The notes under the pieces were generated by a model. That model worked only from the letters and a program-made list of their open reading frames with translations, had not been told where the DNA came from and did no database searches. The position numbers and the translations under genes are program-made. A stretch of 64,000 nucleotides of DNA from Gaiellaceae bacterium. Its GTDB lineage: Bacteria > Actinomycetota > Thermoleophilia > Gaiellales > Gaiellaceae. Numbering within the stretch: the first letter of the stretch is position 1; each line of letters starts with the position of its first letter. The stretch is taken from the NCBI GenBank assembly GCA_036257855.1, contig DATAET010000124.1, positions 4,087-68,086 on the forward strand, read 5' to 3'. Shown in pieces: positions 1-64,000 of this stretch.

Positions 1-204
1 GGTTCCGCTGCTGGCCCCATCGCGTGCCATCTCTGCCGATACGGCCTCGTCGAGTGGGGAGAGTGGATCGAGATCTCGCAGGGCGTCGAGATCGGTCGCC
101 CGTCGACGCTGTTCGCACGGGCAGACGGTGGCGCCGGCGAGATCGCGAGGGTGTTCTGCGGCGGTCGAGCCGTGGTCGTCGCGCGCGGCGAGTTCCGGCT
201 CTAG
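1..204 (+). CDS. partial CDS (3' end only), product unidentified
   Basis: The frame is open from base 1 to TAG 202-204, with G/C-dominated third positions (...EISQGVEIGRPSTLFARADGGAGEIARVFCGGRAVVVARGEFRL*). It is absent from the ORF track because no start lies in the window. Its stop overlaps the convergent kinase stop in CTAG (201-204). Confidence 0.35.
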   Translation, partial: GSAAGPIACHLCRYGLVEWGEWIEISQGVEIGRPSTLFARADGGAGEIARVFCGGRAVVVARGEFRL

Positions 205-998
205 GAAGCCGCGAGGAGATCCGCAACGGTCGCCGTGGCCTCGCGGGCGGCCTCGACGGGCTCGGCGCCCGCGGCGCGCCGGACGAGATACGCCACCGAG
301 TACGTGTCACCGGCACCCGTCGGGTCGATGTCTCGTTCGACGGGGGCGGCCGGCACGTGCTCGACGAGATCGGGCGTCACCACCCATGCACCCTGCGAGC
401 CGAGCGTCAGGAGCACCTCCGGCACGCCGAGCCCGTGGAGCCTCTCCGGCTCCGCGCTGCCGACGAGGGTCTCCGCCTCCTCGTCGTTCAGCTTCAGGAT
501 CTCGACGTGGCGGAGCGCGTCGCCGATCTCGGCGTCGGTGTGGAGTGGCCCCACCGTGGCCGTCCGCACGAGGCCCTGGAGATCCACGAGCAGCTGCCTG
601 CCGTCGGACGCGAGAGCCGCGAGCGTCTCGGGCGGGAAGTCCGTCCGCGTCAACGCGCAGACGTCGACCCAGGCAGCGCCGCCGGCGGCGGCTACGGCCT
701 CTTCCGCACCCCACGGGTCGCCGACCGCGTCCTGCCACATGATCCGGCGGTCGCCCTCGTAGTGGAAGCTGTACGCCGTCGTCACCGAGGACTCGCGCCA
801 GCTCGCGGGTAGGCCGAAAGCCTCGAGCGGTTCCATCAGCGCGACGCGGTCCTCCGCGCTGCACGAGGCGGTGGCGCGCGCGTCTGCGCCGAGTCGCGAA
901 AGTGCTCGCGTGGCGTAGAAGACGCCGCCGCCAGGCCGCGGAGGGTCGCCCTCGACGACGTCGCGGGAGAGGTGGCCCACTACGGCGATCAGGGTCAT
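201..998 (-). CDS. PfkB-family (ribokinase-like) carbohydrate/nucleoside kinase
   Basis: This is the C-terminal 265 aa of tracked ORF 201..1931, starting at ATG 998 (MTLIAVVGHLSRDVV...). It has a ribokinase-type DPTGAGDT motif. ATGA (995-998) overlaps the upstream permease stop. The rest of the tracked ORF is R/P-rich off-frame sequence across the permease gene. Confidence 0.8.
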   Translation of the reverse strand: MTLIAVVGHLSRDVVEGDPPRPGGGVFYATRALSRLGADARATASCSAEDRVALMEPLEAFGLPASWRESSVTTAYSFHYEGDRRIMWQDAVGDPWGAEEAVAAAGGAAWVDVCALTRTDFPPETLAALASDGRQLLVDLQGLVRTATVGPLHTDAEIGDALRHVEILKLNDEEAETLVGSAEPERLHGLGVPEVLLTLGSQGAWVVTPDLVEHVPAAPVERDIDPTGAGDTYSVAYLVRRAAGAEPVEAAREATATVADLLAAS

Positions 999-2344
999 GC
1001 CGCCGCGGCACCCGTCGTCAGGCTTCGGGCGAGGCGCGCCACGACCGTTGCGATCCCGAACGCCACGAGGAAGCTGGGGACGGTCGCCCCGATGCCCCAG
1101 TCGGGCGGGTGGAGCACGTCGACCGCGTCGACCCACCATGACGGCCCCGTCGGGTAGAGCCACTGATAGAGGGCGAAGCCGACGATCCACGCCGCGATCA
1201 GCCCCGGGCGCCAGGCAGGCGCGTCGAACACGTCCTCCGTCGTGTAGTGCGCACCGGCCGCGAGCCAGTCCGCGAGCAGCACCGCGAACAGCGGGACGAA
1301 GACCGAGCCCAGCAGGAGGAGGAAGCTCTGGTAGCTCACGAAGTCGACGACGAGGGCCCCGGCGGTCGCGATCGCCGTGACGACGACGATCAGCAGCGCT
1401 TGCGGCGCGCGAGGCACCGCGTTCTGCAGTGAGACCGCGGCCGAGTAGGCGTTCGCGAAGGCCTCGTCCGTCTCCGTGACGAGGAGCGCGAAGAGCGCGG
1501 CGATCGCGGCGAACCCGCCCGCGACGACGGCGGCCGGGAGCGCCGCCGGATCTCCGAGGTTCCGCGAGAGCACGAGCACGGCCCCGAGTGCGAGCAGCCA
1601 GGCGTCTGGGACGAAGTAGCCGAGACCCGTTCCTACGAGGGCGCCTCGACGGGTCTTCGAGAACCGCGTGTAGTCCGCCGCGTAGGGCACCCACGAGACG
1701 GTGATCCCGACGACGACGTCTGCGCCCTGCCACACGGACAGCCCTCCCTCTCCGTCGGCCGACCAGAGCGCATGGAGGTCGGCCCCGTCGAGCGCCCACC
1801 AGCTGAGGTAGAGGATCGCGAGCGGGACCGCCCACACCGCGAAACGACGGATGAACCGCCGCACGAAGCCGATGGGGCCGAGGAGGGCGAGCGCCAGCGC
1901 GCACGCGCCGAACACGATCGTCCAGAGCCACTGCGCGCGGAACCCGAGGAGCTCGTCCGACAGCGCAGCGGCCGCGGTCGCGATGACGAGGAGTTCGAAG
2001 ATGGTCCAGCCGATCCCCTGGAGGACGTTGATCGTGGTCGGGAGCAGTGAGCCGCGCTGGCCGAGGGGGGCGCGCATGAGCGCCATCCCCGGAACGCGTG
2101 CATCCGCTCCGATCATCCCTGCGACGGCGAGCATCGCGTTCCCGATGAGGCAGCCGAGGAGGATCGCGACGATCGCCTCGGGGAGTGAGAGGGCCGGCAC
2201 GAGCACCGCCCCGGCCACGATCACGAGCAACGACACGCCGAGGTTGCCCCAGAGCAGGCCCGTCTCGAGCCCGCTCAGTACCCGCAGCCTGGGTGGGACC
2301 GGGTCGATGCCCCAGCTGCCCTCGATCGGCTCCCGAGTGGCCAT
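995..2344 (-). CDS. NCS1-type (purine-cytosine / CytX-like) permease
   Basis: 449-aa polytopic membrane protein (MATREPIEGSWGIDPVPPRLRVLSGLETGLLWGNLGVSLLV...). Its composition and length are typical of the nucleobase-cation symporter-1 family. It is translationally coupled to the kinase. Confidence 0.75.
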   Translation of the reverse strand: MATREPIEGSWGIDPVPPRLRVLSGLETGLLWGNLGVSLLVIVAGAVLVPALSLPEAIVAILLGCLIGNAMLAVAGMIGADARVPGMALMRAPLGQRGSLLPTTINVLQGIGWTIFELLVIATAAAALSDELLGFRAQWLWTIVFGACALALALLGPIGFVRRFIRRFAVWAVPLAILYLSWWALDGADLHALWSADGEGGLSVWQGADVVVGITVSWVPYAADYTRFSKTRRGALVGTGLGYFVPDAWLLALGAVLVLSRNLGDPAALPAAVVAGGFAAIAALFALLVTETDEAFANAYSAAVSLQNAVPRAPQALLIVVVTAIATAGALVVDFVSYQSFLLLLGSVFVPLFAVLLADWLAAGAHYTTEDVFDAPAWRPGLIAAWIVGFALYQWLYPTGPSWWVDAVDVLHPPDWGIGATVPSFLVAFGIATVVARLARSLTTGAAAA

Positions 2345-2351
2345 CAGGCGG

Positions 2352-3110
2352 ATGAGGCTAGATGATCCCTCCGTGATCCCCCGTTACTACGTCGTCGCCG
2401 AGTCCGCGCACGCCCTCCAGAATCCGACCTCGAAGGAGAAGCTCCTGCTCCTGGGCGAGCGCCTCGGTCTCGACCCGGGCTCTCGCGTGCTCGACGTCGC
2501 TTCGGGCCGCGGCGGCCCGGCGCTGATCCTCGCGGAGGCATTCGGATGCCGGATCGACGGGGTCGAGATCGAGCCGGCGTTCCACGCGGTCGCCCTCCAG
2601 CGAGCGGCGGACGCGGGCCTCTCCGAGAGGCTCTCGTTCGGCCTCGGCGACGGGGCACGGGCGACGTTCGAGCCGGACGCCTACGACGCCGCGTTGTGCC
2701 TGGGCGCCAGCTTCGTGTTCGGCACCCTGGCGGACACGGTGGACGCGCTCGCGCCAGCCGTTCGGAAGGGCGGCCACGTCGCCGTCGGCGAGCCGTTCTG
2801 GCGTAGCCTCCCGCTGCCCGACGACTACGAGGAGCGCGACGGCCCGTGGACGAGCCTCGAAGGAACGGTCGTGGCCTTCGAGACGTCAGGGTTGTCGGTC
2901 GTGTCGGTCATCGCCTCCTCGGAGGACGACTGGGACCGCTACGAGACACTCCACTGGCAGGCGGTCGAGAGCTGGCTCGACGCGAACCCGCACGACGCCG
3001 ACGCGCCCGAGATCCGGTCGCGGCAGGAGCGTCACAAGCGAAACTACCTTCGTCACGGCCGCGACTCCCTCGGCTGGGCGATCTTCGTGGGCCGCAAGCG
3101 CACGCCCTAG
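2352..3110 (+). CDS. class I SAM-dependent methyltransferase
   Basis: SAM-binding motif VLDVASGRGGPALILAE. I take the start at ATG 2352, with in-frame GTG 2373 as an alternative. The tracked ORF 1851..3110 extends upstream as antisense of the permease. Confidence 0.75.
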   Translation: MRLDDPSVIPRYYVVAESAHALQNPTSKEKLLLLGERLGLDPGSRVLDVASGRGGPALILAEAFGCRIDGVEIEPAFHAVALQRAADAGLSERLSFGLGDGARATFEPDAYDAALCLGASFVFGTLADTVDALAPAVRKGGHVAVGEPFWRSLPLPDDYEERDGPWTSLEGTVVAFETSGLSVVSVIASSEDDWDRYETLHWQAVESWLDANPHDADAPEIRSRQERHKRNYLRHGRDSLGWAIFVGRKRTP

Positions 3111-3116
3111 ACGACC

Positions 3117-5087
3117 ATGGCGCATCCGGACATCCCCGCTGAGCAGGCGTACCTCGACCACGCCTACGAGTGCCTCGAGCAGATGCGGCAGGCGCTGCTG
3201 CGCACCGTTGGAGCCGCGGGTGTCGGCGCCGAGGGCGCCGACATCGCCGTGAGCCGCGTCGAAGCCTGGGTGGATCGGCGTCTCGCCGCCTACGACAGGG
3301 CGGAGCAGATCCTCTGCTTCGGCCGCATCGACGTCGAGTCGGTGACGGACCCGCTCTACGTGGGCCGCCGCTGGGTGCAGGACGACGACGGCGTGCTCGT
3401 CGTCAACTGGCAGGCCCCTGCCGCGCGGCCCTTCTACACGGCGACGCCGGCCGAGCCGCACGGCGTCACCCTCCGCCGCCGCTTTCGGCTTCAGGGACGG
3501 ACCCTCACGGGCATCAGCGACGAAGCGCTCGACGGCTCGCTCGCCGAGGTGGCGAGCTCGATCGACGACTTCCTGCTCGAGGCGCTCGAGCGTTCTCGCG
3601 ATGCGCGGATGCGCGACATCGTCGCGACGATCCAGGCCGACCAGTACGGGCTCATCGCCCGCGCACCCGAGCCGCCGCTCGTCATCCAGGGCGGTCCTGG
3701 GACGGGGAAGACGGCGGTCGGGCTCCATCGTGCCTCGTACCTCCTGTACGAACACCGTGACGCCCTGCGGCGCATCCTCGTCGTCGGGCCGAACCCGACG
3801 TTCATGGACTACGTCTCGCACGTCCTTCCGGCACTCGGCGAGGATGCCGTCGACCAGCTCGCCGTCGCCGAGCTCGTCGCGGGCGCAGAGGTGACACTTG
3901 CCGATTCGCAAGACGTCGAGCGGCTGAAGGCGGATCCACGGCTCGCCGAGGTCGTCGGGCACGCCGTGGAGCTCCGCACGCGCGGTCGCCCCGAGGAGCT
4001 CGTCGTCCGGCTCGAGGGCAGGTTCGTCGGGGTGGAGGCCGGCGAGGTGGAGTTGATCCTGCGCTCCGTCCGTTCGGAGCACGGGCTGTCCGCGGCCGCG
4101 CGGGAGCGGTTCCGGATGGACGTTCTGCGGCGCTTCTACGCCGACTACGGCGACGAGCTCGGCGGCCTCGCGGTACGTTCGTTCGAGGAGATCGAGAGAA
4201 CTCTGCGCAGGGACGGGCTCCTGACCGGCTTTCTCGATCGTGTCTGGCCCGCGCCGAAGCCCGAACAGGTCGTCCGCCAGCTCCTCTCCTCGCGCGAGCG
4301 GCTCGCAGAGGCGGCCGAGGACATCCTCGACGACGACGAGCAGAAGCTCCTCAGACGGGGGAAGGCGGGTTGGAGCTCCGGCGATCTCCCGCTGCTCGAC
4401 GAGGCGAGGGCGATTCTCCACGGCGTGGTGCGCTACGGCCACGTCATCGTCGACGAGGCGCAGGACCTGACGCCGATGCAGGTCCGCATGATCGCGCGGC
4501 GGACGAGGGGCTCCTTCACGATCCTCGGGGACGTCGCGCAGGCGACCGGGCCGGTCCCGTACACGCGCTGGGAAGACCTGCTCGGGCACCTGCCCGGCGG
4601 TGAGCTCGCAACGGTCGAGGAGCTTCGCCATGCCTACCGCGTGCCGCGCGAGATCATGGCGCTCGCGCTGCCGCTCCTCGCGCACATCGCGCCCGACACC
4701 GAGCCTCCCGTTGCCTATCGCGCGGGCGCCGCACCTCCTCGTTTCGTGTGGGGCGAGTCGCCGCTCGACGCCGCCCTCGAGGAGGCGGCCCGTCTCGGCT
4801 CGGAGGAGGGGCTGCTCGCCATCATCGCTCCCGCCTCGCTGCGCGGGGACGAGGCGACGGGATCCTTGTTCGACGACAGTCGTATCCCTGTCCTCACCCC
4901 GCGCGAGGCGAAGGGGATGGAGTTCGACCACGTGATCGTGGTCGAGCCGGCGCAGATCGTGGAGGAGGCGGTAGGGGGACAGGGGCTTCGCGAGCTCTAC
5001 GTGGCACTGACTCGACCGACGACGTCGCTCGTCGTCGTCCACGACCGGCCGCTCCCGCCGGAGCTGGCCGCGGAAGCCTTCGACTAG
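3117..5087 (+). CDS. helD: HelD-type UvrD-like helicase (RNA-polymerase recycling ATPase, class II)
   Basis: Walker [21 protein letters not shown] and a [10 protein letters not shown] motif. The N-terminal coiled region ([18 protein letters not shown]) is typical of actinobacterial HelD/HelR. It lies 6 nt after the methyltransferase stop. Confidence 0.8.
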
Positions 5088-8000
5088 GCCGCGAGCAGGC
5101 GGCGCAGCACGAACGGGAGGATCCCGCCGTGCCGCAGGTACTCGCGCTCGCGGGGCGTATCGAGCCGGACGGTCACCCGGAACTCCTTGTCGTCGGCGCG
5201 CACGGTCACCTCGTCGGCTTCGGCGTTCTCGAGCCCGGTGATCGCGAACTCCTCGCGACCGGTGAGCCCCAGAGACTCGCGGCCGCCGCCGGAGAGGAAC
5301 TGCAGCGGCAGCACGCCCATCATGAGGAGGTTCGAGCGGTGGATCCGTTCGTAGCTCTCCGCGATCACCGCGCGCACACCGAGGAGCTTCGGGCCCTTCG
5401 CCGCCCAGTCGCGCGACGAGCCGGAGCCGTACTCCCTGCCGGCCAGGACGATCAGCGGCGTGCCCTCCTGCCGGTACCGCTCGGCGGCCTCGTAGATCGT
5501 CGTCTCCTCGCCCGAGGGAATGTGCAGCGTCCACGTTCCCTCGGAGCCGGGAACGAGCAGGTTGCGCAGCCGCACGTTCGCGAACGTGCCGCGGACCATG
5601 ACCTCGTGGTTACCGCGTCGTGAGCCGTAGGAGTTGAAGTCCTTGCGCTCGACGCCGTTCTCGACGAGGTAGCGGCCGGCCGGTGCATCCGGCTTGATCG
5701 CTCCCGCGGGCGAGATGTGATCGGTCGTCACCGAGTCGCCGACGGCGACCAGGCACCGCGCTCCGGAGATGTCCTCGACGAGCCCGGGGTCGATCGGCAT
5801 CCCGTCGAAGTACGGCGGGAGTCGAACGTACGTCGAGTCGGGATCCCACTCGAACAGCTCGCCTTCCGGAACCGGCAGCCCGCGCCAGGTCTCGTCGCCC
5901 GTGAAGACGTCCGCGTACGTCGCGCGGAACATCTCCTGGCCGATCGCGAAGGCGATGGTATCGCTCACCTCCTCCGGTGAGGGCCAGATGTCCGCGAGGA
6001 ACACCTCCTCGCCGTCCGATCCGACTCCGAGCGGCTCGGTCGCGAGGTCGATGTCCATCCGTCCTGTCAGTGCGTAGGCGACGACGAGCGGAGGAGACGC
6101 GAGGTAGTTCGCCTTCACCTCCGGGTGGATGCGCGCCTCGAAGTTGCGGTTGCCCGAGAGCACCGCGCAGACGACCAGGTCCCCCTGGGACACGCCCTTG
6201 GAGATCTCCTCGGGCAGCGGGCCGGAGTTCCCGATGCAGGTCGTGCATCCGTACCCGACGGTGTAGAAGCCGAGCTCCTCGAGGAAGGGGGTCAGCCCGG
6301 CCTTCTCGTAGTACTCCGTGACCACCTTCGAGCCGGGTGCGAGGCTCGACTTCACCCAGGGCTTGCGGGCGAGGCCACGCTCGACCGCCTTCTTCGCCAG
6401 CAGACCCGCCCCGACCATCACGGCTGGATTCGACGTGTTCGTGCAGGACGTGATCGCCGCGATCACGACCGAGCCGTGGTCGAGCTTGAAGGTCTCGCCG
6501 TCGAGCGTCACCTCGACCGCCGAGCGCTCGGCGAGGACGATCCGGGGTGCCGTCGAGATGATCGCTCCACCGTTCTCGGCTTCGTGGCCCGGAGCTGAGG
6601 ACGCGAGCGGGTCGCTCGCCGGGAAGGTCTCGGACACGGCCTCATCGTGCGCGTTGCCGTAGTCCACGCCGAAGGTCGGCAGGGTCTCGACGAACGCGCG
6701 CTTGGCCTCACGGAGTGCCACGCGGTCCTGCGGCCGGCGGGGCCCGGCGAGCGACGGCTCGACCGTCGAGAGGTCGAGCTCCACGACCTGCGAGTAGGTC
6801 GGCGGCTCGTCGGGCTCGTGCCACAGCGCGTTCTCCTTGCAGTACGCCTCGACGAGGGCGATGCGCTCCGCAGAACGGCCGGTGAGCCTCAGGTAGCGGA
6901 GCGTCTCCTCGTCCACGGGGAAGAACCCGCACGTCGCACCGTACTCGGGCGACATGTTTCCGAGGGTCGCCCGGTCGGCGAGCGGGAGCGATCCGACGCC
7001 GTGCCCGAAGTACTCGACGAACTTCCCGACGACGCCCGTCTCCCGAAGGATCTGTGTGACCGTCAGGACCAGATCGGTCGCCGTCGAGCCCTCCGGCAGC
7101 GCGCCCGTCAGGCGGAACCCGACCACCTGGGGGACGAGCATCGAGATCGGCTCACCCAGCATTCCCGCCTCGGCCTCGATCCCGCCCACGCCCCAGCCGA
7201 GCACCCCGAGGCCGTTGATCATCGTCGTGTGCGAGTCCGTGCCGACGAGTGTGTCGGGGAAGGCGACGCCGTCGCGCTCGTCGACCACGCGCGCGAGGAA
7301 CTCGAGATTGACCTGGTGCACGATTCCGGTGCTCGGCGGCACGACCTTGAAGTTGTCGAACGCCCCCTGGCCCCAGCGGAGGAACGCATAGCGCTCGCGG
7401 TTCCGCTGGAACTCGAGCTCGGCGTTGCGGAACATGGCTCGCCGGGTCGCGAACTCGTCGACCTGCACCGAGTGGTCGATGACGAGCTCCACGGGCAGCA
7501 GCGGGTTGATCTTCTTCGGGTCACCGCCGAGGTCGTGCATCGCGTTTCGCATCGCCGCGAGGTCGACGACCGCAGGAACGCCGGTGAAGTCCTGCAGGAG
7601 GACACGCCCGGGGCTGAACGAGATCTCGTTCGACGGATCCGCCGTCGCGACCCAGCCGGCGACGGCCTCCACGTCTGCCGCGGTCACTCCCATCCCGTCT
7701 TCCATGCGCAGGACGTTCTCGAGGAGGATCCGGAGGGTGTACGGCAGCCGCCTGACGTCGTAGCTGGCTTGCAGGGCGTCGACGCGGAAGAGCACGCGCT
7801 TCATTCCACCGACCTCGAGCGTCGCGCGTGCACCGAAGCTGTTCGGGTGCGCCATCGCTCCCGATTCAAGCAGCTTGGGCCGTGTGAGCCGGTCCAGGCC
7901 CCGTTCCGTAAGCGTCCTCGACTGCGGGTCGAAGTGGTGCGCGACCGCTCGCGCATACGGGCTGCCGACGCGACGCGCGTACGCAGCGAAGCCCTCGTCG

Positions 8001-8731
8001 CGGAGCGGGCGCAGGTCGTCGGAGTACGGGTCGAGGACGTGCATGCGCCCGACCTTACGGGCGGAGTTGAAGAACGCGAGCCCCACTCCCAGTGAGACCT
8101 CGAGCAGCGACCCCTGCTCGCGGTCGGCCTCGGCGACGAGCCCTCGGTAGGCGGCGGCGAGCTCCGGCGGCGTGGGCAGGCCCTTCGCATCGGCACGTAG
8201 GTCCGCGAGCGAGCGCCGGAGCCCTTCCACCTCGAGGGGCGGGATGTCGATCAGGCGCGCGGTCGTGCCGCTCGCGCCCTCGAGTGCGGCGAGCAGGTCG
8301 TCGACCGACGCCAGCTCGGCGTCCGCGGCGATGACGCCGGCGGCCTTCAGCTCTCCGACGAGCGCGTCGAGGTAGACGCGCGTGCCGCGCGTGACGTCCG
8401 CGGCCGCGGCGAGGAGCCAGAGCGGCGAGAACCCGAACGCGAGGATGGAGCCGAGCTCGACGACGTTCCCGCCCGTCTTGCGGATGGCGAGCTTCTTCGC
8501 CGACTGCTCGACCTCGCCCGCCACCGTCCGGGTGTCGCGCTCGACACCTCCGACGAGCTCGACGGTGATGCGGAGCAGGTTCTTCGCGGTCGCCTCGTAC
8601 AGGCGAGAGCGGCGCACGAGCCTCGGGAGGACGAGCTCGGCGGTCTCGTGGAGCGTCCCGCCGAGAGCGGCGGCCACGGCGCGCACGATGCGCTCGGGGA
8701 TCGAGGCGGCGTACTCGCTGATCCGGCGCAC
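5084..8731 (-). CDS. acnA: aconitate hydratase (AcnA) ORF carrying an in-frame 292-aa N-terminal extension
   Basis: The ORF is continuous for 1215 aa. From ATG 7855 ([17 protein letters not shown]...) it is a full-length AcnA of 923 aa, with IRP/aconitase motifs, CTNTSNP and [11 protein letters not shown]. The upstream 292 aa share the frame with no stop and start at GTG 8731. Confidence 0.85.
7856..8731 (-). other. unassigned 292-aa coding segment fused in-frame to acnA
   Basis: Balanced, protein-like composition ([25 protein letters not shown]...[37 protein letters not shown]...), whereas the other frames are R/P/S-rich. There is no stop before the aconitase ATG. I recognise no family. Confidence 0.5.
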
Positions 8732-9192
8732 TAGCTCTCGGAGACGCCGTCGATCGGCTTCGCGCCGACCGCAACGCCGCCGAACGCGGTGAAGCCGTCG
8801 AGCCTGAGCGTCGGGGCGTCCTCACCAGGCCTCGCCGGGCTCACGGCAACGCCTCCTCCGAGCGCCTTGACGTTCGACTCGATCCTCCACTCGGGCGGGA
8901 CGCGGATCGCGATCCCACCGAACAGCGAGTGGACGTCAAGGTGCGCGTCGGACGCGAGCTGCGCCTCCCTCAGGTCGACGGCGACGCCGCCGAACCACGA
9001 GAGCATCGAGCCGCCGCGAAACGCTTTCGCGTGACTCTTCATCGCGACGCCGTCGAAGATGGCGACCAGCGCGACCTCGTCGCTCTCTGCGTCACCGCGC
9101 GACGGGAGCATCCGCTTCGCGAGCGCGGCCGACGCGAGCGTGCCCACCCAGAACCCGAGCTTGAAGAGGAGCAGGGCACGGAGGAAGCGCAT
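8731..9192 (-). CDS. LiaF-like (DUF2154, cell-wall-active antibiotic response) membrane-anchored protein
   Basis: The start is ATG 9192 ([24 protein letters not shown]...). The sequence has one N-terminal TM segment and repeated FGG(V/I)A(V/I) beta-strand motifs. Stop TAG 8733-8731 overlaps the GTG start of the next ORF (TAGTG). Confidence 0.55.
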
Positions 9193-9220
9193 GGCCGCAG
9201 CGTACCCCCCGGCGTCTAGC

Positions 9221-9478
9221 ATGGCCGACGTGCAGACCGATGCGATTCGTTCGCTCCTCGAGCAGGCGTTCCCGGACGCCGCGACGCTCGACGTCGAGGA
9301 CCGGACGGGGACGGGCGACCACTTCCAGGTCACCGTCGTCAGTTCCACGTTCGACGGCCTCGCGCTCCTCGACCAGCATCGACGCGTGAACGACGCGCTC
9401 GCCGTACCGCTCGGCGACGGTTCCATCCACGAGCTCCGCATCAGAACTCGAGTCGGATCGACGAAAGGAACGTCATGA
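9221..9478 (+). CDS. bolA: BolA family protein
   Basis: MADVQTDAIRSLLEQAFPDAATLDVEDRTGTGDHFQVTVVSSTFDGLALLDQHRRVNDAL...IHELRI matches the BolA fold signature. ATGA overlaps the glutaredoxin start. Confidence 0.8.
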   Translation: MADVQTDAIRSLLEQAFPDAATLDVEDRTGTGDHFQVTVVSSTFDGLALLDQHRRVNDALAVPLGDGSIHELRIRTRVGSTKGTS

Positions 9479-9837
9479 AGACCCTGAACGAGCAGATCTC
9501 CGAGGTCATCGCGAACGAGCCGGTGACGCTCTTCATGAAGGGGACGCCGCAGATGGTGATGTGCGGCAATTCACAGCGCGCCCTGCAGGCGCTGCACGCC
9601 GCCGGCGCTCCGATCACGACGGTCGACATCCTCCCGGACCCGCGCATCCGTCAGGAGCTGTCCGCGATCTCGGGCTGGCCCACGATTCCGCAGGTCTTCG
9701 TCAAGGGCGAGCTCATCGGAGGCGCGGACATCACGGAGGAGCTCCTCGCGTCCGGCGAGCTCCGCCGGAAGCTCGACGACGAGCTCGGCGCCGATCGGGA
9801 GGAAGACGTCAAGGTCGTCGCGCTCGAGCTGACCTAA
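9475..9837 (+). CDS. monothiol glutaredoxin (Grx4/GrxD type)
   Basis: PVTLFMKGTPQMVMCGNSQRA...WPTIPQVFVKGELIGGADI has a CGNS variant of the CGFS active site. An AAAGGAA box lies 4 nt upstream of the ATG. This is the classic BolA-Grx pair. Confidence 0.85.
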   Translation: MKTLNEQISEVIANEPVTLFMKGTPQMVMCGNSQRALQALHAAGAPITTVDILPDPRIRQELSAISGWPTIPQVFVKGELIGGADITEELLASGELRRKLDDELGADREEDVKVVALELT

Positions 9838-9890
9838 CGGCCGCGGTCCAGGAGTTCCATTTCGGCCCCGGCCCGAGTACCTTCTGATGC

Positions 9891-10202
9891 ATGGGGGCTG
9901 GGCTGGGAGCGCTGCAGGCGTGGTTCGCCGCGCACTGCGACGGTAACTGGGAGCAGGAGTACGGCGTCACGATCCAGACGGTCGAGGAGCCGGGCTGGGA
10001 GCTGCGCGTCGACCTCGTCGGCACGTCGCTCGAAGGCATCGTGCTCGCCCGCGAAGGTGTCGCGCGCGCCGACGAGGACTGGTGCGAGGTGTGGTGCGAC
10101 GGCTACACCTTCCACGCGGTCGGGGGTCCGCACAACCTCGACGAGTTGCTCGGCTCGTTCGTGAGCTTCGCCGAGCTTCACTCCGCCGCGGTCGAGGCCT
10201 AG
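9891..10202 (+). CDS. Imm53-family immunity protein-like
   Basis: LQAWFAAHCDGNWEQEYGVTIQTVEEPGWELRVDLVGTSLEG...DWCEVWCDGYTFHAVGGPHNLDELL matches my recollection of the Imm53 signature (CDGDWEH..G..I.TLDNPGW...IDL). Confidence 0.65.
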   Translation: MGAGLGALQAWFAAHCDGNWEQEYGVTIQTVEEPGWELRVDLVGTSLEGIVLAREGVARADEDWCEVWCDGYTFHAVGGPHNLDELLGSFVSFAELHSAAVEA

Positions 10203-10209
10203 CCCGCGC

Positions 10210-10875
10210 CTAGGCCGCTGCGATGCGGTCCGCGAGCTCGCGCGAGATCGCGTGCTCGCCACGCGTCGTGCGCACGGTGACAGGGCCCCCGAACGGCGCG
10301 TAGGCGATGAGCTCGAGATCCGAGCCGGGGACGAGCCCGAGGTCGCCCAGGTAGCGGAGGAGCTCGGAGTCGCCGTCGGGCACGCGCGCGATCGACGCTC
10401 GTGCGCCCGGCTCGAGATCCAGGAGTGTCCTCGCGTCGCCGTGCACCAGGCGAAGCTCGCGATCGGGAATCGGATCGCCGTGAGGGTCGTGCGTGGGGAA
10501 CCCGAGCTCCTCGTCGATCTTCGCCTCGAGTTCCTCGGACAGCGCGTGCTCGAGGAGCTCGGCCTCGGCGTGCACCTCGTCGAGCGCCAGCCCCAGCCGG
10601 TCGACGAGGTACCGCTCGAGCAGCCGGTGGTGTCGGAGGACCTCGAGCGCCGCGAGGCGTCCCTTGCCGGTGAGCGCGACCCCCCGGTACGGAAGCCGCT
10701 CGACGAGCCCCAGCTCGTCGAGGCGCTTCGTCATCGCCGTGGCAGAGGGAGCGCTCACGCCCATCCGCCGCGCGAGCGCGGAGGTGGTGACGCGCTCGCC
10801 CGCCGACTCGAGGGCGTAGATCGCCTTCAGGTAGTCCTGGACGGCACTCGTGAGGTCGGTCGACGGCGCTTTCAT
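10210..10875 (-). CDS. DtxR/IdeR/MntR-family metal-dependent transcriptional repressor
   Basis: The sequence has an N-terminal wHTH (QDYLKAIYALESAGERVTTSALARRMGVSAPSATAMTKRLDELGLV) and a metal-site/dimerisation region (HHRLLERYLV...HAEAELLEHALSEE). The C-terminus is an SH3-like FeoA-type domain. Confidence 0.85.
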   Translation of the reverse strand: MKAPSTDLTSAVQDYLKAIYALESAGERVTTSALARRMGVSAPSATAMTKRLDELGLVERLPYRGVALTGKGRLAALEVLRHHRLLERYLVDRLGLALDEVHAEAELLEHALSEELEAKIDEELGFPTHDPHGDPIPDRELRLVHGDARTLLDLEPGARASIARVPDGDSELLRYLGDLGLVPGSDLELIAYAPFGGPVTVRTTRGEHAISRELADRIAAA

Positions 10876-10885
10876 CTCGCGCGTC

Positions 10886-10922
10886 TTAGGTTACACTCCG
10901 ACTCGGAGTTAGCTGTGGCTAA
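10886..10922. promoter_or_regulatory. candidate metal-repressor operator cluster in the dtxR-like / cupredoxin divergent spacer
   Basis: The sequence is TTAGGTTACA-CTCCGACTCGGAG-TTAGCTGTGGCTAA. It starts with a TTAGG half-site as in IdeR/DtxR boxes. It contains a perfect 6-1-6 palindrome (10896..10908) and a 5-4-5 palindrome TTAGC-TGTG-GCTAA (10909..10922). Confidence 0.35.
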
Positions 10923-10944
10923 AACGCGCCTCACGCGTGGAAGG

Positions 10945-11946
10945 ATGCTCGCCGCGACGGCGCCGATCGTCGCTGCCCCGCTCGTCGGCAAGCTGGCGCT
11001 CGAGGGACGCGCGGACGCCGCGCGGGGCGGGCACGAGCACGCCGGTCACGGGCCCGGTCGCACGCCGGCGAATCACCTCCGAGGCTCGCTGGGTCACGCC
11101 GCCATGGTGGGCGACGAGGCCCCTGCGGTCGGCGGCCCGACCGACCTCGACGCTCTCCTCTACCCGCCGCTCGCGCTCCCGTACGAGCCCGGACGCGTCC
11201 GCGAGTACACGCTCACGGCCACCGACACGGAGCTCGAGGTCGCACCCGGCGTCTTCTTTCCCGCCTGGGTGTACAACGGCACCGCGCCCGGCCCCGTCAT
11301 CCGAGCGACCGAGGGCGACAGGCTGCGGGTGCACTTCGCGAACGGAGGCTCACACCCGCACACGATCCACTTCCACGGGATCCATCCGGCAGGCATGGAC
11401 GGTGTGTTCCAGATCGTCGAGCCGGGAGGTCGCTTCACGTACGACTTCGAGGCGCAGCCCGCGGGCTTCCACCTCTACCACTGCCACGCGACACCGCTGA
11501 AGAAGCACATCCACAAGGGGCTCTACGGCGCCTTCATCGTCGATCCGAAGACGCCCAGGCCGCCCGCGCGCGAGCTCGTCATGGTGATGAACGGCTTCGA
11601 CACAGACGGCGACGGCGAGAACAACTTCTACACGGTGAACGGGCGCACGTTCTACTACGCCCGCTATCCGATCCACGTCCGGCGATCCGAGCTCGTTCGG
11701 ATCTACCTCGCGAACCTCACCGAGTTCGACCTCCTGAACTCCTTCCACCTGCATGCGGACTTTTTCCGCTACCAGCCGACCGGAACCGGCGACCACTGGG
11801 AGTACACAGACACCGTGATGCAGTGCCAGGGTCAGCGCGGCGTACTCGAGATCGAGTTCGCCGGATCGGGCCTGCACATGTTCCATGCGCACCAGTCCGA
11901 GTTCGCCGAGCTCGGCTGGATGGGGTTCTTTCAGGTCGACGACTGA
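10945..11946 (+). CDS. two-domain multicopper oxidase / NirK-like cupredoxin protein
   Basis: Cu-ligand motifs are HPHTIHFHG, HLYHCHATPLKKHIHKGLYG, SFHLHAD and HMFHAHQ. ATG 10945 is preceded by a GGAAGG box. In-frame GTG 10915 is an alternative start that would add a Tat-like TRGRML leader. The region after the start is His-rich (GGHEHAGHGPG). Confidence 0.7.
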   Translation: MLAATAPIVAAPLVGKLALEGRADAARGGHEHAGHGPGRTPANHLRGSLGHAAMVGDEAPAVGGPTDLDALLYPPLALPYEPGRVREYTLTATDTELEVAPGVFFPAWVYNGTAPGPVIRATEGDRLRVHFANGGSHPHTIHFHGIHPAGMDGVFQIVEPGGRFTYDFEAQPAGFHLYHCHATPLKKHIHKGLYGAFIVDPKTPRPPARELVMVMNGFDTDGDGENNFYTVNGRTFYYARYPIHVRRSELVRIYLANLTEFDLLNSFHLHADFFRYQPTGTGDHWEYTDTVMQCQGQRGVLEIEFAGSGLHMFHAHQSEFAELGWMGFFQVDD

Positions 11947-13130
11947 TGGAAGCCGGCTCGGCGACGACGACTCCCGGCCGCTCCTGGCGGCTCTGGGCAG
12001 TCGTCCCGGTCCTCGTGCTCGCAGCCGCAGTCGGCGTCGTCGTGACCGCAGGGTCGGCGCTCGTCGACCTCGTAGGCTCCAGCCCTCCGCCGCTCGACCA
12101 GTTCGACATCCGGCGGGTCGAGTTCTCGCCGGGCGAGATCCGCATCGTCGTACGGAACCCCCAGCGCGACGATCTCACCATCGCGAACGTGAACGTCGAC
12201 GACGCGATCGTGCGCTACGCGGTCGACGGCCCGACGACGCTCGGGCGCCTGCGCTCGAGCACGATCGCGGTGCCGTTCCAGTGGGTCGAGGGGGATCCCG
12301 TCACCGTCGGCGTCACCAGCTCCTCCGGCGTCGAGACGGTGAAGGAGATCGCGGCCGCCGTCGAGACGCCCGAGCCCTCCGCGAAGGGCTTCGCCGGCTA
12401 CACCCTGATCGGTCTCGTCGTCGGCGTCCTGCCGATCGCGCTCGGGCTTCTCTGGCTTCCGGCGCTGCGCCACGCCGGCTCGACGTGGCTCTCCGCCTTC
12501 ATGGCGTTCACGGCGGGGTTGCTCACGTTCCTCGGCGTCGAGGCGCTCGCGGAATCGTTCGACCTCCAGGCGGGACTGCCGTCGGCGCTCGGCGGCGCCG
12601 GGCTCGTTCTTCTCGGCGTGGCGCTCAGCTTCCTCGGCATGACCGCCCTCGCTGCTCGACTGACGGGAGGGTCGGCCGCCACCGGTCTCACGCTTGCGTT
12701 CCTCGTCGCCGTGGGCATCGGGCTCCACAACCTCGGAGAAGGACTGGCCATCGGCAGCTCCTTCGCGCTGGGCGAGCTGCAGCTCGGCGCCTTCCTGATC
12801 GTCGGGTTCATGATCCACAACGTCACCGAGGGCCTCGGGATCGCGACGCCGGTCGCGAAGACCCGCGTGACCGTGCTCGCCCTCGCGGGGCTGGCCGTCG
12901 TCGCGGGCGCACCCACGATTCTGGGAGCGTGGGTGGGCGGCTACACCTCGAGCGACGTCCTCGGGGCGCTCTTCTTTGCAATCGCAGCGGGTGCTGCGTT
13001 CCAGGTCGTGGTCGAGGTCGGGCGCTACGTGGCGCGCACGGCTCCCGGTGGGCTGCGCTCGGGCCACGCCATCGCGGGCTTCATCGTGGGGATCGCGACG
13101 ATGTACGCGACGGGCGTCCTCGCCGCTTAG
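11946..13130 (+). CDS. ZIP-family metal cation transporter with N-terminal TM anchor and ~130-aa extracytoplasmic domain
   Basis: C-terminal ZIP core motifs are GIGLHNLGEGLAIG and GFMIHNVTEGLGI. ATG 11946 overlaps the cupredoxin stop (TGATG). Confidence 0.8.
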   Translation: MEAGSATTTPGRSWRLWAVVPVLVLAAAVGVVVTAGSALVDLVGSSPPPLDQFDIRRVEFSPGEIRIVVRNPQRDDLTIANVNVDDAIVRYAVDGPTTLGRLRSSTIAVPFQWVEGDPVTVGVTSSSGVETVKEIAAAVETPEPSAKGFAGYTLIGLVVGVLPIALGLLWLPALRHAGSTWLSAFMAFTAGLLTFLGVEALAESFDLQAGLPSALGGAGLVLLGVALSFLGMTALAARLTGGSAATGLTLAFLVAVGIGLHNLGEGLAIGSSFALGELQLGAFLIVGFMIHNVTEGLGIATPVAKTRVTVLALAGLAVVAGAPTILGAWVGGYTSSDVLGALFFAIAAGAAFQVVVEVGRYVARTAPGGLRSGHAIAGFIVGIATMYATGVLAA

Positions 13131-13148
13131 GGACGGCAACTCGCCCTT

Positions 13149-13169
13149 AACCGCGGCTAACCCGCGGTT
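13149..13169 (+). terminator. hairpin downstream of the ZIP gene
   Basis: AACCGCGG-CTAAC-CCGCGGTT forms a perfect 8-bp stem. There is no clear U-tract. Confidence 0.35.
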
Positions 13170-13198
13170 CACGACACCCGGGCTATAACCGACGAGTC

Positions 13199-14398
13199 AT
13201 GACGTTTCCACGTCTGCTCCGCTCCGGCGCCGCTCTCGTCGCCTCTGCAGTTCTCGGGGGTGTGGTCGCCGTCGGAGCGGTTGCACTCCTCGGTGGGCTC
13301 GACGACACGACGACCGTCGTCTCCGAGACGTCGGCGTCACCGACACCGAGGCTCGCCCCTTCCTCCGGCGGGATGAGCGTCCACGAGATCTACGAGCGCG
13401 CGGCGTCGGGCGTCGTTCGGGTGAACGCGATGTCGAATCAGGCGTCCGCCGCGCCGACCCTCGGTCCGGGCGGCTCCCCGCTTCCGAGCTATCCGCGCGT
13501 GTCGGCCCTCGGCTCTGGCTTCGTCATCGACAAGACCGGGCATATCGCCACGAACTACCACGTCGTCGAGGGCGCGAGCGAAGTTACAGTGAGCTTCTCG
13601 AACCGCGACACCGTCAAGGCACGGATCGTCGGCACCGATCCTTCGAGCGACCTCGCCGTCCTGCGCGTCAATACCTCCGCTAGCGCGCTCACGCCACTGC
13701 CCCTCGGGAACTCCGACGAGGTCCAGGTCGGCGATCCCGTCGTTGCGATCGGCAATCCCTTCGGCCTCGATCGGACGGTCACTGCGGGAATCGTCAGCGC
13801 GTTGCAGCGAAACATCGCCGCGCCGAACCAGTTCTCGATCGGCCATGTCATCCAGACGGACGCGCCCATCAACCACGGCAACTCGGGCGGCCCCCTCCTG
13901 AACGCGCGCGGGCAGGTCATCGGCGTGAACACGCAGATCGAAACGGGTGACACCTCGACCGGGAACGTCGGCATCGGCTTCTCGATCCCCTCGAACACCG
14001 TCAAGGACGTCGTCGCGCAGATCCTCCGCACCGGCCACGTCGACCACGCCTATCTCGGCATCACCGGCCAGGCGGTCACGCCCGACGTCGCCGAGACGTA
14101 CAACCTCCCCGTCCAGTCAGGCGTGCTCGTCGAGTCGGTCACGAACGACTCCGGCGCCGACAAGGCCGGCCTCGAGGGCGGCCAGAAGCAGGTCGTCGTC
14201 GCGGGCGAGACGTTCGTGCTCGGCGGCGACATCATCGTCTCCTTCGACGGCCGCAAGATCTCCTCCATCGACGAGCTCCGCGACGCCGTCGCCGGCAAAA
14301 AGCCCGGCGACAAGGTCACGCTCGTGATCTACCGCGACGCGAAAAAGACGAGCGTGACCGTCACGCTCGGGCGGCAGCCCCAATCCCCCCAGGGCTAG
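13199..14398 (+). CDS. HtrA/DegP-type S1C serine protease with PDZ domain
   Basis: The sequence has an N-terminal TM anchor and catalytic motifs (TNYHVV, SDLAVLRV, GNSGGPLLN). The C-terminal region is PDZ-like (GVLVESVTNDSGADKAGL). Confidence 0.85.
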   Translation: MTFPRLLRSGAALVASAVLGGVVAVGAVALLGGLDDTTTVVSETSASPTPRLAPSSGGMSVHEIYERAASGVVRVNAMSNQASAAPTLGPGGSPLPSYPRVSALGSGFVIDKTGHIATNYHVVEGASEVTVSFSNRDTVKARIVGTDPSSDLAVLRVNTSASALTPLPLGNSDEVQVGDPVVAIGNPFGLDRTVTAGIVSALQRNIAAPNQFSIGHVIQTDAPINHGNSGGPLLNARGQVIGVNTQIETGDTSTGNVGIGFSIPSNTVKDVVAQILRTGHVDHAYLGITGQAVTPDVAETYNLPVQSGVLVESVTNDSGADKAGLEGGQKQVVVAGETFVLGGDIIVSFDGRKISSIDELRDAVAGKKPGDKVTLVIYRDAKKTSVTVTLGRQPQSPQG

Positions 14399-14407
14399 CC
14401 GCGAGCG

Positions 14408-14429
14408 AGGCCCCGGCGAGCCGGGGCCT
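14408..14429. terminator. GC hairpin after htrA-like gene
   Basis: AGGCCCCGG-CGAG-CCGGGGCCT forms a 9-bp stem 10 nt after the stop. Confidence 0.4.
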
Positions 14430-14493
14430 GCTCACCTACCTCGGCATGGGGTCCGACCGCCTGACCGGACCCCAGCCGACCTTCCTTTCCGCA

Positions 14494-14523
14494 GATCGAA
14501 AGCCGCGAGTGCGGCTTTCGATC
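14494..14523. terminator. perfect 13-bp hairpin in the convergent htrA/patatin spacer
   Basis: The sequence is GATCGAAAGCCGC-GAGT-GCGGCTTTCGATC. It lies 66 nt beyond the patatin stop on the minus strand. Confidence 0.4.
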
Positions 14524-14588
14524 GCGAGAGTCAAGGACGCTCGCCGTGCGGCTCTCCTCGCGCCCACAGTCCTACTGCGTCGTCTGCT

Positions 14589-15731
14589 TCAGAGCTCGAC
14601 GTGCTTGAGCGCCTCGTCCGTGAGCGCGTAGCCGCGCTCGATGAGTGCCCGCTTCGTGTCCGTCGGCCACGGTGCGTCGCCCCGGAAGGTCGGATCCAGG
14701 CTCTCCGTGCCCCGCGTCGAACGAACGATCAGCGTGGGCACGTGCCGGTCGTGGCGGAACGGGAACCGCGCTGCGGCGAAGCGCGCGTCGAGTTCGTCGC
14801 GAAGGCGTCTGCGGCGCCACGGGAGCGCGGCCGCGACGGCCATGCCAGTTACGTCCTCACGCAGACTGCCGAGCTCGGCGACGGAGGTTTCGCGCTCGGC
14901 GGCGAGGCGCTCCTCGACCACGACGTTACGCGAGAACGCCACGCGCATGAGCCTGACGATGAGCTCGGCGTAGTGCGCCGGCTCGCCGCGCGCTGCCCGC
15001 TCCTGCGCGAGCCGGACCTCGGCGAGCAGTGCTCGGACGGGAGGGACGGCCCGGAAGCGTTCGAGCCGCTCCCGCGCTCGTTCGAGGTACGCCGCCTCGC
15101 TTCGCGGAAACGTCGGGACGTAGCGAAACGCGGCGATCGCGGAGACCTCCGGGTTGCGGTACGCGTGCTCGAAGGGGAAGTTGCGCACCCACCCGCCGTC
15201 CGTCGCGATCAAGCCGTCGAGCTGGATCGGGAGGACGAGGGCGCTGATCGCGGCGGAAGCCAGGATCGCGCGGCCCATGACCTCAGGAGCAGTCGCGTGT
15301 GAGCGGTACTCGAGCTCGAAGTCGCGCGCGTCGTGCCCGTCGGGGTAGTCGCTGACATCGGTCGCGTACACGACAAGCTCGACGTCGGCGTTCGCGAGCG
15401 CCTCGCCCACTTCCTCCGGTGAGCCGATGCGGTCGGCGATCGTCGCCGGGAGCGTGTAGTCGTGGAGCCCGCCGGGGAACTGCCAGACGGGCCGCGGCCG
15501 GAACGCATCCTCGGGCTGGAGGCCGAGGAGGAACTCCTCGAGGTCGTCCAGCCGGTCGAGCGCCGCCATCGTCCCGACGAGCGCACCGGCGGACGTGCCG
15601 TAGATCCAGCCGACTCGTGGCCACAGCGAGGTCTCTGACAGGCGCTTCAGGAAGCCCAGCTCGAGCAGGACCCCGTTGATGCCGCCTCCCGAGAGGACGA
15701 CGGCGGCGTCGCGTCGGCGGGTTTCGGGCAC
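14589..15731 (-). CDS. patatin-like phospholipase
   Basis: Motifs are GGGINGVLLELGFL (oxyanion GGG), GTSAGAL (GxSxG nucleophile) and a DGG aspartate motif (IATDGGWVRNFP). I take GTG 15731 (VPETRRRDAAVVLSGGG) as the start. The tracked longer N-terminus is R-rich. Confidence 0.75.
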   Translation of the reverse strand: MPETRRRDAAVVLSGGGINGVLLELGFLKRLSETSLWPRVGWIYGTSAGALVGTMAALDRLDDLEEFLLGLQPEDAFRPRPVWQFPGGLHDYTLPATIADRIGSPEEVGEALANADVELVVYATDVSDYPDGHDARDFELEYRSHATAPEVMGRAILASAAISALVLPIQLDGLIATDGGWVRNFPFEHAYRNPEVSAIAAFRYVPTFPRSEAAYLERARERLERFRAVPPVRALLAEVRLAQERAARGEPAHYAELIVRLMRVAFSRNVVVEERLAAERETSVAELGSLREDVTGMAVAAALPWRRRRLRDELDARFAAARFPFRHDRHVPTLIVRSTRGTESLDPTFRGDAPWPTDTKRALIERGYALTDEALKHVEL

Positions 15732-15748
15732 GGGGCTATTGTGCCCCT

Positions 15749-16105
15749 GTGGAGTCGGAGTACCGTCCCGGCGCAGCCGTGCTCTCGGATCTCGAGTCCC
15801 AGACCGACGAGGAGCTGTGGAGAGACGACGAGGAGAGCGACCACAGCGGCTGGTTCTGCGTGAGCACCGACCCCTTCCCGTGTCCGGCAAGCGGCTGCTC
15901 GTTCGTTGCGCGCTTCATGACCGCCGCCCATCTCGTGCTCGTGTGGGAGGAGCGCGACGACCCGAACCTGCTCTGGCACGCTCAGCGCGCCAAGGACGTC
16001 GGCAGGAACCCGCGGATCGTCGCGTACGAGGCGACGTTCGGGCCGAGCGCTTCCTACTACGCGTGGGAGGCCGCGGGCAGGCCAGTGCACGGTGTGAAGC
16101 GCTAG
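15749..16105 (+). CDS. hypothetical protein (118 aa, acidic N-terminus, CPxxGC motif)
   Basis: The composition is protein-like (DHSGWFCVSTDPFPCPASGCSFVARFMTAAHLVLVWEERDDPNLLWHAQRAKDVGRNPRIV...) and third positions are G/C-rich. A TATTGT box lies 6 nt upstream of GTG 15749. I recognise no family. Confidence 0.5.
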   Translation: MESEYRPGAAVLSDLESQTDEELWRDDEESDHSGWFCVSTDPFPCPASGCSFVARFMTAAHLVLVWEERDDPNLLWHAQRAKDVGRNPRIVAYEATFGPSASYYAWEAAGRPVHGVKR

Positions 16106-16160
16106 CAACCGGCGTCTTCTGTTTGCCGGTGTTCGCTGCACCAGCGATACTCTTTCGAAG

Positions 16161-16748
16161 GTGTCTGCGAGCGAAGCGGGATTCCAACCGGCAGGGCGTG
16201 CCCCTGCGCCTCCTCCACTCGATCTCGTCCAGGACTTCGTCAACACGGAGATCCCGGAGTGGGCGCGAGACGACATCGCGACCCCCGAGGAGCTCGCGGC
16301 CTGGCTGCACGCGCGAGGGCTGCTCGACGAGCGCGACGTCGTGAGTGCCGACGGATTCGTGGCTGCGCGTTCGCTCCGCGCGGTCCTCCGTGGTCTCGCC
16401 CTCGCCAACACGCTCGGCGAGGCGCCCGAGGCACAGCTGCGCAGGGCGTTCGACCGGGCTGTTGCGGTGTCCCTGCTTCGCTTCGAGCTCGACCGGGACG
16501 GGAGGTTGGTGCTCGTCCCCGACGCCGCTCGCGACGGGGCGGCGCGCGCGCTCGGCGCGATCCTCGTTCGCGTTCTCGAGGCTCAGGCCTCCGGCGCATG
16601 GAGTCGCTTGAAGGCCTGTCGCAAGGAGAGCTGCGGCTGGCTCTTCTACGACGGCTCGCGCAACGCTTCGTCCAGGTGGTGCTCGATGGCGATCTGCGGT
16701 AACCGGACGAAGACCGCTGCCTATCGGCGCAGGAAGCAGTCCTCATGA
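16161..16748 (+). CDS. CGNR zinc-finger (ABATE-domain) protein
   Basis: The C-terminus CRKESCGWLFYDGSRNASSRWCSMAICGNRTKTAAYRRR is the zf-CGNR signature. ATGA overlaps the next gene. Confidence 0.8.
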   Translation: MSASEAGFQPAGRAPAPPPLDLVQDFVNTEIPEWARDDIATPEELAAWLHARGLLDERDVVSADGFVAARSLRAVLRGLALANTLGEAPEAQLRRAFDRAVAVSLLRFELDRDGRLVLVPDAARDGAARALGAILVRVLEAQASGAWSRLKACRKESCGWLFYDGSRNASSRWCSMAICGNRTKTAAYRRRKQSS

Positions 16749-19700
16749 GGTCTGCGCCCTACGTCGCCGGCCTCGCGTGGAGGCGTCTCCGCCGGCGCGA
16801 CAGCGGTGCGTTCGTGACCGCTCTCGGACTCGTGGTCGCGACCGCAGTGCTCGCCGGAGTGCTCGCGGGAGTCACGATCGCCACCGACCGGTCCACCGCG
16901 CGCGCGATCGCGGGGATCCCGACGTCGGCTCGATCGGTCCGTGCGGTGTGGTTCGGTATTCCGGGCGACGAGAGCGAACGACTCGCCGTGCTCGACTCCG
17001 CGGTCGCCGACGCATTCTCGGGGTTCGGCCTCGATGGCCCGACACCGCTCGTCCTCTTCCGCGAGAGCACCGTCGCCGGTCACTACGTGGGAATCACAGC
17101 CATCGACGGGGTCGGGCCGAACGTCGTCCTCAACTCGGGCCGCCTGCCACGAACCTGCACGCCCGCGCGGTGCGAGGTTCTGCGGCTGCGAGGGCGCGGC
17201 GACCTTCCGAACGCGCCGGGTCTCCGCCTCGTCCAGGTTGGCACCGCGAGGCTGCGCTCACGCCAGCTGTACGGCGACTTCCTCCGCCCGACGGACTCGG
17301 CGGACGCGGATCTGCACCTCGCGCCTGCCCTCCAGCGCTCCGGCCGCTACCACCGGCCCGCACCGGGGCCGCTCGTCGTTGCCGAGGGCCGATCGGCGCT
17401 CGAGCATGCCGCGGCGCTCGCGCGCACCTACCGGACCTACGCATGGGTATGGCCGCTGGCGCCCGGGAATCCCCGGCTCTGGCAGATCGACGACGTTCTC
17501 CGTCGCAGCGAGCGGGCGCGGGTCGCGCTCACGACCCGCTCGTCGTCGTTCGCCGTCGACGCGCCGGTCGAGGAGCTTCGCGCCGCCCAGCGCTCGGCGA
17601 ACATCGCCGGCCGGCGGCTCCTCCTCGTCGGGGGCGAGGGCGCCGCCCTCCTGCTCGCGTTCACCGTGCTCGCCGCGCGCGGCATGCGTCGCGATCTCGA
17701 CGAAGCGCGGCGCCGGCTCCTGTGGTTCGGCGCCCAGAGGTGGCAGCTGTGGCTGCTCACCGGGATCGAGAGCGCCGCCGTGGCGGCGGTCGGCGTGCTC
17801 GTCGGCTGGCTGGTCGGCGTCGGTGTCGCAGCCTTGGCGGCGGCGCTCGCCGGAGCGCCCGTCTCCGGTGTGCTCCACGAGAGCGTCCTCTCGCCCGAGG
17901 GCCTCGGCATCGCAATCGTCGCCGCGCTCGTGGCGGCGGCTCTCGTGTGGCTCACGGTCTCGCTCCGTCCGCGCGAAGGCACGGGGTTCGGCTTCGTCGA
18001 CCTCGTCGCCGTCGCGGCCGTGCTCGTGACCGCCGTCGCACTCGCGGGCGGCGTCGCAAACGAGGACCGTCTCGCCAGCGGCGACAGCTCGGCGCTCCTC
18101 CTGCTCCTCCTCCCGGGCCTCGTGGCCGTCGCGGCGGCGATCGTCGTCGCGCGAACCTTCCCGGTGCTCGCGCGCTGGTGGAGCGATCGCGGGCGTGGCT
18201 CGATCGCCACGCGACTGGCCGCAGTCGGGCTGGGCCGCGGCCCGGGCGCGGCCGTGGCCACGGTTGCCTTCCTCACCATCGCCTTTGCTCTCGCACTGCT
18301 CGCGGAGGGCTATCGCGCGACCCTCGCCCGGTCCGACCGCGAGCAGGCCGCTTTTCAGGTGCCGCTCGACATCGTCGTCCGCGAGGATCTGGAGAACCTC
18401 GTGCGCGTGTTCGACGTCGCGACCCCGGCTCGGTTCCAGAAGCTGGTCGGACCGGGCGGCGAGGCGCATCCCGTCCTTCGGGTGACGGCCAGCGCCGGAC
18501 GGGCGGAACAGGTGAGCGGAGTGACCGTCCTCGGGCTCGACCATGCGGCGATCGAGAACGTCGGCGTATGGCGCACCGACTGGGCCGGGGGACGCACGCC
18601 GTCCGACCTCGCCGCGCTCGTCGACCCGGGCAGACCCGTGGACCAGCGAGGGATCCGGTTGCCCGGCGGGCGCATGGCCCTCACGGCAGGTCCCGGCCTG
18701 CTCTCCTTCGCCGGCATCGTCCGCCTCCAGGACGGGTCGTTCAGGCGCATCGACCTCGGCTCGGCGAATCACGCGACCGTCCAGCTGCAGGCCCACGTGC
18801 CGCCTCGTGCGCAGCTGGTCGGGCTCGAGCTCGTGCCGCCGCCTCGGATCGTCGAGCGTGGCGCCGACGCGGGCATCGCTTTCGTTGGAACCGCGCGCAT
18901 CTCGGGCCCGCTCGCCCGCCGGATGCGTCCGTGGATCGGGGTCGGCGGGGTCGTCGCGACGACGACACCCAGCGGCGTCGTCGCACGCGCCCCGCTCACG
19001 CCGCAGCGCACGTCGTTGCTCCGTCCCCGGCAGCCGACCGACGACACCCCTCCCTCGGTCCTCGTGACGCCGCGCCTCGCCGACCTGGCCGGCGGCGTCG
19101 GCGGGCTGCTCCCCGTCGAGCTCGGCGGCGCGAACGTCGCCGTACAGGTTGCCGGAGTCGTCGACCGCTTCCCCGGCGCGTCGGGTGAGACCGTCGTCGG
19201 CGACCGGATCGAGCTCCGGACGGCCATCGACACCGTTTCGCCCGGTGCAGGACGCGAGAACGAACTGTGGCTCGACGTCCCGCCGGATCGCGTACCGGAA
19301 GTCGCCCGCGCGCTGTCCCGTCCTCCGTACCGTGCGCTCGCCACGACGGTGCGCGCGGACGTCGAGGCGGAGGCGCGCCACGATCCGCTCGCGCACGGCA
19401 CGTTGCTTGCACTCCTCGCGACGGCTCTCGTCGCGCTCGTTCTCGCCTCACTCGGTCTCGCGCTCGCCGTGCGCGCCGACCTGCGCGACGATCGCGGTGA
19501 GCACTACGACCTCGAGGCACAGGGGTCGACCCCGGCCTTCCTCCGGCGCGTCGTCCGCGCACGCGCCGCCGGCCTCTCCGTCGCCGGCCTCGTTGCTGGC
19601 CTGGCGACCGGCCTCGGGCTGCTCGCGCTCGTCACGCGCGTGGTCGCCGTGACCGCGCGCGGGGGCACGCCCGAGCCGCCACTCGCGGTCGTCGTCGACC

Positions 19701-19819
19701 TGCGGCTCGTCGTCCTCGGCGTCGCCGTCTTCGCGCTGTTGAGCGCTGCGCTCGTCGGCACGGCCACGCAACGGGCCTTCGCGGGTGCGCGGGGCCCGAG
19801 CTACCGGGAGACGGAGTAG
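16745..19819 (+). CDS. large FtsX-like ABC transporter permease (apparently duplicated FtsX module, 1024 aa)
   Basis: The sequence has an N-terminal TM segment followed by a large extracytoplasmic region and TM clusters around aa 290-480. A second large loop is followed by a C-terminal TM cluster (aa 900-1010). This is the MacB/YbbP-like organisation. Confidence 0.7.
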   Translation: MRSAPYVAGLAWRRLRRRDSGAFVTALGLVVATAVLAGVLAGVTIATDRSTARAIAGIPTSARSVRAVWFGIPGDESERLAVLDSAVADAFSGFGLDGPTPLVLFRESTVAGHYVGITAIDGVGPNVVLNSGRLPRTCTPARCEVLRLRGRGDLPNAPGLRLVQVGTARLRSRQLYGDFLRPTDSADADLHLAPALQRSGRYHRPAPGPLVVAEGRSALEHAAALARTYRTYAWVWPLAPGNPRLWQIDDVLRRSERARVALTTRSSSFAVDAPVEELRAAQRSANIAGRRLLLVGGEGAALLLAFTVLAARGMRRDLDEARRRLLWFGAQRWQLWLLTGIESAAVAAVGVLVGWLVGVGVAALAAALAGAPVSGVLHESVLSPEGLGIAIVAALVAAALVWLTVSLRPREGTGFGFVDLVAVAAVLVTAVALAGGVANEDRLASGDSSALLLLLLPGLVAVAAAIVVARTFPVLARWWSDRGRGSIATRLAAVGLGRGPGAAVATVAFLTIAFALALLAEGYRATLARSDREQAAFQVPLDIVVREDLENLVRVFDVATPARFQKLVGPGGEAHPVLRVTASAGRAEQVSGVTVLGLDHAAIENVGVWRTDWAGGRTPSDLAALVDPGRPVDQRGIRLPGGRMALTAGPGLLSFAGIVRLQDGSFRRIDLGSANHATVQLQAHVPPRAQLVGLELVPPPRIVERGADAGIAFVGTARISGPLARRMRPWIGVGGVVATTTPSGVVARAPLTPQRTSLLRPRQPTDDTPPSVLVTPRLADLAGGVGGLLPVELGGANVAVQVAGVVDRFPGASGETVVGDRIELRTAIDTVSPGAGRENELWLDVPPDRVPEVARALSRPPYRALATTVRADVEAEARHDPLAHGTLLALLATALVALVLASLGLALAVRADLRDDRGEHYDLEAQGSTPAFLRRVVRARAAGLSVAGLVAGLATGLGLLALVTRVVAVTARGGTPEPPLAVVVDLRLVVLGVAVFALLSAALVGTATQRAFAGARGPSYRETE

Positions 19820-21360
19820 TGCCGCCGCTCGTCGACGCCCGCGACCTCTTCGCCGTGTACCCGTCGCCGACGGGGGGCGTCGCAGCTCTCCAGGGGCTCA
19901 CCCTCGCTGTCGAGCAGGACGAGGTTTGCGTCGTGCTCGGACCGAGCGGATCGGGGAAGACGACCCTCATGCGCGTCCTGGCGGCGCTCGCCCGGCCCTC
20001 GGCGGGGTCGCTCGTCGTGGCCGGGATCGACCTCCTTCATGCGTCCCAGCGCGATGTCGGGCGCTACCGCCGCGACGTCCTCGGCTACGCCGATCAGCAC
20101 TACTGGCGGGCCCTCGCAGGCGAGCTGACCGCCGAGGAGCTCGTCGCGCTGCCGCTCGGGCTCGCCTCGACGCCGGAGAAGGAGCGGCGCGCCCGTGCCC
20201 GGGAGCTGCTCGAGCGCGTGGAGCTGCTCGATCGTGCCGACGCCTACCCGCGCGAGCTCTCGGGAGGCGAGCAACAGCGCATCGCGCTCTGCGCGGCGCT
20301 GGCCCACCGGCCGCGGCTGCTCATCGCGGACGAGCCGACCGGAGACCTGGACGCGGCCGCGGCTCGAGACGTCTACCAGCTTCTCGCCGAGCTCGTCTCC
20401 GAGCACGGCGCATCGGCAGTCGTCGTGAGCCACGATCCCGCCTCGACGGAGGTCGCGGATCGCGTCATCCACATCCGTGACGGGCGCGTGAGCGAGGAGC
20501 GCCAGGGCGAGGTCGAGACGGCGGTCGTCGGCGCGGGCGGCTGGTTGCGCATCCCCGAGGAGACGCTCCGCGCGGCGGGGATCCACGACCGTGCGCGCAT
20601 CGTTCTCGGCGAGGGCGCCGTCGGTCTCCATCCCGTCGACGGTCGCGTGGCCGCGGCTTCCGTACAGCCGTCGGTACGGCTCGACGGAGCGCGGGGCGAG
20701 ATCCTCGAGGCCCGCGGCGTCTCGCGGAGCTACGGTCCGCAGGTCGCGCTCGACCGGCTGGACGTCGTGTTCGCCCCGGGCGAGCTCACCGCCGTCGTCG
20801 GGCCCTCGGGCTCCGGCAAGTCCACGTTGCTCACCCTGCTCGCCGGGTTGGACGTCCCGGACGAGGGCGAGGTGCGGCTCGGCGACGTCATCGTGTCGCG
20901 GCTCGACCGCTCGGAACGAGCCGAGCTCCGTCGCCTGCGTGTCGCGGTCGTCGGACAGGCGCCGGGCCTCTCCGGCTTCCTCTCGGCCCGGGAGAACGTG
21001 GAGCTCGGGCTCGCGCTCCGCGGCATCGAGGCCGAAGAGGCGCGCGAACGCACCGCCGACACGCTCGCCGCAGTCGGGCTCGCGGCGCATGCTGAGCGTC
21101 GCGTCGATCTCCTCTCGGCCGGCCAGCGAGAGCGCGTGGCGCTCGCCCGCGCCTTCGCTGCCAGGACGCCGGTCGTGATCGCCGACGAGCCGAGTTCGCG
21201 CCTCGACTCGGTGACGACGGTCGAGATCGGCGCGCTCCTCGCCGAGCTCGCCCACGGGACGGGCACGACCGTCGTCTGTGCCACCCACGATCCGCTGCTC
21301 ATCGAGCTCGCCGACCGCGAGGTGCATCTCCGCGAGACGGTGGCGGTAGCATCGACCTGA
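19819..21360 (+). CDS. ABC transporter ATP-binding protein with two tandem NBDs
   Basis: There are two complete motif sets. The first is GPSGSGKTTL / LSGGEQQRIALCAAL / LLIADEPTGDLD. The second is GPSGSGKSTLL / LSAGQRERVALARAF / VVIADEPSSRLD. The GTG start overlaps the permease stop (TAGTG). Confidence 0.85.
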   Translation: MPPLVDARDLFAVYPSPTGGVAALQGLTLAVEQDEVCVVLGPSGSGKTTLMRVLAALARPSAGSLVVAGIDLLHASQRDVGRYRRDVLGYADQHYWRALAGELTAEELVALPLGLASTPEKERRARARELLERVELLDRADAYPRELSGGEQQRIALCAALAHRPRLLIADEPTGDLDAAAARDVYQLLAELVSEHGASAVVVSHDPASTEVADRVIHIRDGRVSEERQGEVETAVVGAGGWLRIPEETLRAAGIHDRARIVLGEGAVGLHPVDGRVAAASVQPSVRLDGARGEILEARGVSRSYGPQVALDRLDVVFAPGELTAVVGPSGSGKSTLLTLLAGLDVPDEGEVRLGDVIVSRLDRSERAELRRLRVAVVGQAPGLSGFLSARENVELGLALRGIEAEEARERTADTLAAVGLAAHAERRVDLLSAGQRERVALARAFAARTPVVIADEPSSRLDSVTTVEIGALLAELAHGTGTTVVCATHDPLLIELADREVHLRETVAVAST

Positions 21361-21578
21361 TGACGACGGCGACGGTGGTGGTGAGCGGAGTCCGGTGCGA
21401 GCGCTGCATCGGGCGGCTCGCGGTCGCCCTTCGGTCGCACGAGGGCATCGAGTACGCGAACGCCAATCTCATGGGCGAGGTCTCGCTTGCGTGGGACGAG
21501 GACAAGACGACTCGGAGCGCGATCGTTGACGCTCTCGCTCGCTCGGGCTTCCCGGAAATCCGCTCCGAGCGGGAATAG
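21360..21578 (+). CDS. heavy-metal-associated (HMA, CopZ-like) domain protein
   Basis: The 72-aa sequence has a beta-alpha-beta-beta-alpha-beta pattern and a CxxC metal motif (VVVSGVRCERCIGRLAVALRS). The ATG overlaps the ATPase stop (TGATG). Confidence 0.65.
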   Translation: MTTATVVVSGVRCERCIGRLAVALRSHEGIEYANANLMGEVSLAWDEDKTTRSAIVDALARSGFPEIRSERE

Positions 21579-21632
21579 CGGCCCGCGACGGCTCGTTCCA
21601 GCCTCCTGGACACGCAGCGGTACGGTACGCCG

Positions 21633-22217
21633 ATGAGCGAGGCGGGCCCCGAGACCGAAGCGCGACGGATCGCGACGGAGGCCCGCGACCGTGCGCGTTT
21701 CGAGGAGGAGGCGCTCGCCCTCGCCGATCAGGTGTACCGGGTAGCGAGACGACTCGTCGGCTCGCGGGAGGAGGCAGAGGATCTGGTGCAGGAGACGTAC
21801 GCAAGGGCATTCCGGAGCTGGAGGTCGTTCACCCCGGGGACGAACCTGCGCGCGTGGCTTCTCCGCATCCTGACGAATCTCAACGTCGACCGCGGCCGCA
21901 AGGTCCAGCGCACCCCGCAGATGCAGCAGCTCGAAGAGACGGACTACTACCTCGCGAACAAGATGGCCTCGGCAGCCGGCGAGGAGGCGCTCGAGTCGGA
22001 CGACGTCGTCGAGCGACTGTCGCAGGACTCGATCGTCAACGCCCTCTCGGAGATCCAGCCGCAGTTCCGCGACGTCGTAGTGCTGGTCGACATCGGGGAC
22101 TTTTCGTACGCTGACGCGGCACACATCCTCGACATCCCCATCGGAACCGTGATGTCCCGACTCCACCGTGGTCGACGCGCACTGAAGCAACAACTCGCCG
22201 AGGAGGCCTTGCAGTGA
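21633..22217 (+). CDS. ECF (group IV) RNA polymerase sigma factor
   Basis: Region 2 reads EDLVQETYARAFRSW...TNLRAWLLRILTNLNVDR. Region 4 reads FRDVVVLVDIGDFSYADAAHILDIPIGTVMSRLHRGR. Confidence 0.85.
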   Translation: MSEAGPETEARRIATEARDRARFEEEALALADQVYRVARRLVGSREEAEDLVQETYARAFRSWRSFTPGTNLRAWLLRILTNLNVDRGRKVQRTPQMQQLEETDYYLANKMASAAGEEALESDDVVERLSQDSIVNALSEIQPQFRDVVVLVDIGDFSYADAAHILDIPIGTVMSRLHRGRRALKQQLAEEALQ

Positions 22218-22453
22218 GCCCAGCTCCGTGCGACCGCTGCGAGGAGTTGCTGCAGGACTTCCTCGACCGGACGCTCACGGACGCGGAGTGGCGCGAGGCG
22301 GAGACGCACCTCTCCGACTGCGACTACTGTCGACGTCGGTATCGCTTCGAGGAGAGCCTGCGCCGCTACGTGAGGACGAGCGCCGTCGAGCGCATGCCAC
22401 CAGGCCTCATGGACAAGCTCGCGGAGCTCCGCGGGCTCGACGCCACCGCGTAG
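22214..22453 (+). CDS. zinc-binding anti-sigma factor (ZAS, RsrA/RshA-like)
   Basis: The sequence has an HxxxCxxC motif (HLSDCDYC) plus an upstream Cys (CDRCEELL). It is 79 aa and has a 4-nt overlap with the sigma gene. Confidence 0.8.
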   Translation: MSPAPCDRCEELLQDFLDRTLTDAEWREAETHLSDCDYCRRRYRFEESLRRYVRTSAVERMPPGLMDKLAELRGLDATA

Positions 22454-22457
22454 CCGA

Positions 22458-22958
22458 CTAGAGATCCTCCGGCGTATCGACGTCGCCGGGCGCCCCGAGA
22501 TCGTCGCACGGAACGAGGCGGACGGGCAGTTCGCGGAGGCCCTCGTCCGGAATGGCACGCCACGCATCGCGGCCGAGGACGAGCGGATGTCCGCGGCCGC
22601 CGTCGTAGGACGCGGCCACGATCCCACCGTCCGCTTCCCAGTCGGAGAGTACGCGCTCGACCGCCCGTGGGGAGAGGTTCGGTCCGTCCGCGAGCACGAC
22701 CACTGCCGCGTCGACGTCGTCGCCGAGCGCCGCGAGGCCGCAGCGCAACGACGCTCCGGGGCCGCGGGCCCAGTCGGGGCAAGGGACGAGGCGCGCACCG
22801 CCCGACTCGAGCGGGTGGGCGCCCTCGACGACGACGATCTCGTCCACCGGGCTCGCGCGAAGACGCTCGAGAACCCGGGGGAGCAGGATGCGCTGCTTCG
22901 GGCTTCCGAACCGCGATGCCTCACCCGCCGCGAGGACGATCGCGGCGACGTCGCCCAT
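22458..22958 (-). CDS. MobA/MocA-like nucleotidyltransferase (molybdenum cofactor cytidylyl/guanylyl-transferase family)
   Basis: The N-terminal motif AAIVLAAGEASRFGSPKQ is typical of the NTP_transf_3 family. It overlaps the upstream PPIase stop by 1 nt. Confidence 0.65.
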   Translation of the reverse strand: MGDVAAIVLAAGEASRFGSPKQRILLPRVLERLRASPVDEIVVVEGAHPLESGGARLVPCPDWARGPGASLRCGLAALGDDVDAAVVVLADGPNLSPRAVERVLSDWEADGGIVAASYDGGRGHPLVLGRDAWRAIPDEGLRELPVRLVPCDDLGAPGDVDTPEDL

Positions 22959-23614
22959 CAGCTCTCGCCGACGGTGACCCTCGTGACGACGACCGGCTCG
23001 GACGGCGGGCCGTCGGCTACTCCGAGGGAGTCGATGCGCTCGACCGTGTCCATCCCGTCCGTCACCTTGCCGACGATCGCGTACTCCGGTGGCAGTCCGG
23101 CATCGGCGCCGGTGACGACGAAGAACTGGCTGCCGGCGGTTCCGGGCGGCTCGTCCGGGGCTTTCGCCATCGCGACCACCCCTTTGGTGTACGCGGCGTC
23201 CGAGGGAGGCACGTCGACGGTGCTGTAGCCAGGGCCGCCCGAGCCGGACTGCGTCGGGTCGCCGCCCTGGATGACGAAGCCCGGCACGACGCGATGGAAG
23301 AGCGTGTCGTCGTAGTAGCCGTCGCGCACGAGCGCGACGAGCGACGCGGTCGTCTTCGGCGCGAGCGTCGGGTCGAGCGTCACCGTGAACGACCCGCAGG
23401 TCGTCTCGAAGGTGAGCGTGTACGTCTTCTCGGCGTCGAGTTTCGCGCTCGGCGCCTTGTGCTTGCCGCCGTCACGGGGATCCGGCGGCTCGACGCTCGT
23501 GCACTCCGAGGGAGACGCACCCGTGGAGCTCGTCGCCGACTCGTCGCCGCCGCCGCACCCGGCGAGGAACGCGATCGCGGCGAGAGCGGCGAGCAGGACC
23601 AGCAAGGCGCGCAC
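22958..23614 (-). CDS. cyclophilin-type peptidyl-prolyl isomerase, lipoprotein
   Basis: I take GTG 23614 as the start (VRALLVLLAALAAIAFLAGCGG, lipobox LAGC). Cyclophilin motifs are FHRVVPGFVIQGGDP and GVVAMAKA...GSQFFVV. Confidence 0.85.
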   Translation of the reverse strand: MRALLVLLAALAAIAFLAGCGGGDESATSSTGASPSECTSVEPPDPRDGGKHKAPSAKLDAEKTYTLTFETTCGSFTVTLDPTLAPKTTASLVALVRDGYYDDTLFHRVVPGFVIQGGDPTQSGSGGPGYSTVDVPPSDAAYTKGVVAMAKAPDEPPGTAGSQFFVVTGADAGLPPEYAIVGKVTDGMDTVERIDSLGVADGPPSEPVVVTRVTVGES

Positions 23615-23635
23615 GGCCTGCGATCCTATCCACGG

Positions 23636-24214
23636 ATGTCGGGTGTGACGCGCTGCGAGTGGGCTACCGGAGGCGACGAGCTGATGCTTGCCCACCACGA
23701 CTCCGAGTGGGGTGTCCCCTCGCACGACGACCGGCATCTCTTCGAGCTGCTAACCCTCGAAGGCGCCCAGGCGGGCCTCTCCTGGTCGACGATCCTGCGC
23801 AAGCGCGAGGGTTACCGGCGTGCGTTCGCCGGGTTCGATCCCGACGTCGTCGCGCGCTTCACGGCCAGGGACGTCGAGCGACTGCTTGCGGATCCCGAGA
23901 TCGTGCGGAACCGCCTCAAGGTCGAGTCGACGATCGCAAACGCCGGACGTGTGCTCGAGGTGCAGTCGACGGACGGGAGCTTCGACGCCTACCTGTGGAG
24001 CTTCGTGGACGGCGAGCCGCTCGTCGGTGGCTGGAGGACGCTGGCGGAGCTCCCGGCGGAGACTGATCTCTCGCGTGCTCTTTCGAAGGACCTGAAGCGT
24101 CGCGGCTTCCGCTTCGTCGGTCCGACCATCTGCTACGCCTTCATGCAGTCTGTCGGCATGGTCGACGACCACACGGTCGACTGCTTCCGGTACGCCGCTA
24201 CGCGCGGGTCGTGA
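23636..24214 (+). CDS. tag: DNA-3-methyladenine glycosylase I
   Basis: MSGVTRCEWATGGDELMLAHHDSEWGVPSHDDRHLFELLTLEGAQAGLSWSTILRKRE aligns closely with E. coli Tag as I remember it. The start is ATG 23636 inside the tracked ORF 22667..24214. Confidence 0.85.
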   Translation: MSGVTRCEWATGGDELMLAHHDSEWGVPSHDDRHLFELLTLEGAQAGLSWSTILRKREGYRRAFAGFDPDVVARFTARDVERLLADPEIVRNRLKVESTIANAGRVLEVQSTDGSFDAYLWSFVDGEPLVGGWRTLAELPAETDLSRALSKDLKRRGFRFVGPTICYAFMQSVGMVDDHTVDCFRYAATRGS

Positions 24215-25346
24215 GCGAGATCATGTCGGCCAGGTTGACGAGCTGGATCGCCGCCCGGAACGTCCTGACGCGCTCGTCGTCCTCGAGCTCGGTGCAGTCA
24301 CGCCAGAGCTCCTGGGCGGTCATCAGGAGCTCCTGGATGCGCTCGGACTCCTCCGGGTGGCCGTTGCCGCGTTCGCGCGAGGCGTTGACGGCGAGCCCGA
24401 TCGCGCCGATCGCGTCCCGCTGACGGAGCCAGAGCAGCGGTACCGCCATGGAGATGTACTGGTGGATTCGCGCGAAGGTCAGCGGCTGCACGAGCGACGT
24501 CGGTCCCCTGGGAGAGGAGAGGGGCTCGAGCTCGCGCCGCTCGGCGATGCGCCGAGCGCTTCCGCCGAACATGAGTCGCAGCTGCTTGTCGTCGAAGCCG
24601 GCGAGCTTCGCGGTCCTGACGGAGACGAGCAGCGAGTTCGGTTGCCTGCCGTACGGGTAGTCCGACGCGTACAGCACTTGCTCGGGGGAGACCTGGCGGT
24701 AGAGGTCGAGGAGGTCGAGGCCACTCCACACGGAGGTGTCGAAGAAGACGCCGGGCCGTCCTCCGAGCCGACCCGCCAGCCCTGCCATGTCGGCGATGCC
24801 CGCGTGCGCGACGATCAGCTGGACGCCCTCGTTGCGCTCGACGAGCGCATCGAGGTCCTTCGCGATCGGGGGGAGCCCGCGCCCGCCGTGGATCAGGATC
24901 GGGACCGCTCGCTCGACGGCGAGCTCGAAGATCGGCTGCAGGCGCTCGTCGTCGAGAGCGAACGCCTGCGCCCGTGGGTGGAGCTTGATCCCGCGTGCCC
25001 CGAGGCCGAGGCACCGCCTCGCCTCCTCCAGCGGTTGTGCGGTCAGGTCGAGGCGGACGAACGGGATGAGCCTGCCCTGCGACCGGCGCGCGTGGGCGAG
25101 GGTCCTGTCGTTCGGGACCGTGAAGGCCGGCTCTCGGTCGTGCTCGTCCATGCAGAAGACGAAGGCGGTCTCGAAGCGATAGCGGTCGAGCGTCGCAGTG
25201 AGCTCGTCGTAGCTTCCGGCCATCCCGTCGATGTCGTTCCCGAGGTGGGTGTGTGCATCGAACAGCCCTACGTCCTCGGGCAACTCGCGCTTCAGGACGT
25301 TCTCCCACGCCTCGACGATCGTGCGCGCGCGCTCCGTGGCGGTCAT
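24198..25346 (-). CDS. amidohydrolase-family metal-dependent hydrolase (Amidohydro_2-like) with C-terminal helical extension
   Basis: The sequence has FDAHTHLG and further His/Asp motifs (KLHPRAQ, LIHGG, VAHAG, SDYPY). ATG 25346 overlaps the CoxL-like stop (ATGA). Confidence 0.7.
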   Translation of the reverse strand: MTATERARTIVEAWENVLKRELPEDVGLFDAHTHLGNDIDGMAGSYDELTATLDRYRFETAFVFCMDEHDREPAFTVPNDRTLAHARRSQGRLIPFVRLDLTAQPLEEARRCLGLGARGIKLHPRAQAFALDDERLQPIFELAVERAVPILIHGGRGLPPIAKDLDALVERNEGVQLIVAHAGIADMAGLAGRLGGRPGVFFDTSVWSGLDLLDLYRQVSPEQVLYASDYPYGRQPNSLLVSVRTAKLAGFDDKQLRLMFGGSARRIAERRELEPLSSPRGPTSLVQPLTFARIHQYISMAVPLLWLRQRDAIGAIGLAVNASRERGNGHPEESERIQELLMTAQELWRDCTELEDDERVRTFRAAIQLVNLADMISLTTRA

Positions 25347-27610
25347 TCGCGAAGTGCGCCCCAGATGCGCGCAGGTGTCATCGGAAGCTCGTACAGGCGG
25401 GTCCCGCATGCGGCCGCGACGGCGTTCGCGATCGCGGCCGGCGCGCCCACGACCGGGGCCTCGCCGATGCCCTTCGCACCGAAGGGGCCGTCTGGGGCAG
25501 GCACCTCGACGATGAGTGTCTCGATCTCGGGGACCCGCTCGGCCGTGGGGATCGCGTAGTCGAGGAACGATCCCGTGAGCAGTCGGCCGCCGTCGTCGTG
25601 GTCGAGCTGCTCGAAGAGCGCCCACCCCATGCCCTGGGTCGCGCCGCCCCGCATCTGGCCCTCGACGAGGGCTGGGTTCAGCGCGCGGCCGACGTCCTGG
25701 GCGATTACGTGCCGCAGGAGCTCGACCTCTCCGGTCTCGCGATCGACGCGGACGTGGGAGAGGTGCGCGGCGACCGAGGGCGCTCCTCGCGTCTGTGCGG
25801 ATCCGCCATGTCCCTCGATCGGCTCGTAGCGCCCGCCGAAGCGGAGCGCCTTCTGGGCGATCTCCTCCACCGTGATCGACCGGTCCGGAGCGCCCACGGC
25901 ACGCACGACGCCGTCGACCACCTCGAGGTCGTCCGGGGCGATCTCGAGCTCCTGCGAGGCAGCCGCAAGGAGCTTCTCGCGCGCCGACTCGGCGGCCCGC
26001 AGCACAGCAGGGCCGACGGTGTACGTGACCTTCGAGCCTCCGCTCGCTCCCGAATACGGCGCCGAGCTCGTGTCCGCAGTGACCACGCGGACCTTGTCGG
26101 GCGAGAGGCCGAAGGCTGCCGCCGCGATCACCGCGAAGCCGGTGTTGACACCGCTCATGTCAGCGGCAGCCGTGACGACGGTCATCGTCCCGTCGGCGTT
26201 CACGCGACAGACGGCTGCGGCCGGTTCGTTTCCCCCGGGCCAGTGCCCGATCGCCATCCCGAGCCCTTCGCCGTCGGGGAGCGAGTGGCGTGCGGCCCAG
26301 AGCGGATGCTCCCGGATCCGCTCGAGAACGTCGATCACTCCGATAGCCGGGAACGGGTTGCCGCTGATGCTGAGATCCCCTTCGACGACGGCGTTCCGGA
26401 GGCGCATCTCGATGGGGTCGAGCCCGAGCTTCCCCGCGAGCTCGTCGAGCAGCGACTCCAGCGCGAACGCTGCCGTCGGGGCACCGGGCGCGCGGTAGGC
26501 GCCGAACGTGAAGCGATTCGTCTGCACGCCGTAGCCCCGAAGGTCGTGCGCCTCCCAGCGATACGGTCCGGCGACGAGCAGAGAGCTGGTGCCCTCCACG
26601 CCCCAGCCCGTGTTCGAACCGCGGTCGACGATCAGGCGCCCCTCGATGCCCGTGAACGTGCCGTCCTTTCGGGCGCCGACCTTGAGGTGCGTCACCTGGG
26701 CCGAAGCAGGGTTCGTCGCCTGGAAGTCCTCGCTACGAGTGAAGACGATCCGCACGGGACGCCTGAGTGCGAGAGCAGCACCTACTGCGAGCGGCTCGAC
26801 CAAGGCGAACTTGCCGCCGAAGGCGCCGCCCAGCGGCTCCGCGATCACCCGGATGTCCTCGAGCGGAAGGTCGAAGGCACGTGCGAGCTCTCTCCTCGTG
26901 ATGAACGAGCCCTGGGTGCTCGTCGAGACGACGAGAGTCCCCGACGGCTCAAGCCACGCCGTGCACACCTGCGGCTCGATGTACGCCTGGTAGACCCAGG
27001 GCGTCCGGAACGTGCCCTCGACGATCGCGTCGCTCGACGCGAACGCGGCGCCCACGTCGCCGTCGTCGCGCGTGATCCGGTCGAGCACGTTGTCGGAGAG
27101 CTCCTCGCCCGGGTCGTCCTCCTGGCCGTGGTCGACGCCCGCGTGCACCGACTCGAGGTCGCCGCCCTCCTCGGGTTTCTCCACGAGCCTCGCGAGCGGG
27201 GCTCCGGGCTCCATCGCAGCCTCGACATCGACAACGACGTCGAGTAGCTCGTAGTCGACGACGACGGCCTCGGCGCCGTCCTCTGCTGCCGCCTCGGTCT
27301 CGCCGATGACCAGCGCGACGGGCTGGCCGGCGAACACGACCTCCTCACGGGCCAGTGGTTCTGAGGTCCGATCGGTGCCGGCTGTGGCAAGTGGAAGGTC
27401 GGACGCGACGAGAACTGCGACGACACCGGGCGTGGCGAGCGCTGCCTCCTTGTCGACACCACGGATTCGTGCATGCACTTCGGTCGAGAGCACGGGGCGT
27501 GCGTGGAGGAGCCCGTGGACGTAGCCGTCCGCGGCGTAGCGCGTTGCCCCCGTCACCTTGTCGGGCGCGTCGACGCGCGGCCGCGCCACGCCGATCAGCG
27601 TCTCGCTCAC
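25343..27610 (-). CDS. xanthine dehydrogenase-family molybdopterin-binding large subunit (CoxL-like)
   Basis: The 755-aa sequence has aldehyde oxidase/XDH a/b hammerhead and MoCo-binding motifs (GGAFGGK, FGAYRAPGAP, GIGEAPVVGAPAAIANAV). It has no CODH VAYRCSFR loop. Confidence 0.85.
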   Translation of the reverse strand: MSETLIGVARPRVDAPDKVTGATRYAADGYVHGLLHARPVLSTEVHARIRGVDKEAALATPGVVAVLVASDLPLATAGTDRTSEPLAREEVVFAGQPVALVIGETEAAAEDGAEAVVVDYELLDVVVDVEAAMEPGAPLARLVEKPEEGGDLESVHAGVDHGQEDDPGEELSDNVLDRITRDDGDVGAAFASSDAIVEGTFRTPWVYQAYIEPQVCTAWLEPSGTLVVSTSTQGSFITRRELARAFDLPLEDIRVIAEPLGGAFGGKFALVEPLAVGAALALRRPVRIVFTRSEDFQATNPASAQVTHLKVGARKDGTFTGIEGRLIVDRGSNTGWGVEGTSSLLVAGPYRWEAHDLRGYGVQTNRFTFGAYRAPGAPTAAFALESLLDELAGKLGLDPIEMRLRNAVVEGDLSISGNPFPAIGVIDVLERIREHPLWAARHSLPDGEGLGMAIGHWPGGNEPAAAVCRVNADGTMTVVTAAADMSGVNTGFAVIAAAAFGLSPDKVRVVTADTSSAPYSGASGGSKVTYTVGPAVLRAAESAREKLLAAASQELEIAPDDLEVVDGVVRAVGAPDRSITVEEIAQKALRFGGRYEPIEGHGGSAQTRGAPSVAAHLSHVRVDRETGEVELLRHVIAQDVGRALNPALVEGQMRGGATQGMGWALFEQLDHDDGGRLLTGSFLDYAIPTAERVPEIETLIVEVPAPDGPFGAKGIGEAPVVGAPAAIANAVAAACGTRLYELPMTPARIWGALRE

Positions 27611-28410
27611 GTCTTCTCCTCGGCGCGTGCGCGTGCCGTCCGCAAGGCCCGCGCGACGAGCACAGCTGCAAGCTCGCGCCGGTACTCGACGGATGCGAAG
27701 CGGTCGCCGTAGATCTCGGCCGCGGCGATCGCCGCGCTCGGATCGCCTACCGCGAGCACGAACGGCGTCGCTCCGACGCCCGTGAGCGCGACGGTCTCAC
27801 GGGCCGGCGCGACGAGTGCCGCTGCGCCGACGAGCGCGAAGCCCGACGCGGGATGCTCCACCGAGGCATAGGCCGACCCGGACGCCGGAGGAGGCAAAGG
27901 GACGACGACTTCGATGACGAGCTCGCCGGGGGCAATGGCCGTCGTGAACGGCCCGACGAGCACGTCTGCGAGCGGGAGCTCGCGTTCGCCGTCGGGCGAG
28001 CGGAGGCGGAGGCGCGCTTCGAGAGCGAGCAGGACTGCCGTCATGTCGGACGCCGGATCCGCGTGCGCGATGCTCCCGCCGACGGTTCCGAGATTACGGA
28101 CCTGGAGGTCCCCGATGCCCGCCGCGGACTCCGCGATCGCCGCGAGCCCGGAGCGCCCGACCGTGTCCGACTCCACGAGCTCGCGCCACGTCGTGAGTGC
28201 CCCGATGTGGAGCTCTCCGTCACGCTCCGAGACCCCGCGGAGATCGAGCCGCGAGATGTCGACGACGACGGACGGCCGCGCGATTCGGAGTTTCATCACG
28301 GGGATGAGCGACTGACCGCCTGCGATCGCCTTCGCGTCCGGTTCCTCGAGCAGCTCGAGGGCGTGGTCGACGTCGGTTGCACGCGCGTAGCGCGTCGCGG
28401 CCGGGATCAC
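27607..28410 (-). CDS. FAD-binding medium subunit of molybdenum hydroxylase (CoxM-like)
   Basis: AIAGGQSLIPVMKLR and NLGTVGGSIAHADP are FAD_binding_5 motifs. GTG 28410 overlaps the small-subunit stop (GTGA). Confidence 0.8.
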   Translation of the reverse strand: MIPAATRYARATDVDHALELLEEPDAKAIAGGQSLIPVMKLRIARPSVVVDISRLDLRGVSERDGELHIGALTTWRELVESDTVGRSGLAAIAESAAGIGDLQVRNLGTVGGSIAHADPASDMTAVLLALEARLRLRSPDGERELPLADVLVGPFTTAIAPGELVIEVVVPLPPPASGSAYASVEHPASGFALVGAAALVAPARETVALTGVGATPFVLAVGDPSAAIAAAEIYGDRFASVEYRRELAAVLVARALRTARARAEEKT

Positions 28411-28868
28411 GCTGCTGCACCCGCTGCGCGGATCGACTCGACGATCCCCTGGTACCCGGTGCAGCGACAGAGGTTGCCGCGGAGCGCATGGCGAATCTGC
28501 TCGTCGCTCGGCGAGGCGTCCCGCGAGAGCAGGTCCGCGGCGGTGAGGATGACGCCGGGCGTGCAGAAGCCGCACTGCAGCCCGTGGTGCTCGACGAAAG
28601 CGCGCTGGATCCGATGCATCTCGCCGTCGGTTGCGAGCCCTTCGATGGTCGTGACCTCTCGGCCGTCCGTTTGCAGCGCGAGCACGGTGCAGCTCTTCAC
28701 GGCCCGGCCGTCGAGCAGGACCGTGCAGGTCCCGCACTGGCTCGTGTCGCACCCGATGTGCGTCCCCGTCAGGCCGAACCCGTCGCGCAGCGCATGGACG
28801 AGGAGCGTTCGTCCCTCGACCTCGAGCGAACGACGGTCGGCGTTGACGACGAGCGTGAGCTCAGGCAC
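28407..28868 (-). CDS. (2Fe-2S)-binding small subunit of molybdenum hydroxylase (CoxS-like)
   Basis: The two cluster motifs are GCDTSQCGTCTVLLDG and CGFCTPG...CRCTGY. Confidence 0.85.
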   Translation of the reverse strand: MPELTLVVNADRRSLEVEGRTLLVHALRDGFGLTGTHIGCDTSQCGTCTVLLDGRAVKSCTVLALQTDGREVTTIEGLATDGEMHRIQRAFVEHHGLQCGFCTPGVILTAADLLSRDASPSDEQIRHALRGNLCRCTGYQGIVESIRAAGAAA

Positions 28869-30354
28869 CGGCGGGCAGCGCGGCGAGCTTGTCCCGCAGG
28901 TACGCGAGGTACGGCTGCGGGTCGATCGTCGGCGACCCGGTCAGTCGCTCGATCGTCTCCTTCGGAGTGAATTTCCGGCCGAGTGAGTAGAGATTGTCGC
29001 GGAGCCAGGCGGCGAGCTCGCCCAGCTCGCCCGCCTCCAGCTGCGCGTCGAGGTCGGGAATCGCCTCGCTGACTGCCGCCCAGATCTGGAGCGAGATGAC
29101 GTTGCCGAGTGCGTAGGTCGGGAAGTAGCCGATGCCTCCCTGCGACCAGTGGATGTCCTGGAGGACGCCGTGCGCGTCGTCCGGGACGTCGATCCCCAGC
29201 AGGTCGGCCATGCCGGCTGCCCATGCTTCCGGCAGGTCCCTCGGGTCCAGCGATCCCTCGATCAGCCGCTGCTCGAGCTCGAAGCGGAGGATGATGTGCA
29301 GGCTGTACGTCGTCTCGTCGGCCTCGACGCGGATCAGCCCGGGCTCGGCCCGGTTGACGGCAGTGAGGAAGGTGTCGAGGTCGACGTCCCCGAGCTGGTC
29401 GGGGAACGTCTCCTGCAAGGGCTCGTACCAGTGGAGCCAGAACGGCCGGCTGCGCCCGACGAGGTTCTCCCACGTCCGGCTCTGGGACTCGTTGAGGCCG
29501 AGCGAGGGCGCGCCGGCGAGCGGCGTCCGTTCGAGCGACTCGGCGATGCCGTTGGCGTACTGCCCGTGACCTGACTCGTGCAGTGTGGACCAGAGCCCGT
29601 CGAGGCCGCTCTCGTAGCGCGTCGTCATGCGCACGTCTCGCCGCGAGAAGGACGTGCAGAAGGGGTGGACCGTCGGGTCGAGGCGGTATGAGCCCTCCTC
29701 GAAGCCCACCGTCGCAAGGATCCGTTCGAAGAACCTCTTCTGCTCGTCGACCGGGTAGGGCACGTGGAGGAAGGACGCGTCCACACGCGGCGCCTCGCGG
29801 ACGAGCTCCGCGAGCACCGGTCGGATCGTCCCGAACACCGCTGCGACCTCCTGCGTCTCCATGAACGGCTCGAAGTCGTCGAGGAGGGGCGTGTACGGCG
29901 AGTCCGTCCACTCGAAGCATTCGACGTAGCGCCGCTTGAGGTCGAGATTGCGCTCGAGTGCCGGCAGGAACCTGGCGAAGTTGCTCGTCGCCCGGGCCTC
30001 GATCCACACCTGGTTCCCGAGCGCGGCCGCGCGGATCATCTCCGTGCGGAGCTCGGTCGGCACGCGCCGTTCCTTCTCCCAGTCCCGGCGCGTCACGCGG
30101 ATGAGGCTCGCGTCGTCGGAGTCGTACTCGAGGGACTCCTCGAGTGGTCGCAGGAGCTCGAGCAGCCTTCCGATCTCGTCGTCGACGAACCGTTCGTGGG
30201 CGATCCGGCCGACGGTCGCCATCGCCTCTGCGCGGGCCGGATGGCCGCCGGGCGGCATCGTCACCTTCTGATCCCACGCGAGCACGCCCAGCGTCCGACT
30301 CAGGTCGGAGATCTCGGCGAGGCGCTCCCTGAGCGCGCGAAGGTTCCCGTCCAC
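28861..30354 (-). CDS. M32-family (Taq-type) metallocarboxypeptidase
   Basis: The sequence has the HESGHGQY zinc motif, IRVEADETTYSLHI and DIHWSQGGIGYFPTYALG. I take GTG 30354 (VDGNLRALRERLAEISDL...) as the start, which matches the family length of about 500 aa. It has an 8-nt overlap with the CoxS-like start. Confidence 0.8.
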   Translation of the reverse strand: MDGNLRALRERLAEISDLSRTLGVLAWDQKVTMPPGGHPARAEAMATVGRIAHERFVDDEIGRLLELLRPLEESLEYDSDDASLIRVTRRDWEKERRVPTELRTEMIRAAALGNQVWIEARATSNFARFLPALERNLDLKRRYVECFEWTDSPYTPLLDDFEPFMETQEVAAVFGTIRPVLAELVREAPRVDASFLHVPYPVDEQKRFFERILATVGFEEGSYRLDPTVHPFCTSFSRRDVRMTTRYESGLDGLWSTLHESGHGQYANGIAESLERTPLAGAPSLGLNESQSRTWENLVGRSRPFWLHWYEPLQETFPDQLGDVDLDTFLTAVNRAEPGLIRVEADETTYSLHIILRFELEQRLIEGSLDPRDLPEAWAAGMADLLGIDVPDDAHGVLQDIHWSQGGIGYFPTYALGNVISLQIWAAVSEAIPDLDAQLEAGELGELAAWLRDNLYSLGRKFTPKETIERLTGSPTIDPQPYLAYLRDKLAALPAGA

Positions 30355-30393
30355 CGCAGCGGACTCTACCCACGGCGTTAGGATCGGCGTCCG

Positions 30394-32364
30394 ATGACCG
30401 AGGCTCGTACGGACATCGCCATCGAGACGCTCTTCGACGAGGAGAGGCGCTATCCGCCCGATCCGGAGTTCGCCGCGCAGGCGAACGCCAAGCCGGACAT
30501 CTACGACGTCCCGTTCGAGGAGTTCTGGGAGCGCGAAGGGCGCGAGCGGGTGACCTGGTTCGAGCCTTTCACGTCGCTCCTCGAGTGGGAGCGGCCGTAC
30601 GCGCGCTGGTACGGAGGGGGCAGGATCAACGTCGCGTACAACTGCCTGGACCGCCACGTCGAAGCGGGGCTGGGCGACCGCGTCGCGTTCTACTACGAGG
30701 GCGAGCCCGTCGGCGAGCGCGCCGCGATCACGTACCGCCAGCTGCTCGACGAGGTCGTGCGCGCGGCGAACGGGCTGAAGGCGATCGGCGTCGGTAAGGG
30801 CACGCCCGTCGGCATCTACATGGGGATGGGACCCGGTCTACCCGTCGCGATGCTCGCGTGCGCGCGCCTCGGCGCTCCCCACACCGTCGTGTTCGGCGGC
30901 TTCTCCGCGGAGTCGCTGGCCGGCCGGCTCAACGACATGCGCTGCGAGGTGCTGCTCACGCAGGACGAGAGCTATCGGCGGGGGACGATCGTGCCGCTCA
31001 AGCAAAACGCGGACGAGGCCCTGGCGTCGTGCCCCGGTGTTCGCAAGGTCGTCGTCGGCCAGCGGACGCGTGGCGACGTCCCGATGACCGGGGGACGCGA
31101 CATGACGTGGAACGAGCTCGTCGAGGGCCAGGCGACCGACGCGGAGTCGTGCCCGTGCGAGCCGATGGACTCCGAGGACCTCCTGTACCTGCTGTATACG
31201 AGCGGCACCACCGCCAAGCCGAAGGGCATCGCCCACACGACCGCCGGCTACCTCGTCGGCGTCGCCACGACGCACCACTACATCTTCGACCTGAAGCCCG
31301 AGCGCGACGTCTACTGGTGCGCGGCCGACATCGGCTGGGTCACCGGCCACAGCTACATCGTCTACGGGCCGCTCTGCAACGGGGCGACGAGCGTCCTCTA
31401 CGAGGGGACGCCGGACTTCCCCGACAGGGATCGCTGGTGGGACCTCGTCGAGCGCTACAAGGTGACGATCCTGTATACGGCGCCGACTGCGATCCGGGCG
31501 CACATGAAGTGGGGCCCGGAGCACGCGGCGAAGCACGACCTCTCTTCGCTGCGTCTCCTCGGAACGGTCGGCGAGCCGATCAACCCGGAGGCGTGGATGT
31601 GGTATCGCGAGCACGTCGGGGGCGACCGCGTGCCGATCGTCGACACGTGGTGGCAGACAGAGACGGGAATGATCCTCATCACGCCGCTTCCGGGCGTGAC
31701 CACCACGAAGCCGGGGTCTGCGACGAAGCCGTTCCCCGGCGTCTCCGCCGGCGTCGTGGACGACCACGGCTCGGACGTCGGGCCCGGTGGGGGCGGCTAC
31801 CTCGTGCTGAAGCAACCGTGGCCAGCGATGACACGCGGGATCTTCGGCGACGACGCACGGTTCCGGTCGACGTACTGGGAGCGCTTCCCCGGCGTGTACT
31901 TCGCGGGCGACGGCGCCCGCATCGACGAGGACGGCGACTTCTGGCTCCTCGGCCGCGTGGACGACGTGATGAACGTCTCGGGGCACCGCATCTCGACGAT
32001 CGAGGTCGAGTCTGCGCTCGTCGACCACCCGAGCGTCGCGGAGGCCGCGGTCTGTGGTCGTGCCGACCCGCTCACCGGTCAGGCGATCGTCGCGTTCGTG
32101 ACGTTGAAGGGCGGCGAGGAGGGCTCAGTCGAGCGGCTCGAGGAGCTTCGCAACCACGTCGCCGTCAAGATCGGGCCGATCGCGAAGCCGGCGAACATCC
32201 TCTTCGCCCCCGAGCTTCCGAAGACACGCTCGGGGAAGATCATGCGGCGGCTCCTCCAGGACGTCGCGGAGAACCGTCCACTCGGCGACACGACCACTCT
32301 CGCCGATCCCGCAGTGGTCTCCGAGATCGCGGAGCGGGCGGTTACGCAGCCGACCGAGGAGTGA
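30394..32364 (+). CDS. acs: acetyl-CoA synthetase
   Basis: Full-length 656-aa AcsA. Motifs are YTSGTTAKPKG, WWQTETG, YFAGDGARIDEDGDFWLLGRVDDV and SGKIMRR. Confidence 0.9.
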   Translation: MTEARTDIAIETLFDEERRYPPDPEFAAQANAKPDIYDVPFEEFWEREGRERVTWFEPFTSLLEWERPYARWYGGGRINVAYNCLDRHVEAGLGDRVAFYYEGEPVGERAAITYRQLLDEVVRAANGLKAIGVGKGTPVGIYMGMGPGLPVAMLACARLGAPHTVVFGGFSAESLAGRLNDMRCEVLLTQDESYRRGTIVPLKQNADEALASCPGVRKVVVGQRTRGDVPMTGGRDMTWNELVEGQATDAESCPCEPMDSEDLLYLLYTSGTTAKPKGIAHTTAGYLVGVATTHHYIFDLKPERDVYWCAADIGWVTGHSYIVYGPLCNGATSVLYEGTPDFPDRDRWWDLVERYKVTILYTAPTAIRAHMKWGPEHAAKHDLSSLRLLGTVGEPINPEAWMWYREHVGGDRVPIVDTWWQTETGMILITPLPGVTTTKPGSATKPFPGVSAGVVDDHGSDVGPGGGGYLVLKQPWPAMTRGIFGDDARFRSTYWERFPGVYFAGDGARIDEDGDFWLLGRVDDVMNVSGHRISTIEVESALVDHPSVAEAAVCGRADPLTGQAIVAFVTLKGGEEGSVERLEELRNHVAVKIGPIAKPANILFAPELPKTRSGKIMRRLLQDVAENRPLGDTTTLADPAVVSEIAERAVTQPTEE

Positions 32365-32366
32365 GC

Positions 32367-33743
32367 TCAGACAGAGACGAGCGCCGACTCGAACGCCGCG
32401 ACCGTGCGGTCGATGTCGGACTCCATCGTCCGCCAGCCGGACACCGAGACGCGAATCGCCGCGCGCCCGTCCCACAGCGTCCCGCCCATCCACGCCTCGC
32501 CGCTCTTCTGCACGCGGGTGAGCACGGCGTTCGTGGCCTCGTCGCTCTCGAAGCGGAAGAGCACCTGGTTGACGACCACGTCGTTCAGGAGCTCGCAGCC
32601 GGGGAGAGCCGCGATTCCTTCGGCGAAGCGCCCCGCCAGGTCGCAACAGCGGTCGACGAGCTCGGCGATGCCACGACGCCCGAGCGACCGTAGCGCCGCG
32701 TACACCGTGAATGCCCGCGCGCGCCGAGACGACTCGGGCGTCCAGTCCGCGGCGTCCCGTACCCATTTCCCCTGCCCCTCGAAGTACGAGGCCTGCATGG
32801 TCATCGACGCCCGGTGCGCCGCCGGATTCGCACAGAACACGAGCCCGCAGTCGTACGGCACGTTGAGCCACTTGTGCCCGTCGGTCGCCCACGAGTCGGC
32901 GCCGTCGATCCCGGACACGAGATGACGTCGCTCAGGGCTCGCCGCCGCCCACAGCCCGAAGGCACCGTCCACGTGCAGCCAGGCGTCCGTCTCCCTCACG
33001 ATCTCGACGATCTCCGGGAGCGGGTCGTACGAGCCCGTGTTGACCTCTCCCGCCTGCGCGCACACGATCGCGGGGCCGTCGACGCCGGCGAGCGCTCTCC
33101 GCAGCGCGTCGGGCCGCATTCGCCCGTTCTCGTCGGCCGCGGCGACGACGAGCTGCCCGCCGCCGACGCCGAGGAGGCGCAGCGCGCGGTCGACGGTCAC
33201 GTGGCGGAGCACGCCCACCACGACGGTGATCGGCGGGGAGCCAGCAAGCCCGCGCTCGCGGACGTCCCAGCCTCGTTTCGCGAGGACCTCGTGCCGTGCG
33301 GCCGCGAGCCCCGTCACATGTGCCATCTGGCAACCCGTCGTGATCGCGAAGGAGGCGTCGGTCGGAAGGCCGAAGAGCTCCTTGAGCCAGTCGCCGACGA
33401 TCACCTCGACGACCGACGCTGACGGACCGAGTGCCCCCAGCCCCGCGCACTGGTCCCAGATCGTGGTGAGCCAGTCGGCGGCCACCGTGGCCGGCAACGC
33501 ACCGCCGATCACGTAGCCGAAGTACCGCGACCCGGCGGTCGCGACCACGCCGCGGTCGATCTCACGGGCCATCAGCTCGACGACCTCGAGCGGGTCGGAC
33601 GAGTCCTCCGGAAGCGGCCCGCCGAGCGCGTCCGCGATGTCCTCGACGGCCTCGCGTGGGAACACCGGGCGCTCGTCGAGCGTGTCGAGGAAGTCCCCCG
33701 CCAGCTCGGCGGTTCGCCGCAGGAGCGCACGCTCGTCGACCAC
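32367..33743 (-). CDS. PLP-dependent group II amino-acid decarboxylase-like enzyme
   Basis: The lysine-site motif DGHKWLNVPYDCG and the length (458 aa) are typical of the pyridoxal-dependent decarboxylase family. Confidence 0.7.
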   Translation of the reverse strand: MVDERALLRRTAELAGDFLDTLDERPVFPREAVEDIADALGGPLPEDSSDPLEVVELMAREIDRGVVATAGSRYFGYVIGGALPATVAADWLTTIWDQCAGLGALGPSASVVEVIVGDWLKELFGLPTDASFAITTGCQMAHVTGLAAARHEVLAKRGWDVRERGLAGSPPITVVVGVLRHVTVDRALRLLGVGGGQLVVAAADENGRMRPDALRRALAGVDGPAIVCAQAGEVNTGSYDPLPEIVEIVRETDAWLHVDGAFGLWAAASPERRHLVSGIDGADSWATDGHKWLNVPYDCGLVFCANPAAHRASMTMQASYFEGQGKWVRDAADWTPESSRRARAFTVYAALRSLGRRGIAELVDRCCDLAGRFAEGIAALPGCELLNDVVVNQVLFRFESDEATNAVLTRVQKSGEAWMGGTLWDGRAAIRVSVSGWRTMESDIDRTVAAFESALVSV

Positions 33744-33902
33744 CGCCGGAGTCTAGAGGCTTGACTCTGCCGTAACGGAAGACCGTACGCTCGGCGGATA
33801 CCAGGCCGGTCCCGAGGAGCTTCCGCCCGAGACGTGGTTCACGGAGATCCAGTTTCCCATCGTGCGCGACGAGGCGAGGATCGCAGCGCTGATGGGTAGC
33901 GG

Positions 33903-35171
33903 TCAGGCCGCGAGGAGCCGCTCGAACCGCGTCGGGTCGTCGAACGGGCCGACGAGCGCGAGGTAGAGCCGCTTGTCCTCGAACAGGTCCTTGGCGACGC
34001 GCTGGACGTCCTCCGCCGTCACCTCGTCCAGGTGTTGCAGGAGGTCGTCGGGATCCTCGATCTCGCCTTCCAGGACCTCGCGGCGCAGCCCGTACTGGAT
34101 CGTCCCCTGCGGGCTCTCCAACCGCAGCACGAAGCGTCCCTTCGCGTAGCCGCGGGCCTTCTCGAGCTCCTTGGCCGGAACCGGCTCCGCCGCGATCTTC
34201 CGCATCTCGGCGAGGATCGTGCTGATCGCCTCGTCGACGCGTCCCACGTCCACCCCTGCGCTGGAGTAGACCGTGCCGGTGTCGGTGTACGCCGTCGAGC
34301 CCGCATTCACGTAGTACCCGAGGCCGCGTCGCTCCCGCACCTCCGTGAAGAGGCGTGACGACATTCCTCCTCCCAGCACGACGGCGAGGAGCTGGAGCGC
34401 ATACCGGTTCGGATGGCCGATCGGGTACCCGCGCACGCCGAGGATGAGATGCGCCTGCTCCGAGTCCTTCGTATGCAGAAGGACGGGAGACCCGTCCGGG
34501 GGAAGCTCGACCTCCTGGACGTGGCCGGTCGGCCGCGGCTCGATGCCACCGAGCAGCTCCTCGAGGCGCTCGTGGAGGTTCTCACCGATGCGACCGGCGA
34601 TGCCGACGACCACGCGCTCCGGCCGGTACCACGTGTCGAGGTACGACATGAACGTCGCGCGGCCGGCGTCCTCGATCGTCTCGCGGGTTCCGAGGATGTC
34701 CCAGCCGAGCGGCTGATCGGCGTAGAGGAGGCGGTCGTACACGTTCCCGACGTACCGCTGCGGCGTGTCGAGATAGACGTTCATCTCCTCGAGGATCACG
34801 CCCTTCTCCTTCTCGATCTCCGCCTCGTCGAAGCGCGACGCGAGGAGCATGTCCGTGAGGACGTCCAGCGCGACGTCGCGCGTCTCCGACCCGCAGCGGA
34901 CGTAGTAGCCCGTGAGCTCCTTCCCCGTGAAGGCGTTGAACTCGCCTCCGATGGCGTCGATCTCGGTCGAGATCGTCCGCGCCGTCGGTCGCCGTTCGGT
35001 CCCCTTGAAGAACATGTGCTCGGCGAAGTGCGCGATGCCCTTGGACTCGGGCGTCTCGTACCTCGAGCCCGCCGCGACCATGACGAAGCACGACACGGAC
35101 CCAACCTGCGGGAAGGGCGCGGTCACGACGCGCACGCCGTTGCCGAGCATCGTCTTCTCGAAGATCGCCAC
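33903..35171 (-). CDS. M16-family (pitrilysin/insulinase-like) zinc peptidase
   Basis: The sequence has an inverted zinc motif HFAEH followed by a downstream E (GIAHFAEHMFFKGTERR). It starts at GTG 35171. Confidence 0.8.
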   Translation of the reverse strand: MAIFEKTMLGNGVRVVTAPFPQVGSVSCFVMVAAGSRYETPESKGIAHFAEHMFFKGTERRPTARTISTEIDAIGGEFNAFTGKELTGYYVRCGSETRDVALDVLTDMLLASRFDEAEIEKEKGVILEEMNVYLDTPQRYVGNVYDRLLYADQPLGWDILGTRETIEDAGRATFMSYLDTWYRPERVVVGIAGRIGENLHERLEELLGGIEPRPTGHVQEVELPPDGSPVLLHTKDSEQAHLILGVRGYPIGHPNRYALQLLAVVLGGGMSSRLFTEVRERRGLGYYVNAGSTAYTDTGTVYSSAGVDVGRVDEAISTILAEMRKIAAEPVPAKELEKARGYAKGRFVLRLESPQGTIQYGLRREVLEGEIEDPDDLLQHLDEVTAEDVQRVAKDLFEDKRLYLALVGPFDDPTRFERLLAA

Positions 35172-35198
35172 CGCGCGATGGTATAGACACGCTGAGCC

Positions 35199-36074
35199 GT
35201 GCCCGGACAGTTGACGCGAAAGGCGATCGCAGCGCAGCCCGAGTGGCTCCGCCAGGTCCCCGACCGGGTCGGCGACCTGCGTCTACCCGCCGGCGCACGG
35301 ACGCTCTTCACCGGCTGTGGCACGTCGTTCCACGCGGCGCTCGCGTGTGGGCGCGCGGTGCAGGCCCTCGACGTTCTGCTCGGCGACGCGCCCGGCGCCG
35401 ACGCGCTCGTCGCGATCTCGCACGAGGGAGGGACGAGGCTCACCCTCGAGGCCGTTCGCGCCTTTGCCGGCGAGACGTGGCTCGTCACGGGCACCGCGGA
35501 GAGCGCGATCGCGAAGGAGGTCGATCACGTCGTCGTCGCGACGCCCGCTGTCGAGGAGAGCTACTGCCACACGGTGAGCTACACCTGCGCCATCGCCGCG
35601 GGGCGCGCGCTCCAGGGCGAGGACGTGTCCGGTCTCGCTGCAGACGTCTTCCGTGAGCTCGATGCGGAGCCGCTGGGGGTGTCGGACCACGATCGCTTCG
35701 TCGTCGCGGGCGCCGGACGCGACACCGCGACTGCGCTCGAGGCCGTCCTCAAGCTCCGCGAGGGCGTGCACGTCGCCGCGGAGGCACACCACACGGAGCA
35801 GCTCCTCCACGGCCACCTCGCGGCGATCGACCCGACGGCGCGCTGCTTCGTCCTCGAGGGAGAGGGTCGTGCCGCCGAGCGAGCTGTCGACGCCATGCGC
35901 GCATTCGGCGAGCTCGGGTGCGACGCCCTCCTCGTGCCGACGACGCATCCGGTCGTCGACATCGTCCGCTTCCAGCGGCTCACGTGCGACCTCGCCGAGG
36001 CCCGTGGCGTCGACCCGGACATGATCCGCTGGAACGAGGCGCCATGGGACAGAGCTCGTCAGATGCACGGCTGA
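35199..36074 (+). CDS. SIS-domain (sugar isomerase/deglycase-like) protein
   Basis: There are two SIS-like halves (FTGCGTSFHAAL..., VAISHEGGT, FVVAGAGRDTATALEAVLKLRE). Confidence 0.6.
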   Translation: MPGQLTRKAIAAQPEWLRQVPDRVGDLRLPAGARTLFTGCGTSFHAALACGRAVQALDVLLGDAPGADALVAISHEGGTRLTLEAVRAFAGETWLVTGTAESAIAKEVDHVVVATPAVEESYCHTVSYTCAIAAGRALQGEDVSGLAADVFRELDAEPLGVSDHDRFVVAGAGRDTATALEAVLKLREGVHVAAEAHHTEQLLHGHLAAIDPTARCFVLEGEGRAAERAVDAMRAFGELGCDALLVPTTHPVVDIVRFQRLTCDLAEARGVDPDMIRWNEAPWDRARQMHG

Positions 36075-36164
36075 CCATCGCGGCCGCGGAGCGGCCGCCT
36101 TCAGAGATTTGCCGCGCGACGGAATCCGCGTTCGCAGATTCCCGTCTTGCGCGGAAACAGGACT

Positions 36165-36485
36165 TCACTTCCGATCGCTGAGGCGGTAGACGAAGCGCAG
36201 CGCCTGCCAGCGCTCGTCGATCGAGCACGACTTGTTGTCGACGAGCCCGTGCGCAAGCCCGATCTCCTGCACGGCCTCGAACGTGAGGTCGCCCTCGATT
36301 TTCGCCGCCTTCTTGGGCCATGCGATCCAGAGCCCATCCGCCGGGTCGAGCGTCGCCTTTAGCGCGTCGAGCCGTCGCTCGAGCTCGTCCCTCGAGGTGG
36401 TGAAGAAGACCACGACCCCGGTGCCCGGCTTCGCTCCGAGCTTCTGCGAGAGGGGCGTACCGGAGTAGTCCCTATCCGCGGGCAT
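36165..36485 (-). CDS. DUF3052-like small protein
   Basis: ATG 36485 (MPADRDYSGTPLSQKLGAKPGTGVVVF...LWIAWPKKAAK) matches my recollection of DUF3052. It has a 14-nt overlap with the upstream gene. Confidence 0.55.
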   Translation of the reverse strand: MPADRDYSGTPLSQKLGAKPGTGVVVFFTTSRDELERRLDALKATLDPADGLWIAWPKKAAKIEGDLTFEAVQEIGLAHGLVDNKSCSIDERWQALRFVYRLSDRK

Positions 36486-37437
36486 GCCACTCCGCGAGGA
36501 GCGTGGCCTCGCGCTCGGGGGCGAGGCCGGCCGTGTCGGTCGTCTCCGCCTGCTCCAGCGCTCCGCGCACGGCGTCCTCCAGCGGTCTGAGCTCGAGGCC
36601 CGCGGCACGAGCACGGCTCACGTCGACCCGGTCCGCGTAGGCGAGCTTCGGGTCTCTGATCCAGAGCGGGAGCTCCATCCACTCACCGACCTCCCGCTCC
36701 GCGAGGAACTCGGGTGCCACCCACGTCACTGTGGCGTCCGAGCGGGCCACAGAGCGACAGGCGTCGAGCAGCTCCCGCCAGGTGAAGCCCGGATGGGTCG
36801 CGTTGTACACGCCTGTCACCTCTGCCTCGCAGGCCGAGACGATCCACGCTCCGAGGTCGCGCACGTCGATCGACTGCAGCTGCTTCTCGGGCGGCGCGGG
36901 AGCGAGGACCTCACCTCCGCGGGCGACGCGGTGCGGCCAGTACGTGAAGCGTCCGGTCGGATCGTGCGGACCGGTGATCAATCCCGGGCGAACCACGATC
37001 GAACGATTGCCGAATGCGGCCGTCACAGCTCGCTCGCAGAGCGCCTTCAGCGCGCCGTAGCTCTCGTCTGTCACCTCGTCGTCGGGCAGGTCGCCCAGCT
37101 CGGCCAGGTCGCTCGACTCGTCCACCGGCACGCCGAAGTCGGCGTACACGGAAATGCTCGAGACGAAGCAGTAGAGCCCGGAGCTCGACAGCGCCTCGAG
37201 CGAGGCGGCGACGACGTGCGGGACGTACCCGCACGTGTCGATCACCGCATCCCAGCTCCGACCTCGGAGCGCCACGAGCTCTCCGGCCCTGTCGCCGACC
37301 AGCCGCGCCACCTCCGGGTAGAGGTGGGGGTTGCTGCGGCCCCGGTTGAACAGGGTGAGCTCGTGACCGCGTGTGAGCGCCGCGTCCACGAGCGCAGGTC
37401 CCAGGAATCTCGTCCCTCCGAGGACGAGAATCCTCAC
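36472..37437 (-). CDS. NAD-dependent epimerase/dehydratase (extended SDR) family protein
   Basis: GTG 37437 (VRILVLGGTRFLGPALV) gives the Rossmann GxxGxxG motif. GTGA overlaps the upstream stop. Confidence 0.75.
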   Translation of the reverse strand: MRILVLGGTRFLGPALVDAALTRGHELTLFNRGRSNPHLYPEVARLVGDRAGELVALRGRSWDAVIDTCGYVPHVVAASLEALSSSGLYCFVSSISVYADFGVPVDESSDLAELGDLPDDEVTDESYGALKALCERAVTAAFGNRSIVVRPGLITGPHDPTGRFTYWPHRVARGGEVLAPAPPEKQLQSIDVRDLGAWIVSACEAEVTGVYNATHPGFTWRELLDACRSVARSDATVTWVAPEFLAEREVGEWMELPLWIRDPKLAYADRVDVSRARAAGLELRPLEDAVRGALEQAETTDTAGLAPEREATLLAEWHARG

Positions 37438-38597
37438 GCGAGCTCGGCGAGCCCTGCGAGGAGCCGGTCGACCTCGTCTTCCGTGTTGTAGTGGACGATC
37501 CCGGCGCGCACGGCGCCGTCGTCGAGGCCCAGGTGCCTCATCGTCTCGACGGCGTAGTAGTCGCCGTGCCAGACCGCCACCTCGCGCTCGGCGAGGAAGG
37601 TCGCGACCTGCTCGGGGCTGCGACCTACGAAGTTGAAGCAGAAGGTCGGCACGCGGCCCTCCATGTCGCGGATCCCGTAGAGCTCGACACTTTCGGGAAG
37701 GCCGGCGAGGAAACGCTCTCCGAGGGCGCGCTCGTGCGCGAGGATCGCCTCCCAGCCGAGCGAGCCCACGTAGTCCACTGCCGCGACGAACCCCGCAAGC
37801 AGCTCGTGCTGGCTCGTGCCGAGCTCGAAGCGATGCCCGACCGGCTCGTTCGCCGCCGGTCGGACCTTGAACGGGCGCCACGACTCGAGAAGGTCACGCT
37901 TGCCGAACGCCAGGCCCATGTGCGGGCCGAAGTACTTGTACGGCGAGCAGATCAGCACGTCCACGTCCCAGGCGCCGACGTCGATCGGCCCATGGGGTGC
38001 GTAGTGAACGGCGTCGGCCCAGGCGAGTGCGCCCACCGCGTGCGCGAGCTCGACGACGCGCCGGACGTCCGGTGCGGTGCCGACGGAGTTCGCGGCCACG
38101 GGAAACGCGACGACACGCGTACGCTCGGAGAGGTTCGCCTCGAGGTCGGCGTAGTCGAGCTCGAGGTCGGAGGTCACACCGGCGACGCGAACGACGATGC
38201 CGAGGTCGTGCGCGAGCTCCAGCCACGGCGCGACGTTCGCGTCGTGGTCCAGCTTCGTCACGACGACCTCGTCGCCCGTGCGCAGGGTTCGGGCGAAGGC
38301 GCGCGTGAGCAGGAAGTTGAGCGCGGTCATGCTCTGCCCGAAGGCCGTCTCGCCTGCGTCGCAGCCGAGGAAGTCGCCTGCCCGCCGATGCGCGAGCGCG
38401 ACGAGGTCGTCGGTACGGCGGCTCGTCTCGTACGGCGCACCGATGTTCGCGTTCGACTCGCGAAGGTAGTTCGAGATCGCGGCGATCACCTCGTCGGGGC
38501 ACTGCGTGCCCCCCGGGCCGTCGAAGAACGCAAGGCGCCGAGCGAGCGCCGAGAAGCGCGCGCGGACGGCGTCGACGTCGAGGAGAGTGGTGCTCAC
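37434..38597 (-). CDS. class V aminotransferase, cysteine desulfurase-like protein
   Basis: GTG 38597 is preceded by GGAGG (GGAGGTCACGTG). The PLP-lysine region is ICSPYKYFGPHMG, and the family resemblance is to the cysteine desulfurase-like group. Confidence 0.7.
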   Translation of the reverse strand: MSTTLLDVDAVRARFSALARRLAFFDGPGGTQCPDEVIAAISNYLRESNANIGAPYETSRRTDDLVALAHRRAGDFLGCDAGETAFGQSMTALNFLLTRAFARTLRTGDEVVVTKLDHDANVAPWLELAHDLGIVVRVAGVTSDLELDYADLEANLSERTRVVAFPVAANSVGTAPDVRRVVELAHAVGALAWADAVHYAPHGPIDVGAWDVDVLICSPYKYFGPHMGLAFGKRDLLESWRPFKVRPAANEPVGHRFELGTSQHELLAGFVAAVDYVGSLGWEAILAHERALGERFLAGLPESVELYGIRDMEGRVPTFCFNFVGRSPEQVATFLAEREVAVWHGDYYAVETMRHLGLDDGAVRAGIVHYNTEDEVDRLLAGLAELA

Positions 38598-39010
38598 GTG
38601 ACCTCCGTTCCGTTGACGATCCAGCGGTGCCTCGGCCTCGCGGTGAGGGAGTTCGAGACGAAGCACCCGTGCTCCGCGCGCGCGACGAGCTCGGCCAACG
38701 CCGGAGGCTCAGGTGTCGGCGCGAGATCAACCTCCAGCCTCGTCTCGATGTCGACGAACGCGTACAGCCCGTCCTCGGCGCGTTTCGTCACGACGCCGTG
38801 TGCGCTGCCGACCCCTTTCGAGTTCAGGCCGGCACGCCGCGCCGAGTAGTCCATGCTCGCGAGCGTGCACCGAACGAGCCCCGCGAGCACGAGGTGCTCC
38901 GCCCACCATTCGACCTGGCGAGGTAGCGGACTGCCGCCGAGCGTGCTCCACGCATCGCCTGCGCGGTCGACGCTCACGTCGAACTCGAGGACACGCGGGC
39001 GAGCGGGCAT
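38594..39010 (-). CDS. OsmC/Ohr-family protein
   Basis: The 138-aa sequence has paired Cys regions (LVRCTLASM ... AEHGCFVSNSL) typical of the OsmC fold. Confidence 0.65.
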   Translation of the reverse strand: MPARPRVLEFDVSVDRAGDAWSTLGGSPLPRQVEWWAEHLVLAGLVRCTLASMDYSARRAGLNSKGVGSAHGVVTKRAEDGLYAFVDIETRLEVDLAPTPEPPALAELVARAEHGCFVSNSLTARPRHRWIVNGTEVT

Positions 39011-39063
39011 CGCCGAGCAGCCTACCCAGCACCGTCCGAATGGTGGCCTAGCCTGCGCGGGGA

Positions 39064-39252
39064 ATGGAGCGGCTCCGGACGCTCAGCGAAGCGGAGTGCT
39101 ACGAGCGCTGCTACGGGTGGCGCTACCACGAGGACACCGTGAAGGTGCTCCCCCGCTCCGGGAGCTCGGAACCGGAGCACGGGGACGTCGGCGAGCGGCT
39201 CCGCATATTGCTCGAGCTGCGCCTCGACGCACGCGAAGCCGAAGCAGCCTGA
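39064..39252 (+). CDS. small hypothetical protein (62 aa)
   Basis: MERLRTLSEAECYERCYGWRYHEDTVKVLPRSG... has G/C-rich third positions and a non-artefactual composition. Its stop lies 20 nt upstream of the mug start. Confidence 0.35.
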   Translation: MERLRTLSEAECYERCYGWRYHEDTVKVLPRSGSSEPEHGDVGERLRILLELRLDAREAEAA

Positions 39253-39272
39253 TCGACTCAGCGGTCCCGGAC

Positions 39273-39755
39273 GTGCTCGCGCCGGGCGTGCGCGTCGTTT
39301 TCTGCGGCATCAATCCCGGTCACTGGAGCGCGAGGGAGGGCGCGGCGTTCGCGAACCCGCGCAACGACTTCTGGAGGCTGCTCCACGCTGCCGGGTTCAC
39401 GCCGCGCCTCCTCGAGCCGCGCGAGCAGGACGAGCTGCTTCGGTACGGGATCGGACTGACGAATGCCGCCAAGCGGACGACACGCGGCTCGGGAGACCTG
39501 CGCGCAGGCGACTTCGCGGGCGCGCGAGAGCGGCTTGAGGAGATCGCCGCGACGCTGGCTCCGCGCGCGATTGCCTTCGTCGGCAAGGCCGCGTACCAGG
39601 GCGTGTTCCGCGAGAGGCCGGAGCACGGCCTGCAGGAACGGCGGCTCGGGGACACGGCGCTCTTCGTCCTCCCCTCGACGTCGCCCGCGAATGCGGCTGT
39701 CCCCTGGGACGAGCGGCTGCGCTGGTTCCGCGAGCTCGCGGAGCTCGTCGCATGA
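39273..39755 (+). CDS. mug: G/U mismatch-specific uracil-DNA glycosylase
   Basis: LAPGVRVVFCGINPGHWSA...GIGLTNAAKRTT...LPSTSPAN closely follows E. coli Mug (ILAPGLRVVFCGINPG). GTG 39273 is the first canonical start before the conserved block. Confidence 0.8.
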   Translation: MLAPGVRVVFCGINPGHWSAREGAAFANPRNDFWRLLHAAGFTPRLLEPREQDELLRYGIGLTNAAKRTTRGSGDLRAGDFAGARERLEEIAATLAPRAIAFVGKAAYQGVFRERPEHGLQERRLGDTALFVLPSTSPANAAVPWDERLRWFRELAELVA

Positions 39756-40229
39756 GCGGACTCAGACTAAGGGACGCGGTTCGCGCCGTCGTCGTCGATC
39801 CGGACGAGCGGGTGCTGCTCGTGCGCTTCGAGTTCCCGAACCGGACGGGCTGGGCGACGCCCGGCGGGCGGCGTCGACCCGGGTGAGACGGATGCGGACG
39901 CGCTGCGCCGCGAGCTCGAGGAGGAGGTCGGTCTGGATGCGAGCGAGCTCGGCCCGCTCGTCTGGATGCGCACCCGTCTGTTCGAGCTCGGTATCGACTG
40001 GGACGGCCAGGTCGAGCGCTACTACCTCGTCCGGGCACCTGCGTTCGAGCCCGTACCGACGCTGACCTGGGAGCAGCTGAACGCGGAGTACGTCACCGCC
40101 GCCCGCTGGTGGACGCTCGACGAGCTCGACACGTCCCAGACGCCCTTCGCTCCTCGTGATCTGCCGGCCCTCGTGCGCGAGCTCCTGCGCGAGGGGCCGC
40201 CCTCGGAACCACGCGATCTCGGCGTGTAG
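39752..40229 (+). pseudogene. Nudix hydrolase gene interrupted by a +1 frameshift (single extra base near 39869)
   Basis: Frame 1 from ATG 39752 (MSGLRLRDAVRAVVVDPDERVLLVRFEFPNRTGWATPGG) stops at TGA 39884-39886. Shifting one base at GGCGGG-C-GGCGTC restores a perfect Nudix box (GGGVDPGETDADALRRELEEEVGL) and continues to the stop at 40229. Confidence 0.7.
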
Positions 40230-40232
40230 GAG

Positions 40233-41945
40233 TCAGCCGGTCCAGCGGTTCGTGATGGGCGTCCGGCGGTCGCGGCCGAACGCCTTGGGCCGCAGCTTCA
40301 CGCCCGGCGGCGCCTGGCGGCGCTTGTACTCGGAGCGGTCGACGAGTGCGATGGCTCGCTCGACGACGTCGGGATCGAACTCGTCGACGAGCTCCTCTCT
40401 CGAGCGGTCCTTCTCGACGTATTCCTCGAGCACCGGGTCGAGAACGTCGTAGGTCGGGATCGAGTCGGAGTCCCGCTGGTCGTGACGCAGCTCGGCGCTC
40501 GGCTCCCGCTCGATCGTCGTGCGCGGGATCACTTCTCGGCCGGCGCGAGCGTTGAGGTGCTCCGCGAGCCGGTACACGTCGGTCTTGAACACATCCTTGA
40601 GCAGGGCGAACCCGCCGACCATGTCGCCGTAGAGGGTCGAGTAGCCGACTGCGAGCTCGGACTTGTTCCCGGTCGACACGACGAGCCAGCCGTTGGTGTT
40701 GGAGAGGGCCATGAGCAGAACGCCGCGGACACGTGCTTGCACGTTCTCGGCCGCGAGGCCGTCGATGCCGCCTGCGATCTCCGGCTGCAGTGCATCCCGG
40801 GAGGCGTCGACGATCGGCTCGATGGGAATCTCGCGGAACTCGCAGCCGAGCGCGCGCGAGAGCTCCCGGGCGTCCTTCCGCGTCGCCTCCGAGCTGAACC
40901 GCGACGGCATGGAGACGCCGTGGACACGCTCGGCTCCGAGTGCGTCCACGCACAAGGCTGCGGTCACCGCCGAGTCGATCCCGCCCGAAACGGCCACGAC
41001 GACGTCGGTGAAGCCGTTCTTCTCGACGTAGTCGTGGAGGCCGAGGGTCAACGCGAGGCGCATCTGCTCAAGCTCGGGCGAGAAGGGGACGACGGTGCCC
41101 TCGAGCTCCTCCCGGTGCCGGCCGGTGTCGCCGAGCTCGACGAGCTCGACGGGAGGATCCTGGTTCCGTGAGCGGCCCAGCTCGCGGCGCCGCACGTCTC
41201 GGAGGCGTCGGGCGATCGCGCCCGCCGGGTCGACGTCGACGACGAGCAGGTGCTCCTCGAAACCGGGCGCTCGAGCGACCACCTCTCCGGCGTCGTCGAG
41301 GACGACCGAGTGCCCGTCGAAGACGAGCTCGTCCTGGCCCCCGACGAGATTGCAGAACGCGAAGTAGGCGCTCGTGTCGCGTGCCCGGGTGACCAGCATC
41401 TCCTCGCGCTCCTCGGCCTTGCCGACGTGGAAAGGCGAAGCCGAGAGGTTGACGAGGAGCTCCGCGCCCGCGAGGGCCAGATCCGTCGCCGGCGGCCCGG
41501 GCTGCCACACGTCCTCGCAGATCGTGATCCCGACCGAGATGCCGCCGATGCGGATGACCACGAGGTTGCGTCCCTCCGCGAAGTAGCGGTGCTCGTCGAA
41601 GACTCCGTAGTTCGGGAGGAAGTGCTTGCGATAGACGGCGCGCACCCCGCCGTCCGCGCAGACGGCGCACGCGTTCGCGAGGTCGCGATCGAACCAAGGG
41701 GTGCCGACGAGCGCGACCAGCCCCTCGCATTCGACGGCGATGGCGTCCAGCGACTCGCGTGCCGCGCGGACGAACCCGGGGCGGAGGAGGAGATCTTCGG
41801 GTGGGTAACCGGTCGTGGCCAGCTCGGGGAAGACGACGAGATCCGCCGCGGCCTCGCTGGCCTCCGCGAGGGCTCCGAGGATGCGCTCGCGGTTGCCGTC
41901 GAGGTCGCCGACGACGGTGTTCAGCTGCGCGAGAGCGAGCCTCAC
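40233..41945 (-). CDS. nadE: glutamine-dependent NAD+ synthetase
   Basis: The 570-aa sequence has an N-terminal nitrilase/CN-hydrolase domain (VFPELATTGYPPEDL, ICEDVW). It is followed by a synthetase domain with a PP-loop (VAVSGGIDSAV). Confidence 0.9.
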   Translation of the reverse strand: MRLALAQLNTVVGDLDGNRERILGALAEASEAAADLVVFPELATTGYPPEDLLLRPGFVRAARESLDAIAVECEGLVALVGTPWFDRDLANACAVCADGGVRAVYRKHFLPNYGVFDEHRYFAEGRNLVVIRIGGISVGITICEDVWQPGPPATDLALAGAELLVNLSASPFHVGKAEEREEMLVTRARDTSAYFAFCNLVGGQDELVFDGHSVVLDDAGEVVARAPGFEEHLLVVDVDPAGAIARRLRDVRRRELGRSRNQDPPVELVELGDTGRHREELEGTVVPFSPELEQMRLALTLGLHDYVEKNGFTDVVVAVSGGIDSAVTAALCVDALGAERVHGVSMPSRFSSEATRKDARELSRALGCEFREIPIEPIVDASRDALQPEIAGGIDGLAAENVQARVRGVLLMALSNTNGWLVVSTGNKSELAVGYSTLYGDMVGGFALLKDVFKTDVYRLAEHLNARAGREVIPRTTIEREPSAELRHDQRDSDSIPTYDVLDPVLEEYVEKDRSREELVDEFDPDVVERAIALVDRSEYKRRQAPPGVKLRPKAFGRDRRTPITNRWTG

Positions 41946-42000
41946 TCGAGTTTTAGACTCAGAGTCACAAACCTCAGTCTAACGAGTAGGCTCCGCGTCG

Positions 42001-42669
42001 ATGGAGATCACGCTCCCGCGCCGGTACCGGGGCCCGCGCACGTCGGCGAACGGAGGCTACGCGTGTGGACGGCTCGCGGCGTTCGTCGACGCCGACGAGG
42101 TCGAGGTGACGCTCCGGCTCCCGCCTCCGCTCGATCGTCCGCTCGAGGTCGTGCGGGAGGAAGGGGTCGCACGGCTGTTCGACGGCGCCGCGATCGTGGC
42201 GGAGGCGCGGCCTGCGGCGGTCCAGGTCGATCTGCCTGCGCCGGTCCCGCGCCGGGAGGCGGAGCTCGCGCAGGACCGACACGTTCGAAGCTGGAGCTCG
42301 GAGTTCGGCGACTGCTTCGTCTGCGGCGTTCGCGAGGACGGCCTCGAGATCCGGGTAGGCCCGGTCGCGGGGCGCGAGCCCCTGCACGCCGCCCCGATCG
42401 TTCTCGACGAGCCGGCGCCCGAGATCGTGTGGGCGGCGATCGACTGTCCGGGCGCGTTCGCGGTGGGCGCCGAGGGGCGCGGCGACATCGTCCTCGGGCG
42501 CATGACGGCGCGTGTCGAGCGGGTGCCCGAGTCCGCCGAGGATTGTGTCGTCGTATCCTGGCCGCTCGGCGCGGACGGGCGGAAGCTGTACGCGGGGACG
42601 GCGCTCTTCGCCGGCGACGGTGAGCTCTTGGCGCTCGCGACGCAAGTCTGGATCGAGCCGAAGAACTAG
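42001..42669 (+). CDS. hypothetical protein (possibly hotdog-fold thioesterase-like)
   Basis: The 222-aa sequence has protein-like composition. The assignment rests only on weak resemblance (GGYACGRLAAFV, GDCFVCG). Its stop overlaps the convergent gene stop in CTAG. Confidence 0.4.
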   Translation: MEITLPRRYRGPRTSANGGYACGRLAAFVDADEVEVTLRLPPPLDRPLEVVREEGVARLFDGAAIVAEARPAAVQVDLPAPVPRREAELAQDRHVRSWSSEFGDCFVCGVREDGLEIRVGPVAGREPLHAAPIVLDEPAPEIVWAAIDCPGAFAVGAEGRGDIVLGRMTARVERVPESAEDCVVVSWPLGADGRKLYAGTALFAGDGELLALATQVWIEPKN

Positions 42670-43100
42670 CGAGGCGTCAGCGCCAGCAGCAAGCCACCGT
42701 CGTCGTCGTACGCGGGGAAGAAGTCGACGACGACACGCTTCTCGATGCCGGCACTCGTGCGGATCTCGAGCTCTTGTCCGAGCTTCCTCACGCCCCACTC
42801 GCGGACGACGTCGATGGGGGCGACGTCCGACAACCCGAGCGCCTCGCCCACCTTCCGGCCGATGAGGTCCGCGTCGCGGTACCCGGTGAGCTCGAAGACG
42901 CCGCGGCCCGCCGCGAGCACGCGGGCATCCTGGTCGCAGACGACGAAGCCGGTCTCGGGAGCCGGGTAGTAGTCCTCGAGCAGCTCGTACAGGAAACCGA
43001 AGCCGCAGCTCCGGCACTGCACCGCCTGCGACGAAAAGCCCTCGAAGCCGTCGAGGTCGATCGAGCGCTCCTTGCAGTTGGGGCAGATGAAGAACGGCAC
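42666..43100 (-). CDS. small zinc-ribbon + PAS-like domain protein
   Basis: GTG 43100 (MPFFICPNCKERSIDLDGFEGFSSQAVQCRSCGF) gives a CPNC...CRSC ribbon. The following ~100 aa look PAS-like (VVCDQDARVLAAGRGVFELTGYRDADLIGRKV...). Confidence 0.5.
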   Translation of the reverse strand: MPFFICPNCKERSIDLDGFEGFSSQAVQCRSCGFGFLYELLEDYYPAPETGFVVCDQDARVLAAGRGVFELTGYRDADLIGRKVGEALGLSDVAPIDVVREWGVRKLGQELEIRTSAGIEKRVVVDFFPAYDDDGGLLLALTPR

Positions 43101-43147
43101 GCCGCCGCAGGGTAGGGCATGCGGCCGTTCACGCTGCGTTACGCGGC

Positions 43148-43909
43148 TCAGCGTCGCAGACGGATTGCGTTCAGGTCGTTCGCCGTGATCTCGTCGGCTC
43201 TCCGGATGAGATCCTCGATGTCGTCGTGCTCGGCGTGCAGGTAGCGGCCGGCGAGCGAGTCGGCGCGCCCCGACGCGAGGACGCGGACGAGCCTCGGCGC
43301 GAGCTCGGGTGGGGTCCACGGCGCGTCGTCTCCGAGCTCGTCGGTCATGTCCGTCCGCACGAGCCCCGGGCTGAAGAAGAACACCGGAATGCGCCCCGCG
43401 AGCTCGTTGGCGAGCGTCTCGCCGTAACGGCAGACGGCGGCCTTGCTCGTCGGGTACGCGGTGTGTCGCGACCCGGGGAGGTAGGCGGCGCCGCTGCCCG
43501 TGATCACGATGCGGCCGCGGCCGCGCTCGAGCATGCCCGGGATCACGGACCGGGACAAGAGGTGCACGCCGAGCACGTTGACCTCGACCACGTGCCACCA
43601 GGCGTCGACCGGAATCTCCCAGGTGGCGCCTTCCTGGTTGCCGATGCCCGCGTTCGCGGCGAGGAGGTCGATCGGCCCGAGCTCCTCCTCGGTGCTGCTC
43701 ACCCAGTGTTCGACGTCGCCGGCGCGGCTCACGTCTCCGACGAGCGCGAGGCCTCCGATCTCGCCGGCGACGGCCTCGACCTGGTGGGCCGTGCGCCCGG
43801 TCACGGCGACCCGCATCCCGGCCTCGGCAAGCTCGCGCGCAATCGACGCGCCGATACCGCGCCCGCCGCCGGTCACGAGAGCGACGCCGTCGAGCCGGTC
43901 AGATGGCAC
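43148..43909 (-). CDS. SDR-family oxidoreductase
   Basis: The sequence has VTGGGRGIGASIA (TGxxxGxG), NAGIG and a YxxxK motif (YPTSKAAV). The GTG 43909 start has an 11-nt overlap with the upstream synthetase. Confidence 0.8.
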   Translation of the reverse strand: MPSDRLDGVALVTGGGRGIGASIARELAEAGMRVAVTGRTAHQVEAVAGEIGGLALVGDVSRAGDVEHWVSSTEEELGPIDLLAANAGIGNQEGATWEIPVDAWWHVVEVNVLGVHLLSRSVIPGMLERGRGRIVITGSGAAYLPGSRHTAYPTSKAAVCRYGETLANELAGRIPVFFFSPGLVRTDMTDELGDDAPWTPPELAPRLVRVLASGRADSLAGRYLHAEHDDIEDLIRRADEITANDLNAIRLRR

Positions 43910-45839
43910 GGGCGATCTCCTCGAGCGCCTCCGGGTTCTCGAGCGTCGACAGATCGCCGGGATCCTGCCCGAGTGCACGGGCGCGAACCGCCCGCCTCAC
44001 GACCTTCGCGCTCCGGGTCTTGGGCAATGCCGACACGAAGATCACGCGATCGGGAGCGAATGCCTTCCCGAGCTCGTGCGACACGGCGTCGGCGACCTCT
44101 TCCGCCGACACGTCGGCGCCCGGAGCGAGGACGCAGTAGAGCCATGCGACCTCCCCCTTGACCTCGTGCGGCACGCCGATCGCGGCCGCCTCGACGACCC
44201 CTGGGTGTCCGACGGCAGCCGATTCGAGTTCCGCCGGTCCGATGCGCTTGCCGGCGATGTTGAGCGTGTCGTCCGAGCGGCCGTGGAGGAACCAGTAGCC
44301 GTCCTCGTCGACCGACGCCCAGTCCCCGTGCGTCCATACGCCCGGAAACCGACGCCAGTACGTCTCGAGGTAGCGCTCGCGGTCGCCCCAGATCCCGCGG
44401 GTCATTCCCGGCCACGCGCGCTTGCAGACGAGCTCTCCGACCTCGCCGCGGACGGAGCGGCCGTGGTCGTCGAAGACGTCCACGTCCTCGGCCAGGGCCG
44501 GGAATCCGACCGAGCACGGCTTCGTGGGTCGCAGCAGCGTGACGGACAGGAAGCACGCTCCGACCTCGGTGCCACCGGAGCAATTCACGATCGGGATGCG
44601 ACCCCTGCCGCAGACGTGCTCGTCGAGCCAGTCGTACGGGGCGCGGTTCCAAGGCTCGCCCGTCGTGACGACCGATCGGAGCGTCGAGAAGTCCTCGTCG
44701 GGCTCGCCGTGCGGGATGAGCGCGCGGACGAGCGTCGGGGAGACGCCGAGCATCGTGACGCGCTCGTCCTCGACGATCCCCCAGACGCGGTCGAACGGTC
44801 GGTCCGGGGCGCCCTCCATGAAGACGACGGTCGCGCCGCAGGCCATCGCGCCGACCACCGTCCACGGCCCCATGATCCAGCCCATGTCCGTCGCGAAAAG
44901 GACGCGGTCGCCCGCACGCAGGTCTGCCTGGTACGCGGTCTCGCGGACGATCGAGAGCAGGAATCCACCCTGGACGTGGAGCGCCCCCTTCGGGCGGCCG
45001 GTCGTCCCGGACGTGTAGGCGACAAGATACGGCGCCTCGCTGTCGACGTCGACCGGCTCGAGCGTCCCCGGTTTCCCGGCGACCGCGTCGTGCCACCAGA
45101 GGTCGCGATCGAGAGTCATCGGGCACTGCGTGCCAGCTCGCTGCCAGACCAGTACGCGCGTCACGCTCGGCGCGTCGGCGAGTGCCTCGTCGAGGATTTG
45201 CTTCATCGGGACGAGCCTCCCTCGCCGGTACGAGGCGTCCGCGCAGATCACGAGCTTAACGCCGGCGTCTGCGAGTCGGGCCGACACCGCGGGCGCTGCG
45301 AAGCCGGAGAAAATCGGCACCTGCACCGCCCCGACGTGCGCGCACGCATGCGAGGCGATCGCGGCCTCCGGCGCCATGGGCAGGAACGTGCCGACGACAT
45401 CGCCCTCGCCGATGCCGAGCTCTCGAAGCACTTCGGCGAGCCGCCGTACCTCACGCGAGAGCTCCGCCCACGTCAGCGAGCGTCGATCGCCGTCCTCGGG
45501 CGTCCACACCACCGCCTCGCCGCTCGGTGCCTTTTGCGCCCAGCGGTGGACGCACGCTTCGGCGACGTTGAGCCGCGCGCCGAGGAACCAGGTCGTCCAC
45601 TCGATCCCCTCGGAATCGTCGAGGACGTGGTCCCAAGGTCGTGCGAGCGGGACCCCGAGGTCGTTCACGACCGTGCGCCAGAACAGGTCGGGCTCCTCGA
45701 TCGACAGCCGGTGGAGGTCGTCGTAGGTCGCGCAGCCGAGCCGGCCGGCGAGCCTGGCGACGTTCGCGGACTTGAGCTGGTCGGTCGACGGTGTCCACGT
45801 GAAGTCACCCGAAGCGCTCTGGCTAGTCTCTGGGTGCAT
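43899..45839 (-). CDS. AMP-forming acyl-CoA synthetase (acetoacetyl-/acetyl-CoA synthetase-like paralogue)
   Basis: The start is ATG 45839 (MHPETSQSASGDFTWTPS...). Motifs are YTSGTTGRPKG, GGTEVG, DGYWFLHGRSDDTLNIAGKRIG and KTRSAKVVRR. Confidence 0.8.
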   Translation of the reverse strand: MHPETSQSASGDFTWTPSTDQLKSANVARLAGRLGCATYDDLHRLSIEEPDLFWRTVVNDLGVPLARPWDHVLDDSEGIEWTTWFLGARLNVAEACVHRWAQKAPSGEAVVWTPEDGDRRSLTWAELSREVRRLAEVLRELGIGEGDVVGTFLPMAPEAAIASHACAHVGAVQVPIFSGFAAPAVSARLADAGVKLVICADASYRRGRLVPMKQILDEALADAPSVTRVLVWQRAGTQCPMTLDRDLWWHDAVAGKPGTLEPVDVDSEAPYLVAYTSGTTGRPKGALHVQGGFLLSIVRETAYQADLRAGDRVLFATDMGWIMGPWTVVGAMACGATVVFMEGAPDRPFDRVWGIVEDERVTMLGVSPTLVRALIPHGEPDEDFSTLRSVVTTGEPWNRAPYDWLDEHVCGRGRIPIVNCSGGTEVGACFLSVTLLRPTKPCSVGFPALAEDVDVFDDHGRSVRGEVGELVCKRAWPGMTRGIWGDRERYLETYWRRFPGVWTHGDWASVDEDGYWFLHGRSDDTLNIAGKRIGPAELESAAVGHPGVVEAAAIGVPHEVKGEVAWLYCVLAPGADVSAEEVADAVSHELGKAFAPDRVIFVSALPKTRSAKVVRRAVRARALGQDPGDLSTLENPEALEEIARAI

Positions 45840-47271
45840 GCGGGCTCGGATCTTCGCAGAGGAGAATCGCAAGTGGCTGACGCTCGCAGCCGTGTCGTTC
45901 GGGCTCTTCATGATCATGCTCGACAACACCGTCGTGAACGTCGCGCTGCCCTCGATCCAGCGCGATCTCGGCGCCGATCTCTCGGAGCTCGAGTGGATCG
46001 TGACCGGTTATGCGCTGACGTTCGCGTCGCTCATGCTCGTCGGCGGCAAGGTCGCCGACGCGTACGGGCGACGCCTGATCTTCGTGGTCGGGATCGTCGT
46101 CTTCACCATCGCGTCGCTCATGTGCGGGCTCGCGAGCTCGTCCGAGATGCTCATCGGCTCGCGCGTCCTCCAGGGCGCGGGAGCGGCGCTCATGAACCCC
46201 GCGACCCTCTCGATCATCGCCGCCACCTTCCCGCCGCGCGAGCGTGGAACCGCCATCGGAATCTGGGCGGGGACCTCCGCTCTGGCGCTCGCCATCGGCC
46301 CGCTCGTCGGCGGGCTGATCACCGAGCACCTCGACTGGAGCTGGATCTTCTTCGTGAACGTCCCGATCGGGGTCCTCGGCATCGCGGCCTCGTTCGCGTT
46401 CATCGACGAGTCGCGCGACGAGACGCACGCGAGCCTCGACCTCCCGGGTCTCGTGACCTCCGCGGTCGGCCTGTTCGCGCTCACGTACGGCCTCATCGAG
46501 GCGAACACGTACGGGTGGACGTCGGCGCGCATCGTCGGTTCGTTCGCGCTCGCCGTGATCGCCCTCGGCGCCTTCGTCGTCATCGAGCGCCGGCGTCGCG
46601 AACCCATGCTCCCGCTCGACCTCTTCCGCAGCGGCACGTACACGGGCGCGAACCTCGTGGTGCTCCTCGTCGCGCTCGCGATGTTCGGCGTCTTCTTCTT
46701 CGTCTCGCTCTACATGCAGAACATCCTCGGCTACTCGGCCGTGCAGGCCGGCGCCGCGTTCCTGCCGATGACCATCCTCATCATCCTGGTCGCGCCGATC
46801 GCAGGCAGGGCGAGCGACCGGATCGGCTCGCGCGGGCTCATGACCGCGGGAATGTCCCTGCTCGCCCTCCAGCTCGTCCTCTTCTCGCAGCTGGGGATCG
46901 ACGCGTCGTTCTGGAATCTTCTGCCGGCGCTCCTCATCGGCGGCGTCGGCATGTCGCTCACGATGACCCCGAGCGCCGCGGCCGCGACGAGAGGCGTTCC
47001 GGTCGACAAGGCCGGCGTCGGGTCGGCGGTGCTGAACAGCGCACGCCAGGTCGGCGGCACGATGGGGGTCGCGCTGATGGGGGCTATCGTCGCCGCGGAA
47101 GCCGGCGGCGAGCGGACGCCGGAGGCGTTCATGCGCGGATTCGAACGCGCCCTCCTCGTGGCCGCCGCCATCGCGGCCCTCGGCGCCGTCGTCGCCTGGG
47201 TCCTCGTCCGCCCGCACGAGGAAGCGGGCCGCCGACCCCAACGCACGGCGGCCGAGCCCGTAGCGAAGTAA
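45838..47271 (+). CDS. MFS transporter, DHA2 (EmrB/QacA, 14-TMS) family
   Basis: The start is ATG 45838 (MRARIFAEENRKWLTLAAVSFGLFMIMLDNTVVNVALPSIQRDLG). This is the characteristic DHA2 N-terminus, and there are many TM segments. Confidence 0.85.
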   Translation: MRARIFAEENRKWLTLAAVSFGLFMIMLDNTVVNVALPSIQRDLGADLSELEWIVTGYALTFASLMLVGGKVADAYGRRLIFVVGIVVFTIASLMCGLASSSEMLIGSRVLQGAGAALMNPATLSIIAATFPPRERGTAIGIWAGTSALALAIGPLVGGLITEHLDWSWIFFVNVPIGVLGIAASFAFIDESRDETHASLDLPGLVTSAVGLFALTYGLIEANTYGWTSARIVGSFALAVIALGAFVVIERRRREPMLPLDLFRSGTYTGANLVVLLVALAMFGVFFFVSLYMQNILGYSAVQAGAAFLPMTILIILVAPIAGRASDRIGSRGLMTAGMSLLALQLVLFSQLGIDASFWNLLPALLIGGVGMSLTMTPSAAAATRGVPVDKAGVGSAVLNSARQVGGTMGVALMGAIVAAEAGGERTPEAFMRGFERALLVAAAIAALGAVVAWVLVRPHEEAGRRPQRTAAEPVAK

Positions 47272-47340
47272 CGCCGATCAGCCTCAGCGCCTGAGGGCCG
47301 AAGGCGGTTCACTCCGCCGTAGGCCAGCGGCGGCGTGTCT

Positions 47341-47428
47341 GTGCACGGCGTGAGGAAGGGGGGACATGGGGGAAACATCGTTTCCCCCATGACTGAAAAC
47401 GCCCCCGGCTGCGGCTCCGGGGGCGTTT
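47341..47428 (+). repeat. tandem-hairpin intergenic module, copy A
   Basis: The order is GTGCACGGCGT, a purine run, a perfect 12-bp hairpin CATGGGGGAAAC-ATC-GTTTCCCCCATG (47365..47391), an A-rich linker, and a perfect 12-bp hairpin AAACGCCCCCGG-N8-CCGGGGGCGTTT (47397..47428). Confidence 0.6.
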
Positions 47429-47570
47429 CCCGTTCGAGGCGACCCCTTTCCGGGGCGACGAGCCGGCGAATCGTGGCTCTGCGGCCCAGCCACGCTCGTC
47501 CTGCGCCCGCCAGCGGATCCGGCGGTGGTGCCCGCGCATCCGATCTGGCGTCCGATCGTCTGCGGTGTGG
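47393..47570 (-). ncRNA. candidate ~175-nt small RNA (unclassified)
   Basis: It is bounded by a minus-strand TTGACT-N17-TATAGT promoter and by a GC hairpin followed by GUUUUC on the minus strand. The only ORFs inside it are extremely basic and read through the terminator. It contains internal stems (CGTGGCT-N9-AGCCACG) and a GATCGGA direct repeat. Confidence 0.4.
47397..47428 (-). terminator. intrinsic terminator (bidirectional shape; U-tract on minus strand)
   Basis: The GC core GCCCCCGG/CCGGGGGC is flanked by AAA on one side and TTT(T) on the other. On the minus strand it reads ...CCGGGGGCGTTTTCAG. Confidence 0.55.
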
Positions 47571-47575
47571 GCCTG

Positions 47576-47604
47576 ACTATAGGAGCCGTGTCTGGAAAAG
47601 TCAA
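47576..47604 (-). promoter_or_regulatory. near-consensus sigma-70/SigA-type promoter
   Basis: The minus strand reads TTGACT (47604..47599), a 17-nt spacer, then TATAGT (47581..47576). A second ACTTGAC copy lies 13 nt upstream (47619..47613). Confidence 0.55.
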
Positions 47605-47700
47605 GTAGCCAGGTCAAGTGATTTGGGCTACCGTTACTTCACCCCGAAGCGGTAACCGCACATCCCCCCGGCGGGGGAGAGCACCAGGCAGCAAACCGGA

Positions 47701-49080
47701 TTGACTGAAATGGGCATGCACGAGACCGCGCTTACCCCTGCATCAGGGCCGACGGCAACTGGACCGACCGCGTCCGGCGCGGGTGCCCGTCTCGGTGAGC
47801 GCGTTCGCGCGCTTCGCGTTTCCGCCGGTCTCACGCAGACGCAGCTCGCGGGCGACCGGTTCTCGAAGGAGTACATCAGCCAGATCGAGCGCGGCAAGAC
47901 GCGACCGACCGACGCGACGATCGACTGGCTCGCCCAGCAGCTCGGCGTCGACCCCGCGTTCCTCGCCTCCGGCGTCTCGACGGAGACTCGCACGAAGCTC
48001 GAGGCGGAGCTCGAGCGCGCGGAGGCGCTGTCCGCAGCCCATCGCTACGAGGAGGCCGTCGAGGCGTTCCGCGCGGTGCGGCCGGCGGTGCAGGAGGTTG
48101 GTATCGCGACCGTCGAGGCTCGTGCCCTCGCCGGCGAGGCGTGGGCTCTCCAGGAGCTCGGTCAGGTGCGAGAGGCGCTCGACCTGTTCGTCGTGGTACG
48201 CGAGAGCGCGGAGCGTCCCGAGTTTTCCGACCTCGATCGTGCGGACGTCCTCATGCGCATCGGCGTTTGCCGCTACAAGCTCTCGAGCATCTCGACGGCG
48301 ACGGCGCTCTTCGACTCGGCGCTCGAGCTCGCGGAGCGCCCAGGTCTTCCGGCGAGTGCGCTCCGCTCGGACATCCTGCAGTGGCGCTCACGCTGTCACC
48401 GTGTCATGCGCGATTACGTCGCGGCCCGCGACGACGCCGAGCGGGCGCTCGAGCTCGCACAGGACGTCGGCGATCGCGGCGCCATCGCACGCGCGTACAC
48501 GCAGGCGTCGCTCATCGCGCAGAGGCAGGGCCACTACGTTCTGTCCCGCAGCTACGCACAGCGGGCGAAGGAGCTGTGTCAGCAGTTGAACGACGAGCGG
48601 AGCGTCGGACGACTCCTGCTCATGCTGGGCGGCCTCACGCTCCTCCTGGGAGACGAGGAGCATGCGGTCGAGCACCTGAAGGCGTCCTATTCGAGGGCGC
48701 TCGATTCCGATTCCCCCGCGGACGCCGCGCAGGCGCTCGAGGGGATCGCCCGGGTTCATCTGAACCGTGGCGAATACGACCAGGCGGACGATCTGGCGCG
48801 GAAGGCGCTCGATCTGCTGCAGGGTCGGGAGGACTACCTCCACGAGGTCTGTCCGTCGCAGCTCGTACTGGGACGAGCGTTGCTCGAGCGCGGACGACTG
48901 GAAGAGGCGGAAGTGTGTTTCCGGGCAGCTGACGCTGCTGCTGAGCAGATGGCGTCGATCAGCCACCGGACGGAGGCGTGGGTCGCTCTCGGGGATCTCG
49001 CGGCGCGTCGAGGTGACGACCGCGGGGCCGCACGTCTCTATCGGAACGCCGCAGAGGCGCTCCAGGAAATCCGCTTCTAG
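47701..49080 (+). CDS. XRE-family HTH transcriptional regulator with C-terminal TPR-like repeat domain
   Basis: The Cro/C1 HTH reads LGERVRALRVSAGLTQTQLAGDRFSKEYISQIERGKTRPTDATIDWLAQQLGV. It is followed by about 9 helical-hairpin repeats (e.g. AHRYEEAVEAFRAV, GEYDQADDLARKALDLL, GRLEEAEVCFRAA). The start is uncertain: TTG 47701, ATG 47710 or ATG 47716. Confidence 0.8.
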   Translation: MTEMGMHETALTPASGPTATGPTASGAGARLGERVRALRVSAGLTQTQLAGDRFSKEYISQIERGKTRPTDATIDWLAQQLGVDPAFLASGVSTETRTKLEAELERAEALSAAHRYEEAVEAFRAVRPAVQEVGIATVEARALAGEAWALQELGQVREALDLFVVVRESAERPEFSDLDRADVLMRIGVCRYKLSSISTATALFDSALELAERPGLPASALRSDILQWRSRCHRVMRDYVAARDDAERALELAQDVGDRGAIARAYTQASLIAQRQGHYVLSRSYAQRAKELCQQLNDERSVGRLLLMLGGLTLLLGDEEHAVEHLKASYSRALDSDSPADAAQALEGIARVHLNRGEYDQADDLARKALDLLQGREDYLHEVCPSQLVLGRALLERGRLEEAEVCFRAADAAAEQMASISHRTEAWVALGDLAARRGDDRGAARLYRNAAEALQEIRF

Positions 49081-49095
49081 AGAGAGGAGGTCGCT

Positions 49096-49197
49096 ATGAA
49101 GCCGAGGCTGCTTCTCCTGCTCGTCAACCTCGCGTTGCTGGCCGCGTGGCTCGGGCAATGCGGTGGTGGACGCCACTCCTGGCCCGACGGGCTCTAG
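49096..49197 (+). CDS. 33-codon ORF encoding a signal-peptide-bearing small peptide (candidate)
   Basis: GGAGG (49086..49090) lies 5 nt upstream of ATG 49096. The peptide is MKPRLLLLLVNLALLAAWLGQCGGGRHSWPDGL*, ending at TAG 49195-49197. It is below the track's 60-aa cutoff and starts 16 nt after the regulator stop. Confidence 0.4.
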   Translation: MKPRLLLLLVNLALLAAWLGQCGGGRHSWPDGL

Positions 49198-49224
49198 GAA
49201 TCCCCGGGCTACACTCGGGCGCGT

Positions 49225-50142
49225 ATGCGCCCCGCTGCGGCACTGACCGTGCTGTCGTGCCTGCTCCTCGTCGGCTGCGGCGGGTCTGGCGGGAACGAGG
49301 CGACCACTCCCCCCGGAGGGGGTGAGACGCTGGAGCAACTCTGGCGTGCGCCCGGTGACGACGTCGCCGTGGTCCCCGGCACCGAGAGCTACGAGCCTGG
49401 GAGCGTGCGCGTGTCCTTCCTCGTCGTCGATGCCGACGGTCGGCCCGTCACGCTTCCGACGGCTCGCCTATGGGTCTCCGACGCGCTCGATCGAGCCCCC
49501 TTCCTCGAGACGGAGGCGAAGGTCGAGCGCATCGGCGTGCCCGGAGGCGCAGAGGCCGACGCGACGCATTTCTACGTCGCGAAGTTCCGCCTCCCCCGAC
49601 CCGGAAAGTACTGGCTCCTCGCCGAGCCCGAGGGAGGTTCGACCAAGGTGCAGGCCCTTGGCAACGTCGTGGTCGTGAAGCACGACCCGCCGCCGGACGT
49701 CGGCGACCCGGCACCTCCATCCGCCACGCCGACGCTCGCGTCCACGCACGGTGATCTGTCTGCGCTCACGACCCGCACGCCGCCGGACAAGACGCTGCTC
49801 CGTTACTCGGTCGCCGGCTCGCTCCGGGCGCAGGTGCCGTTCGTCGTGACTTTCGCGACCCCGAAGTTCTGCACGAGTCGGACTTGCGGGCCTATGGTCG
49901 ACGTCCTCGAGGAGGTCTCGAAGCGGTTCGAAGGCGAACGGGTCCGCTTCATCCACGTGGAGGTGTACGAGGGGAACGACCCGGCGAACGGCCTCAACCG
50001 CTGGATGCAGGAGTGGCGGCTGCCGACCGAGCCGTGGACCTTCCTCGTGGACGCGAGAGGCGTAATCGCCACTCGGCTCGAGGGCAGCGTCTCGGTCGAG
50101 GAACTCGAGACCGCGGTCAGAGACATGCTCGGCGCAGGCTGA
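49225..50142 (+). CDS. lipoprotein with C-terminal thioredoxin-like (TlpA/redoxin-type) domain
   Basis: The lipobox is LLLVGCGG. The C-terminal part is VPFVVTFATPKFCTSRTCGPMVDVLEEV...WTFLVDARGVI (thioredoxin fold, Cx4C). The N-terminal ~170 aa are beta-rich. A TACACT box lies 9 nt upstream of the ATG. Confidence 0.7.
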   Translation: MRPAAALTVLSCLLLVGCGGSGGNEATTPPGGGETLEQLWRAPGDDVAVVPGTESYEPGSVRVSFLVVDADGRPVTLPTARLWVSDALDRAPFLETEAKVERIGVPGGAEADATHFYVAKFRLPRPGKYWLLAEPEGGSTKVQALGNVVVVKHDPPPDVGDPAPPSATPTLASTHGDLSALTTRTPPDKTLLRYSVAGSLRAQVPFVVTFATPKFCTSRTCGPMVDVLEEVSKRFEGERVRFIHVEVYEGNDPANGLNRWMQEWRLPTEPWTFLVDARGVIATRLEGSVSVEELETAVRDMLGAG

Positions 50143-50143
50143 G

Positions 50144-50830
50144 CTAGACGGTATCGCCCATCCGCTCGACCACGATGTTCGGGACACGCGCCTTCGGGCT
50201 TAGCGTGAGAACGGCGCGAACGAGCGTCGCGATGTCGTCCGGCTGGATCTGCTCCTCTCCCGGAAGGCCGGTCCACTCCGTCATGCGGGTCGCGACGAAC
50301 GCGGGCGAGATCGCGGTCGCGCGGACGCCGTGCTGGGCCTCCTCGCGGTTCAGCGAGTTCGTGAACGCGATGAGGGCGGCCTTCGTCGCGCCGTAGACGG
50401 CCAGGCCAGGTGTCGGAATCGTCCCGGCGATCGACGCGAGGGTGACGATCAGGCCCCTCGAGGAGCGGAGCAGCGGGAGCGCCTCCCTCGTGACGACCAT
50501 GGTCGAACGGAGGTTCACGTCGAGCTGGAGCGCGATGCGCTTCGTGTCCTGCTCGGCGAACGGCCCTCCGATGCCGATCCCGGCCGAGTTGACGAGGACG
50601 TCCATGCCGTCGTAACGCTCGGTGTGAGCCGCGACCACGCGGACGCACTCGTCCGGCTCCGCAAGGTTCGCGGGCACCGCGTGCGCGCCGAGTTCTGCCG
50701 CAGCCTCCTCCAGGGGTTCCGGGCGTCGCGCGACGAGCGTGAGCTCGTAGCCGTCCTCACGAAGCGCGCGCGCGATCGCCAGCCCGATCCCCGAGGACCC
50801 TCCAGTGACGAGCGCCGACTTCACCGGCAT
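50144..50830 (-). CDS. SDR-family oxidoreductase
   Basis: The start is ATG 50830 (MPVKSALVTGGSSGIGLAIARAL). The sequence also has NSAGIG and YGATKAAL motifs. Confidence 0.8.
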   Translation of the reverse strand: MPVKSALVTGGSSGIGLAIARALREDGYELTLVARRPEPLEEAAAELGAHAVPANLAEPDECVRVVAAHTERYDGMDVLVNSAGIGIGGPFAEQDTKRIALQLDVNLRSTMVVTREALPLLRSSRGLIVTLASIAGTIPTPGLAVYGATKAALIAFTNSLNREEAQHGVRATAISPAFVATRMTEWTGLPGEEQIQPDDIATLVRAVLTLSPKARVPNIVVERMGDTV

Positions 50831-50915
50831 GAGTATCTCTAAGAAGGCTGAGCATTCGCGTGGGTCGAGGGCCGAAGGGCGATTCATTCGCCCGCAGGCC
50901 CACGATCGTCAACGC

Positions 50916-51005
50916 GTGCACGGCGTTAGGGAAAGGGGGCAGGTGGGGGAAGACCGTAGGTTTGCCCCCACCAAAAGAGCGGCCGCCGAGGGGGCGGCGG
51001 CCGCT
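50916..51005 (+). repeat. tandem-hairpin intergenic module, copy B
   Basis: It shares the 11-mer GTGCACGGCGT with copy A, followed by TAGGGAAAGGGGGCAG. Next come the hairpin GGTGGGGG-N15-CCCCCACC (50942..50972), AAAAG, and the hairpin AGCGGCCGCCG-AGGGGG-CGGCGGCCGCT (50978..51005). The minus strand then reads CTTTTGG. Confidence 0.6.
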
Positions 51006-51085
51006 GCGTCAGGGGGAGAGGAGAAGGGGATGGATCTCTCCATTCGCCCTGTTCGGCCGCTCGGCGGGATTTCCTTCCGCGTACA

Positions 51086-52117
51086 GTGTTCGTCGTGGAG
51101 ACCGTCGCGCTGACGTCGCTCGCACGGGCTGGGGGGTGCGCGGCGAAGTACGCAGCCGGGCGGCTCGAGACCGTGCTCGCAGGGCTCGTCCCGGCGGAGT
51201 CGGAGAACCTCTTGGTCGGTCTCGATCCCGCTGACGACGCCGCCGTCTATCGACTCGACGACGAGCGCGCGATCGTGTTCACGGTCGACTTCTTTCCGCC
51301 GCTCGTCGACGATCCGCGGACGTTCGGCGCGATCGCCGCCACCAACGCGCTGAACGACGTGTTCGCGATGGGCGGAGTGCCGCTCCTGGCTCTCTCGGTC
51401 GCGGCCTTCCCGGAGGAGCTGCCCGTCGAGGTCCTCGGCGAAGTGCTCGCCGGCGCCGACGAGCGCGTCCGCGAGGCCGGTGCGATCCTCGCCGGCGGTC
51501 ACACGATTCGCGACGCGGAGCCGAAGTACGGGCTCGCGGTCGTGGGCACGGTGCATCCCGATCGGGTCTGGCCCAAGGCCGGCGCCAGAGCCGGCGACGT
51601 GCTCCTCCTGACGAAGCCGCTCGGCACCGGGATCGTGCTGCAGGCGCAGCGCGACGGGGTCGCCTCTCCCGCGGTGTTGGATGCTGCGATCGAGTCGATG
51701 CTCGAGCTGAACATGCGCGCCGCCGATGTGCTGCGACCGTTCGAGCCGAGCGCGGTCACGGACGTCACCGGCTTCGGCCTGCTCGGCCACGTGCACGAGC
51801 TCGCTGCGCGGAGCGGCATGAGGGTGGTCCTCGACGCCGCTGCGCTTCCCGCACTTCCGGGTGCCGCGGAGCTCGCCGCGGCGGGCGTGCGGACCGGCGG
51901 CGATCGCCGGAATCGGGACTTCGTGCGCGAGAGCGTCCACAGCGACGCGGACCCCGTAATCGAGGCGCTCGCCTTCGATCCCCAGACGGCCGGCGGGCTG
52001 CTCGTGTCGATCCCGGTCGAGCGCGCGACCGTGCTCGAGGCGACCTTCGCCGGCGCCGGCCTCTTCTGCGCGCGCATCGGCCGCGTCGAGGAAGGCGACG
52101 GCATCGTCCTGCGGTGA
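51086..52117 (+). CDS. selD: selenide, water dikinase (selenophosphate synthetase), Cys-type
   Basis: LTSLARAGGCAAK is the active-site Cys/Lys loop (compare E. coli GAGCGCK). The sequence has AIR-synthase-like domains (DAAVY, FFPPLVDDP, NALNDVFAMGG). In-frame GTG 51095 is an alternative start, 7 nt after a TACAGT box. Confidence 0.85.
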   Translation: MFVVETVALTSLARAGGCAAKYAAGRLETVLAGLVPAESENLLVGLDPADDAAVYRLDDERAIVFTVDFFPPLVDDPRTFGAIAATNALNDVFAMGGVPLLALSVAAFPEELPVEVLGEVLAGADERVREAGAILAGGHTIRDAEPKYGLAVVGTVHPDRVWPKAGARAGDVLLLTKPLGTGIVLQAQRDGVASPAVLDAAIESMLELNMRAADVLRPFEPSAVTDVTGFGLLGHVHELAARSGMRVVLDAAALPALPGAAELAAAGVRTGGDRRNRDFVRESVHSDADPVIEALAFDPQTAGGLLVSIPVERATVLEATFAGAGLFCARIGRVEEGDGIVLR

Positions 52118-53034
52118 CCGCGGTCGCCGCGATCCGCGTTCGCTCGGTGTCGGCGAGCGCTTTCCTCAGGATCTCGGCTGCGTCGTGCGTCGCGCTCTTC
52201 CTCGTGATCACCTCCGGGGCGTTCGTCCGGCTGACCGGTTCCGGCCTCGGATGTGAGAACTGGCCACGCTGCGGCGACAAGCCGTACCCCGAGCAGGGCT
52301 TCCACGCATTCGTCGAGTTCGGCAACCGGATGGTCGCCCTCGTGGGCATCGTCCTCACCCTCGTGACCTGGCTGTCGTCGCGACGTGTCGCCGGGCTCTC
52401 GGGTTGGGGACGGCACGGCGCGCTCGCGGCCTTCCTCGTCGCGGCCGCGCAGATCCCGATGGGGGGCATCACGATCGCGCTCGATCTCCATCCCCTGGCG
52501 GTGATGACGCATTTCCTGCTCGGCCTCGCAGCGTTCGGACTCGCCCTCGTCGTCGCGCTCGAGGCGTGGAGTCTCCGCGATGGTCTCGCGCCGCCCGCCG
52601 GGCCGCGCTGGTTCCGGCTCTTCGTGACGGGTGCGGGACTGCCGGTGTGCATCGCGCTCGTCGTGACGGGCTCGGTCGCCACGGCGTCGGGGCCCCATCC
52701 GGGGTCGAGCGACGACGTCGAGCGGCTCGGCCTCGGCATCGTCAACACCGTGTACGTCCACGTTCGCGCTGCTGCGGCGTTCGGCATCGGCGTCCTCCTC
52801 GTCGGGTGGCTCCTGCGGCGGCTGTGCCGTGGATATCCCGGGCTCTGGAGGGTCTGGGTCGCGCTCCTCGTGGTGTTCGTCGCGCAGGGAGTCATCGGGG
52901 AGGTCCAGTACCGGAACGCGCTGCCGTGGGGCCTCGTCCTCGTACACGTCGCTCTCGCTGCGTCGATCTGGGCGCTGAGCCTCGCGCTCGCGTACACGCT
53001 CTGGCGGCCGCCCAGGCCGCTGACCCGGCAGTAG
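52114..53034 (+). CDS. ctaA: heme A synthase (COX15/CtaA family)
   Basis: The sequence has 8 predicted TM segments, FVRLTGSGLGCENWPRCG and conserved His residues (HAFVEFGNR, HFLLG, HVRAA, HVALA). The GTG start overlaps the selD stop (GTGA). Confidence 0.8.
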   Translation: MTAVAAIRVRSVSASAFLRISAASCVALFLVITSGAFVRLTGSGLGCENWPRCGDKPYPEQGFHAFVEFGNRMVALVGIVLTLVTWLSSRRVAGLSGWGRHGALAAFLVAAAQIPMGGITIALDLHPLAVMTHFLLGLAAFGLALVVALEAWSLRDGLAPPAGPRWFRLFVTGAGLPVCIALVVTGSVATASGPHPGSSDDVERLGLGIVNTVYVHVRAAAAFGIGVLLVGWLLRRLCRGYPGLWRVWVALLVVFVAQGVIGEVQYRNALPWGLVLVHVALAASIWALSLALAYTLWRPPRPLTRQ

Positions 53035-53043
53035 GCTTCTCCG

Positions 53044-53946
53044 ATGGCCCGTGAGCTCAAGATCTACGAGCGTCCCTCCACGCTCGAGCGACCGGTGCTC
53101 ATCGGCGCGTTTCGCGGGTGGAACGACGGCGGCCAGGCCGCGACGCTCGCCGCCGGCTACCTCGCGCGGCTCTGGGGCGCGAGGAAGTTCGCCGAGATCG
53201 ACCCCGAGCTGTTCGTGGACTTCCAGGCGACTCGGCCACTCGTCTCGCTCGAGGAAGGGCGGACGCGGAAGATCGAGTGGCCGGAGAACACCTTCTTCCG
53301 GGCGCGGATCCCGAACGCGAACCGCGACGCGATTCTCCTCGTCGGCGTCGAGCCGAACTACCGGTGGAGGACGTTCAGCGCACTCGTCACGGACCTCGCG
53401 AAGGAGCTCGGCGTCGAGCTCGCGGTGACGCTCGGCGCGCTCGTCGCCGACGTGCCCCATACGCGGCCCGCGCCGGTCACGGGTGCCGCCACGGATCCGC
53501 AGCTCGTCGACGAGCTCGGTCTGCAGCTCTCGCGGTACGAGGGGCCGACCGGGATCGTCGGGGTGCTGCTCGACTCCTGCCGCCGGGTGGGGATCCCCTC
53601 CGTGAGCCTGTGGGCGGCGGTGCCGCACTACGTCCAGCTCGCGCCGAGCCCGCCCGCGGCGAAGGCGCTGTGCGAGCGGCTCGCCGACGTTCTCTCAACC
53701 GAGATCGACGTGAGCGAGCTCGACGAGGCGTCGGAGGAGTACGTCGACCAGGTGTCCCAAGCTGTCGCGACGGACTCGGATACGGCCAGCTACGTGGAAG
53801 AGCTCGAGCGTCGCGCGGACTCCCTCGAGCTCCTCGAGGACTCGCAGGAGTTCCCGTCCGGCGAGGCGTTGGCGCAGGAGATCGCCCGCTTCCTTCGCGA
53901 CCGTGAGGCCAACGGCGACACTCCGGAGTCCGGAGGCCCGGGCTAG
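53044..53946 (+). CDS. PAC2-family protein (proteasome-assembly-chaperone-like)
   Basis: PVLIGAFRGWNDGGQAAT...LLVGVEPNYRWRTF...YEGPTGIVGVL...SLWAAVPHYV is the typical actinobacterial PAC2 pattern. The tail is acidic. Confidence 0.75.
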   Translation: MARELKIYERPSTLERPVLIGAFRGWNDGGQAATLAAGYLARLWGARKFAEIDPELFVDFQATRPLVSLEEGRTRKIEWPENTFFRARIPNANRDAILLVGVEPNYRWRTFSALVTDLAKELGVELAVTLGALVADVPHTRPAPVTGAATDPQLVDELGLQLSRYEGPTGIVGVLLDSCRRVGIPSVSLWAAVPHYVQLAPSPPAAKALCERLADVLSTEIDVSELDEASEEYVDQVSQAVATDSDTASYVEELERRADSLELLEDSQEFPSGEALAQEIARFLRDREANGDTPESGGPG

Positions 53947-53953
53947 CGAGCGA

Positions 53954-53978
53954 AAGACGCGGCTCTAGGCCGCGTCTT
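53954..53978. terminator. 10-bp hairpin shared by convergent PAC2 and helicase genes
   Basis: The sequence is AAGACGCGGC-TCTAG-GCCGCGTCTT. The loop contains the helicase stop codon (CTA 53965-53967). Confidence 0.45.
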
Positions 53979-56463
53979 CGGAGGATTCGGGAACCGTCGG
54001 CTCGACGAGGGCGAGGGGCACGACTTCGGTCGACGTCTCGTCCTGCGGAGCGCCGTCGGTCGTTGCTGCGGCCGGCTCCGCCTGCGGGGCTCCCTTGCGC
54101 TTGCGCCGACGGCGTCTCGACTTTCGCGCTGTCAGCTTCGGCGCGGGGAGGTTGTCGGCCAGCGCGTTCGCGATCTCGCCGATCGTTCCGAGCTCCTCGC
54201 GTGCGTGATCGAGGGCGGCGTTGGCCCGCGGCGTGTAGCCGTCCGCCGACGCGAGCAGCGCCGCACCGACGGGGAGCGGCATCTCGCCGGCGACCTGGAC
54301 GAGGCGGTTGACATTCTCCTCGTGGCGGTAGCCGCGCGAGTTCGCGGCGGCCCCGAGGAGACGCTTCGCCTCCGGGAACTCGGTCGAAACCCGTCGATCC
54401 TGCACTTTGCGCGTTGCCCGCGCGAGGCGCCAGGTCCAGCGCGCGAGGATCTGGTCGGGCGCGAGGGGCTTGCCCTCGCCGATGGCCCGGAGGAGGACGC
54501 GCACGCCCGCGGACCGGTCCTTTTCCCACGGCGGCGCCTGCGTCACGAGCGTCACCAGATCGTCGAAGTCCGCGCGGTCGATCGGCGTCGCCACGCGGTC
54601 CATGAGCGCCGTCATCCTGAGGCGTCGATTCGGGTTCTCGGCTGCGCACGTGGCGAGGAGCTGCTCGAGCGCGCCCTTGTCCGCTCGTCCTTCCGCGAAC
54701 TTCTTCGCGAACTCGGCGCGCTGGTCGAACCGGATCTGGCGACCTGCGATCGTGGCCCAGAACCGCTGCTCGTCGTCGTCGAGGTACTTGGGGTCGATGC
54801 GCTGCCACTCGCGCTGGATGACGTTCAGGCGACGGGCGACGTCGGGTGTGACGGGGACGAGCCACGGGACCGGTGACAGTTTTCGCCGTGCACGGCGTTG
54901 CTGGCGGCGCCTCGGCGCCGGAGTCACACGGGCGCCCTCGCGGTAGAAGTCGGAGTCGAGGAGCGCGTGGAGCGAGACGACGCGCTCCGAGTGCGTCGCG
55001 CCCTTGGGGACGAAGTCCACGACGACACCGGCCTCCTTGCGCGGGTGCATGCGCATGATTCGTCCGATGCGCTGCTGGTACACCCTCCGCGACGCGGTCG
55101 GGGCGAGGTGCATGCAGACGGTCGCCCGCGGCGAGTTCCAGCCCTCCGCGAGGAGCATCGCGTTGATCAGGACGTTGATCTCCCCGCGCTCATAGGCGGC
55201 GAGCGTCTCCGCCAGTCGCGCCGGAGGTGTTCGACCCGAGACCGCCTCGGTCTTCAGCCCGGCCGCGCGGAACTCCTGGGCCAGGTTGTACGCGTGCTCG
55301 ACGCCCGCGGCGTAGACGATGCCGGGCGTCGAGCCGAAGCGCTCGCGATAGAGGCTCGCCGCCGCCTGGTTGAGCGCCTGGTGGTCGAGGGCGGCCGCGA
55401 GCGCTCGCTCCTCGAAGTCCCCGCCGACGATCGGTACGGAGTTGATCGCCGCGGCCGGAGGGACGCGCAGGCAGCGGAGGGGTGCGATCAACCCGCGCCG
55501 CGCCGCGTCGCCGAGCGGGAGGTCGTCGACCGAGGCCGGGAAGACGTCGGAGACCTGCTTCGCGATGAGCTGCTCCGTGGCGGTCATCCCGATGAACAGC
55601 GGCTCGGAGAACGAGCGGATCGCCGCGCTCGTCTTCTCTCCGAGGGCCGTGTGCGCCTCGTCGCAGATGACGAGGTGGTATGCCGTGCGGTCGAGCTCCG
55701 AGCCGTGCCGTGCGAACCAGGCGTACGTCTGGATCGTGATCGGGGTCTCCGTCTTCGCGCTCGTGCCTGCGAGGATCGGATCGGTGAAGCGTTGCCCGTA
55801 CCCCTCCGCGGTCAGGTCGCGCTTGAACTGGGAGACGAGGAGGCGGCGGTGCGTGAGGATGAGGATGCCGAGGTGGCGAGCTGCCTCGACGAACCCGGCC
55901 GCGGCGATCGTCTTCCCCGATGCGGTCGGATGCCGGAACCGGTAGCGCCTGACGGCCCCGGGGTCGGATCCCCTGAACCCGTCCTCGAGCGCGTCCTCGT
56001 CGACGTACCCCGCGTCGTCGTCGTCCTCCGCCTCTTCGTCGAGGTCGACCTCGGCGGTGGCCCCGTTGGCGTATCCGTTCCCGTTCCCGTTCTCCTCCAC
56101 GGACCGCTGCGTCGAGGCGATGAGCTCGGCGAGCATCCCGGCGAGCGCGTCGACTTGGTGGCGCCGGAGCTCGGTTCCCGCCGCCGTTCGCGGCGGGTCC
56201 TCGGTCAGCACGCGCTCGAGGCCGAGCATGAGCCCGTAGCGAACCTTCCAGCGCCCGGACGGCGTCGCGAGGCCCGCGTCGATCTCGGCGAGCGCGTCGT
56301 CCAGCGCGGCACGACGCGCGGTGCCCGGAGCGAGGGCCTGGAGCGGGTCCTCGTCGGGCTGGAGGAACGGCTCGCCGAACCAGGACTCGGCGCGGTGGGC
56401 CGCCGCGGTCAGGTTTTCGGATGTGTCCGACGTCAGCGTCGGGATGGTCGTCGCCTCGTGCAT
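53965..56463 (-). CDS. DEAD/DEAH-box (SF2, ResIII-type) helicase with long C-terminal extension
   Basis: Motif I is HPTASGKT and motif II is VICDEAH. The helicase C region includes NVLINAMLLAEGWNSP and QRIGRIMR. About 330 aa of extra C-terminal sequence end in a polybasic RKSRRRRRKRK tract. Confidence 0.75.
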   Translation of the reverse strand: MHEATTIPTLTSDTSENLTAAAHRAESWFGEPFLQPDEDPLQALAPGTARRAALDDALAEIDAGLATPSGRWKVRYGLMLGLERVLTEDPPRTAAGTELRRHQVDALAGMLAELIASTQRSVEENGNGNGYANGATAEVDLDEEAEDDDDAGYVDEDALEDGFRGSDPGAVRRYRFRHPTASGKTIAAAGFVEAARHLGILILTHRRLLVSQFKRDLTAEGYGQRFTDPILAGTSAKTETPITIQTYAWFARHGSELDRTAYHLVICDEAHTALGEKTSAAIRSFSEPLFIGMTATEQLIAKQVSDVFPASVDDLPLGDAARRGLIAPLRCLRVPPAAAINSVPIVGGDFEERALAAALDHQALNQAAASLYRERFGSTPGIVYAAGVEHAYNLAQEFRAAGLKTEAVSGRTPPARLAETLAAYERGEINVLINAMLLAEGWNSPRATVCMHLAPTASRRVYQQRIGRIMRMHPRKEAGVVVDFVPKGATHSERVVSLHALLDSDFYREGARVTPAPRRRQQRRARRKLSPVPWLVPVTPDVARRLNVIQREWQRIDPKYLDDDEQRFWATIAGRQIRFDQRAEFAKKFAEGRADKGALEQLLATCAAENPNRRLRMTALMDRVATPIDRADFDDLVTLVTQAPPWEKDRSAGVRVLLRAIGEGKPLAPDQILARWTWRLARATRKVQDRRVSTEFPEAKRLLGAAANSRGYRHEENVNRLVQVAGEMPLPVGAALLASADGYTPRANAALDHAREELGTIGEIANALADNLPAPKLTARKSRRRRRKRKGAPQAEPAAATTDGAPQDETSTEVVPLALVEPTVPESSEDAA

Positions 56464-56577
56464 TCACGCAGCACGTCGTTGCCGTGCCGCTCCTTCCGAG
56501 AGTTGACGCTCGCCTGAACGCCGGCGAGCGGTTCCCCCAGAGCATACCGCAGAGTCCGGGTGGAAACGGAACGTGTG

Positions 56578-58569
56578 TTACGAATGCGCGCCGTTCAGCT
56601 CGATCAGGCGGCAGCCGACGACCCGCTCGGACACGCCCGTCTGGTCGAGGTGCTTCGTGATCCCGCCGAGCCAGAACGGGAAGCCGGCGCCGAGGATGAG
56701 GCACGTGTCCACGTCCGCGGCCTCTGCGACGACCCCCTCCTCGAGGATGTGCCGGACCTCGTCCGCGAGGGCTTCGAGCACGGCGGTGTGCAGCTCGTCG
56801 ACGGTTCGCGGCGCGTGCTCGACGACGACGGGCTCGCCGCCCTCGGCGAGGCTCTCAAGCGTCGCCGACAGCGGGTAGCGATCGGGCCACGCATCGTGGA
56901 GCGTGTGGCGCACGTGATTCGCGACCTTCGGCCCGACCAACTGGAGGAGGACGGACGGGGCCATCGGAAGCCCGAGTCGGAGTACGGCCTCGTCGGTCTC
57001 TTCGACCGTGTTGCCGTGGTCGAGTGCGTCCGTCACGACGGCGCCCTGCCGACCCAGGAGGCGGTTCACGACGAACGCGGGCGCGTCTCGCACGAGTACG
57101 CCTGTCTTGCGGAGCCCGTTCGAGACCGCCCAGGCCGTCGCTAGCGCGACGTCGTCAGTGCGCGGCGTCCTGGCGAGTTCGACGAGCGGGAGCACCGCGA
57201 CGGGGTTGAAGAAATGCATGCCGACCACCCGCTCGGGATGGTCGAGACCTGCGCTCATCTCCGTGACGGACAAAGACGACGTGTTCGTCGCGAGCACGCA
57301 CTCGGGCGAGAGGACCCGCTCGAGCTCGGCGAAGACCTCCTTCTTGACGCCCAGCTCCTCGAATACCGCCTCCAGAACGAGGTCGCAGCCGGTGAAGATC
57401 TCCCAGCCCGTGCCGCCAACCACGAGTGAGCCAAGGAACCTCGCCTTGCCCTCCGCGAGCCGGCCGCGCCGCACGAGCTCCGCGAGCTCGTCCTGGATCC
57501 ACGCGATTCCCTCGTCGACCTGCTCCTGCGTGAGATCGCGCATGACGACTGGAACCTCGAGACGCCTGAGGAAGAGGAGTGCAAGCTGCCTTGCCATCAA
57601 GCCTGCGCCCACGACCCCGACACGGCGCACGCGGCGCGGCTCGGCCTCGGGCATGCCGACGCCTCGCTTCGCGCGACGCTCGACGAGATCGAAGGCGTAT
57701 ACCGACGCCTGCGCCTGTGGCCCGGGCAGGAGCTCCGCGAGCGCGTCCTCCTCCGCCTCGTAGCCCTCCTCGAGCGACCAGTCCGCAGCTCCTTCGATGA
57801 GGTCGAGGGCGCGGTACGGCGCGAGCGCCGCGCCGTGCACCTGGCCGTCGAGGCGCGCACGCGCCTTCCGGCAGACCTCCGCGACGTCCCCAAGGTCGGC
57901 ACGAGGCCGCCGCTTTCCCTCACCCTCCTCGACGCGGTCGAGCAGGAACACGAGCGACTCGTCAACGAACTCGACGGGGTCGAGCAGGGCGTCGGTGAAG
58001 CCCGCCTCGTGGGCCTGCGCGGCCGTGAGCATGCGATTCTGGCGGAGCGGGTTCTCGACGATGAACTTCACCGCCTGCTCCGCGCCGATGAGACTCGGCA
58101 CGAGCTGCGTGCCCCCCCAGCCCGGGATGAGACCGAGGAGCACCTCGGGGCACGCGAAGTGCCGTACCGACGAGGAGATCGTGCGGTAGTCGCAATGGAG
58201 CGCGATCTCCACGCCTCCGCCGAGCGCCGCGCCGTTGACGGCCGCGACGGTCACGAAGGGCAGGTCGCGGATGCGACCGAAGAGCTCGTGCCCGGCCCGA
58301 CCGCCGAGCCGCGCTCTGTCGGCCGTGATCTCGCCGAACTGGCCGATGTCGGCACCCACAGCGAAGACGAAAGGCTTTCCGGTGAGGAGCATCCCGCGCC
58401 AGTCGCTCGACCGGAGCCGGTCGAGCACGCCTTCGAGCGAACGGAGCGCCTCCTCGCCGAAGGTGTTCGGTTTCTTCCAGTCCTCGCCGTTGTCCATCGT
58501 CACGAGCGCGACCGGGCCGACCCGTGTGTCGATGCGCCGAAGCTTGAACTCGGTCGGGGGGCTAGCCAC
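56578..58569 (-). CDS. fadB: bifunctional enoyl-CoA hydratase / 3-hydroxyacyl-CoA dehydrogenase (FadB-type)
   Basis: The N-terminal crotonase fold (FVFAVGADI...) is followed by an NAD-binding domain (VGVVGAGLMARQLA) and the C-terminal 3HCDH domain. It has an 8-nt overlap with the thiolase stop. Confidence 0.85.
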   Translation of the reverse strand: MASPPTEFKLRRIDTRVGPVALVTMDNGEDWKKPNTFGEEALRSLEGVLDRLRSSDWRGMLLTGKPFVFAVGADIGQFGEITADRARLGGRAGHELFGRIRDLPFVTVAAVNGAALGGGVEIALHCDYRTISSSVRHFACPEVLLGLIPGWGGTQLVPSLIGAEQAVKFIVENPLRQNRMLTAAQAHEAGFTDALLDPVEFVDESLVFLLDRVEEGEGKRRPRADLGDVAEVCRKARARLDGQVHGAALAPYRALDLIEGAADWSLEEGYEAEEDALAELLPGPQAQASVYAFDLVERRAKRGVGMPEAEPRRVRRVGVVGAGLMARQLALLFLRRLEVPVVMRDLTQEQVDEGIAWIQDELAELVRRGRLAEGKARFLGSLVVGGTGWEIFTGCDLVLEAVFEELGVKKEVFAELERVLSPECVLATNTSSLSVTEMSAGLDHPERVVGMHFFNPVAVLPLVELARTPRTDDVALATAWAVSNGLRKTGVLVRDAPAFVVNRLLGRQGAVVTDALDHGNTVEETDEAVLRLGLPMAPSVLLQLVGPKVANHVRHTLHDAWPDRYPLSATLESLAEGGEPVVVEHAPRTVDELHTAVLEALADEVRHILEEGVVAEAADVDTCLILGAGFPFWLGGITKHLDQTGVSERVVGCRLIELNGAHS

Positions 58570-59752
58570 CGTTTCCGAGGTTCTCCCAGAGGACGGCGGC
58601 GCCCATGCCGAGCCCGATGCAGAGGGCGGTCAGCCCGTAGCGCGATCCCGGGCGGTCGCGGAAGCCTCGCGCGAGTTGGGCCATCAGCCGGACGCCGGTG
58701 GCCGCGAGCGGATGACCGCACGCGATGGCGCCGCCGTACGGGTTGAGCCGCGGGTCGTCGGGTGCGACGCCGATGCCGTCGCACCACGTCAGCACCTGGA
58801 CGGCGAAGGGCTCGTTCAGCTCGAAGAGATCGACGTCCTCGATCGTGAGGCCGGCGCGTTCAAGCACCTTCTGCGTCGCGGGAACAGGGCCCAGCCCCAT
58901 CAGCTCGGGCGCGACGCCCGCGTACGCGAACGCCGCGAGCCGCATCTTCGCCTCGAGCCCGAGCTCGGTCGCCGCGGCGGCGGAGGTGATGAGCGCTGCA
59001 GTCGCCCCGTCCGTCAGCCCGGCGGAGTTTCCCGCGGTGACGCGGCCCCCTTCGCGGAACGGCGTCCGCAGGTTCGCGAGCGCCTCCATGCTCGTGTCCG
59101 GGCGGAGGAATTCGTCGCGGTCGGCGACCGTCCAGCCCTCGTTCGTGAAGACGGACATGGGGACGACGATGTCGTCCATGACCCCGGCCTCCCACGCCTT
59201 CCCTGCGCGGCGCTGGGACTCGACCGCGTACGCGTCTGCCGCCTCCTTGGTCAGCTGCGGGAAGGCGTCGTGGAGGTTCTCCGCCGTCTGGCCCATCACG
59301 GCGGCGGACTCGTCCACGATCCGCTCGGCGACGAACCGCGGATTGAAGTCGACGTCCTCACCCATGGGGTGGTGGCCCATGTGCTCGACGCCGCCGACGA
59401 GGACGACGTCGGCGGCGCCCATCGCGATCTCGCCGGCGCCCGCGGTCGTGGCCGTCAGTGCGCCCGCGCACATGCGGTCGACGGCGAACCCGGGCACGCT
59501 CGTCGGGAGACCGGCGAGCAGGGCGACGTCCCGTCCGAGCGTCAAGCCCTGGTCGCCGACCTGTGCGGTCGCGGCGAACGCGACGTCGTCGATCCGCTCC
59601 GGAGGGAGCTGCGGATTCCGCCGAAGGAGCTCCCGCACGGCCTTGACGGCCATGTCGTCGGCGCGCGTCCTGGCGAAGAAGCCGTCGGGCGTCGCGCGCC
59701 CGAACGCGGTCCGGACGCCGTCGACGTAGACCACCTCGCGGAGCTCCGGCAC
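58562..59752 (-). CDS. fadA: acetyl-CoA C-acyltransferase (thiolase)
   Basis: I take GTG 59752 as the start (VPELREVVYVDGVRTAFGR). The active-site region is VDRMCAGALTA, and the C-terminal motifs are GGAIACGHPLAATG and CIGLGMG. Confidence 0.85.
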   Translation of the reverse strand: MPELREVVYVDGVRTAFGRATPDGFFARTRADDMAVKAVRELLRRNPQLPPERIDDVAFAATAQVGDQGLTLGRDVALLAGLPTSVPGFAVDRMCAGALTATTAGAGEIAMGAADVVLVGGVEHMGHHPMGEDVDFNPRFVAERIVDESAAVMGQTAENLHDAFPQLTKEAADAYAVESQRRAGKAWEAGVMDDIVVPMSVFTNEGWTVADRDEFLRPDTSMEALANLRTPFREGGRVTAGNSAGLTDGATAALITSAAAATELGLEAKMRLAAFAYAGVAPELMGLGPVPATQKVLERAGLTIEDVDLFELNEPFAVQVLTWCDGIGVAPDDPRLNPYGGAIACGHPLAATGVRLMAQLARGFRDRPGSRYGLTALCIGLGMGAAVLWENLGNGG

Positions 59753-59776
59753 GGCCGAGACGATACTTCGCGAGCG

Positions 59777-60433
59777 ATGGTCGACTGGGAAGATCGCGCC
59801 GAGCGCGCCCGCGCACGGTTCGAGGACGGCGAGGCGAGGCTGCCGGACGACGGCCACGAGCGTCAGCGCCAGCTGACGCGGATGGGGAACGCCGCGTGGG
59901 CGGCGGGCCTGTCCCTGCGCATGCTCGGTCGCCACGAAGATGCCGACGAGTGGCTGCGACGCGCCGCCGAGACGTACCGGCGCAGCTGGCCCGGCGCGCC
60001 GCCCGGCAGCTGGGGGCGGCCCATCGGCGCGATGAAGTCACGGCTGATCGCGGGCGACCTCGACGGAGCCAGCGCCGATGCGGAGTGGGCGCTCGCGGTG
60101 GGCGCTGACGCGTCGGAGAGCCCGATCGGGCGCTATGCGGCTGCACTCGCCCATCTCGTGCGCGGCGAGGACGCCACGGCGGCCACCCTCGCCGGGTCGC
60201 TCGTCGGGGAGGAGGCGATCCCGCCATCGGTTGCGCGGGCGCTGCTCGCGCTGGCGACCGGCGATGCGGCGGCATACGAGGGCGCAGTACGCGAGCTCGT
60301 CGCGGATTTCGAGTCGCGCAGCGAGTTCCTCGAGGACGTTCCGGTTGCGGACACGGTGCTGGCGCTCCAGGCGCTCGCGACCGCCCGCGGGATCTCCGTG
60401 CGGCTCGACTCCTCGATGTTGCCGAGCCGTTGA
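59777..60433 (+). CDS. hypothetical helical protein (218 aa)
   Basis: ATG 59777 (MVDWEDRAERARARFEDGE...) lies at the end of the tracked 732-aa ORF, whose upstream part is antisense to the thiolase. The composition is helix-rich and TPR-like. I recognise no family. Confidence 0.5.
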   Translation: MVDWEDRAERARARFEDGEARLPDDGHERQRQLTRMGNAAWAAGLSLRMLGRHEDADEWLRRAAETYRRSWPGAPPGSWGRPIGAMKSRLIAGDLDGASADAEWALAVGADASESPIGRYAAALAHLVRGEDATAATLAGSLVGEEAIPPSVARALLALATGDAAAYEGAVRELVADFESRSEFLEDVPVADTVLALQALATARGISVRLDSSMLPSR

Positions 60434-60436
60434 GCG

Positions 60437-61258
60437 CTACGGCTCACCGGCGGCGAGCTCTCGTGCCCGCACCATCGCCGCCTGGATGGCGTTGAGGAAC
60501 GCGGCGCGGACGCCTGCCATCTCGAGTTCGCGAATGGCCGCAATCGTCGTCCCTCCGGGCGACGTGACCATCTCGCGGAGCTCGACCGGATGCATCTTCT
60601 CGTCGCGGAGCTGCTTCGCGGTGCCGAGCATCGTCTGGACGACGAGCCGGGTCGAGATCTCTCGCGAGAGCCCGAGCAGGATCCCCGCCTCGATCATCGC
60701 CTCGGCGAGCAACGCGAAGTACGCGGGCCCGGATCCGGAGACGGCAGTGATGGCGTCGAGGGCCTCCTCCGGTACGCGGACGACTCCGCCGAGATGGGAG
60801 AGCGCCTCCTCGGCGAGGTCGAGGTTCTCCTCGCTCGCGTGGGCGCCGGCGGAAAGCCCGGCGATCCCCTCGTGCACGGTGGACGGCGTGTTCGGCATCG
60901 CCCGGACCACCGGTACGCCCGGGGACAGCCTGCTCTCGATGCGCGACGTCGGGATGGCGGCGGCGATGGAGAGGACGGTCTGCTCCGGGAGCAGGAGCGT
61001 TCCGACCTCCCCGAGCAGGCTCTCGATGTCCTGCGGCTTCACGGCGATCACGACGAGTGCCGCGCCCGCGGCGGCATCGTGGTTCGAAAGGGTTGCCTCC
61101 ACGCCGTAGCGCTCGCGGAGCTCCGTTGCGCGTTCGGCGCGCCGTGTCGTCGCGGCGACCTCCGAGGCGTCGCGCCATCCCGAAGAGAGCAGGCCGGAGA
61201 TCAGCGACTCCCCGATGCGCCCCGCGCCGAGGATCGCGATCTTGCGCGGGTCGACCAT
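60437..61258 (-). CDS. proC: pyrroline-5-carboxylate reductase
   Basis: The sequence has IAILGAGRIGESL (Rossmann fold) and the C-terminal ProC signature (VTSPGGTTIAAIRELE). Confidence 0.9.
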   Translation of the reverse strand: MVDPRKIAILGAGRIGESLISGLLSSGWRDASEVAATTRRAERATELRERYGVEATLSNHDAAAGAALVVIAVKPQDIESLLGEVGTLLLPEQTVLSIAAAIPTSRIESRLSPGVPVVRAMPNTPSTVHEGIAGLSAGAHASEENLDLAEEALSHLGGVVRVPEEALDAITAVSGSGPAYFALLAEAMIEAGILLGLSREISTRLVVQTMLGTAKQLRDEKMHPVELREMVTSPGGTTIAAIRELEMAGVRAAFLNAIQAAMVRARELAAGEP

Positions 61259-61280
61259 TCGCGGAGTGTACGGCGGTCGA

Positions 61281-62105
61281 TCAGGCAGCGCGGCGCGCGC
61301 TCGAGCGGGCGAGGCGTGCCCGATCCATGCTCGCCCCGGGCACGAGCCCGCGCTTGAACCCCTGGAGCAGAAACACGCTGGCGAGCCCCTGCCACTCGCC
61401 GTAGGGCGCGAGCAGGTCGGCGGTCTCGCCCGGCTCGGGCCAGCGTCCTCTGACGGATGCGAGGAGCTTCACGAGGCCGAGGTCGTCCACGAGGCCGGTG
61501 TCGTAGCGGCCGAGACCCTGCAGCGCGACGACCCCGACCGACCACGGGCCGATCCCGCGCTCGCGGCCGAGTCGCCGGAGGGCGTCGCTCCTCGCTCGCA
61601 ACGCTTCGAGGTCGAGCGTACGCGCAACCCGCGTGAGGGTCGCCGCTCTCGAGGGTGCGAGCCCGCACGCGGTCAGTCGCGCAGGGGAAAGACTCGCGAG
61701 CCGTTCCCTGCCAGGTGGGTCTTCTCCGCAGGCGCGGATGATCGTGCGCTCGATCTCGAGAGCCCGGCTCGCCTGGACGAGCTGCCCGCACACCGCGCGG
61801 ACGACGGCGTGGGTCACGGTCGCTTTCCGCCGCGGGCGCATGCCCCGCAGGTGCCGCACCGATGGGCCGAGGAGCGGGTCCCGGCCGAACGCCCTGTGGA
61901 ACTCACCCGTGTCGTCGTCGAGGGCGAGCATGAATCGCGACTGCTCGACTGCCCGGTCACACGAGGCGCGGACGACGATCCGCCCGTCCTGGAGCTGCTG
62001 CGCCGAGGCCCAACGACCCCCGGGCAGGACGGAGTTCCAGGTGGCGCGTCCCGCGGTCAGCCGAAGGGAGTACGGACCGGCCGCCCGGAGCACCGCTTCG
62101 ACCAT
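61281..62105 (-). CDS. HhH-GPD DNA glycosylase (AlkA-like 3-methyladenine glycosylase II)
   Basis: The helix-hairpin-helix region is LRRLGRERGIGPWSVGVVALQGLGRYD, with a catalytic Asp region (LVDDLGL). Confidence 0.7.
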   Translation of the reverse strand: MVEAVLRAAGPYSLRLTAGRATWNSVLPGGRWASAQQLQDGRIVVRASCDRAVEQSRFMLALDDDTGEFHRAFGRDPLLGPSVRHLRGMRPRRKATVTHAVVRAVCGQLVQASRALEIERTIIRACGEDPPGRERLASLSPARLTACGLAPSRAATLTRVARTLDLEALRARSDALRRLGRERGIGPWSVGVVALQGLGRYDTGLVDDLGLVKLLASVRGRWPEPGETADLLAPYGEWQGLASVFLLQGFKRGLVPGASMDRARLARSSARRAA

Positions 62106-62147
62106 CGGAGCAGCCTACTGGCCCCCCCGGACCCGATACTTCCACGC

Positions 62148-62759
62148 GTGCGGCTCGTCGACGCGATCTCGCTCCGGTCCCGACGGCGGAAGCTGCAGCT
62201 GTTCCTCGACGAGTTCCGCCCGACCTCCGAGACCTCGGTCCTCGACGTCGGCGCGGACCAGCTGGGCTTCGGCGAAGGGGACGGCTGCGGGACACTCAAC
62301 TTCTTCGAGGAGCTCTACCCGTGGCCGGACCGGATCACCGCGCTCGGCCTCCACGAGGGGGAGGGCTTCCGTATCCGCTACCCGGGCATCCGGTACGTCC
62401 AGGGCGACGCGTGTGCGCTCCCGTTCGCGGACGGTGAGTTCGACATCGTCTTCTCGAACGCGGTGATCGAGCACGTCGGCGGCCGCGAGCGCCAGCGTCG
62501 GCTCGTGTCGGAGGCGATCCGGGTCGGCAGGCGCGTATTCATCACCACGCCGAACCGGCGCTTCCCCGTCGAGGTGCACACGCGGCTCCCGCTCGTCCAC
62601 TGGCTCCCGGACGCGATCGCGCATCGCGCGTACCGTGCGACAGGGAAGGAGCTCGCGACCGACATCCACCTCCTGTCCCGGCGGAGCTTCGAGTCGCTCT
62701 TCCCGGGGCGCGTCCGGATCGTCGGCCTCGGGCCCACGCTGGTGGCGATCGTCGATTAG
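62148..62759 (+). CDS. class I SAM-dependent methyltransferase
   Basis: I take GTG 62148 as the start. The sequence has VLDVGADQLGFGEG, a GDACALPFADGEFDIVFSNAVIEHV motif set and RVFITTPN. Confidence 0.7.
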   Translation: MRLVDAISLRSRRRKLQLFLDEFRPTSETSVLDVGADQLGFGEGDGCGTLNFFEELYPWPDRITALGLHEGEGFRIRYPGIRYVQGDACALPFADGEFDIVFSNAVIEHVGGRERQRRLVSEAIRVGRRVFITTPNRRFPVEVHTRLPLVHWLPDAIAHRAYRATGKELATDIHLLSRRSFESLFPGRVRIVGLGPTLVAIVD

Positions 62760-62811
62760 CGCCCGCCGCTTCATCGGGGCGGTCTTCGCCCTCCTGGTCC
62801 TCGGCCTCACG

Positions 62812-64000
62812 GTGCACAACCTCGTCATGGCACAACTGTGGGACCTCGGGGTTCGCGGGACGGCCTACGACGTCGTCGCGGCGTGGAAGGAGGGCCTGCT
62901 GCTCCTCGCCCTCCTCGTCGTCGCGTGGCACGTACGGCATCGGCCTGCCGTGGTGGCGGCAGACGTCCTTGCGGCGACCTACGCCGTCATCGTCGTCGTC
63001 TATCTCGCGATCCCGCAGCACGTTCTCGACGGAGACGCGACCCGGCGTGGCGAGCTCCTCGCGCTCCGCCACCACCTCTTTCCCGTCGCGGCGTACGCCT
63101 TCGGCAGGCTCGCCTTCCTCGCCTGGGGCGAGCGCTGGCGGCTGGGCGGCCTCGTCGCCCTGTCCGCCCTCGTGGTCGCGGTCGTCGGGCTCGTCGACCT
63201 CGCGTTCGTCTCGCTCCAGGCCTGGCGTGACTCGGGAGTTCCGGGCTGGTACCGCGAGCAGCTCGGGCTCGACTACGAGGGACTTTCGGGCCTGCCCGAG
63301 AACTGGGTCTACAACACCGGGGACGAGCACAACCCCATCCGCCGGCTCGTCTCCACCTTCCTCTCCCCGCTCGCGAGCGCGTACGTCCTCGTCGTCGCGC
63401 TCGTCTACCTCGCGAGCCGCCCGCTCCGCTGGTGGTCCGTGCTGCTCGGGTTGCTGCTCTACGTCGCCCTCCTGTACACGCACACGCGCGCAGCGCTCGG
63501 AGCGCTGGCCCTCGGGCTCCTCGTGCTCGCGATCGCACAGCGCCGCCTGGCACCCGTCGTCGGCGCCGCCGGAGCCCTCGCGGTCGCGTCCCTGTTCCTC
63601 GTCGCCTACCCCACTCTCGGGCCGTCGACGAGCTACACGCAGAAGGAGCTCGAGTGGCTCCGCCAGAATGCGCAGGAGCACGGCGCCACAAGCGGTGACC
63701 CTTTCGCCGGCAACGAGTCGTCGACGGAGAGCCACCTCCGCAACCTGCGAGAGGGAGTGAGGGTCGTCGTCCGTCACCCGCAGGGCTACGGCCTCGGCAA
63801 TGCGGGCGTCGTCGCGAAGCGCACGGGCGTCGAGGTGCGTGCCGGCGAGTCGACCTACACGGAGCTCGGTGTCGATGTCGGCATTGCCGGCGCGGTCGCG
63901 TTCGTCCTCTGGAACCTCGCAGTGCTCGCCGGCCTCTGGCGACGGGAGGCGTGGCTCGCGGCAGCCTTCGTGACGGTCCTCGCGATCGGGCTGCAGACCG
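62812..64000 (+). CDS. O-antigen ligase/polymerase (Wzy_C)-like polytopic membrane protein, 3'-truncated by the window edge
   Basis: The frame is open from about 62640 to the window end, so it is not in the ORF track because there is no stop. It is multi-TM with LLYTHTRAALGALALGLLVL, which resembles the Wzy_C core. The first canonical start after the MTase stop is GTG 62812. The antisense 411-aa ORF 62542..63777 is D/E/R-rich artefact. Confidence 0.55.
   Translation, partial: MHNLVMAQLWDLGVRGTAYDVVAAWKEGLLLLALLVVAWHVRHRPAVVAADVLAATYAVIVVVYLAIPQHVLDGDATRRGELLALRHHLFPVAAYAFGRLAFLAWGERWRLGGLVALSALVVAVVGLVDLAFVSLQAWRDSGVPGWYREQLGLDYEGLSGLPENWVYNTGDEHNPIRRLVSTFLSPLASAYVLVVALVYLASRPLRWWSVLLGLLLYVALLYTHTRAALGALALGLLVLAIAQRRLAPVVGAAGALAVASLFLVAYPTLGPSTSYTQKELEWLRQNAQEHGATSGDPFAGNESSTESHLRNLREGVRVVVRHPQGYGLGNAGVVAKRTGVEVRAGESTYTELGVDVGIAGAVAFVLWNLAVLAGLWRREAWLAAAFVTVLAIGLQT

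Follow-up and report, generated by a model that had tools for sequence, protein, structure and literature searches.

Organization of the locus

Within the window, by which we mean the whole 64-kb stretch of DNA that was analysed, a minus-strand sRNA gene and a plus-strand gene for an XRE-HTH/TPR regulator stand back to back, with operator-like ACTTGAC repeats between them (Table 1). A small ORF, which annotation pipelines label 'hypothetical protein', begins 16 nt after the regulator stop, behind a GGAGG sequence. The module is compact, with a length of about 2.2 kb. The lipoprotein gene that usually follows the small ORF has a −10 of its own (TACACT, 9 nt 5′ of the ATG), and it is uncertain whether this gene belongs to the module. 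On the far side of the RNA, a convergent MFS gene is located between the RNA and an acetyl-CoA-synthetase-like gene, the latter being on the same strand as the RNA, 1.5 kb further on. No tRNA or tmRNA genes were found.

Table 1. Features of the sRNA-regulator locus, with positions in the window.
Feature	Position	Strand	Remarks
sRNA gene	47394..47575	−	~175 nt; transcription start inferred at ~47569 ± 3; 3′ end inferred in U-tract 47396-47394
SL3, intrinsic terminator	47397..47428	−	AAACGCCCCCGG-AGCCGCAG-CCGGGGGCGUUU, then UUUU
SL2, long irregular hairpin	47435..47535	−	apical stem-loop 47494..47472; GCCGCAG 47485..47479
Hairpin SL1	47536..47563	−	conserved loop GGACGCCA; ACGCCAG at 47551..47545
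−10 of sRNA promoter, TATAGT	47576..47581	−	relatives keep TAnnnT
−35 of sRNA promoter, TTGACT	47599..47604	−	embedded in operator repeat C
Tandem operator-like repeat, ACTTGAC-N6-ACTTGAC	47600..47619	−	copy C 47606..47600, copy B 47619..47613
Probable −10 of regulator gene, TACCGT	47629..47634	+	TAnnnT type; between repeats; inferred
Inverted half-site, GTGAAGT	47636..47642	−	palindrome with copy B; GTCAAGT in most relatives
Further half-site-like element, TTGACTGA	47701..47708	+	just 5′ of regulator start codon
XRE-HTH + TPR regulator	47716..49080	+	candidate peptide receptor; start ATG 47716 or 47710
Small ORF, 33 aa	49096..49197	+	MKPRLLLLLVNLALLAAWLGQCGGGRHSWPDGL; candidate propeptide; SD GGAGG 49086..49090
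Lipoprotein	49225..50142	+	weak thioredoxin-like C-terminal domain; usually follows small ORF

Structure of the RNA

Three strongly covarying hairpins make up the fold of the RNA. Their stems vary and their loops are fixed: ACGCCAG is found in SL1, and GCCGCAG both in SL2 and in the loop of the terminator hairpin, SL3. The SL1 stem covaries through AU, GC, UA and CG pairs around a nearly invariant loop. Its arms, CGAUC and GAUCG on either side of GGACGCCA, had originally been read as a direct repeat, GATCGGA-N5-GATCGGA, a reading that does not hold. In SL2, helices 6 to 15 covary and the loop motif is present in all 73 of 73 sequences. The apical stem, CGTGGCT-N9-AGCCACG, had been picked out beforehand; it is real and is the best-conserved helix. 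A second local stem proposed for this region, CCGCC-N9-GGCGG, is only weakly supported. It is possible in the minimum free energy (MFE) fold of the window and shows little covariation; GGCGGG pairs instead over a long range with CUCGUC, in a helix that does covary and that is preferred here. In SL3, compensatory changes are observed in 9 of the 11 stem pairs, and the loop AGCCGCAG holds the second invariant GCCGCAG (47415..47409), again kept in 73/73 sequences. The GC hairpin had been proposed as a terminator at 47428..47397 and can be read directly in the sequence, with U, C and A residues 3′ of it. A terminator scan does not list it because only four U residues follow the hairpin.

The original prediction had suggested a covariation alignment across relatives as a check, and the covariation found is strong. 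In an alignment made from sequence only, 86.2% of the cells are paired, compared with 39–48% in slid controls, and double changes occur at 31 pairs, compared with 14–18, a level reached by none of 500 shuffles (0/500). In the alignment of 73 RNAs made with a covariance model (CM), 86.5% of the cells are paired (38–44% when slid) and compensatory changes are present at 51 of 61 pairs. Many G-U pairs are compatible with the minus strand only.

That the conserved block might be a small protein-coding gene, or a purely DNA-level element rather than an RNA, can scarcely be maintained. ORFs of 102–106 aa do span the interval on both strands, but Pfam contains no match for them, and the codon-position diversity across the RNA interval (13.7/12.6/13.8) reveals no three-nucleotide periodicity. 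Nearly all indels (160 of 167) are of 1–2 nt and thus frameshifting, and the long basic ORF is broken by truncation in relatives. The coding reading was rejected on these grounds, in line with the earlier statement that the interval lacks a credible ORF. Nor would a DNA site be expected to undergo compensatory and G-U changes that follow helices.

It is well supported that the interval is a non-coding RNA gene of about 175 nt, belonging to Gaiellales soil actinobacteria and previously undescribed. It meets the criteria for a trans-acting sRNA, having its own promoter, an intrinsic terminator, no downstream cistron, no coding capacity and a covarying structure. The transcript itself, its start site and its 3′ end are inferred, there being no expression data.

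Conservation and distribution

The covariance model has one match only in the 64-kb window, with 180.7 bits. The same RNA, complete with promoter and terminator, is found at about 180 Gaiellales/Thermoleophilia loci; lack of conservation of this spacer would have refuted the original prediction. Across 35 loci anchored on the regulator, the sequence hardly changes from the repeats through to the terminator, while both flanks diverge. A search with a 21-nt motif of the RNA returned 111 genome stretches with a single match in each, and wherever there is flanking sequence these matches adjoin the regulator. The covariance model also recovered the RNA at 36/36 loci of more distant regulator orthologues, and a scan for the operator pattern led to at least 37 further loci where the RNA directly follows the pattern. 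Most of these loci come from one order in which synteny is broadly conserved, so the counts are not independent events, and the profile scan of regulator relatives concerns the best 80 of 506, none of them below 59% identity. The sequence conservation of the RNA exceeds that of the neighbouring coding genes. When the operator pattern was scanned against all genomes, chance matches in unrelated phyla dominated the matches listed, and no further regulon members were revealed among these.

Rfam contains no description of this RNA. At the gathering threshold, no matches were obtained for the whole 64-kb window, and at E ≤ 10 nothing usable was obtained on 47200..47800, 6S also remaining unmatched. 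The best sub-threshold match is to 6C, with 17.4 bits against a gathering threshold of 47. The RNA thus reaches the gathering threshold of no described family (Rfam 15, including 6C, 6S and Ms1); the Rfam scan that had been suggested for the interval ends without a family. In the literature, no report of this RNA was found. The module is single-copy, syntenic and chromosomal. A phage or mobile origin was rejected, the RNA motif having 0 matches in viral contigs.

Linkage of the RNA to the regulator

Wherever there is enough flank, the RNA is divergent from the XRE-HTH + TPR regulator, even where regulator identity falls to 44–54%, and regulator orthologues adjoin the RNA at all loci. The genes on the other side of the RNA vary and include convergent MFS, acetyl-CoA-synthetase-like, PLD, GT2, AzlD, TetR and GNAT genes. 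That the linkage between RNA and regulator goes beyond general synteny is well supported, because the genes found downstream of the RNA change from one locus to the next.

The same variability bears on the idea that the RNA is a cis-acting leader, a riboswitch or attenuator, of a minus-strand gene that was ancestrally acetyl-CoA-synthetase-like. Such a gene is placed directly 3′ of the RNA, on the same strand, at L078, L082, L094 and other loci, and is on the same strand 1.5 kb away in the window. However, the convergent MFS gene intervenes in the window and at most loci, divergent clades have unrelated or opposite-strand genes downstream, and the terminator, with a loop of invariant sequence, is never missing. 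We regard a leader function as very improbable and rejected it, given how the downstream genes vary.

Promoter and operator-like repeats

The sRNA promoter is near-consensus, TTGACT-17 nt-TATAGT, and is the sole sigma-70-like match in 45000..50000 (1 found, 0.2 expected). It had been predicted in this form on the minus strand and is present as described. Copies B and C of the heptamer are the only exact ACTTGAC copies in the 64-kb window, and at 39/39 diverse loci neither the sequence of the pair nor its spacing changes. The direct repeat of 7 nt that had been recognized in the window is a real one. On the plus strand, the previously proposed TACCGT is present as well; TAnnnT is kept at its position in relatives, with varying inner bases. 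The sRNA and regulator transcripts do not overlap, their divergent starts being separated by about 70 bp; these positions are inferred. Such an arrangement of promoters had been taken for an operator site, and the region does hold invariant ACTTGAC repeats, as would be expected of an operator. Inverted copies of the repeat extend towards the regulator gene, and at one locus (L045) a perfect 7-4-7 palindrome, GTCAAGTcgatACTTGAC, occupies the position of TTGACTGA. Binding of the regulator to the ACTTGAC repeats is inferred, without binding data.

The TTGAC inside the repeats is also a −35 consensus, and its invariance may partly reflect RNA polymerase rather than the regulator. The RNA might accordingly be constitutive, a 'housekeeping' RNA that forms part of an RNP or resembles 6S or Ms1, merely syntenic with the regulator, with the repeats as UP-like or −35 elements. 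One copy per genome, extreme conservation above that of the neighbouring coding genes and a near-consensus promoter are what such an RNA would show. We nevertheless judge it quite unlikely. Rfam, including 6S, remains unmatched even at E ≤ 10, and a fold of three hairpins does not resemble the 6S rod. The adjacency to the regulator and the divergent orientation persist while the other side of the RNA changes wholly. Finally, the inverted extra half-sites near the regulator start, with the perfect palindrome of L045, are not explained by a promoter element.

The regulator and the small ORF

The regulator matches the Pfam families HTH_31/HTH_3 and TPR_12/TPR_2/TPR_MalT. Its AF2 model (pLDDT 88.8) has an HTH followed by about nine helix pairs, and the nearest folds are peptide-binding TPR proteins (LGN/Pins); PlcR, in the PlcR:PapR:DNA complex, ranks 44 and a phage Rap ranks 49. 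With 454–456 aa, the protein falls within the range of RRNPP receptors (250–500 aa), and the criterion of a receptor with TPR (plus HTH) is also met. Sequence searches were less specific: phmmer and profile searches against PDB chains gave generic TPR matches only, with ComR and PlcR found via their HTH alone and RapJ at E 3e-4, and NCBIfam and PADLOC gave only sub-threshold generic matches. Assignment to a defence system or a named NCBIfam family was rejected on account of these generic or sub-threshold matches. Assignment to a known RRNPP subfamily (Rap, Rgg, NprR, PlcR, PrgX, AimR, ComR etc.) was likewise rejected, the criterion of homology in the sensor domain not being met. The system may be RRNPP-like in its working, with peptide sensing inferred, but homology does not allow it to be filed in a known subfamily.

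The small ORF, which has a strong SD, is present at 182 of 195 loci, with lengths of 29–47 aa in relatives, and carries a coding signal, the codon-position diversity being 5.0/2.5/9.8 at positions 1/2/3. Its product begins with K/R at the N-terminus, continues with 15–17 hydrophobic residues and a variable linker, and ends with a conserved motif at the C-terminus, [W/F]-x-[D/E]-G, which varies between clades. The small ORF satisfies the RRNPP signature criteria of size, adjacency, ribosome-binding site and N-terminal shape (PMC10075063). Together, regulator and small ORF look like the RRNPP/ComRS layout of receptor plus propeptide, a resemblance by analogy. The original prediction had ventured an analogy to peptide signalling as a guess, and a conserved propeptide-like ORF is indeed found immediately 3′ of the regulator. 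Export and secretion of a peptide, and its sensing by the regulator, are inferred.

For the hydrophobic stretch, a membrane anchor is as possible as an export signal. The small ORF could thus encode a membrane protein serving to tether or modulate the TPR regulator, in which case the module would sense the state of the envelope or its redox state and not cell density, with the link between RNA and regulator as proposed. A length of 15–17 hydrophobic residues suffices for a transmembrane helix, basic residues flank it on both sides, the neighbouring gene encodes a thioredoxin-like lipoprotein and the regulator has no homology to known RRNPP receptors. We hold this doubtful, while leaving real room for it: the conserved extreme C-terminus, variable linker and clade-specific motifs form the pattern of a pheromone propeptide, and layout and sizes fit the RRNPP signature.

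Search for targets of the RNA loops

The loop complement CTGCGGC recurs only within the neighbouring lipoprotein gene, at codons 4–6 (GCUGCGGC); 74 of 114 unique loci have it there, and the Pro codon 5′ of the site varies freely. As a target, these codons are no more than a weak lead: divergent clades have lost the site, and Ala-Ala or Gly-Cys-Gly codons can account for it. No conserved site was found for the complement of the SL1 loop, and no convincing conserved target of the RNA loops was found.

Proposed mechanism

We lean, by a little, towards a peptide-responsive regulator that controls the sRNA, with the sRNA acting in trans via its invariant loops; regulation, secretion and targets are inferred. 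The original prediction of a regulator-controlled sRNA is supported as far as can be computed, by a structured RNA, its linkage to the regulator and the operator-like repeats. In the proposed mechanism, the module would consist of the sRNA, the ACTTGAC repeats, the divergent XRE-HTH/TPR regulator and the small propeptide-like ORF, inherited vertically in Gaiellales. The sRNA would be transcribed from the strong sigma-70-type promoter and ended by the intrinsic terminator. The TPR regulator would bind the ACTTGAC half-sites over the sRNA −35 and in its own promoter region, thereby setting transcription of both the sRNA and itself. A C-terminal portion of what the small ORF encodes may be released and sensed by the TPR domain, switching DNA binding. 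With a near-consensus promoter whose −35 is overlapped by a site, repression, relieved or imposed by the peptide, would be somewhat likelier than activation. The sRNA would be the direct output, its loops pairing with CUGCGGC-containing RNAs (as a 7-nt kissing or seed interaction) or titrating an RNA-binding protein. Both the direction of regulation and the sRNA targets are inferred.

Discussion

In the Bacillus cereus group, PlcR-PapR and NprR-NprX likewise combine a cytoplasmic receptor of 250–500 aa, having its XRE-type HTH at the N-terminus and its TPR array at the C-terminus, with a same-strand small ORF directly 3′ that has a basic and hydrophobic N-terminus and a conserved, clade-variable C-terminus ('pherotypes'). 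Repeated or palindromic DNA boxes in the target promoter are also shared, their role in a target promoter being inferred here. In contrast, the sequence relation is limited to generic HTH and TPR similarity, with a fold match at rank 44, the host is an actinobacterial order and not a member of the Bacillota, and the adjacent target is a non-coding RNA and not a protein gene. In streptococcal ComRS and Rgg-SHP, which the small ORF recalls by analogy, the propeptide is short (~17–35 aa) and without a canonical Sec cleavage site, with N-terminal K/R and then a hydrophobic stretch; the active part is C-terminal, often with Trp, and comS lies 3′ of comR. The Rgg/ComR peptide-binding domain TIGR01716 is unmatched here, however, and the output gene is an sRNA.

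An HTH regulator, several operator sites and opposed promoters within a compact intergenic region, and a small regulatory RNA in the circuit also occur in the PrgX/prgQ/Anti-Q (pCF10) and TraA/mD (pAD1) systems of Enterococcus, where the regulator responds to a peptide, a property inferred for the Gaiellales protein. Unlike Anti-Q, a counter-transcript that overlaps prgQ, the sRNA starts about 70 bp from the regulator transcript and does not overlap it, and where those systems are plasmid-borne the Gaiellales module is chromosomal and vertically inherited. The arbitrium system AimR-AimP-aimX of SPbeta-like phages has an HTH+TPR receptor, a propeptide gene 3′ of it and one adjacent short output gene with the receptor's site in its promoter, binding being inferred in our case. 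But aimX lies 3′ of aimP, while the present RNA is upstream, divergent and non-coding. Current descriptions give the AimX product as a small protein (PMC10769878; bioRxiv 10.1101/2025.11.23.689978), which, with the chromosomal and not phage-borne nature of the module, makes aimX a poor analogue, contrary to the likeness first drawn. Membership of the arbitrium group is not met, with 0 viral-contig matches, a chromosomal module and an RNA that is upstream and divergent.

In the RNA itself, hairpins showing one short motif in several loops recall 6C RNA of Actinobacteria, the C-rich loops of which pair with targets, and the CsrB/RsmZ sponges, the GGA loops of which bind CsrA. It differs from these in its loop motif (GCCGCAG/ACGCCAG), its length of about 175 nt and its long central hairpin, and its Rfam 6C score is 17 bits against 47.

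A wider reading is possible but falls short of probable, and is put forward tentatively. The module may be a peptide-pheromone circuit that follows RRNPP logic, arose outside Bacillota and is inherited vertically throughout an order (in Gaiellales, perhaps in the wider Thermoleophilia). A new structured non-coding RNA would be its dedicated output, and possibly the only direct one, with three invariant loops that serve as a multivalent decoy or seed. In a still bolder version, the loops would imitate the 5′ strand of helix 45 in 16S rRNA and base-pair with the 3′ strand of that helix; we take the latter strand to be UGCGGCU, located beside the anti-Shine-Dalgarno sequence and complementary to the RNA loops.

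RRNPP peptide quorum sensing is treated as a Firmicutes trait. The largest RRNPP survey covered only Firmicutes and viruses, and Actinomycetota are said typically to signal by small molecules (PMC10075063). Our search of the literature found no report of RRNPP-like systems in Actinomycetota or Gaiella. If true, the conserved Gaiellales pair of receptor and propeptide, with 'pherotypes' that diversify, extends this logic to another phylum, and does so in abundant, barely cultured soil bacteria. The compact module could be rebuilt heterologously. The phylum is generally not known to possess chaperones of the Hfq/ProQ type. As a family without an Rfam entry, the RNA is new; its anatomy of covarying stems and invariant loops is unusually clear, its proposed role as circuit output can be tested, and it offers a starting point for the study of sRNAs in a lineage without any known sRNA biology.

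A conserved RNA gene divergent from the regulator

The candidate small RNA (sRNA) lies on the minus strand, inside a 430-bp spacer separating two plus-strand genes, those of an MFS transporter and of the XRE-HTH and TPR regulator. In 47393..47619, promoter and hairpin are present as the original prediction read them. The promoter is the sole sigma-70-like site in 45000..50000 (one found, 0.2 expected from shuffles). The terminator scan did not list the hairpin, only because it has four U and the scan wants five.

Features of the sRNA locus, in window coordinates
Feature	Position	Strand	Description
MFS transporter	45772..47271	plus	converges on the sRNA
SL3, terminator hairpin	47428..47397	minus	AAACGCCCCCGG/AGCCGCAG/CCGGGGGCGUUU, loop AGCCGCAG; ~150 nt past the promoter, then U-C-A
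SL2	about 47535..47435	minus	long, irregular hairpin; apical stem-loop CGUGGCU-GGGCCGCAG-AGCCACG
SL1	47563..47536	minus	loop GGACGCCA
sRNA promoter	-35 47604..47599; -10 47581..47576	minus	TTGACT, 17-nt spacer, TATAGT; read from sequence
XRE-HTH and TPR regulator	47710/47716..49080	plus	diverges from the sRNA
Small ORF	49096..49197	plus	33 codons, MKPRLLLLLVNLALLAAWLGQCGGGRHSWPDGL; sixteen nt past the regulator stop, behind GAGAGGAGG
Thioredoxin-like lipoprotein	49225..50142	plus	lipobox LLVGC; codons 4-6 GCUGCGGC

Close orthologues of the regulator occur in Gaiellaceae, Gaiellales and Thermoleophilia MAGs, which places the window in this actinobacterial order. In 35 regulator-anchored loci the spacer upstream of it is 81–93% identical at the nucleotide level, near-perfect over the stretch running from 'AAATCACTTGAC' across the promoter to the terminator end and decaying on either side; it is thus not unconserved, which would have spoken against the original prediction. 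An exact 21-nt piece of the sRNA matches 111 genome stretches, once in each, with the regulator adjacent and divergent wherever enough flanking DNA is available. A covariance model made from 53 non-redundant sRNA sequences has just one match, of 180.7 bits, in the 64 kb window and finds the sRNA in 36 of 36 loci of farther regulator orthologues (59–66% identity; from the best 80 of 506 scan matches). It adds at least 37 loci reached via the operator pattern, tandem ACTTGAC-N6-ACTTGAC, in which the regulator is 44–63% identical, again divergent and, in nearly all, 200–290 bp away. A check of the interval against Rfam matched no known family, and the sRNA motif has no match among viral contigs. 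The loci are phylogenetically related, so these counts overstate independent support, and the evidence for the sRNA module is wholly comparative.

Structure and non-coding nature

The conserved interval is, on this comparative evidence, an RNA read from the minus strand and not coding. In a sequence-only MAFFT alignment scored with the minimum-free-energy structure of one member, 86.2% of cells are paired, against 39–48% with partners slid by 1–3 columns, and 31 pairs are changed on both sides, against 14–18; the observed pairing values were reached in none of 500 shuffles, bearing out the covariation expected across relatives. A model-guided alignment of 73 RNAs, which is biased towards the structure as the sequence-only test is not, gives 86.5% against 38–44%, with 51 of 61 pairs compensatory. 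G-U pairs are frequent on the minus strand (for example, 14 in the apical SL2 helix and 33 at the terminator base) and would become A-C mismatches on the opposite strand. The absence of a credible ORF also stands: nucleotide diversity (13.7/12.6/13.8) has no 3-nt phase, 160 of 167 indel events span just 1 or 2 nt, and relatives have a shortened version of the long basic ORF that crosses the interval.

The sRNA folds into three hairpins. Of two internal stems proposed earlier, CGTGGCT-N9-AGCCACG is the apical SL2 helix, covarying among 73 diverse members; CCGCC-N9-GGCGG is a local alternative at best, and GGCGGG forms a covarying long-range helix with CUCGUC. Stem variants in these members include GUGGCU/AGCCAC, GUGACU/AGUCAC and UUGGCU/AGCCAA, as well as CCCCCGG/CCGGGGG, UCCCCGG/CCGGGGA and CCUCCGG/CCGGAGG. 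GCCGCAG is found in both the SL2 and SL3 loops of all 73, and nearly all carry ACGCCAG in the loop of SL1; at least two GCCGCAG are retained in 36 of 36 more distant members. Loops that stay fixed while their stems covary point to sequence-specific recognition, by complementary RNA or by protein. In the most divergent clades (loci L201, L203, L211, L215, L196, L219, L230, L234, L236, L238, L253 and L264) the sRNA is longer, ~200–212 nt, from SL1 and SL2 insertions, and the small ORFs are differently built.

An intergenic element of ~85 nt has two copies in the window (74% identity), one just past the sRNA terminator (47293..47374) and one between the SDR and AIR-synthase-like genes (50867..50951); many Gaiellaceae loci have both copies in the corresponding positions. 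Its minus-strand hairpin carries compensatory changes (CGGCGG-AGUGAA-CCGCC versus CGGGCGA-AUGAA-UCGCCC), and a GGGGGAAAC...GUUUCCCCC hairpin (47365..47390) comes after it. No Rfam family matches the element; it may be a repeat of the REP type or another small structured RNA.

Gene neighbourhood

In closer genomes the common order is ACS, MFS, RNA, regulator, small ORF, lipoprotein, SDR and AIR-synthase-like; with such general synteny, adjacency of sRNA and regulator is ambiguous on its own and could be explained by inheritance. In divergent clades, unrelated PLD-like, glycosyltransferase 2, AzlD, TetR and GNAT genes lie on the far side of the sRNA, some on the opposite strand, while the unit of RNA, ~200 bp spacer and regulator is unchanged. 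This replacement of far-side genes beside a constant unit excludes a cis-leader role for the sRNA. The acetyl-CoA-synthetase-like (minus) and MFS (plus) genes, 43899..47271, flank the sRNA in most close relatives; in L078, L082 and L094 the MFS gene is missing and the ACS-like gene directly follows the sRNA on the same strand.

Operator-like repeats

ACTTGAC occurs only twice in the window, 13 bp apart, with the -35 within the proximal copy. Sequence and spacing of the tandem are invariant in 39 of 39 diverse loci, while surrounding bases vary. About 17 bp farther upstream is an inverted copy (GTCAAGT or GTGAAGT), and an additional half-site precedes the regulator start, forming a perfect GTCAAGT-N4-ACTTGAC palindrome in locus L045. 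Between the repeats, a conserved TAnnnT is the likely -10 of the regulator gene; the two promoters are thus back to back within one half-site cluster, as had been proposed. Autoregulated HTH proteins that also control a divergent gene classically have this layout. The cluster is operator-like; binding by the regulator is itself inferred.

The regulator start is ambiguous (TTG 47701, ATG 47710 or ATG 47716); ATG 47716 is favoured, as orthologues begin MHET... None of the three has an SD-like sequence ahead of it; a conserved TTGACTGA half-site sits at the SD position. The presumed 5' UTR contains a conserved hairpin, CAUCCCCCC-GGC-GGGGGAGA (47661..47680, plus), whose C5/G5 arms are retained in relatives, with variable loops. 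The 3' arm resembles an SD but sits ~20–30 nt ahead of the start codon; the hairpin might control the regulator through translation or attenuation.

The small ORF and the regulator

A simple search finds a counterpart of the small ORF, a candidate propeptide, in 182 of 195 loci, and more divergent versions are present in the operator-derived loci; pipelines annotate it only as 'hypothetical protein'. The ORF is under protein-level selection: diversity summed over codon positions 1/2/3 comes to 5.0/2.5/9.8, and invariant Ala positions use all four Ala codons. The product has an N-terminal K/R, 15–17 hydrophobic residues, a variable linker of 4–15 residues and a conserved extreme C-terminus with the core [W/F]-x-[D/E]-G, in clade-specific classes (SWPDG[NSHLTY], SWSDGH[YFLMW], TWSDGH, TFSDGD, SWWDG[PGR], G[LF]WDGPx and MSDGGx). 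Small ORFs of divergent clades are built differently, e.g. MRKKLILLIALTLLIVLALQGIAELPELNESWWDGG and ...GLWDGPI. That the product is a membrane-anchored modulator rather than an exported peptide remains a serious alternative.

Regulator and small ORF carry the signature of pairs of the RRNPP class of peptide quorum sensing, an HTH and TPR protein of 250–500 aa followed by an ORF of 10–100 aa with an export-like N-terminus (PMC10075063). The regulator model is confident (pLDDT 88.8) and has an HTH, then about nine helix pairs; the solved folds closest to it are peptide-binding TPRs of generic type (LGN/Pins, consensus TPR), with PlcR:PapR7:DNA at rank 44 and phage Rap at rank 49. Sequence and profile searches with the regulator revealed no specific RRNPP subfamily, and no NCBIfam or PADLOC family is above threshold. 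Given the generic folds and the lack of a specific subfamily, the module is classed as RRNPP-like by its logic and architecture and is not assigned to any known subfamily; peptide export, maturation, re-import and binding are inferred.

Proposed mechanism

The regulator would sit on the ACTTGAC sites and set transcription of the sRNA and of its own gene, and the C-terminal peptide of the small ORF, sensed by the TPR domain, would switch this action. Peptide-modulated repression, of which PrgX and Rgg3 are examples, seems somewhat more likely than classical activation, a weak inference from the near-consensus sRNA promoter and the site overlapping its -35.

The sRNA may then act in trans through its three invariant loops. 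The only place where the loop complement, CUGCGGC, turns up repeatedly is codons 4-6 of the neighbouring lipoprotein gene (74 of 114 unique loci); there the Pro codon before it is free to vary, and a GCU to GUU change would retain a G-U pair. The site is lost in divergent clades, and lipobox Gly-Cys-Gly codons yield similar strings; as a putative target it is a lead, not a finding. By analogy with CsrB, it is equally open that the repeated loops titrate an RNA-binding protein. The lipoprotein gene has a conserved GGCTACACT (-10 TACACT or TAGACT) merely 9 nt ahead of its ATG (region 49205..49250), which suggests a leaderless or near-leaderless mRNA.

Comparison with known systems

The module resembles PlcR-PapR and NprR-NprX in architecture and gene order, and ComRS and Rgg-SHP in peptide shape: the peptide is short, Trp-containing and C-terminally active in form, recalling ComS/SHP, its activity being inferred. 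PrgX/prgQ/Anti-Q likewise has several operators between opposed promoters and an sRNA in the circuit. Arbitrium is among the closest known systems, and the analogy to aimX drawn in the original prediction is a partial one: current descriptions make AimX a small protein (PMC10769878; bioRxiv 10.1101/2025.11.23.689978), its gene sits downstream of aimP, and arbitrium is carried by phages. With 6C RNA and CsrB/RsmZ the sRNA shares repeated loop motifs as a principle and nothing else.

Literature searches turned up no account of this sRNA, nor any of RRNPP-like systems in Actinomycetota; the main RRNPP survey covered only Firmicutes and viruses (PMC10075063). Judged from sequence, the sRNA founds an RNA family of its own, and the module brings RRNPP-like architecture to a new phylum, the predicted output beside it being a non-coding RNA. 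The small ORFs of the divergent clades could serve as natural 'pherotype' swaps for receptor-peptide specificity.

Follow-up and report, generated by a model that had tools for sequence, protein, structure and literature searches.

The known RRNPP subfamilies are barely related to one another by sequence. Signalling by peptides that act on cytoplasmic TPR receptors counts as a hallmark of Firmicutes and of their phages and plasmids. The RRNPP signature combines a propeptide of 10-100 aa with a receptor of 250-500 aa encoded by a directly neighbouring gene; the propeptide is secreted, either with a Sec signal recognised by SignalP or by SHP/PrgQ-type export via PptAB, and the receptor carries TPRs, preceded in most subfamilies by an N-terminal HTH (PMC10075063). 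Such peptide systems have been described as a Firmicutes trait, and small molecules, e.g., gamma-butyrolactones, are considered the means of communication of Actinobacteria (PMC10075063).

Here, we describe a locus of the RRNPP layout in Gaiellales, which are among the most abundant and least cultivated actinobacterial orders of soil. The window is a stretch of 64,000 nucleotides from a Gaiellaceae genome (Thermoleophilia, Actinomycetota). For Actinobacteria and for Gaiella, a literature search found no systems of the RRNPP or another peptide type, and in the paper on the G. occulta genome there is no mention of peptide transport or of the locus.

Organization of the locus

An HTH-TPR regulator, a tiny gene for a putatively exported peptide directly 3' of it, and a divergent sRNA are common to Gaiellales (Table 1). 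We compared 80 orthologous loci with regulator identities of 53-90%, all of which, like the window, are assigned to Gaiellaceae, Gaiellales or Thermoleophilia, i.e., to Actinomycetota. The same locus is present in the cultured type strain Gaiella occulta F2-233 (Gocc_0181). As judged by conservation, the sRNA gene, the GTCAAGT-N6-GTCAAGT repeat, the regulator and the putative peptide gene form an invariant four-part module, which appears spread throughout the order by vertical inheritance. The module is a single-copy core gene, and the regulator lies in a syntenic housekeeping neighbourhood. Searches around the module found no conserved sensor kinase or maturation enzyme, no adjoining maturase or radical-SAM gene, and no defence or toxin-antitoxin model (PADLOC included) beyond generic HTH.

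Table 1. Features of the module and its downstream neighbour, in window positions
Feature	Position	Strand	Remarks
Structured sRNA, about 180 nt	47394..47572	-	Conserved; covariance model R1
sRNA promoter, sigma-70-type TTGACT-N17-TATAGT	47576..47604	-	Conserved in alignment
Tandem heptads GTCAAGT-N6-GTCAAGT	47600..47619	.	Copies at 47600-47606 and 47613-47619; candidate HTH operator
Third heptad, inverted	47635..47642	.	Degenerate in the window (TACTTCAC); TACTTGAC in about half of the loci
CCCCC-loop-GGGGG hairpin	47664..47677	+	Between repeats and regulator start; conserved in alignment
Regulator	47716..49080	+	454 aa; XRE-type HTH (about aa 22-86) and 18 helices, i.e., about 9 TPRs
GGAGG Shine-Dalgarno box of small ORF	49086..49090	+	5 nt before ATG 49096
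Small ORF, propeptide candidate	49096..49197	+	33 codons; kept in 79/80 loci
TACACT -10 box of lipoprotein gene	49210..49215	+	9 nt before ATG 49225; outside the module
Lipoprotein gene	49225..50142	+	305 aa; lipobox LLLVGC; variable neighbour, outside the conserved module

The HTH-TPR regulator

The regulator ORF, first reported as 47701..49080, ends with the stop codon TAG at 49078-49080, but the TTG at 47701 is probably not a start codon: the ATG at 47716 (GGCATGCACGAG) is the only start conserved across the orthologous loci, which sets the regulator at 454 aa. Its orthologues measure 420-477 aa. The hairpin that precedes it is possibly part of the regulator 5' leader.

The sequence-only reading had proposed a Cro/C1-type HTH followed by TPR-like repeats, and both Pfam and an AlphaFold2 model bear this out. 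HTH_31/HTH_3 match at aa 30-88 and TPR_12, TPR_2 and TPR_MalT cover the remainder (E-values of 2e-21 for TPR_12, 1e-18 for TPR_2 and 8e-13 for HTH_31), and the model (pLDDT 91, pTM 0.77) consists of an HTH and 18 helices. Searches for a named family matched the protein to generic HTH and TPR models only; the matches to NsdA, AfsR and MalT lie far below the curated cut-offs. We predict that the regulator is a cytoplasmic receptor and transcription factor.

Foldseek matches of the regulator model include the TPRs of LGN/Pins, the PlcR-PapR7-DNA complex (3u3w) and phi3T Rap (8rsv); PlcR ranks 31 and phi3T Rap 48, with generic TPR proteins higher. The modelled fold resembles those of peptide-binding TPR proteins, PlcR and Rap among them. 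Sequence and profile searches of the PDB returned only generic matches for the TPR domain and no sequence homology to known RRNPP TPR domains; for the HTH, they returned ComR, PlcR and other XRE-type regulators and repressors.

The small ORF and its product

The GGAGG box, the ATG and the 33-codon ORF that were originally noted behind the regulator are all present in the window, where the ORF translates as MKPRLLLLLVNLALLAAWLGQCGGGRHSWPDGL. Dozens of ORFs of similar size occur in the window, the genome having 70% GC, and a length of 33 codons is by itself meaningless. Synteny had been proposed as a check, and behind the regulator an ORF preceded by a Shine-Dalgarno box (GGAGG or GGAGA, 5-11 nt before the start) was found in 79 of the 80 loci, with a conserved C-terminal tail; the exception, L059, has an intact regulator and lacks the ORF. 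The 79 ORFs span 30-49 codons and begin 8-21 nt after the regulator stop in 78 loci (15 nt in the window) and 59 nt after it in L079. Read-through of the regulator stop codon into the small ORF, which is in frame in the window, was rejected because across the loci the spacing is mostly not a multiple of three.

The substitution pattern is that of coding sequence. Invariant Ala and Gly codons vary at the third position only, the entropy by codon position is 25/16/37, and pooled dN/dS is 0.16 in the n-region and hydrophobic core, 1.30 in a hypervariable linker and 0.21 in the C-terminal tail. Together with its retention, in frame with the Shine-Dalgarno box, in 79 of the 80 loci, this pattern makes the ORF more than a chance occurrence. 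Its conservation shows that it is a real gene and that its sequence is under purifying selection at the protein level. The product has 453 public homologues, every one of them without a name, and neither Pfam, NCBIfam nor PADLOC contains a named family that matches it.

The product is composed of an n-region (MKPR), a hydrophobic core of 15 aa with a conserved NLALLAAW, the hypervariable linker and a conserved tail (SWPDGL). Hand analysis gives the n-region a net charge of +1 to +4 and finds the tail neutral or acidic. The core measures 15 aa in 53 of the 79 loci, below the typical length of a membrane anchor, and a small-x-small motif, a candidate signal-peptidase site, is conserved in both clades (clade A, LAA↓WLG; clade B, VAA↓KFG). 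By hand analysis rather than validated prediction, the n-region, core and small-x-small motif are compatible with a signal peptide. The LGQC of the window had been read as lipobox-like, a reading that does not extend to the family: among the 80 loci only about 9 carry the Cys, as do 15 of 117 public homologues, and most members have no Cys at all, which means that lipidation is not a family feature.

The tail is the sole element of the small ORF that is kept across both clades. Most loci have [ST]W[PS][DE]G at this place, the distant clade has WDGP, and [ST]W[PS][DE]G-x(1-4) ends 116 of the top 117 public homologues. C-terminal fragments such as KFYPKSHTWSDGH and HTWSDGH are candidate ligands. 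Since the tail variants track the regulator phylogeny, any signal of co-variation between peptide and receptor would be confounded.

The small ORF had also been tied to the regulator rather than to the lipoprotein gene that follows, and this assignment holds: the lipoprotein gene has a conserved TA(C/G)ACT box of its own and is missing from many loci that carry the peptide. Its Cx4C motif (FCTSRTCGP) and TACACT box, both described earlier, were found again. In clade A, GGCTA(C/G)ACT stands 9-10 nt before the lipoprotein ATG at every intergenic distance (27-160 nt), a spacing that makes a leaderless mRNA likely. The C-terminal domain is probably thioredoxin-like; Thioredoxin_2 matches with an E-value of 6e-4, below the Pfam cut-off, and a C-x4-C-G-P motif is kept in 60 orthologues. 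The AlphaFold2 single-sequence model of the lipoprotein (pLDDT 44.5) is unusable. Loci L034, L035, L050, L063 and L067-L080 lack the lipoprotein gene and keep the regulator-peptide pair.

Divergent sRNA and candidate operator

The divergent promoter of the original description is present, but the conserved structured sRNA behind it had been missed. The promoter is the only promoter-like site in 47250-49300, with 10/12 matches where 0.1 such sites are expected by chance. The 5' end of the sRNA is inferred from this promoter, and its 3' end is given by a hairpin at 47400-47425 and a U-tract; this terminator hairpin probably also ends a convergent MFS gene.

At the DNA level, the sRNA is 87-96% identical in loci whose proteins are only 70-90% identical, and the loops ACGCCAG, GGCCGCAGAG and GCCGCAGC are invariant. 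RNAalifold on a MAFFT alignment performed poorly, and the structure was obtained by mapping a single-sequence MFE fold to the alignment, followed by a covariance-model alignment. Compensatory changes occur in 41 of 59 pairs, and 83% of cells are paired, compared to 39-46% in slid controls. Covariance model R1 gives a single match at each locus. All of these matches lie on the minus strand immediately upstream of the regulator gene, and those of G. occulta and of the distant clade are no exception. None of the 4227 Rfam covariance models matches the sRNA in the window at the gathering threshold (best sub-threshold E about 2-8); a 6C-like identity was dropped, as this weak match covers the terminator only. 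The sRNA displays repeated GCCGCAG loops. We estimate that the complementary 7-mer occurs about 35 times in the window by chance, and target prediction was dropped on this basis.

The proximal of the two tandem heptads overlaps the -35 element of the strong sRNA promoter. GTCAAGT occurs 200 times in 24.9 kb of regulator-upstream windows versus 10 times in 772 kb elsewhere in the loci, and the window contains just the two tandem copies. The repeats are invariant order-wide, as is the regulator recognition helix, whose block FSKEYISQIERGKTRPT is nearly invariant across the order. From its position and conservation, the sRNA is the most likely output of the module.

Proposed mechanism

We propose that these parts could work together as follows:

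(i) The regulator and the small ORF would be co-transcribed, given the gap of only 15 nt between them and a lipoprotein gene with its own promoter.

(ii) The strong Shine-Dalgarno box would drive translation of a product of 30-49 aa.

(iii) The signal-like N-terminus would insert the product in an N-in/C-out orientation or export it, with cleavage probably after the small-x-small motif of either clade.

(iv) A peptide of 13-19 aa, or a shorter C-terminal fragment, would be released with its aromatic-acidic tail, and the hypervariable stretch before the tail could confer lineage specificity.

(v) By analogy with known systems, the peptide would be re-imported and bind the concave TPR groove of the cytoplasmic regulator.

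(vi) Binding would alter the occupancy of the GTCAAGT-N6-GTCAAGT repeat by the regulator at the sRNA -35 element. The position and conservation of these elements suggest that the sRNA is the primary output and that the regulator-peptide operon is probably auto-regulated.

The sequence-only reading had proposed an RRNPP-like module, and this is partly supported: the small ORF is syntenic and has a conserved tail, the modelled regulator fold resembles PlcR and Rap, the lipobox is not kept in the family, and no homology of the TPR sequence to a known RRNPP family was detected. The locus agrees with the RRNPP signature in four of its five points, namely propeptide size, receptor size, TPRs and adjacency; for the fifth, export, the evidence is the hand analysis described above. 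All 80 loci are from Actinomycetota, outside the RRNPP range of Bacillota and mobile elements, but taxonomy is a description rather than a mechanism, so that the host phylum is no argument against RRNPP-like working. Our preferred reading, to which we give an even chance, is that the module works as an RRNPP-like circuit of peptide and receptor whose output is the sRNA. Doubtful, and put forward tentatively, is the more specific proposal that Gaiellales have a chromosomally fixed RRNPP-type circuit, the first outside Bacillota, in which the cytoplasmic HTH-TPR receptor would respond to a secreted W-x-D-G pheromone, made lineage-specific by a rapidly evolving N-terminal extension, and would have a new structured GCCGCAG-loop sRNA as its direct output.

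Alternative explanations

Classical pheromone systems diversify and often sit on mobile elements. The nearly invariant tail across genera and the single-copy core status of the module count against an RRNPP reading, and this lack of pherotype-like diversification would suit an uncleaved single-pass small membrane protein that is co-expressed with the regulator and is not its diffusible ligand. Membrane proteins of 30-50 aa commonly act as regulators in bacteria; this one might modulate a membrane complex or form a subunit of it, or report on membrane integrity or insertion, and would be linked to the regulator indirectly or via its conserved helix. The residue-by-residue conservation of the hydrophobic segment in clade A, including the polar Asn of NLALLAAW, is odd for a mere signal peptide and suggests that the segment has a function of its own. 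We nonetheless think a membrane protein unlikely, though it deserves serious consideration: the core of most members is short for a stable anchor, it ends in a small-x-small motif in both clades, and the element conserved across clades is the putative extracytoplasmic tail and not the helix. The only constant partner, moreover, is the predicted cytoplasmic TPR regulator, and short peptides are the ligands of the folds closest to it.

The export-like geometry of the small ORF is also consistent with a peptide that acts outside the cell, where it might signal through a membrane sensor, serve in antimicrobial action or adhesion, or work together with the thioredoxin-like lipoprotein; the HTH-TPR regulator would control its expression without sensing it. 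An exported lipoprotein is indeed encoded by the next gene in most clade A loci, but many loci with the pair lack that gene, which has a promoter of its own, and there is no conserved sensor kinase or maturation enzyme nearby. The TPR domain, which spans about 370 aa and has numerous invariant polar positions, also needs a ligand, and we regard a purely extracellular role as improbable. Short hydrophobic ORFs beside XRE regulators occur in toxin-antitoxin loci, and in the window the lipoprotein gene follows the small ORF after 27 nt; the ORF might be the hydrophobic toxin of an XRE antitoxin or a similar pair, a uORF or element of translational coupling that serves the downstream gene solely by being translated, a RiPP precursor, or a chance ORF. 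The conservation pattern largely refutes this set of explanations, and we consider it very improbable: the amino acids are under purifying selection, the next gene differs between loci and carries a leaderless promoter of its own, no maturase or radical-SAM gene adjoins, and the regulator, with its 454 aa and its TPRs, sits among housekeeping genes and matches no defence or toxin-antitoxin model beyond generic HTH.

Significance

If the RRNPP-like reading is true, this type of signalling extends to a second phylum through deep-branching members of Actinomycetota, can serve as a core housekeeping circuit beyond an accessory or mobile role, and is tied to a new sRNA family. Direct testing is feasible with the cultured G. 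occulta F2-233, a short candidate ligand that can be synthesised and a candidate operator made of a simple repeat. Should the quorum-sensing reading prove wrong, the analysis still defines two uncharacterised conserved elements, a family of proteins of about 33 aa and a structured sRNA of about 180 nt.

Comparison with known systems

Within Actinomycetota, the WhiJ/BldB-type pairs of Streptomyces also combine an XRE (HTH_31) regulator with a small adjacent ORF (DUF397). WhiJ-type proteins are not known to carry TPRs, and DUF397 proteins are soluble and about 70 aa long; Pfam and NCBIfam searches of the Gaiellales locus found neither DUF397 nor a WhiJ-specific family.

The streptococcal Rgg-SHP and ComR-ComS systems share with the Gaiellales module propeptides of about 20-35 aa, in which a basic N-terminus is followed by a hydrophobic stretch, and an aromatic-rich C-terminal active part such as the WW motif of XIP; the ComR HTH is weakly similar to that of the Gaiellales regulator. 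Their peptides, in contrast, have no signal of the Sec type and depend on PptAB and Eep, and their receptors are about 300 aa long with degenerate TPRs. Arbitrium (AimR-AimP-aimX) of Bacillus phages likewise joins a TPR receptor to an adjacent short propeptide and a non-coding RNA output, a role that the Gaiellales sRNA would share on the evidence of its position. Arbitrium is carried on mobile elements, however, its aimX is downstream rather than divergent, and it has no homology to the Gaiellales module.

PlcR-PapR (3u3w) is the only HTH plus TPR architecture among the top 50 Foldseek matches of the regulator, and the alignment spans both domains (E 6.5e-8, TM 0.78 normalised on PlcR, rmsd 3.5 A over 271 columns). 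In both systems, the peptide gene lies downstream of the receptor gene, and the ligand of PlcR is a C-terminal peptide, as is the candidate in Gaiellales. PlcR, a protein of 285 aa, has five degenerate TPRs and recognises a palindrome, the PlcR box, whereas in Gaiellales the TPRs of the regulator number about nine and are canonical, and a direct repeat is the conserved motif in the DNA.

NprR-NprX of the Bacillus cereus group differs in phylum (Bacillota versus Actinomycetota), and TPR sequence homology was not detected. The NprX propeptide has 43 aa, against 30-35 aa in Gaiellales, where the propeptide is almost without a pro-region; NprR controls a protease gene, whereas the candidate output in Gaiellales is the divergent sRNA of a core chromosomal module with a nearly invariant tail. 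The two systems are alike in their receptors of about 420-450 aa with an XRE-type HTH and about nine TPRs, in a propeptide gene that lies immediately downstream, co-oriented and probably co-transcribed, and in an active part, predicted in Gaiellales, near the C-terminus of a short exported propeptide.

A conserved four-part module

Judged by conservation across orthologous loci, an invariant module emerges that comprises a small RNA (sRNA), a repeat, an HTH-TPR regulator and a peptide gene, since the sRNA and repeats are conserved upstream of the regulator and the peptide is constant downstream. The sequence features listed by a sequence-only reading of this DNA, which had proposed an RRNPP-like receptor/propeptide layout (the ORFs, GGAGG, TACACT, the lipobox, HTH and TPRs), were all recovered in place.

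Table. Features of the regulator-peptide locus (window coordinates)
Feature	Position	Strand	Remarks
Structured sRNA, ~180 nt	47394..47572	-	own promoter and intrinsic terminator; more conserved than flanking proteins
GC hairpin and U-tract	47400-47425	-	~180 nt downstream of sRNA promoter
sRNA promoter TTGACT-N17-TATAGT	47604..47576	-	only sigma-70-like promoter in 47250-49300
Heptads GTCAAGT-N6-GTCAAGT	47600-47606 and 47613-47619		between sRNA promoter and regulator
Third heptad, inverted	47635..47642		extra copy in about half of loci
Hairpin CCCCC-N3-6-GGGGG	47664..47677		conserved among loci
Regulator	47716..49080	+	most likely start; stop TAG at 49078-49080
GGAGG box	49086-49090	+	5 nt before ATG 49096
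Small ORF	49096..49197	+	33 codons, start ATG 49096, product MKPRLLLLLVNLALLAAWLGQCGGGRHSWPDGL
TACACT box	49210-49215	+	9 nt before lipoprotein ATG 49225
Lipoprotein	49225..50142	+	start ATG 49225; 305 aa, lipobox LLLVGC, motif FCTSRTCGP

The small ORF and its peptide family

ORFs of ~33 codons are unremarkable in a 70% GC genome (ORF listing), so conservation was used as the test. Scanning one genome per species yielded 80 orthologous loci with regulator identities of 53-90%. An ORF of 30-49 codons begins 8-21 nt past the regulator stop in 79 of the 80 (59 nt in one), with GGAGG or GGAGA 5-11 nt upstream in all 79, which bears out the proposal of a Shine-Dalgarno-preceded ORF with a conserved C-terminal tail kept in synteny behind the regulator. 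At the remaining locus, L059 (6365-6450), ~100 nt have gone from the gap separating the regulator and lipoprotein genes, with no damage to the regulator itself, which is 93% identical to that of the sister locus L055; either the ORF was lost recently or the MAG assembly is at fault. At L002 (6353-6502), a frameshift follows codon 22 and the SWPDG tail runs on in another frame, likely a sequencing indel because the source is a long-read MAG.

Among 64 distinct sequences of clade A (regulator identity 60-90%), column entropies add up to 25.4, 16.0 and 37.3 bits for the first, second and third codon positions, and the codons of the invariant Ala13, Ala16, Ala17, Gly20 and Gly34 change at the third position only. 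By pooled Nei-Gojobori estimates, approximate because dS is near saturation, dN/dS is 0.16 in the N-terminal and hydrophobic part, rises to 1.30 in the linker and falls back to 0.21 in the tail. A peptide profile search matched 453 public clusters, all annotated 'hypothetical protein' (top E ~1e-13); 116 of the top 117 homologues end in [ST]W[PS][DE]G-x(1-4), and the exact window peptide is present in public records. From locus conservation, substitution pattern and public homologues, we conclude that the small ORF is a protein-coding gene under purifying selection. Its translated product has a conserved C-terminal tail, and its gene is obligatorily adjacent to that of a cytoplasmic HTH-TPR protein.

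In the window (49078..49098), the small ORF lies in the regulator's reading frame, with TAG and five codons between. Stop-codon read-through was considered as a conserved feature and rejected, as most other loci have a spacing that is not divisible by three.

Clade A peptides (regulator identity 60-90%) follow the pattern M-K-P-R / LLLLLVNLALLAAWLG / 4-9 variable residues / [ST]-W-[PS]-[DE]-G-[HNSLT], the tail sometimes being extended by 1-3 residues. In the distant clade B (53-58%), the basic N-terminus is longer (MATKLSILLRR), the hydrophobic segment differs and the sequence closes with ...AA-[KR]-F-G-H...G-[LM]-W-D-G-P-[IL]; intermediate tails also occur (ISWFDGL, KTFSDGD, GFWEGPG, GFFDGPG). 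Only four positions are near-invariant in both clades: the core-end Ala, the Gly three residues on, and the Trp and Gly of the tail. All members share an n-region net charge of +1 to +4, a small-x-small motif closing the hydrophobic core (LAA|WLG or VAA|KFG) and a neutral or acidic tail, and 53 of the 79 loci have a core of 15 aa. Judged by hand, this geometry is compatible with a Sec signal peptide, N-in/C-out. The lipobox-like LGQC of the sequence-only reading did not carry over to the family: its Cys is found in ~9 loci and 15/117 public homologues, so lipidation is not a family feature. Candidate C-terminal fragments are WLGQCGGGRHSWPDGL and RHSWPDGL in the window, KFYPKSHTWSDGH in Gaiella occulta and KFGH...GLWDGPI in clade B.

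The regulator

An earlier delimitation of the regulator as 47701..49080 stands in its stop and its HTH/TPR content and probably fails in its start. Neither TTG 47701 (the mechanical ORF start) nor the first ATG, 47710, is conserved among orthologous loci; ATG 47716 (GGCATGCACGAG) is the sole conserved start, which makes a length of 454 aa most likely. The N-terminal ~20 residues are poorly conserved. Pfam places HTH_31/HTH_3 at residues 30-88 and TPR_12 (E 2e-21), TPR_2 and TPR_MalT over the remainder, and an AlphaFold2 model from 55 sequences (pLDDT 91, pTM 0.77) starts with ~23 disordered residues, continues with a five-helix HTH domain (22-86) and ends in 18 more helices, equivalent to ~9 TPRs.

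Foldseek against the PDB returned mostly peptide-binding TPR proteins (LGN/Pins) and designed consensus TPRs. The sole HTH+TPR architecture in the top 50 was PlcR-PapR7-DNA at rank 31 (E 6.5e-8; TM 0.78 normalised on PlcR; rmsd 3.5 A over 271 columns), and phage phi3T Rap with its pheromone ranked 48. In sequence and profile comparison, the regulator matched ComR and PlcR through its HTH only. The recognition-helix block FSKEYISQIERGKTRPT is nearly invariant over Gaiellales, which predicts a conserved operator.

Upstream sRNA and repeats

The intergenic region before the regulator shows 87-96% identity between genomes whose proteins reach only 70-90%, and it holds a conserved divergent sRNA together with conserved repeats that overlap the sRNA promoter. 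A covariance model built from 22 sequences matched exactly once at each locus, on the minus strand and immediately before the regulator, in all loci with enough upstream DNA, G. occulta and clade B included. Across 33 diverse members, compensatory changes were seen in 41/59 pairs and 83% of cells were paired, versus 39-46% with slid partners, in an alignment that was fitted to the model and is biased in favour of structure. No shuffle reached the observed scores, and many G-U pairs are compatible with the minus strand only. Three loops, ACGCCAG, GGCCGCAGAG and GCCGCAGC, show no variation. The sRNA's terminal hairpin (GCCCCCGG-loop-CCGGGGGC) lies between the end of the MFS gene (47271, +) and the sRNA (-) and is probably a bidirectional terminator for these convergent genes; its palindrome is the sole cause of weak plus-strand model matches.

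Regulator-upstream windows totalling 24.9 kb hold 200 copies of the GTCAAGT heptad, versus 10 in 772 kb of other locus DNA, a roughly 600-fold enrichment, and no further copies were found in the 64-kb window beyond the direct pair. The proximal heptad overlaps and supplies the -35 of the sRNA promoter. Conserved order-wide, the direct repeat is a candidate operator. After the CCCCC-N3-6-GGGGG hairpin, a conserved TT(G/C)ACT...GGCATG stands just before the regulator start, and no convincing plus-strand -10 box was found upstream of the regulator.

Neighbourhood and host

The host belongs to the Gaiellaceae (Thermoleophilia, Actinomycetota): the closest homologues are named Gaiellaceae bacterium, and the lipoprotein is identical to HEX2427780.1 from a Gaiellaceae MAG. 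The locus sits in a syntenic housekeeping neighbourhood (acetyl-CoA synthetase, MFS transporter, regulator, peptide, lipoprotein, SDR, AIR-synthase-like protein, CtaA, PAC2) and not in a mobile element.

The lipoprotein has a sub-threshold Pfam match to Thioredoxin_2 only and keeps its C-x4-C-G-P motif in 60 orthologues. With CtaA (heme A synthase) encoded three genes on, a Sco/TlpA-like role in cytochrome oxidase maturation is possible. The lipoprotein is missing from orthologous loci L034, L035, L050, L063 and L067-L080, in which the peptide gene has other downstream neighbours. Wherever it is present, GGCTA(C/G)ACT stands 9-10 nt before its ATG, notwithstanding intergenic distances of 27-160 nt. 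This points to a separate transcript, probably leaderless, in line with the sequence-only reading. As the lipoprotein is variable and has its own box, the small ORF's constant partner, on this comparison, is the regulator, as had been proposed.

A peptide-receptor reading and its rivals

We give roughly even odds to the module being an RRNPP-like peptide-receptor system. The regulator and peptide genes would be co-transcribed; the peptide would be exported by Sec and cleaved after the small-x-small motif, releasing a peptide that bears the aromatic-acidic tail. Re-imported, it would bind in the regulator's TPR groove, and repeat occupancy would then depend on peptide and control the sRNA, and probably the operon too. 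The fast-evolving linker before the tail (dN/dS ~1.3) could carry specificity. Four of the five features in the published RRNPP signature (propeptide size, secretion, receptor size, TPRs, gene adjacency; PMC10075063) are found here; the fifth, export, is supported by hand analysis only. Against the peptide-receptor reading stand the lack of RRNPP-specific homology in our comparisons, the residue-by-residue conservation of the hydrophobic segment, Asn included, the loss of the ORF in one lineage, and a tail that hardly varies, in a core gene, in contrast to the diversification of classical pherotypes.

The main rival, an uncleaved small membrane protein that yields no diffusible ligand, we regard as rather unlikely, and a peptide exported to work extracellularly, with the TPR protein as no more than its regulator, seems improbable. 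A chance ORF, uORF, toxin-antitoxin pair or RiPP is largely excluded by the purifying selection on the ORF, by the lipoprotein's own box and absence from many loci, and by PADLOC, which returned generic HTH models only at the locus.

Comparison with known systems

RRNPP systems have been ascribed to Firmicutes and their mobile elements, and signalling in actinobacteria to small molecules (PMC10075063). Our literature search found no peptide or RRNPP systems for Actinobacteria or Gaiella, and neither the peptide family (Pfam, NCBIfam) nor the sRNA (Rfam 15) matches an existing entry. The cultured type strain G. occulta F2-233 (CECT 7815; L082:4281-6105, QQZY01000001.1) has the sRNA, GTCAAGT repeats, regulator and peptide, in the order 461-aa HTH-TPR protein, 34-aa Gocc_0181 (MRHARLLLLLANLALAAAWLGKFYPKSHTWSDGH) and 312-aa protein, which makes the hypothesis experimentally accessible.

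Membership of RRNPP proper would be conditional on peptide binding, the likeness here being one of layout. By layout, the module is RRNPP-like; it lies in a phylum new for such a layout, is core-encoded and has an sRNA as its candidate output. It resembles NprR-NprX in architecture and, if the position of the sRNA is a guide to its candidate role, arbitrium in having an RNA output.
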